Origin: Chiloscyllium plagiosum
Taxonomy: Eukaryota
Reading direction: 5' to 3'
Assembly (NCBI RefSeq): GCF_004010195.1
Contig: NC_057718.1
Span: 104,317,722-104,337,721 of the forward strand
Length of the DNA: 20,000 nt
The translations under genes were made by a program, and so were the position numbers. How positions within the stretch are numbered: position 1 is the first letter of the stretch; every line of letters starts with the position of its first letter. The notes under the pieces are model-generated. The model was not told the origin of the DNA, made no database searches, and saw only the letters and a list, made by a program, of their open reading frames with translations. Below, piece after piece: positions 1-20,000 of this stretch.

Positions 1-6
1 GTAAGT
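1..6 (+). other. Candidate U2-type 5' splice donor; window may begin at an intron start
   Basis: First six bases are the perfect consensus GTAAGT; the upstream exon is not visible. Confidence 0.55.
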
Positions 7-984
7 GTGGTACTTAATACCCTCCTCAAGGGCAGTTTGGTCTGAGGGGTGGGGGGCCTGCTTAGAGACACACCTTCATGGCTCTTGCTGCGAACACCCC
101 ATTGAGCTCACACCCTGTGACTCTACCCTGTAGACCCCCTTCCTGCTATCACTCATCAACAGCCTGGGATTCTGTGACAACCCTAGGGCTCACCAGGGCA
201 GTTGAGGTGGGGGGGGGCAATGTTGGCGGTGGTAGTGTAAGGGGGTGGGGTGGTGGTGGAGGGAGGGGGTGGGCAAGGGTATGCCCTTGACCCCGGGAAA
301 GGCAAGTCAAGCACCTGAGAGAGACACACCGTGTGCCAGCATCTTGAGAAGGAGCAACACAGGGCTCAGGCAACCCCTCAAAATTCCATTAAATAATCAC
401 TCTGAGACAACCTGTGGCTTCACCATTCCCCACCACACCCGCCCCCCCCCCCACTCCCTGCTCTTCCCTCAGAGCCAGAGGCTAGAACACTGGGGTAGCA
501 TGAAACTTGAAATAATTGTAACCTGTGCGGAGGAAGGTGGGGAACTCCAAAAGGACATTGCCAAGTTGGTGGAGTGGGAGAGTAGGTAGCAGATGTGGTT
601 TGATCCGGAGAAGGGGGAGGTGATGTAATTTGGGAGAAAGTAAACAGAAGAGGGACCTGGGGGTCTCTGTGCACAGAACATTGAAAGTGGCAGGAAGGTG
701 GAGAGAACAGCAAGTAAAGCTGAGAGTGTCCTTGGCTTTAGTAATCTTGGCCTAGAGTACAAGAGCAAGGATTGGGTAGGGTACTACGTATAGTTGTAAA
801 TGTCACATTGTAATAAAGATGTGAACACATTGGAGACAGGACAGGAACAATTTACAAGAATGGTCTATGGATGAGAACCCTCAGAAATGAGGATGGCTTG
901 AAGAGGGTGGGACTGTTCTACATGGAGAGGAGAAGGCTGATAGGAGATTTGATGGATGTTTCTGAAATCAGGAGTGGGATGGAC

Positions 985-1435
985 AGAGTCGTCATAGAGA
1001 TGTACAGCATCCCAACCCAATCTAGTCCCACCTGCCAGTACCAGGCCCATATCCCTCCAAACCCTTCCTATTCAAGATCCTGTTGTAATCTAAGGTAACC
1101 CTCTTCGCTGTCCACTGCATCTCCAATTTTGATGTCATCTGCAAACTTACTAATTATACCTCTTATGCTCACATCCAAATCATTTATATAAATGACGAAA
1201 AGTAATGGACCCAGCACCGATCCTTGTGGCACTCCACTGGTCACAGGCCTCCAGTCTGAAAAACACCACCACCCTCTGTCTTCTACCTTTGAGCCAGTTC
1301 TGTATTCAAATGGCTAGTTCTCCCTGTATTCCATGAGATCTAACCTTGCTAATCAGTCTCCCATGGGGAACCTTGTCGAACGCCTTACTGAAGTCCATAT
1401 AGATCACGTCCACCGCTCTGCCCTCATCAATCCTA
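985..1435 (-). mobile_element. Internally deleted CR1 LINE fragment inserted antisense in the older CR1
   Basis: tgtcatctgcaaactt (about 1133-1148) reads KFADD on the minus strand; gacccagcaccgatccttgtggcactcc reads [20 protein letters not shown] near 1370-1402; 3' tail gtcatagagatgtacagcat near 991-1010. Confidence 0.85.
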
Positions 1436-1569
1436 TAAGGAGACACTGTTCCTGCTTTGAAAGGATTAAAATAACAAGAAGATGTAAAGGTAAAGTGATG
1501 TGCAAATGTAGGAAGTGTGACATGAGGTAAAGCTTTCTTACCCAGCGAAAATACACTGTCTGGAAATCT

Positions 1570-2588
1570 GCCTATCGGACCAACAGATCCATATCACATG
1601 CCCTTTCATTCCTCCCTAGAACATCTTGACACCAAGAACAGCTACTTAAGAATCCTACTCATTGACTACAATTCAACCTTCAACACTATTATCCCCTCGA
1701 GACTGATTACTAAACTTAGTGATCTCGGACTAAGCCCCACTCTCTGCAACTGGATCCTCAGTTCCCTGACCCACAATCAGTGAAGATTGGGGACAATATT
1801 TCATCGTCACTAACACGCAACACTGGAGCCGCCCAGGGGTGTGTACTCAGCCCCCTACTGTACTCACTGTTTACCCATGACTGCATCGCCAAATACAAGA
1901 CTAATGCCATTTACAAGTTCACTAATGACATAGTCGGTCGAATCACAGGTGGCAAAGAAACAGTTTACAGATGGGATGTGGAAGACCTGGAAAAATGGTG
2001 CATTGAGAACAACCTAGCTCTCAACGCCGGCAAAACTAAGGAACTCATTATTGTCTTTCAGCAGGATGTTACTCATGCCCCGCTACACATTAACAGCACA
2101 GAGGTGGGATGAGTGGAGAGTGTCAAGCTCCTGGGAGCGGTCATCCACAACAAGCTTTCTTGGACTCTTCATGTGGACGCACTGGTTACAAAGGCCCAGC
2201 AACGTCTCTTCTTCCTCAGGCAGCTGGGGAGATTTGGCATGATGGTGAATACCCTCACCAACTTTTATAGGTGCGCCATCGAGAGCATTCTGTCTGGATG
2301 TATTACTACTTGGTATGGCAACTGTACCATTCAAGATCAGAGATGGTTACAGAGAGTGGTGAACTCGGCCCGGACGTTTCTACCCTACTGTTGTTAGAAT
2401 ACTGAATGGACTCTCAAACTCTTAACATTTGCCTGTACCTGTGTTTTTGTTTTTGCTGCTGTTTACCTGTTATTTACTTATCAATGTTACTTAACTCTGT
2501 GATCTGCCTGTATTGCTCACAAGACAAAGCTTTTCACTGTGTCTCGGTACACGTAACTTTAAAGTCAATTCAATTCAATTCAATTCAA
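1570..2588 (+). mobile_element. 5'-truncated Rex1/Babar-type LINE (RT pseudogene) with (TTCAA)n tail
   Basis: Frameshifted ORFs [79 protein letters not shown]; ends in tcaattcaattcaattcaattcaa. Confidence 0.85.
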
Positions 2589-2744
2589 ATGTGGGGAAGG
2601 CAGGTTCAATTGAGACATTCAAGAGGAGCATTGGATGATTATTTGGATAATGCTCAGGGATATGCGGAAAAGGTAGGAGATTGGCATAGAGTAATAGAAC
2701 CAGTGCAAGCTCAATGGGCTGAATGGCCTCCTTCTGTGTTTCAC

Positions 2745-2880
2745 GGGCTTGGGTTAAAGGGTTGGCCATTTTGGACTGAGATGCGGAGTCATTTCTTCAG
2801 TCAGTGGATGGTAAATCTTGAATTCCCCACACAGAGCACTCTGGAGGTTCAGTTAGTGTTCAATGGATTTTCGAGTACAG
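2745..2880 (+). mobile_element. Short CR1 3' ORF2 remnant
   Basis: LKGWPFWTEMRSHFFSQWMVNL resembles the CR1 motif FRTEMRRNFFSQRVVNLW. Confidence 0.6.
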
Positions 2881-3767
2881 GGGGTCCCTGATTCATGAGC
2901 ATCTGACTTCACGAAAACTTGTACAAACACAATCCCAAACAGAAATATAATTTTAAAGACCTGACATATGAACATTTCCTATACTTACAAGTGTCTTATT
3001 TGGTATTGTAATCCAACTGGAACACAAATTGATGGATAAGTGGACTCCGGAATGGAACCCATTCATAAGCCAGAGACTGCCTTTACTGAATGACATCTCC
3101 AATAGGGCGAGAGAGCAGGCTGCTGTCCAGGTTCTGCCCTCTGGTTGGGTATAACATTGCTGGTGGGGAACCTGCAGAAATAACTCCTCACTCATGGTCA
3201 TCAGCGGAGAGATTCAGCCTAATATTAAAGACACAATTTCCATTCCTGAAGTAGAACCTTGGTCAAAAGCAACTCTGCAGGTGAGCAGCAGTGACTTAAC
3301 AATGTCCCTCTGGAACTCAACAACACTAAGCTCCAATCTTTATTAACAATGATATCATGAGTTGCTGTTTGATTAGCTCTAGCTAGGGGTAATAGAGCTG
3401 TGCCTGACACATAGACAGTCATGGAATGATCATATCATTCAGCTTATAAAATGTAGCATGCATAAAGGATATGTTGAGAATCTCTGGAATATGGCACAGC
3501 AACCAACGTTTATGGTGTGTTTCAGTTTGAAATTGGAGCTCCATCAAATAATCAGAGAGAATCTCTCATCGGCCCAATACTTCCTCCTCTTTGGTCACAT
3601 TACAAGGTTCTCCTCCGGTTAATGCCCTCAAAGTGAAGTGGTCAGACTTCCGTCCCCTGGCATCTGGGCCTAACTAAGATCACCTCCAAAGTTCTGGTGA
3701 AGATGTATCGGCAAGAAATCCACTGGGCAATGACAGATTATACTGTACCGACATGACTGGAGAGATG

Positions 3768-3961
3768 TGTACTTGAAAATCTGAGGAGTAAGAGACTCGA
3801 TGTTTTGGGCATGAGCCCTTCATCAATCCCTTCCCCACATTCCTGATGAATGGCTTCCGCCTGAAACATTGACTCTCCTGCTCCTCGGATGCTGCCTGAC
3901 CTGCTGTGCTTTTCCAGCACCACACTCTGATCTCCAGCATCTGCAGTCCTCACTTTCTCCC
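3768..3961 (+). mobile_element. Fold-back Penelope-like pLTR insert with decayed hammerhead motif, nested in the Gypsy element
   Basis: TSD TGA(C/T)TGGAGAGATG at 3754-3767 and 3962-3975; inverted arms about 3779-3825 and 3844-3890; CTGATGA at 3843-3849 followed by ggc-ttcc-gcc then tGAAAcattga. Confidence 0.75.
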
Positions 3962-4165
3962 TGATTGGAGAGATGAGCCTTCCCTATTATTTTCTGAAAT
4001 GAATTTTTTAACTCAATTCCTAAAACTGTTTCTGGCCTCTTTGTAAAAAAAAGGTTCACCCAGTTCTGGTCAGTTTGAAATTAATTTCCCAACCTGGTGG
4101 TCCAGTCCAAGGAATCTCAGGACACCATTCACACAGTTTGGTTGTGGAAAGTTGCTGATAATTTC

Positions 4166-4185
4166 GGGGGGGGGGGGGGGGGGGG
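4166..4185 (+). repeat. Poly-G run (20 nt)
   Basis: Directly visible homopolymer inside the Gypsy remnant. Confidence 0.95.
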
Positions 4186-5244
4186 TTCTGAGGGGTAACC
4201 ATTGAACCTTTCTGATATATGATGGGTGCTAGGAATTTAATAGCAGCGTTCACACATCCATATTTCCCACTGAAGGTGAGACTTGCCTCTGGGAACACTT
4301 TCCTAACCTCATGGATGCTGTGGTCACACTCCTGGCTTGTAACACCATGACTATCCACATCACACATTCCCTTCCAGAAAGATTGATACAGTCCTCTTGA
4401 ATATCTCTGGAGCAGTTGAAATGCCACAAGGAAGGTATTTTTGAAGCTGGTTGACCTGAAAAGTTGTTAACAGGCTCCTGGTCAAAACCCACCACTAATG
4501 ACATGCTTTGTGACGTAGGTTGGTTTTGCTAAATGGTCATCCACTCAGTGTGGTTGGATTTCCAAATGGGTTTATGGATGCTATTGAGTCGGGTCCTACG
4601 TGGAGCATGGTGCACCATTTGTCCCAGGAACCACTACGAGCCCTAACCACCCCCCTCAACGATGACATCTTCTTAGACAGCATCCGGCAGTGGCTGCTTC
4701 TGGGAGTGTATGGAAATATGGGGTTAGCTTTTTAAACAATCTCACGTGATGTTCACTTTTGAGTCTCCCAAGACCCTGAAAGAGCTGTGGGAATTCTTGG
4801 CAGAATGTTATGCCATTTCCCTGCTCCCGGTGCTTATCTGCATTTCTCAGAAGCCAGTTGTATCCTTGTATTTCTGCTCAATAGAATGGTGACATGACTG
4901 CTCAACATGGAGACAGTCTCAGTAGTCTCTTTCCTCTTGTGTCTGGCTGTATGAGCAATGTGAAGGTTTGCGTCTCCTTCAATTCTGGACGGCTGAACGT
5001 TTAATTCTTCGCTTCATTCCAAATGGTCACATAGGACCCATGACACCTGCACTGGAGGAAAGATCCATTTCAGCTCTGAAGCCTTGAAGTAGCTGACCAA
5101 ATGCTTGTTCTTGATTCTGCACTCTCGTGGGGGATCTGTCTCCTCCTGCATTGCCTGTTTCTCAGAGATATTCTCGTGCTTTCTTCATTTTGTTGCATAT
5201 TTAGATTTGCAGAGGTTGCCCTGTCTTCCTGCGGTGCAGACATC

Positions 5245-5260
5245 CAGCGCCCCCTGCTGC
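5245..5260 (-). promoter_or_regulatory. Candidate CTCF core motif
   Basis: Minus strand GCAGCAGGGGGCGCTG closely matches the CTCF core CCASYAGRKGGCRS. Confidence 0.4.
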
Positions 5261-6000
5261 TTGATCTGTCGATAGCAGCAATTTATGATTAAACTGGCAT
5301 CACTTTCACTTGTTACCATTTGTTTGTGGTTTGGGTTCCAGTTTGAATCAGATTTAGTCGGCTCTGTGGGTTACTTGTGGCTTGGTGTATATTACAGCGA
5401 TTTCCTCTACCTAAGAATGACTACTGTATGGGCACAGTCAGTTTCTGCAAAACTCAGTTTTTGACACTACAATAAACATTATAGTGTAGAATCTAAAAAC
5501 TGCCCCTTCTCTCTACTCAGGACTGTTCCATCACTACATACACTATTTCCACATTACTCTACAAATATACTTTTCACTTCAGAGCATGTCTTGGTTGAAT
5601 TTAAGATCACAAACTCAGGGAAACTAATCTTACATCACAACTGGATCCTTTCTGAGCCTCTCCTGTAATTCAGTGGGATCCCAGCTGCTGCTCACACTGG
5701 ACAATGGAGGTCATGAATTGAATACGCCTCTATAGACCATAAGTTTCATTTTTGTAAATTTGATACCATGGTAGTTAATTATTTAATATAATTTACAAAA
5801 TGCTGCCAATGTAATTAAAATATTTAAAGTTTATCATACAAAAAAAAACATTTTGAAACATCTTCCTGTAAACAGCAAGTAAGATTCAACTCTTATTTTC
5901 CCCAACAGTATCCTTTACAGGTACTCAACCCCAGTGAATTAACATTCATATCTTCATTTCACAATTTCTTACTCAATTGTTTAGGCCATAAGTATTTCCT

Positions 6001-6215
6001 GGGTCTAGACTAGAGTGGTGCTGGAAAAGCACAGCCAGTCAGGCAGCATCCGAGGAGCAGGAAAATCAACGTTCCGGGCAAAAGCCCTTCATCAGGAAGA
6101 GCTTTTGCTCAAAACGTCGATTTTCCTGCTCCTCGGATGCTGCCTGGCCGGCTTTGCTTTTCCAGCACCATTCTAGTCTAGACTCTGATTTCCAGCATCT
6201 GCAGTCCTCACTTTT
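6001..6215 (+). mobile_element. Fold-back Penelope-like pLTR insert with decayed hammerhead motif
   Basis: TSD GCCA(T/C)AAGTATTTCCT at 5985-6000 and 6216-6231; arms about 6003-6090 and 6096-6183 with a 5-nt loop; minus strand reads ttcCTGATGAagggcttttgcccGGAAcgttga. Confidence 0.85.
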
Positions 6216-7363
6216 GCCACAAGTATTTCCTCTCAGCCGTTCAGCAGATTTGATTGTCTCTGTTTCTTACGGAAATACACAGACACGAGCTAACTCACTG
6301 AGCTTTCCTCACAGAAAAGCTATGGACCTGTTCTGGTAATGTCTACTTGCACTGCTAAAAAAAGCTTTAGCCTTCTTTTCAGCTCTGATGAACTGGGGAT
6401 GACCAAAATCAAACTTCCTTTCTGCTGGATTGGATCTTTACCTGCTTCGGAATGGAATCTACTTATGGCCATTGGCTTCTCTTTCTGCTGGCTATGAGGG
6501 GTAGCTTTTGAATGACAGGCCTGCTGAGGTAGATGTCAAAGATCCCTCAACACTACTTGGGAAGGAGAATGGAATCCTCCCTTGGTGTCCAGTGTCACAT
6601 TTCACTGGAATGGTACACTGGGAATTGAGCCCTGCTATTTCTGGAGTAACAGACATGTTGGTTGAAGGGCCTGTCCTTGTGTTGCACTGTTCTATGTTCT
6701 ATGCATTAAGTTATGCAAAATTCCCCAATGTCCCAGTTTTTAGACGCAAATTGTAAGGAAGTATGGACCAGATCTCTGCCATTAACAAGAATTAACAATA
6801 AATAGAAACTAACTATAGGTGAACAATTAGGTCAACATATAACGCTACTAGTTTTAATTCTAACCCCCTTATAGAACTCTCCCTATGCATGCATGCTGAC
6901 AAACACAAAAACAGGGAAGGCTGTTAAATGGTCCCCACAGGATTCACTGAGATAATCCCTTTGGCTTGTCAGAACTTGCCACTCCTCAATACTTTTACTT
7001 GACCGCAGGAAGGACAGAGCAACTGTTCGTAACTCATAAAGTCTGCTTTATTTGTTACAAGCAACAGCGTGCAGCAACTGGAGAGGGAAAATAAAGTGGC
7101 TTTCATTAGGCTTTAGAGTGTTTTTTTTTACACTACCTTCCTATCCAGAGATCTCATGGATTCTTACTAATTATTCAGACCCACAAGGTGTTCAGCTGCC
7201 AGCCAGCCAATCACATAGTTGTTATCAGGCAGAAGGCCATGGCCATTGGTCATCATTCTACTGACCAATCAGCTACTTGTTGTCATTGGAATTGCATTCA
7301 GTTCATCCGCAACTAACCTTCCCCTCACTGGTTGACCAAGTAACAGTGTGACCAGCAATTACA

Positions 7364-7577
7364 ATGATAAAAATAGGAATTGCTGAAAAAGCTCAGCAGG
7401 TCTGGCAGCATCTGTGAAGAGTAATCAGATTTAACTTGGTTCTGAGGAAGGGCCAGCCGACCCGAAATATTAACTCTGATTTCTCTCCCACGGATGCTGC
7501 CAGACCTGCTGAGTTTTTCCAGCAATTTCTGTTTTTGCTTCTGATTTCCAGCATCTGCAGTTCTTTTAGTTTTAATT
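7364..7577 (+). mobile_element. Fold-back Penelope-like pLTR insert, second family, with hammerhead motif in the loop
   Basis: TSD CAGCA(A/G)TTACA at 7353-7363 and 7578-7588; arms about 7369-7434 and 7470-7536; gtt-CTGAGGA(7442-7448)-a-ggg...ccc-GAAA(7464-7467)-tatt-aac. Confidence 0.8.
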
Positions 7578-7737
7578 CAGCAGTTACAGGGTTTGGATGA
7601 CTTGGTTTTAAGAACTGCTGCAATCCCTGCCACAATCCTTTGCTTTTAAATCAGTCCTTTTCCCAGTTCAGTGAACAAGCAAAAATACAGACAAATACAC
7701 CAGGATTAATACTTATCCCATAAGACAACATCACAAA

Positions 7738-7865
7738 AGAATCTTGCTGTTTGCTGTGCACAAATTGGTTGCTGCTTTTCTTGTACAACACTGACTACAT
7801 TGTAAAAGGATTTCACTGGCACTTTGAGGCAGTCAGGGGTGGAGAAAGGCTGTATATAAATGCAC
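7738..7865 (+). mobile_element. DeuSINE (SacSINE1/AmnSINE1-like) Deu domain and 3' tail fragment
   Basis: ttgctgtgcacaaattggttgctgc...acaacactgactaca...aaaggctgtatataaatgca matches the recalled Deu domain and tail. Confidence 0.7.
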
Positions 7866-7939
7866 CATATTTTTTATTGTTCTCCCACAGGGGAGTTAAT
7901 TCTAATATCTTATTCAGCAGTGCTTTAGAATATCACTTC

Positions 7940-8489
7940 TGTTGTGACACAAAACCAAACACCATCTTTAAACCTTGGGTTTTCTTTTAATGTCAGAACA
8001 ATAGAAGCAGCCTGAATGTGTGGGGTCACAGAACCCAGATTTTTAGTTTTAGCTTTCAGCAGTTGCTGGGTCTTGAAGCTGGATGTGGAAGCTCTTATTC
8101 CTCTCTCTGTTACAGCTAAAAGCTGGGATTCTCTTCCTGCTGCTAGACTCACATGTGAGTCAATCTGTCTTACTGAATTCACCTTTGCCAGCGGTGTGTT
8201 TATGAGATGTCACAGTATTGGAACAGTTCAGTAGTGGTGGTTTATATATTGTTTTGTTAAGCATTTCAATAGACTTACAATTAAACCTATTCCTTTCTTT
8301 TATCCTTATTTTGTCTATATTTTAACTATAGTGTAAAAATAAAAGGTGTTTTGCTTAAAGTCAAGTAGTTTGGCCAATCAAATTGCATCTGGAATGCAAC
8401 ATCTTACACTTACCTTTAAAATAAGAAAAGGTTAGGGTCTAGACTATCCTCTTCATATAATTTGAGGGAGTTTGGTCAGGTCCATAACA
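7940..8489 (+). mobile_element. Possible solo LTR
   Basis: TGTTGTG...CATAACA termini (TG...CA with short imperfect inverted repeat), AATAAA at 8338-8343; no TSD found. Confidence 0.4.
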
Positions 8490-9880
8490 CCATGACCTTA
8501 TCGAATGATAGAACAGGTGTGAAGGGCTGAATGGCCTACTTTTGTTCCTAAGCCCATTGTTTCCATGAATGAATTTTGCCTCTTGTACAGATTTCTTTTT
8601 GTGTGAGTGAGGGGAGGGTGGAAGTGGAGGTTGCAAGTGACAGAGGCAATCCCGGAAGAGAGGGGGGGTGAGGGAAGGAGGCTTCAAGGTGAATGGGCAA
8701 ATCTGCAAGAGGGAGGGTTAGAGGAAGATGCTACAGGAGGATGCAAAAAGGTCTATGGGGAGAGGTTACAAGAAAGGGGGTAGCTGAAAGAGGAGAGAAG
8801 GAGAACAAATTATCAGCGGCTACAGAAGTGCACCCTCAAGAAGAACTTGTAGGAGGCAAGGGGAGAAAATTGCCCCAAAAGAAAACCCGAACAATTCTTC
8901 CCTACTGTCTTTTTAAATCTGAATAAAGCCAAAGCCTGGTTGCTCTGCCAAAGGGCTAGCACAGAACCAATGGGCCAAAAGGTCACCTTCTGTTCTGTAT
9001 GTTACTGCTGTACAAAGTCAAAGGGTGAAGTAACTACATCTTACCAATGTTCTCCTTTCAGTCAGACCTCAGAAAATCAGTACTTAATCAATATTTAAAT
9101 TTTGTAATGATGCATTTGTAATTAAATTAAAAATACAAAAAGATTGAAAGATGAATAAATGCACGTCAGAAAGGATTATATTTAAAATGCTGCATCTATT
9201 CATTGCATCAATTCCAAAACCCCTGTTTTCTTTGTTTGTCAGGCAATTTTTAAGCAGGTACAACCTCCACAATTAACGAAATTGCCTTCCAGGCTGGTAG
9301 AAAGCATTCATTTTTGTCAAGGCAAATTCTGTAATTGGTCTTTAAAATGAGTAGCGAGTGATTGTCTTGGAGGCGGGGATGTTACAGCTTTGCCTCCTTA
9401 GAAAATAAAGCAACGCCACCCAGGAAGTCAATTACTCTCTTACTGAAAAGCAGCCCATTGCAGAAATAACCCACCTCAACTGAGGAGAAATGGCAAGCCA
9501 TAACCCAGTGCACAGAGCTGCTTAAACATTCCTCTCGACATGTAAGCAATTCACTACATGCCACACATGTCCCGGAATGTGTTCACAAAGCAACAACATC
9601 AACAATGGCTTGTGTTCTCTCCTTCACAATCTAAATGTTGATTCTCAAAGGCACATGCAGTGTACATGCCCTGCACATTCCAACATGCCCGGCCCCATTA
9701 CACACAAAGGGGAATTCTACACCAGTAGGCACCTGTGTGGCTAAGGCAGAACACTGTAATTAAAGTAAAGGTGCATTGATATGTTTCTAGCTGGTGTTGC
9801 AGTCCTATCCCAGGAATTTAGTTATAATAATGTCCCATCTGTACCTCTTGAACACTCCAACACAGTCCCTAGTCTGAGCA

Positions 9881-10072
9881 TGATGTGGAGATGCAGTGTT
9901 GGACCGGATGGACAAGGTCAGAAATCACACAATTACCAGGTTATAGTCCAACAGGTTTATTTGAAATCACAAGCTTTCGGAGCGCTGGCCCTTTCTCAGG
10001 TTTTACCTGATGAAGTTCGTGATTTCAAGTGAACCTGTTGAACTATAACCTGGTGTCGTCTGAATCCTGACC
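9881..10072 (-). mobile_element. Fold-back Penelope-like pLTR insert, third unrelated family, with decayed hammerhead motifs
   Basis: TSD AGTCTGAG(C/T)A at 9871-9880 and 10073-10082; arms about 9916-10001 and 10005-10072; minus strand CTGAgaaagggccagcgctccGAAAgcttgtg; the + arm has CTGATGA at 10007-10013 with stem II deleted. Confidence 0.8.
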
Positions 10073-10203
10073 AGTCTGAGTAAACTAACTCTATCCCCTT
10101 AATCACAGCAACCCCACTTCAAGGTAGGCAACCTCCACCGATTACAATCAGTGACAGAATCACACAGGGTTTGTGGCACAGAAAGAGGCCATTTCACCCA
10201 TCA

Positions 10204-10410
10204 TGTGTGTGTGTGAGAGAGAGAGAGACTGTATCTCTGTGTGTGTGAGAGAGAGAGACTGTGTCTGTGTGTGTGTGAGAGAGAGAGACTGTATCTCTGT
10301 GTGTGTGAGAGAGAGAGACTGTGTCTGTGTGTGAGAGATAGAGACTGTATCTCTGTGTGTGTGAGAGAGAGAGACTGTGTCTGTGTGTGCGTGCGTGAGT
10401 GTGCGTGTGT
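10204..10410. repeat. Compound (TG)n(AG)n repeat with 30-bp units forming a 60-bp higher-order dimer
   Basis: Alternating gactgtatctctgtgtgtgtgagagagaga and gactgtgtctgtgtgtgtgtgagagagaga units. Confidence 0.9.
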
Positions 10411-11154
10411 TGGATTATCACTGAGGAAATAAAAGCAAATTCCCTAACGAATGGTATTGAGTGAAGCATTCCCCCAGAGAGATCTTCATATTTCTTTACA
10501 CCTTTTTCTGGCTCTGCTGTATAAGTGTTAGCTGTCATCATGTGTTTGTAACACAGCACAGCGACAACTAATACATTTCAAATAAATATATTTAAAGAAG
10601 GTCGAGATTTACAAAAGAAAAATGTGATGAAGATTGGGAGATTCATCTCAATTTGTGAAAGGTCAAATATTTTGGTGTTATCATTGCCACAGATTACTAA
10701 TGAAACATTGGCTGTGTCTCAAAATAACACATGTCGCCAGAACATGACAGCTGGTGATGAGCGATCAAGATGCAACATAAATGGGTGATTTAGATAATAA
10801 CAATCTGGGGGAGGCAGAGGGAGAGAGCAAGGTTTTCAGAGAAATTCAATCCTTCTCACCATCGTATACATCCTACACATGAGTCACCTAATTAACCACC
10901 TGGGGTAACAATATGTAAGGCTATAATTAACCGTGACATTCAGAAACTGAAGTAAATAACTAAATTGTTCTTAGAAGAGTAACTATTCGTAATTATCACA
11001 TCTACAGTTCATTGCAATGTCATTCGCGGGAGAGGACACTGACATCTAACTTAACGTGTGAAAGACAACACAATTCAGAGAGAGGCTTTGTTTGGTTCGT
11101 GCTGAGAACCCAATAGGAACAGTGAGCATCAGTCACTAACCAACATGGGGAGGG

Positions 11155-11380
11155 TGTGGGTGATGGTAGTGTCACAGGACCCAGGCTAATGAGTATAGCC
11201 CTCCATGGCAGCTGGTGAATCAATAGCCCTGGAAACCCGTCGTCAAACCCATCTGGTTCATTAATGTCCTTTGAGTGGGGAAATCTCCGGCCTGGTCCTG
11301 CGTTGTTGATTCTAAAATGGTGTCATGAGCCAGTTTCAGGGCAGGTAGGGATGGGTAAAAAAATGGTTGCGACGACCAGG
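11155..11380 (+). mobile_element. Decayed tRNA-derived SINE (same family as 15580-15886)
   Basis: Shared core aaacccatctggttcattaatgtccttt...ggaaatct and tail gggcaggtagggatggg. Confidence 0.65.
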
Positions 11381-11409
11381 AAACAATAACAGAATTGCTG
11401 TTTATCAGC

Positions 11410-11725
11410 TGTGGCTGACTCTCAGCTCTGAGGTACAGGGTATAGGCTTGAAACCTACTCCAGAAACATGAACAAATAATCAAGGCTGACAATTCCACGC
11501 AGTACCGAGGGGGGTGCTATGCTGTCAGAGGTGTTCTCATTCAAATGGCATAATAACATGAGACTCAGTATGGGCATTTTAAAAATCCCTGTCGCGCTAT
11601 TCTAAAGGGGAGGAGGGGAGTCACCAGCAGTATTTATCTCTCCACCATCTAAACAGACCATATCACAAGTGAGAGCTTTCTGTGCACACATTGGCTGCCC
11701 TGTTTCCATAGTTACAACAGTTATA
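11410..11725 (+). mobile_element. DeuSINE (SacSINE1-like)
   Basis: aaggctgacaattccacgcagtaccgagggggtgctatgctgtcagaggtg and ctgtgcacacattggctgccctgtttcc...ttacaacagt. Confidence 0.7.
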
Positions 11726-11819
11726 TTTCTGAAGCTCCCTGGGCTGGGTAGTCAGGTTTTACAGATAGTCGGTGAATTGGTGGGATGAGAGAGCAGTCCA
11801 ATGAGAGACACCCATTAAT

Positions 11820-12150
11820 CTCCAGAGTTTGAGGGGCAAGGGCCAATCTCATTGAAACACAAGAGATTTTGGGGAGGAGGTAGCAGAGGGAAGATACAGA
11901 GAAGTCATTTCACCCATCGCCATAGAGCCCAGAACAGGTCATAGCCTGAGGAGAAGTATTGACTATTTAGGACTGAGATGAGGAGAAATGTCTTCACAGA
12001 GAGAATTTTGGGGAACCCTGTCATTGATTCTACTGAAGGTTCAAATTGAGAGATTCTTGGGCATTAGGGGACTCGAGGGACATTAAAAGAGCAGAATTGA
12101 TTAGGAACATTGGCTGTGATATTGTTGGATGTGAAGCAGGTTCTTGGGTT
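11820..12150 (+). mobile_element. Decayed CR1 3' fragment
   Basis: atctcattgaaacacaagag and tttaggactgagatgaggagaaatgtcttcacagagag (FRTEMRRNVFTE). Confidence 0.65.
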
Positions 12151-12165
12151 TAACTAAAGGACTAA

Positions 12166-12236
12166 AACTAAATTATTTCTCTTCACAGATATTGTCATAC
12201 TGGCTGAGTTTCTCTGGTATTTTCTGTTTTATTTCT
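12166..12236 (+). mobile_element. Degenerate single-arm remnant related to the 7364-7577 family
   Basis: tttctcttcacagatattgtcatactggctgagtttctctggtattttctgtttt aligns by eye with tttctctcccacggatgctgccagacctgctgagtttttccagcaatttctgtttt (7480-7535). Confidence 0.55.
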
Positions 12237-13125
12237 TGACGCCACACTCAGTCGAAAGCAGCCTTGATGTTGAGGGCTGTCCCTCTCCCCTCCCCTCTGG
12301 ACTTCAGCCCTTTTGTCCATGTTTGACCCAAGGCTGTAATGAGGTCAGGAGCTGAGTGACCCTGGGGGAACCCAAACTGGGTGTCACTGAGCAGGTTATT
12401 GCTGAGCAGGTGCTATTTGATAGCCCTGTTACTGACCCCTTCCATCACTTTACTGATGATCGAGAGTAGACTGATGGGGCGGGATTTGGTTGGGTTGAAT
12501 CTGTCCTGCTTTGTGTACAGGACATACCTGAGCAATTTTCCACATTGTCAGGTAGGTGTCAGTGATGTAACTGTATTGGAACAGCTTGGCTCGGGGAGCA
12601 GCAGGTTCTGGAGCACATGTTTTCAATACCATTACTGGAATGTTATCAGGGCCCATTGCCTTTGCAGTATCCAGTGTCTCCAATTCTTTCTTGATATCTT
12701 GTGGAGTGGATCAAATTGGCTGAAGACTGGTATCTGTAATGGAGGGGATCTCTGCAGGAGCCTGAGGTGGATCATCCACTCAGCATTTCTGATTGAAGAT
12801 TGCTGTGAATGCTTCAGCCTTATCTTGTGCCCTGATGTGCTGGGCTCCTCCATCATTGAGGATGGGGATATTTGTGGAGCCTCCTTCTCCAGTGAGTTGT
12901 TTAATCATCCACTACCATTCACGACTGGATGTGGAAGGACTGCGGAGCTTAGATCTAATCCATTGGTGATGGGATCATTTAGCTCCGTCTATCACTTACT
13001 GCTTATGCTGTTTGCCCATGTAAGCAGTCCTGTTTGGTGGCTTCACTAGGTTGACATCTCATCTTCAGGTATACCCGCTGCTGCTCCTGGCATGTCCTCC
13101 TGCACTCTCCATTGATCCAGGGTTG
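12237..13125 (-). mobile_element. CR1-clade LINE reverse transcriptase fragment (distinct family)
   Basis: LDTAKAMGPDNIPVMVLKTCAPEPAAPRAKLFQYSY...WKIAQVCPVHK; downstream GHSAPDLITAL and ALNIKAAFD-like motifs; frameshifted. Confidence 0.85.
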
Positions 13126-13139
13126 AATAGTTGAATAAC

Positions 13140-13375
13140 ATCTGTTACCCATTACTAATTGTCCTGGACCTGAGGGGTTTCCTTCGGCATTTCAGATTGC
13201 GATTGAGACAATCAAGTGAAAAGTTGTTGGGGTCTGGACTCATGTGTACATCAGACCAGGTAAGGAATGCAGATTTCCTTTTCTGAAAGACATGAGTAAA
13301 CCAGATGGGTTTTTGGTAACAATCAATGTTAGTTTCATAGTCAATGTCACGGAGACTAAAACTCAATTCCACATT
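13140..13375 (-). mobile_element. tRNA-derived SINE fragment (family of 15580-15886)
   Basis: Reverse complement carries aaaaacccatctggtttactcatgtctttcagaaaaggaaatctgc...cctggtctg...atgagtccagacccc. Confidence 0.65.
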
Positions 13376-14242
13376 TTCTGTAATCTCTCTAATGTTCTCT
13401 AATCCCCTCTACAATCATTTCAAACTGACAAGGATTAAATTACTGTTCGCACTCAAACCAGTTCAATACGGAGATCATCCCCAACACACCAGCACATGAA
13501 ACATAAATCACAACCAAGCCACATCAGAATATAATTAGAGAAGCTAAAGAGATGAAAACGTGGATGCAATTGTACTGTCGCTGTTGTTGGCTGTGCTACT
13601 CAGGATGAGAGTGGGACATCGCTCACTGATGCCTGAGCTTTGAAGTTTCTTCTTAGGAATATTTTTAAAGGGGCAATACGCTGGGAACACCACTCTGTTT
13701 CATCTCAGAGAAAGACAACAGCATTGAAACAGTATTATCCTATCCTTCAGAAAGTCTTAGGAAGGAGATACTGGCTAATGTAAGTTCACAAGAATGGTAT
13801 CTGGATTTCAGGGGTTAATTTATGAGGAGAGATTACACAAATTCAGTCTGTTTTCTATAGACATTAGAAGGTTAAGGGATGATCTCATTGAAGTCTTCAA
13901 GATACTAAAGGGAAAGACAGGATAGATAAAGACAAACTATTCCCACTGGTTGGGGATTTTAGAACTCAGGGCATAGTCTGAGGATTAGGGTGAAACCGTT
14001 CAGGAGAGATGTGAGGAAGCACTTCCACACACAAAGGGTGGGAGAGGTTTGGAAACCCTTTCCACGAATGGCAGTGGATGCTGGATCAGTAGTTAACTTT
14101 AAATCCAAGATAGATCATTTTTGTTAAGCAAGTTATTAACGGATATGGTAAAAACAATGACTGCAGATGCTGGAAACCAGATTCTGGATTAGAGTGTTGC
14201 TGGAAAAGCACAACAGCTCAGACAGCATCCAAGGAGCAGGAA

Positions 14243-14278
14243 AATCGACGTTTCGGGCAAAAGCCCTTCATCAGGAAT
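14243..14278 (-). ncRNA. Minimal type I hammerhead ribozyme motif (mirror copy)
   Basis: Reverse complement is identical to 14311-14346: attcCTGATGAagggcttttgcccGAAAcgtcgatt. Confidence 0.7.
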
Positions 14279-14310
14279 ACAGGCATAGTGCCTGAAGGGA
14301 CTCTGCCTGT

Positions 14311-14346
14311 ATTCCTGATGAAGGGCTTTTGCCCGAAACGTCGATT
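14311..14346 (+). ncRNA. Minimal type I hammerhead ribozyme motif
   Basis: CTGATGA (14315-14321), extra A, stem II GGGC-tttt-GCCC, GAAA (14335-14338), C-GTC (loopless stem III, predicted cut after 14342); stem I weak (attc/gatt). Confidence 0.7.
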
Positions 14347-14599
14347 TTCCTGCTCCTTGGATGTTGTCTGAGCTGCTGTGCTTTTCCAGCACCACTCTGA
14401 TCTAGAATTAAGGGATATGAGCCAAGGGCAGGCCTATGGAGTTAGTCTGTGATCACATTAAATGGCTGAACAGGCTTGATGGGCTGAATGTTCCTATGTA
14501 ATTTCACAAACAAAGTCTTTAGGAAGCCCTCAAGTCCAGAGTAACAGAATTAAATTGTACAGGAGTTTAAGGCAGTTGATATTTTCTACAGCTGCAGAG

Positions 14600-14887
14600 A
14601 GATGGTTAGCACTGCTGCCTCACAGCGGCAGGGACCCAGGTTTGAGTCCAGCCTCGGGTGACTGTCTGTGTGGAGTTTGCACATTCCCCCTGTCTTGGTG
14701 TGGGTTTTCTCCGGGTGCTCCGCTTTCCTCCCACAGTCAGTCCAAAGATATGCAGGTTAGGGTGGATTGGCAATGGGAAATGTGAGGTTCTGGGAATAGT
14801 GTGGGGAGCTGGGTCTCGGTGGGATACTCTTCAGAAGTTTGGTGCAGAAGTGATGCACCAAATGGCCTCTTCTGCAATGTAGGGATT
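14600..14887 (+). mobile_element. HE1-type V-SINE
   Basis: tggttagcactgctgcctcacagc head, V-domain ctgtgtggagtttgcacatt...ctccgggtgctccg.tttcctcccacagtc, CR1-like tail aatggcctcttctgcaatgtagggatt. Confidence 0.85.
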
Positions 14888-14889
14888 AT

Positions 14890-15190
14890 ACAGGAGGCCC
14901 TTTGGCCCATGGTGCCTATGTCTGTCATCAAACACTTACCTGTTCGAGTCCCATTTTCCAACACTTGGCGCACAGCCTTGGATACTTTGATGTTTCAAGT
15001 GCTCATCTAAATACTTCTGAAATGCCTTGATGGCCCCTCCAACTGCTATCCTTTTAGTGAGTTCCAGAGACCTACAACCCTCTGTGTGAAAATGTTCTTC
15101 CTTAAATCCCCTCCAAACCTGCTGCTCCTCACCTTAAAAGCATGCCTCCTGGTTAGCGACCCCTCTAAAGGAGAAATTTCTCCCCACCTC
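14890..15190 (-). mobile_element. Decayed CR1 3' fragment
   Basis: acaggaggccctttggcccat tail; acaaccctctgtgtgaaaatgttcttcct reads RKNIFTQRV on the minus strand. Confidence 0.7.
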
Positions 15191-15579
15191 CTGAGGTCAA
15201 ATGCCCCTCACGTGGGAGTGGGAGCACACGGTGCCCATTGGTGTGTTTGAGGCTTCCTGTCACCAGAGGAGCTATCATTAACATCTAACTTGACCATTCT
15301 ATTGGATTTTTTTTCCTTTAAATTTTAAACCTTTGATATCTGCTACAGCAACCCCTCCCTGCAGCAGGCAGGCTATAACCTGGTTTGATTTGACTGATTT
15401 AATTTGCAGTGCTGCCAAGGGTTGGGGATGTCATTTCGGTGATTTGTATTTTCCCAGCTGATTGTTTTCTGGTGTTTTTCCGAATGCCCAAGTAGGTGCC
15501 CATGATTGACAGCACTGACTACGTTTTGTACCTGCTGCGTCAAATATCACCATTTTCAGAAACTGTACACAAGACAAAG

Positions 15580-15886
15580 TAGTGGCAGAGTGATAATGTC
15601 ACTGGACTAGTAATCCAGAACATGGGTTCAAATCCCACCAAGGTGAAACTTGAATTCAATATTTTTAAAGATCTGGAATAAACAGCTCGTCCAATGGTGA
15701 CCAGATAACCATTACCGATTATCGTAAAAACCTATTTGGTATATTAATGTACTTTAGCGAAGGAAACTTATGTGGTGCGGCCTACATGTGACTTCAGACC
15801 CACAGCAGTGTGATTGACTCTTAACTGCCCTGTGGGCAATTAGGGATGGACAATAAATGTTGGTATGACAGTAACGCCCTCATCCC
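15580..15886 (+). mobile_element. tRNA-derived SINE, near full length
   Basis: A-box-like tggcagagtgat, B-box ggttcaaatcc, and body shared with 11155, 13140 and 16030 copies. Confidence 0.75.
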
Positions 15887-16029
15887 TCAACCCCAACTGC
15901 CTAATGGACCGATCTGGAAATGGTGGATTTTAATGCCTGTTGTTCTGGTATGTAGGTTTGCCATACAATTTCACAAAAAATACTGAAACAGTAAATTAAA
16001 CCATACCTTAGACAGATAGAATAATGGAA

Positions 16030-16475
16030 GGGTGTATTGTTCAGTGGACCAACATGCAGTCTCTCCCTCAGCAATGGCCCAGACTAAAATACTGGGGAGA
16101 TAGGTTCAGTTGAACAGTAAACTTGTGAGATTTAAATTCAATTAATAAATCCAGAATATATAGCTCACCTCAGTCAGAGTGAATACAAAACTACTGTTTG
16201 CCATAAAAGCCCATCAGGGTCACCAAAGTGCTTTCCGCAGGGAAATCTGTCATCTTTACCTGGTCTGGGCCTGTATGTCAGTCCACAGCTATGGTGGACT
16301 GATTGACTCTCAAGGTAAACGCCTATGAGAAAGCGAGGATTACAGATGCTGGAGATCAGATTCGAAAGTGTGGCAGGCCAGGCAGGATCCGAGGAGCAGG
16401 AGAGTTGACGTTTCGAGCATAAGCCCTGCTCAGTTAGGAACGGGCAATAAAACGTGGCACTGCCAGCAACGCTAG
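16030..16475 (+). mobile_element. Decayed copy of the same tRNA-derived SINE, interrupted by a pLTR-like arm
   Basis: aaaagcccatcagggtcacc...gggaaatctgtcatctttacctggtctgggcctgtatgt; the tail resumes after 16427 with ttaggaacgggcaataaa. Confidence 0.65.
16327..16427 (-). mobile_element. Single-arm remnant of the hammerhead/pLTR family, truncated at stem II
   Basis: gagaaagcgaggattacagatgctggagatcag...ttgacgtttcgagcataagccct; homologous to the 3768-3961 long arm; CTGATGA absent. Confidence 0.75.
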
Positions 16476-16729
16476 AATTTTACGAAGCTGCTCAACATGA
16501 AGGTGCAGTTCCTCATGGTGCAATTATAAATGGTTATAATTGACTGGATCGATGTCTGGCACTGCAACTCTGAAGGAGAGTTCGAGGGAAGATTCAATCC
16601 TCTCACATGAACCGTCTTCCTCAGGGCATTTCCCAGCACTTTCCCAGCAGCATCTCCTCCTCCCCTCCCCAAACCCTGAGCAATATCCAAGTGCAGTCAA
16701 TGTTCCATCTGGTCCATCTCTCCTCCTGG

Positions 16730-17010
16730 AGCATTTCGAATCCAGGGATCATGGTCTCAGGAAAAAGAGGTCAGCTCTGAGAAGAGTAGGAGCTATTGCT
16801 TCACTCAGAAAGTTTTGAGTGTTTGGAATTCTCCAGAGAGAGAGAGAGGGAGAGAGATGCCAAAGTTCAGCCGCAGACTCTGAGGGGTTGGATAGATTTG
16901 TGGACACCATGGGCATGATGGGAAATGGGGAGCTGGGCAGGAAAGTAGAATTTCAGCCGTGACGTTTTCTAAATAGCGGGGAAGATTAAAGGGGCCCAAT
17001 GGTCTTCTCC
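16730..17010 (+). mobile_element. Decayed CR1 3' fragment
   Basis: gaatccagggatcatggtctcagg...cttcactcagaaagttttgagtgtttggaattctc and tail ttaaaggggcccaatggtct. Confidence 0.6.
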
Positions 17011-17397
17011 CACTCAGACTGTGACATGACAGACCCAGACTCAGTACCAATGGAATGAGGCTTCAGTGAATCTGGATTCATAGAGAAGCACTGAGTCTGC
17101 TCCACCAATGCCTCAGTCCTGCTCGCACACTGATCAGTTGCCATGGTGAGGCACTTATTCAACAGTAAGAGTACGGCTATAATCATCTTAAATAATGCTA
17201 TTTCAAGATGCCAACATTCCCTGGATCATCTGCTGTGTTCTGGGAGGAGAAGACCTGGTAAAACCTGTGGCATTTAGACCTCGAGTCTCCACAACGTGAA
17301 CTCAGAGATATTTCCATCTTCACTGTATCAATCAAATGTCACAACATCCAAGTGGAAGGCAGTGATTGCATGGTTACTTCAGCATCTATACATTCCT

Positions 17398-17480
17398 GTG
17401 GTGTAGGGTAGTGCCCCTGCCTTTGAGCCAGGAGGTCTGGGTTCAAGTCCTACCTGCCCTGAAAGCGTGTCCAAAGAGGC
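17398..17480 (+). mobile_element. tRNA-like SINE head remnant
   Basis: gtggtgtagggtagtg (A-box-like) and gggttcaagtcc (B-box). Confidence 0.45.
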
Positions 17481-18209
17481 TGATTAGGAATCATCTGTAC
17501 AAGGTTCTTCTTCATTGGTTTCTCTCACAGGGAGGCATGACCTCTCTGAGACCATTACCTTTCAGCCTCAGGCCCCACAACTTCAGGAGTCTTGTGAAAG
17601 TTCTCCCTCGGCTATTTCCCTCGACTCGAGGAGCCCCTTGGTCATTTGCCCAGACCCGCCACAGTGGTCCGCACAGTGCTGGGGGTCCCCAGGTCTGTAC
17701 AGAGGCATTCTCCCCCTTACAGCAGGGATTTTGCGCGGACAGTGTTGCACACTTCAATCTTGTGCAATGTGAGAGTCTGATGACTCACGGACCTGTATAT
17801 TCGGTGACCTTGAGGGGCCCATGTTCCACGTGTTACACCAGCTGCACCATATTACAGCCCCCTTCCCCATAATCTAAAGAGGCCATTGCTATATTCCACA
17901 CTTGGGAGTGCGTTAAAGATGAGAAAGAAATTCTTCAGAATCTGGGTGTCCCTGAAGAGGGGGATGAAGTCTCCATCAGCTCAACATCTTTACAGCCAGT
18001 GGGCACCAAAGGGGCTACAGCACTGTATCGTTCACCTCAACAACTCCAGTTCCAGTTTCACAAGTTGCCTTTCAGGATTTGTTTTTATTACAGTCTACCT
18101 TTAAGGGGCTGTTACCTGTTGGTTCAGTTAGAACATAGAACAATACAGCACAGAACAGGCCCTTCAGCCCACGATGTTGTGCTGACCACTGATCCTCATG
18201 TATGCACCC

Positions 18210-19673
18210 TCAAATTTCTGTGACCATATGCATGTCCAGTAGTCTCTTAAATGTCCCCAACGACCCTGCCTCCACAACTGCTGCTGGCAACACATTCCAT
18301 GCTCTCGCAACTCTTTGTGTAAAGAACCTGCCTCTGACATCCCCTCTATACTTTCCTCCAACCAGCTTAAATCTATGACCCCTCGTGTTAGTCATTTCTG
18401 TCCTGGGAAATAGTCTCTGGCTATCGACTCTATCTATGCCTCTCATTATCTTGTATACCTCAATTAGGTCCCCTCTCCTCCTCCTTTTCTCCAATGAAAA
18501 ATGTCCAAGCTCAGTCAACCTCTCTTCATAAGATAAGCCCTCCAGTCCAGGCAGCATCCTGGTAAACCTCCTCTGAACCCTCTCCAAAGCATCCACATCT
18601 TTCCTATAATAGGGTGACCAGAACTGGACACAGTATTCCAAGTGCAGTCTAACCAAAGTTTTATAGAGCTGCAACAAGATCTCACGACTCTTAAACTCAT
18701 ATCCCCTGTTAAAGAAAGCCAAAACACCATATGCTTTCTTAACAACCCTGTCCACTTGGGTGGCCATTTTAAGGGATCTATGTACCTGCACACAAAGATC
18801 CCTCTGTTCCTCCACATGGCCAAGAATCCTATTCTTAATCCTGTACTCAGCTTTCAAATTCAACCTTCCAAAATGCATCACCTCGCATTTATCCAGGTTG
18901 AACTCCATCTGCCATCTCTCAGCCCATCTCTGCATCCTGTCAATGTCCCGCTGCAGCCTACAACAGCCCTCTATACTGTCAACAACATCTCCAACCTTTG
19001 TGTCATCTGCAAACTTGCTGACCCATCCTTCAATCCCCTCATCCAAGTCATTAATAAAAATTACAAACAGTAGAGGCCTAAGGATAGAGCCCTGTTGAAC
19101 ACCACTCACCATAGACTTCCAGGCAGAATATTTTCCTTCTACTACCACTCGCTGTCTTCTGTTGGCCAGCCAATTCTGTATCCAGACAGCTAAGTTCCCC
19201 TGTAGGTAAAAACAATGACTGCAGATGCTGGAAACCAGATTTTGGATTAGTGGTGCTGGAAGAACATAGCAGTTCAGGCAGCATCCGAGAAGCAGCAAAA
19301 TCGACCTTTCGTGATGAAGGGCTTTTTCCTGAAACGTCGATTTTGCTGCTCCTCGGATGCTGCCTGAACTGCTGTACTCTTCCAGCACCACTAATCCAAA
19401 TACTAAGTTCCCCTGAACCCCATTCCTCCTGACCTTCTGAATGAGCCTACCATGGGGAACCTTATCAAATGCCTTGCTGAAGTCCATATACACCACATCC
19501 ACAGCTCGACCCTCATCAACTTTTCTAGTCACATCCTCAAAGAACTTGATAAGGTTTGTGAGGCATGACCTGCCCCTCACAAAGCCGTGCTGACTGCATT
19601 TAATCAAGCCATGCTCTTCCAGATGGTCATAAATCCTATCCCTCAGAATCCTTTCTAACACCTTACAGACCAC
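18210..19673 (-). CDS. CR1 ORF2 reverse transcriptase reading frame (487 aa) including a 71-codon in-frame insertion; probably non-functional
   Basis: ORF track; QGNL is duplicated on either side of a foreign peptide; the frame is disconnected from upstream ORF2 piece 19734-19967. Confidence 0.75.
   Translation of the reverse strand: MVCKVLERILRDRIYDHLEEHGLIKCSQHGFVRGRSCLTNLIKFFEDVTRKVDEGRAVDVVYMDFSKAFDKVPHGRLIQKVRRNGVQGNLVFGLVVLEEYSSSGSIRGAAKSTFQEKALHHERSILLLLGCCLNCYVLPAPLIQNLVSSICSHCFYLQGNLAVWIQNWLANRRQRVVVEGKYSAWKSMVSGVQQGSILRPLLFVIFINDLDEGIEGWVSKFADDTKVGDVVDSIEGCCRLQRDIDRMQRWAERWQMEFNLDKCEVMHFGRLNLKAEYRIKNRILGHVEEQRDLCVQVHRSLKMATQVDRVVKKAYGVLAFFNRGYEFKSREILLQLYKTLVRLHLEYCVQFWSPYYRKDVDALERVQRRFTRMLPGLEGLSYEERLTELGHFSLEKRRRRGDLIEVYKIMRGIDRVDSQRLFPRTEMTNTRGHRFKLVGGKYRGDVRGRFFTQRVARAWNVLPAAVVEAGSLGTFKRLLDMHMVTEI
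19203..19402 (-). mobile_element. Fold-back Penelope-like pLTR insert within the CR1 RT
   Basis: Perfect 13-bp TSD CTAAGTTCCCCTG at 19190-19202 and 19403-19415; arms 19241-19310 and 19331-19400; central gTGATGAagggctttttcctGAAAcgtcga; 38-nt tail. Confidence 0.9.
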
Positions 19674-20000
19674 AGAGACTGACTGGTCTGTAATTGCCGA
19701 GGATTTCCCTATTTCCTTTCTTGAAGAGAGGAATTACATTTGCCTCTCTCCGTCCTCAGGTATGACTCCAGTGGAGAGCGAGGATGCAAAGATCTTCATA
19801 AATGGCGAAGCAATCGCATTTCTCGTTTCCCAAAGCAGCCGAGGACAAATCTGGTCCGGGCCTGGCGACTTGTCAATCTTAATGTTTGACAAAATTTTCA
19901 GCACATCAGCTTCCTCTATCTCTATCCATTCCAGCATGCACACCTGCTCTTCAAAGGTTTCATTCACTACAAAGTTTGTTTCTTTCGTAAAGAAAGAAGC

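Follow-up and report, generated by a model that had tools for sequence, protein, structure and literature searches.

The window analysed here, a stretch of 20,000 nucleotides of Chiloscyllium plagiosum DNA, raises the question of how six short insertions from three families (N1, N2 and D) came to have the same architecture, in which two inverted arms meet near a hammerhead core and one of them ends in an unpaired tail. A sequence-only reading had assigned TSDs of 10-16 bp to the inserts, and all six are present, with 0-1 mismatch each. The tails likewise have the described lengths: the insert at 3768 has one of about 71 nt, and in the other five they measure about 32, 41, 34-35, 33-34 and 38 nt. 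The fold-back was recovered in 6/6 inserts, the inverted arms being 83-94% complementary in five; its centre had been placed at or just upstream of the core, and each insert indeed has at least one arm that starts 2-25 nt upstream of the core start.

Positions within arms are counted from the start of the hammerhead core, with the predicted cut near +28; L denotes the tailed end of an arm and S the untailed end. Insert A (3768-3961, N1; TSD of 14 bp with one mismatch, 3754-3767 and 3962-3975) has a short inverted arm on the minus strand (3776-3825) that begins at about +1 and stops early, at about +50, so that its unpaired part reaches 71 nt; its plus-strand long arm (3835-3961) runs from -8 to L and contains a decayed minimal hammerhead motif (3843-3870). 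Insert B (6001-6215, N1; TSD of 16 bp, one mismatch, 5985-6000 and 6216-6231) joins a minus-strand short arm from -3 to S (6001-6098), with a core starting at 6095 in which GAAA is altered, to a plus-strand long arm from +5 (6096-6215, tail 6184-6215). The GAA at 6096-6098 is common to both arms (3 nt), and the same junction occurs at 275 sites genome-wide. In insert C (7364-7577, N2; TSD of 11 bp, one mismatch, 7353-7363 and 7578-7588) the short arm (7369-7434, minus) runs from +27 to S, and the long arm (7439-7577, plus), which carries the hammerhead motif on the plus strand at 7442-7471 and the tail at 7537-7577, begins at -3 and is preceded by an extra G.

Insert D (9881-10072, family D; TSD of 10 bp, one mismatch, 9871-9880 and 10073-10082) has a minus-strand long arm from -2 (9881-10001, tail 9881-9914) whose hammerhead motif (9999-9971, minus) has one core letter altered, and a plus-strand short arm (10005-10072) that runs from -2 to S and shows an internal deletion of stem II. 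The remaining two, both N1, are located within older repeats. Insert E (14148-14406; TSD of 13 bp, one mismatch, 14135-14147 and 14407-14419) consists of a minus-strand long arm from -25 (14148-14299, tail 14148-14180) and a plus-strand short arm from about -19/-15 (14296-14406), with intact motifs at 14274-14247 (minus) and 14315-14342 (plus); its junction is found at only 4 sites genome-wide. Insert F (19203-19402; TSD of 13 bp, no mismatch, 19190-19202 and 19403-19415) pairs a minus-strand long arm from about +20 (19203-19310, tail 19203-19240) with a plus-strand short arm from -3 (19308-19402) whose core start at 19311 is altered, and TTC at 19308-19310 is common to both. The flanks of E and F are themselves repeats, and homologous loci that lack the insert and contain the target only once were recovered for both (3/3 and 36/39 spanning matches, respectively); the same search for inserts A-D gave no match.

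The six inserts are themselves non-coding, and from their longer copies they can be identified as 5'-truncated 3' ends (pLTRs) of endonuclease-bearing (EN+) Penelope-like elements (PLEs), the origin that the sequence-only reading had suggested. Longer copies of all three families carry an RT, a Cys-rich linker and a GIY-YIG endonuclease upstream of the pLTR, with the RT and the C-terminal GIY-YIG in one frame in L024, L218 and L273. In L024 (N1), whose arm is 93% like that of insert E, the RT (FLRYIDD), the linker FPCHCRNCKTCAH and the GIY-YIG domain are in line with the pLTR; Pfam gave RVT_1 at E=5e-4 and GIY-YIG at E=4e-4, both under the cut-off, and the same arm terminates 26/30 coding loci. 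The family of insert C is represented by L218 and family D by L273, the latter at 28-34% identity, with linkers FPCKCKGCNHC (N2) and QPCHSRCCKTCQ (D). A Zn-finger-like Cys linker motif marks the Neptune and Nematis clades, according to the accessible text of PMC8557442. By their RT, Cys linker and C-terminal GIY-YIG, the three families would belong to one of these two clades. Of the two, Neptune is tentatively preferred on host range. The tail runs on into the 5' body of the element in L263 and L280, which are partial tandems with pLTRs flanking the ORF, and 40 copies have a pLTR continuing into the body; the order in the element is promoter region, hammerhead motif, arm, S end, tail, L end, element body.

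The architecture of head-to-head truncated pLTRs with a one-sided tail is already published for this class, so the inserts are further members of it and their value is that of a mechanistic record. The accessible parts of PMC8557442 and PMC3846280 describe EN+ PLE insertion units as a pLTR, an adjacent inverted 5'-truncated copy and a one-sided tail of 30-40 bp. These units resemble ours in the head-to-head inverted truncated copy, the tail at one end, the TSD of about 8-16 bp, the hammerhead motif in the pLTR and the partial tandems upstream of the ORF; here, by contrast, most units have shrunk to about 200 bp without coding sequence. How such elements come to produce inverted insertions with a tail is an unsolved question according to the accessible text of PMC8557442.

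The hammerhead motif was recognised in the pLTR by a pattern scan, and its stems covary in four families. Only the two cores of insert E look intact, those at 6001, 9881 and 19203 having a conserved letter altered. An Rfam scan gave no hammerhead family at E<=1, the only matches being sub-threshold, microRNA-like and to long hairpins. When single motifs were folded, helix II was clear only in the E motif (z=-2.5), and those of C, D and the 146-nt L263 unit folded no better than shuffles, for which reason we propose no ribozyme fold for the monomer. In the window most cores are decayed, and the motif is a predicted ribozyme. It is like the minimal hammerheads of metazoan PLEs, which have a long helix II, a helix I of 2-4 bp and a palindromic ACGU/AGCU in place of helix III (PMC4209133).

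A survey sample of 1.34 Mb of the genome contains 369 insertions, and the two-arm inverted pairs among them are head-to-head in 105/105 cases and never tail-to-tail. A TSD was detected in 64/107 hairpins against 0% of shuffled flank pairs, and a reversed-sequence control gave 0 arm matches; therefore, the hairpins are not chance. They measure 260 bp or less in 100/105 cases, a figure in which long-armed events are under-counted, as long inverted copies often adjoin assembly gaps. The tail has a median of 35 nt (49/58 within 28-45). Among 71 classifiable hairpins, 68 combine one L and one S end, two are L/L and one is S/S, versus 35/21/15 expected from the ends of solo copies (116 L, 97 S; p=7e-14); in 28/105 hairpins one arm stops at neither S nor L. 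The arms have a common source as judged by diagnostic columns, subfamily letters agreeing in 384/432 cases versus 0.62 in shuffled pairs (maximum 0.71); ranking by arm-to-arm distance is uninformative for old copies. These are countable constraints (always head-to-head, almost always L and S, same-source arms, 5' ends at the likely transcription start), and they can be tested directly in the existing in vitro PLE system. The strict L and S pairing and the TATA-linked pile-up of 5' ends were not met in the accessible text of the EN+ PLE accounts (PMC8557442; PMC3846280).

In our judgement a hairpin probably results from a single insertion: cDNA synthesis on the element RNA would be primed from both nicked strands of the target, and the two short cDNAs would then join head to head. 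That the mechanism is common to the families, as the sequence-only reading had it, is supported. The endonuclease would nick both strands 10-16 bp apart, producing the TSD, and one 3'-OH would prime at L and the other at S, the tail corresponding to the distance between the RT's two start sites. The RNA would be capped, and its first nucleotide would lie 3-8 nt ahead of the hammerhead core and 30 nt downstream of a TATA-like box, so that cDNAs primed in the upstream pLTR exhaust the template after about 95-135 nt. Their 3' ends would then be joined through microhomology or short filler, and the resulting stubs, lacking an upstream promoter, would be dead ends. According to this proposal the ribozyme lies at the turn because it comes first in the transcript, and not because it cuts there. 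In L1 twin priming, too, the second target strand primes a second cDNA and the junction shows microhomology, but priming takes place at random internal sites and the inverted 5' part is not duplicated, whereas the two cDNAs proposed here copy the same stretch from two fixed sites.

Work in vitro on the Anolis Poseidon element PAc, as given in the accessible text of PMC11167929, agrees with several of these steps. The Penelope-like protein, predicted to be dimeric, nicks and extends both strands, and its two internal start sites delimit the tail, lying about a tail apart and downstream of the hammerhead at the pLTR-body junction; ribozyme cleavage is dispensable. PAc differs in belonging to another clade and in showing no strand preference for either site, and inverted products are not reported in that text. 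Since no difference in start site between the strands was observed there, the strict L and S pairing is not yet explained biochemically. It is conceivable, and we offer it tentatively, that an asymmetric dimer holds a single RNA at two fixed positions, 35 nt from each other, and starts synthesis on both target strands simultaneously; the tail would then be the footprint of this geometry, and the second cDNA would appear as the inverted pLTR. With priming at the pLTR-body junction, a linear capped RNA could yield only 200-bp stubs up to the TATA-defined start, and coding copies would need a tandem or circular template. If this is true, the fossil products of this genome (about 270,000 units, extrapolated from the sample) would record the mechanism of the class. 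In a search of mainly openly accessible article text, neither the joining of two cDNAs nor a 5' pile-up linked to a TATA box turned up for PLEs.

An unlikely alternative is that a single L-primed cDNA snaps back near the RNA 5' end and is copied back, that the endonuclease resolves the product at S, and that later deletions of the centre blur the junction. It accommodates the single tail per hairpin, the same-subfamily arms and their common private changes; the commonest junction could be a 3-bp snap-back, and the tail has been ascribed to endonuclease-mediated resolution (PMC8557442, accessible text). Without later deletion, however, the tailed arm should always extend further upstream. The arm reaching further splits 22/17/29 among 68 hairpins, with the untailed arm further in 29, and one recurrent junction splits 245 versus 189 among 434 sites, the 189 being again of the opposite polarity. 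Simple fold-back of one cDNA, which the sequence-only reading had entertained, is disfavoured by these counts, although later central deletions at the palindrome could also give both polarities. Moreover, 97 solos already end at S without any partner arm, and 64/101 junctions contain at least two filler letters.

The two-cDNA proposal places the turn at the 5' end of the RNA, and arm starts bear on this point. In tight-junction hairpins 64/124 arms begin between -12 and +7 and 7/124 between +24 and +33, and for TSD-bounded solos the counts are 24/42 and 2/42; in a wider set they are 116/208 and 10/208 for hairpin arms and 101/233 and 15/233 for solos, the raw pile-up being partly an artefact of missing reference subfamilies, since some older N1 solos run on upstream. 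A pile-up at -2 in the K family was discarded as a reference artefact, as most K arms called there continue upstream. In two families the pile-up is preceded at 30 nt by a TATAAA: in D, with the pile-up at -7/-8, 24/28 long copies have TATAWA at -36 to -40, and in N2, with the pile-up at -3/-4, 4/18 copies have it at -33. The largest family, N1, shows no more than a degenerate TTTATC/CTTATC at this position. An extra G precedes the start in 40/76 cases versus 45/157 in the control (p=3.5e-4; family D 13/16), a signal first noticed and then tested in the same data, with start positions taken as the modes, and weaker in the unbiased sample alone (15/35) and in N1b (4/11). From the pile-up at -12 to +7 and not at +28, the TATAAA and the extra G, it is likely that transcription start rather than ribozyme cleavage sets the turn. 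Where the pLTR is joined to the 5' body (40 copies), 34 copies start at -30 or downstream of it, in keeping with this reading; against it, only eight start between -7 and +9, 22 start further downstream and two exactly at +28.

It is doubtful that the pile-up instead marks RT stalling at a pyrimidine-rich 3' UTR immediately before the hammerhead. N1 and N2 do have C/T-rich sequence at that place, and N1 has no canonical TATA, but D is not rich in pyrimidines there, the position of the pile-up differs between D and N2 in step with that of the TATA box, and stalling leaves the extra G unexplained. Against a transcription start, one raw RNA run (1081 reads) showed no discrete starts: 97% of reads continued into unlike sequence, as do copies lying within host transcripts, and the 133 loose read ends at -4 were likewise taken for genomic stubs in such transcripts and not for a start site. 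A splice acceptor was also considered and rejected, copies that stop at -4 having no common upstream exon; in D. virilis an intron ends at helix I (PMC4209133).

Self-priming of an antisense transcript at its 3' end, which would give a head-to-head palindrome, was proposed for such junctions in rotifer Penelope elements (PMC3846280, accessible text) and fits the uniform orientation of the present hairpins. We regard it as very unlikely, given that it accounts neither for solos whose 5' ends pile up at the same place nor for the extra G or the TATA found 30 nt upstream on the sense strand, and that a sense template is functional in vitro (PMC11167929, in the part accessible).

That hammerhead self-cleavage fixes the RNA end, and hence the fold-back point, as the sequence-only reading had supposed, is highly improbable. 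The motif is conserved, with the covarying stems noted above, and a few copies do begin at +27/+28 (the short arm of insert C, L288, L319 and L031). Nevertheless, cleavage would strip the core from the 3' product and most arms retain it whole, their breakpoints lying about 30 nt upstream of the predicted cut; the few starts at +24 to +33 counted above compare with 116 hairpin arms and 101 solos at -12 to +7. Cleavage is thus largely refuted for the bulk, and a minor class from cleaved RNA is possible. Hammerhead pairs on opposite strands 100-700 bp apart are known in metazoan PLEs, for which PMC4209133 proposes cleavage and circularisation; the stubs here come mostly from core-retaining RNA.

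Least probable of all is that the hairpins are self-propagating non-autonomous units with MITE-like or retrozyme-like masters, for, although one junction is found at 275 sites and two junction types recur in the sample, 99/101 junctions are distinct, so no master hairpin is spreading, the recurrent junction occurs in many subfamilies with the tail on either side, that of insert E has its four sites only, TSDs are long and all different, direct tandems are rare (6/369), and no clade of copies with a common junction, polarity and arm-specific mutations was seen. The check proposed with the sequence-only reading, whether junctions recur, therefore points to independent events. Membership of the MITE class was likewise rejected, with asymmetric ends, TSDs of 8-29 bp (mode 14-15) and nearly all centres distinct. 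Non-LTR retrozymes are similar in being non-coding, hammerhead-bearing derivatives of PLE pLTRs, but they form head-to-tail tandem arrays (bioRxiv 10.64898/2026.07.22.740005), whereas head-to-head pairs and solos prevail here; this class was also set aside, direct pairs being found in 6/369 insertions and head-to-head pairs in 105.

Since the stubs mimic microRNA hairpins or MITEs, in annotation they should be filed under their parent elements. The density of about one insert per 3 kb estimated earlier holds for the window, and also when Penelope 3' fragments of every kind are counted (one per 3.6 kb). It does not hold for hairpins, of which 105 in 1.34 Mb amount to one per 12.8 kb; the window is about 4-fold rich in them relative to the sample average. 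The called 3' fragments make up about 4.6% of the sampled DNA.

All six hairpin insertions that a sequence-only reading attributed to the window, at 3768 (A), 6001 (B), 7364 (C), 9881 (D), 14148 (E) and 19203 (F), are present there with the target site duplications (TSDs), inverted arms and tail lengths described; the TSDs measure 14, 16, 11, 10, 13 and 13 bp, respectively. Elsewhere in the 3.56 Gb genome, the older repeats that flank E and F carry the target once, in 3 of 3 matches that span the site for E and in 36 of 39 for F, which confirms that the target was truly duplicated. A seventh fragment of family N1 (inserts A, B, E and F), a solo tailed arm of 73% identity with an internal deletion, lies on the minus strand at 16327-16430 inside another repeat, with no TSD found, and an old arm fragment of family N2 (insert C; 79% identity) lies on the plus strand at 12175-12230. 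The inserts are real; they are of an ordinary kind and add new members to a class already known. Passages of PMC8557442 describe the typical Penelope-like insertion as an inverted 5'-truncated copy with a one-sided tail of 30-40 bp, and call the cycle undefined; parts of PMC3846280 report head-to-head palindromes and propose antisense self-priming as their origin; PMC4209133 sets out what constitutes a minimal hammerhead and mentions that pairs occur on opposite strands; and retrozymes are treated as tandem arrays in portions of bioRxiv 10.64898/2026.07.22.740005. What the stubs add is a quantitative constraint on the insertion mechanism.

The identity of the elements was approached by searching the genome with the arms and walking upstream along the matching copies. 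At the N1 locus L024, the arm is preceded, in upstream order, by a pyrimidine-rich 3' UTR, a GIY-YIG domain, a Cys-rich linker and a reverse transcriptase (RT); Pfam matches were below cut-off, and the three coding motifs were identified by direct reading. Of the top 30 coding loci, 26 terminate in that arm, read from one and the same strand, and the four exceptions include gaps in two and a contig end in one. The same coding-to-arm arrangement is found for N2 (L218) and for the family of insert D (L273), whose protein is 28-34% like that of N1. Judged from these sequences, the stubs are 3' termini of linker-bearing Penelope-like elements (the Neptune/Nematis type). At L263 and L280, arm and tail continue into the 5' body of the element, with a second pLTR (the terminal part holding the hammerhead) 3' of the ORF; the tail is thus the first ~35 nt past the untailed end. 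A 2.9 kb head-to-head insertion of the D family (L273:199-3084) has one untailed (S) and one tailed (L) end and a 12 bp TSD; both of its arms hold coding parts, which is the stub architecture at large scale. Assembly gaps often adjoin long copies (L100, L065, L261-L280), so the assembly has likely collapsed long inverted insertions. In a fourth hammerhead family, K (L147, L159, L085), the S and L ends are particular to the family and the coding end is a different one, which we take to be Poseidon-like; TATAAA near -50 is found in 9 of 11 long copies, and no short hairpins were found among its 24 arms in a 1.34 Mb sample.

This sample comprised 140 stretches of 10 kb, 10 adjoining the window and 130 taken from large contigs at round coordinates, with arms called against 29 natural long copies. 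The 482 arms form 369 insertions: 258 solos, 105 head-to-head pairs and 6 with a direct pair (an inverted arm being present as well in two); tail-to-tail pairs are absent from the 369. Hairpins occur once per 12.8 kb (1,340,207 non-N bases), a lower density than the one per 3 kb first proposed; six in 20 kb gives a Poisson p=0.005, but the window was chosen because of its hairpins. In every family the arms end 3' at two sites, S and L, and the 105 hairpins pair them as L/S in 68, L/L in 2 and S/S in 1, the other 34 being unclassified because an arm lies at a stretch edge or ends elsewhere; independent choice would give 35, 21 and 15 (p=7e-14). With records too close to a stretch edge excluded, TSDs are found in 64 of 107 hairpins (the window's included), with a mode of 14-15 bp, and in 43 of 246 solos, versus 0% and 0.8% of shuffled flanks.

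Regarding the junction between arms, 99 of 101 are distinct, which answers in the negative the question of a self-propagating unit; there is no master hairpin. The junction of insert E occurs at 4 sites and that of insert B at 275, the latter because of a natural 3-letter complementarity; hairpins with this junction of B, drawn from many subfamilies, bear the tail on one arm at 245 sites and on the other at 189, about one tenth of the matches listed in one search carrying extra filler. Eighteen junctions overlap by at least 2 letters, 19 are near blunt and 64 have filler, often a short repeat templated by neighbouring parts of the element, which suggests that priming and release recur while the arms are being joined. 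The arms agree at 384 of 432 subfamily-diagnostic columns (shuffled mean 0.62), and some hairpins have private changes common to both, so the two arms derive from one source. Of 68 hairpins, 22 have the tailed arm extending further upstream, 17 have arms of equal reach and 29 have the tailed arm falling short of the other. Snap-back followed by endonuclease resolution and a later central deletion could also generate such hairpins, but we regard it as rather improbable. The simplest account is twin priming: both target strands would receive staggered nicks, one 3'-OH would prime at L and its counterpart at S, and both cDNAs would extend as far as the RNA 5' end, or close to it, before being joined. 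For an Anolis element, sections of PMC11167929 describe nicking and extension of both strands, two internal RT start sites, located at the pLTR-ORF junction and flanking the tail, and insertion that persists in ribozyme mutants; these sections see no strand preference, so that pairing L on one strand with S on the other is what we infer here.

The RNA ends had been tentatively proposed to be defined by the ribozyme. With the initial C of CUGANGA, the hammerhead core, as the origin of numbering on the strand that carries the motif, the predicted cut falls at about +28 to +30; 10 of 208 hairpin arms and 15 of 233 solos start at +24 to +33, versus 116 and 101 at -12 to +7. Since missing reference subfamilies can mimic such a pile-up, an artefact that affects family K and a portion of the old N1 solos, starts were recounted on independently fixed ends: the arms of tight-junction hairpins have 64 of 124 starts, and TSD-bounded solos 24 of 42, at -12 to +7, with 7 and 2 at the cut, against the ribozyme proposal. 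The modes are -4/-3 in N1, -4 (broad) in N2 and -8 in D. TATAWA stands 30 nt upstream of the mode in D (-36 to -40, 24 of 28 long copies) and N2 (-33, 4 of 18 copies), and N1 has only TTTATC/CTTATC at -35/-37; the sequences at the modes, TCATTCC in N1 and TCAGTTC in N2, are initiator-like by consensus. Where RT copies the cap an extra G is expected, as for L1; in a post hoc test, an untemplated G precedes 40 of 76 arms starting exactly at the mode versus 45 of 157 starting at +8 to +95 (p=3.5e-4), with 13 of 16 in family D and 15 of 35 in the unbiased sample alone. In the hairpins L036:3102-3445, L140:2332-2711 and L109, the tailed arm extends 40-140 nt into the 5' body; the L036 arm starts at -4, indicating the upstream pLTR-body junction as template. 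Forty copies joined to the 5' body start above -30 (6), at -30 to -15 (4), -7 to +9 (8) and +20 to +97 (22), two exactly at +28; their boundary is close to the pile-up position, without a sharp edge. No transcription start was visible in RNA reads; a stall at the pile-up in place of a transcription start seems improbable. Parts of PMC3846280 report TATA and Inr within a pLTR, and parts of PMC2377424 place the D. virilis start inside the upstream pLTR, with an internal promoter lacking TATA.

The window also contains LINE fragments at about 18130-20000, 13790-14500, 12350-13130 and 1000-1430 (1303-1430 and 19392-19519 are 73% alike); inserts E and F are each nested in one of them. We assume these fragments to be CR1-like. 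Another LINE is represented on the plus strand, at about 1670-2560, by a decayed 3' end coding for RT, which terminates in a short CAATT repeat. SINE-like repeats lie at 14590-14880 and 15580-15890, the latter with a below-threshold tRNA match (15582-15639), and a compound (TG)n/(AG)n tandem repeat with a 30-nt period occupies 10204-10410.

Follow-up and report, generated by a model that had tools for sequence, protein, structure and literature searches.

A hammerhead-bearing 259-nt palindrome in the Chiloscyllium plagiosum genome: a probable 5'-truncated, head-to-head insertion of a Penelope-like retrotransposon

A stretch of 20,000 nt of the Chiloscyllium plagiosum genome (contig NC_057718.1; hereafter the window) contains a palindromic insert of 259 nt at positions 14148-14406. 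The insert interrupts a dispersed repeat on the plus strand (14030-14520), which we take to be the 3' end of a CR1-type LINE, and it is bordered by target-site duplications (TSDs) of 13 nt each, at 14135-14147 on the left and 14407-14419 on the right. The left TSD differs by one substitution from the right copy and from the empty sites, and the empty-site paralogues identify the right copy as the ancestral state. The assignment of G14147 is ambiguous, as the final base of the TSD is also the first base of the end of the Penelope-like element (PLE) family described below. A search for paralogues of the host repeat gave 2,223 candidates, of which 40 were scored and 7 inspected across the site; in all 7, the left flank is contiguous with the right one and the 13-mer occurs once, which confirms that the insertion and its TSD, as proposed in the preliminary description of this DNA, are real.

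Of the 108 positions in the two arms of the palindrome (14183-14290 and 14299-14406), 101 are complementary, and an inverted-repeat finder extends the arms to 113 nt at 94%. The stability of the hairpin greatly exceeds chance (fold energy of -210.1 kcal/mol, z = -27.6, with an equally stable fold in 0 of 200 shuffled sequences). A tail of 33-35 nt (14148-14182, minus strand) is present on a single arm only and forms the 3' terminus of the element; long copies encoding a reverse transcriptase (RT) and an endonuclease (EN), namely L031 and L035, end likewise, and the tail probably marks the first start of reverse transcription. The tail-bearing arm (14183-14299, minus strand) represents the PLE 3' end (pLTR), 5'-truncated about 152 nt from the terminus. 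The inverted tail-less arm (14300-14406, plus strand) is a second 5'-truncated pLTR copy, which ends at the tail boundary, and both arms meet in a head-to-head joint at 14291-14300. The inverted arms of about 108 bp and the 34-nt tail that had been described earlier are therefore present.

Each arm holds a minimal type I hammerhead core (CTGATGA-A-GGGC-TTTT-GCCC-GAAA-CGTC), which starts at 14315 on the plus strand (14315-14342, C17 at 14342) and at 14274 on the minus strand (14247-14274, C17 at 14247), precisely as had been noted. The two cores stand head-to-head on opposite strands, and no tandem array was found at 14148-14406. Both arms match the CUGANGA, GAAA and NUH core and have an extra base before stem II, the G10.1-C11.1 pair and a palindromic 15.2-16.2, features which bear out the proposed identity of a minimal PLE hammerhead. 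The motif in its core form was found 154 times in 263 sequences (995 kb, family-enriched by retrieval) and never after shuffling. The suggested Rfam search of the window returned 19 matches at E <= 5, none of them to a hammerhead family; they are sub-threshold and mostly miRNA hairpins. Another sub-threshold Rfam match, to tRNA (24.7 bits), lies at 15582-15639, and the stretch at about 14600-14800 is presumably tRNA-derived and SINE-like.

A helix I of 4-5 bp is lacking in the window subfamily, whose stem I consists of 2 bp, a U.U mismatch and 1 bp; such a helix is found in a young sister subfamily (6 motifs) and, with compensatory changes, in a second family (2 motifs). The preliminary description was right that stem I is weak, from which it concluded that this copy may be inactive; the weakness is a subfamily-wide trait and not decay of the present copy, ATTC/GATT being the majority form in a group of 75 motifs. 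From family to family, position 7 and loop II are variable and stem II remains paired; the copies are few, and the search pattern fixes the core letters. No extended conserved stem I was seen by eye.

An isolated motif of the window subfamily favours a misfold (-11.4 vs -5.7 kcal/mol), and the best fold of the young sister subfamily motif, which has a perfect 4-bp stem I, is the hammerhead fold. In the palindrome, the complement precedes the hammerhead core on both strands; at all six prefix lengths tested per strand, the probability of stem II was 0.0 and the core was 99.9% paired, and a hammerhead-like fold costs about 60 kcal/mol in the full element vs about 4.6 in a single arm. These results run against the earlier suggestion that a ribozyme is presented whichever strand is transcribed. 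Read-through RNA from either strand is predicted to form a hairpin of about 110 bp that would bury the hammerhead and be unable to cut, and a role of the hammerhead, if any, would lie in the RNA of the parent element. Dimer co-folding (minimum energy) yielded no active dimer for either subfamily, which is weak evidence either way. In one raw poly(A) single-cell run, 2,080 RNA reads fell on the family 3' end (L031:280-900), in both orientations and with no pile-up of ends, and a second run gave 0; the excess of A>G changes in these reads is confounded by the reference copy's own changes and lacks a DNA control.

The nature of the parent element was apparent from 20 copies that match the tailed arm only, which were compared for extension beyond it. 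Most of them diverge mutually at about 150-400 nt from the tail, and L031 and L035 remain aligned over about 970 nt. On the opposite strand, both contain broken frames for RT and GIY-YIG together with 3' untranslated sequence, the hammerhead and the tail of the window copy. The sense strand of the element is thus the minus strand, with the tail at the 3' end, and the window copy consists of a stump about 152 nt long plus an inverted stump joined to it. Window positions 14147-14300 are identical to L031 at 146 of 154 positions and to L035 at 142 of 151, and the two arms correspond to the terminal ~150 and ~140 nt of the long element. The GIY-YIG domain of L031/L035 was recognized with E = 8.9e-5 (above the Pfam cut-off) and the RT with E = 8e-4 (below the cut-off). 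In the sister subfamily, L159 contains RT and EN in one stop-free frame (RVT_1, E = 4.9e-8; GIY-YIG, E = 3e-4, just under the cut-off). Both the origin from a PLE pLTR and an RT/GIY-YIG protein as the mobilising enzyme, as put forward previously, are borne out by these copies. An RT piece used as a separate query gave 44,796 candidates, of which 150 were scored. The nearest database proteins to the young sister subfamily come from Chiloscyllium (83%), Mobula (73%) and Rhincodon (70%) and are unnamed or 'uncharacterized'.

The RT-EN linker of L031, L035 and L159 has a Zn-finger-like C-x4-C-x2-C-x-H motif. Since a Cys motif in this linker is described as marking Neptune or Nematis PLEs (PMC8557442), the parent points to one of these two groups and is likely of the Neptune type, the motif being shared with Nematis. 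In 18 long loci, no full-length copy of the window's exact subfamily with a 5' pLTR was found; these loci are 5'-truncated, gapped or members of sister subfamilies, and in none of the 18, many of which are gapped, is a direct 5' pLTR joined to a complete ORF. The search for an autonomous PLE with this pLTR, recommended earlier, therefore succeeded as far as L031 and L035, whose frames are broken, but produced no full-length copy. The young subfamily (L159, L162, L167, L170 and L172) is 96-99% alike and has long stop-free RT and EN frames. L173 and the 5' part of L159 contain tandem duplications within the PLE frames, in which the frame stays open.

The palindrome is one of tens of thousands of similar PLE stumps in this genome of 3.56 Gb. 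The first 32 nt of the tail (14147-14178) have 18,528 exact copies, and a 20-nt word across the centre of the window copy occurs 4 times genome-wide. Two exact inverted half-cores within 40 nt were found at 1,728 loci, and the first 50 of these have 47 distinct centres (by eye). A looser pattern, which includes sister subfamilies, gave 45,159 strand-counted matches; as 12 pairs among the first 100 listed matches represent one locus twice, the number of fold-back loci is estimated at about 40,000.

Several related sequences lie in the window itself. One of them (19205-19402) is a same-subfamily fold-back that turns earlier and has a TSD of 13 nt; it sits in a LINE-type RT frame (18210-19733, minus strand; RVT_1, E = 7e-22), which is stop-free across the insert, and paralogues lacking this insert were found (L090, L059 and L070). 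Sister-subfamily copies are located at 6004-6216, 3776-3960 and 16326-16433; two are fold-backs with a right-hand tail and TSD-like flanks, and one is a single arm. At 7369-7570 lies the terminus of a PLE-like family of more distant relationship; its hammerhead-like core is decayed, and it has a short inverted arm (arms of 48 nt, separated by 72 nt). A 42-nt inverted repeat of an unrelated repeat family occupies 9935-10054. As sequence like it also flanks L008 beside a hammerhead-like motif, it may represent a fold-back from a second PLE family.

For a comparison of fold-backs, 90 loci were sampled among the first 100 exact tails listed; the sample covers the initial 9 Mb of a single contig and is biased to unmutated tails. 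Fold-backs were called with a BLAST-based rule, and two tandem loci were each counted twice. Of these loci, each anchored at the tail, 24 are immediate fold-backs and 45 carry a lone arm at the anchor; another 7 were classed as complex, and 14 adjoin an assembly gap. The 24 fold-backs have 24 distinct pairs of end points, every turn point being different, and a TSD of 12-20 nt was recognized in 19 of them, against none among 342 mismatched controls. In 13 of the 24, the end of the tail-less arm falls at position 31-37, and in no case does this arm enter the tail (minimum, 31); in 7 more, it ends at 46-51, adjoining an indel of the reference copy, which is probably an alignment effect. In 8 of the 24, the tail-less arm exceeds the tailed one by at least 20 nt (maximum, 105 nt).

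The concordance of the arms was studied in 38 fold-backs (25 from the sample, 12 chosen by query similarity and the window copy). Arms within an insertion differ at 17 of 269 diagnostic non-CpG sites (6.3%), compared with 43.7% between insertions and a background of 4.2%, and discordance as low as this was reached in none of 2,000 permutations. Both arms carry common subfamily variants, which fits a single source for the two. Two different RNA templates per insertion found no support as a general rule, the discordance being near background. The few discordant loci (L075, L104, L135 and L071) were complex or ambiguous when viewed.

Joints between arms (n = 36) show clear microhomology of 1-6 nt in 10 cases, are blunt in 3 and contain extra or unaligned letters in 23; many joints are perfect short palindromes. 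The filler at some joints repeats nearby element sequence (e.g. L010, L022, L110 and G000:C1:38264086), in a manner reminiscent of the insertions templated during polymerase-theta end-joining. At the window's own joint, microhomology amounts to at most 1 nt, yet this joint occurs 4 times, in copies that differ at diagnostic sites and have the tail on the longer arm in two cases and on the shorter arm in two. Among the first 100 fold-back matches listed, three recurrent joints account for 9, 6 and 5 (by eye); of these 20 loci, 13 carry the tail on the short arm and 6 on the long arm, and 1 has no tail. One and the same joint occurs in different subfamilies, and the joint with 9 copies comes with 4 different loop or core variants. 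The copies of one recurrent joint have their tail on the same arm in 8 cases out of 9, so that some re-copying, of limited extent, is conceivable.

Arm ends were also inspected for an in vivo footprint of hammerhead cleavage. Locally, 4 of 195 arms end exactly at the cleavage site, and genome-wide end patterns occurred 823 times at this site vs 236 times one base before and 420 times one base after it. The pile-up is dominated by a single microhomology joint, recurrent in L183-L211 (18 of the 30 cleavage-site loci), in which one arm's cleavage site is connected, with stem I as microhomology, to the base that opens the core of the opposite arm. Among the first 100 fold-back matches listed, this joint contributes 2 (3 if a duplicated variant is counted), vs 9, 6 and 5 for the other microhomology joints (by eye), and it makes up about 1-2% of fold-backs. 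As it is no commoner than other microhomology joints, there is no special enrichment and the footprint was rejected.

We consider that the 259-nt palindrome is a 5'-truncated PLE insertion with two head-to-head, hammerhead-bearing 3' ends, likely built in one insertion and likely a dead end (probability of about 0.88). In the proposed mechanism, the PLE endonuclease would make a staggered cut, with the two nicks 13 nt apart, and each freed target end would prime its own cDNA on the uncleaved element RNA, one cDNA starting at the end of the tail and the other about 35 nt further in. Both cDNAs would halt early, and their 3' ends would be united by end-joining, often at a microhomology of 1-4 nt and sometimes with templated filler. 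Such two-ended priming would explain why there is a TSD, why the tail is one-sided, why the outer end is fixed and the centre variable, and why either arm may be the longer. Both arms run 40-50 nt past the cleavage site, indicating that they were copied from RNA which had not been cut there. In in vitro experiments, a lizard PLE protein is reported to cut and extend both target strands, to use two start sites that bound the tail and to use uncleaved RNA (PMC11167929). We see about an even chance that the approximately 40,000 fold-backs as a whole record two-ended PLE priming from start sites a tail length apart, with microhomology joining of the cDNAs by the host, which would seed perfect hairpins that silence their own ribozyme. 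The argument for dual priming comes from end statistics, and a second arm that is the longer of the two could also be the outcome of a snap-back followed by trimming of the first.

The same PLE origin and dead end would hold if the mirror arm arose by self-priming (snap-back) of the nascent strand, e.g. on an antisense template, as has been proposed for rotifer PLEs. This route overlaps the explanation preferred here, which it changes in one step, and, given a PLE insertion, we regard it as rather unlikely. Head-to-head PLE palindromes are read in this way in PMC3846280, many joints are perfect short palindromes, and variants common to both arms are also predicted by snap-back. Against it stand the tail-less arms that are longer by at least 20 nt (8/24, up to 105 nt) and the fact that this arm halts at the tail boundary, copying neither tail nor flank, as well as the extension of both strands and the two start sites seen in vitro for another PLE (PMC11167929).

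The preliminary description favoured a non-autonomous, retrozyme-like palindromic mini-retroelement, which would be transcribed, self-cleave and be re-copied as a unit by a PLE enzyme. The recurrence of joints (the window joint 4 times and others 9, 6 and 5 times among the first 100 listed matches), the joint in which 8 of 9 copies agree in the side of the tail and the pLTRs described as acting in cis to move other sequence (PMC3846280) can be cited in its favour. However, spreading as a unit is contradicted by 4 exact centres against 18,528 exact tails, by centres that are mostly unique (24 different turn points in 24 fold-backs, 47 centres in the first 50 of 1,728 loci), by the 4 window-joint copies, which differ at lineage-diagnostic sites and divide 2:2 in tail side, and by the 4 loop or core variants of the 9-copy joint. 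There is also no head-to-tail array at the site, and the core is predicted to be fully paired on both strands; we therefore judge this possibility very improbable. Still further from the data is a MITE, in which the arms would be the terminal inverted repeats of a DNA transposon. The insert is indeed small, non-coding, TSD-flanked and built of long inverted repeats, but the tail insets one arm, TSDs are 12-20 nt, lengths vary continuously and 45 of the 90 sampled loci show one arm at the anchor, while long copies lead into RT and GIY-YIG rather than a transposase, so this explanation, named earlier as one that could overturn the ribozyme reading, has practically no chance of being correct.

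If two-ended priming is the actual route, it would explain at one stroke why the pLTR is inverted, the tail one-sided and the TSD long, and tens of thousands of hairpins could feed small-RNA or editing pathways. The family constitutes a large natural test of PLE integration, bearing on the origin of inverted repeats and tails, which have been called 'still undefined features' of PLEs (PMC8557442). Arm-length asymmetry, the stop at the tail boundary and arm concordance are scalable genome-wide and may be used to weigh dual priming against self-priming. In view of the sub-threshold miRNA matches, such hairpins could be misread as miRNA precursors, MITEs or retrozymes in cartilaginous fish genomes.

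The architecture is already published for PLEs, and the window copy is an ordinary truncated fold-back insertion. We found no account of this shark PLE family or of arm-length statistics, which is weak evidence, as subscription journals and repeat databases were mostly outside the search. Typical PLE insertions are described as having heavy 5' truncation, an adjacent inverted truncated copy and a tail of 30-40 nt (PMC8557442). The shark family resembles the EN+ PLE units of PMC8557442 and PMC3846280 in truncation, the inverted copy, the tail at one end, the TSD, the pLTR hammerhead and a parent with RT plus GIY-YIG at the C-terminus. The unit in the window differs from those presented there in consisting of two pLTR stubs only, with no ORF between them, and the family differs in its TSDs (12-20 nt vs 8-10 nt in the rotifer examples) and in the estimated 40,000 such fold-backs within one genome.

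The cores are like the minimal hammerheads of metazoan PLEs described in PMC4209133, with CUGANGA, GAAA and GUC, an extra base before G10.1-C11.1 and a loopless palindromic stem III. Helix II is 4 bp here vs 7-8 bp in the Schistosoma families, and the U.U mismatch in helix I of the window subfamily sets it apart from the hammerheads of that report; activity here is putative. Dual PLE hammerheads on opposite strands, 100-700 bp apart, were noted in the same source, as was the low activity of the minimal PLE hammerhead even as a dimer (PMC4209133). Dimer cleavage by small PLE hammerheads is attributed to Lunse et al. in a review (PMC6765202), and the lizard PLE hammerhead is reported to cut only with the protein present (PMC11167929). 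The latter belongs to Poseidon of Anolis carolinensis (PAc), which shares with the family analyzed here a tail between two start points, uncleaved RNA and a hammerhead near the 3' end of truncated copies; PAc (PMC11167929) is placed in the Penelope/Poseidon clade, whereas the window family has the Cys-rich RT-EN linker that is a Neptune/Nematis trait. Non-LTR retrozymes are likewise small, non-coding, pLTR-derived and equipped with a type I hammerhead, but they are presented as head-to-tail repeats of a fixed monomer with circular RNA (PMC7229834; bioRxiv 10.64898/2026.07.22.740005), whereas the window element is head-to-head, belongs to a population of variable length and carries its cores on opposite strands.
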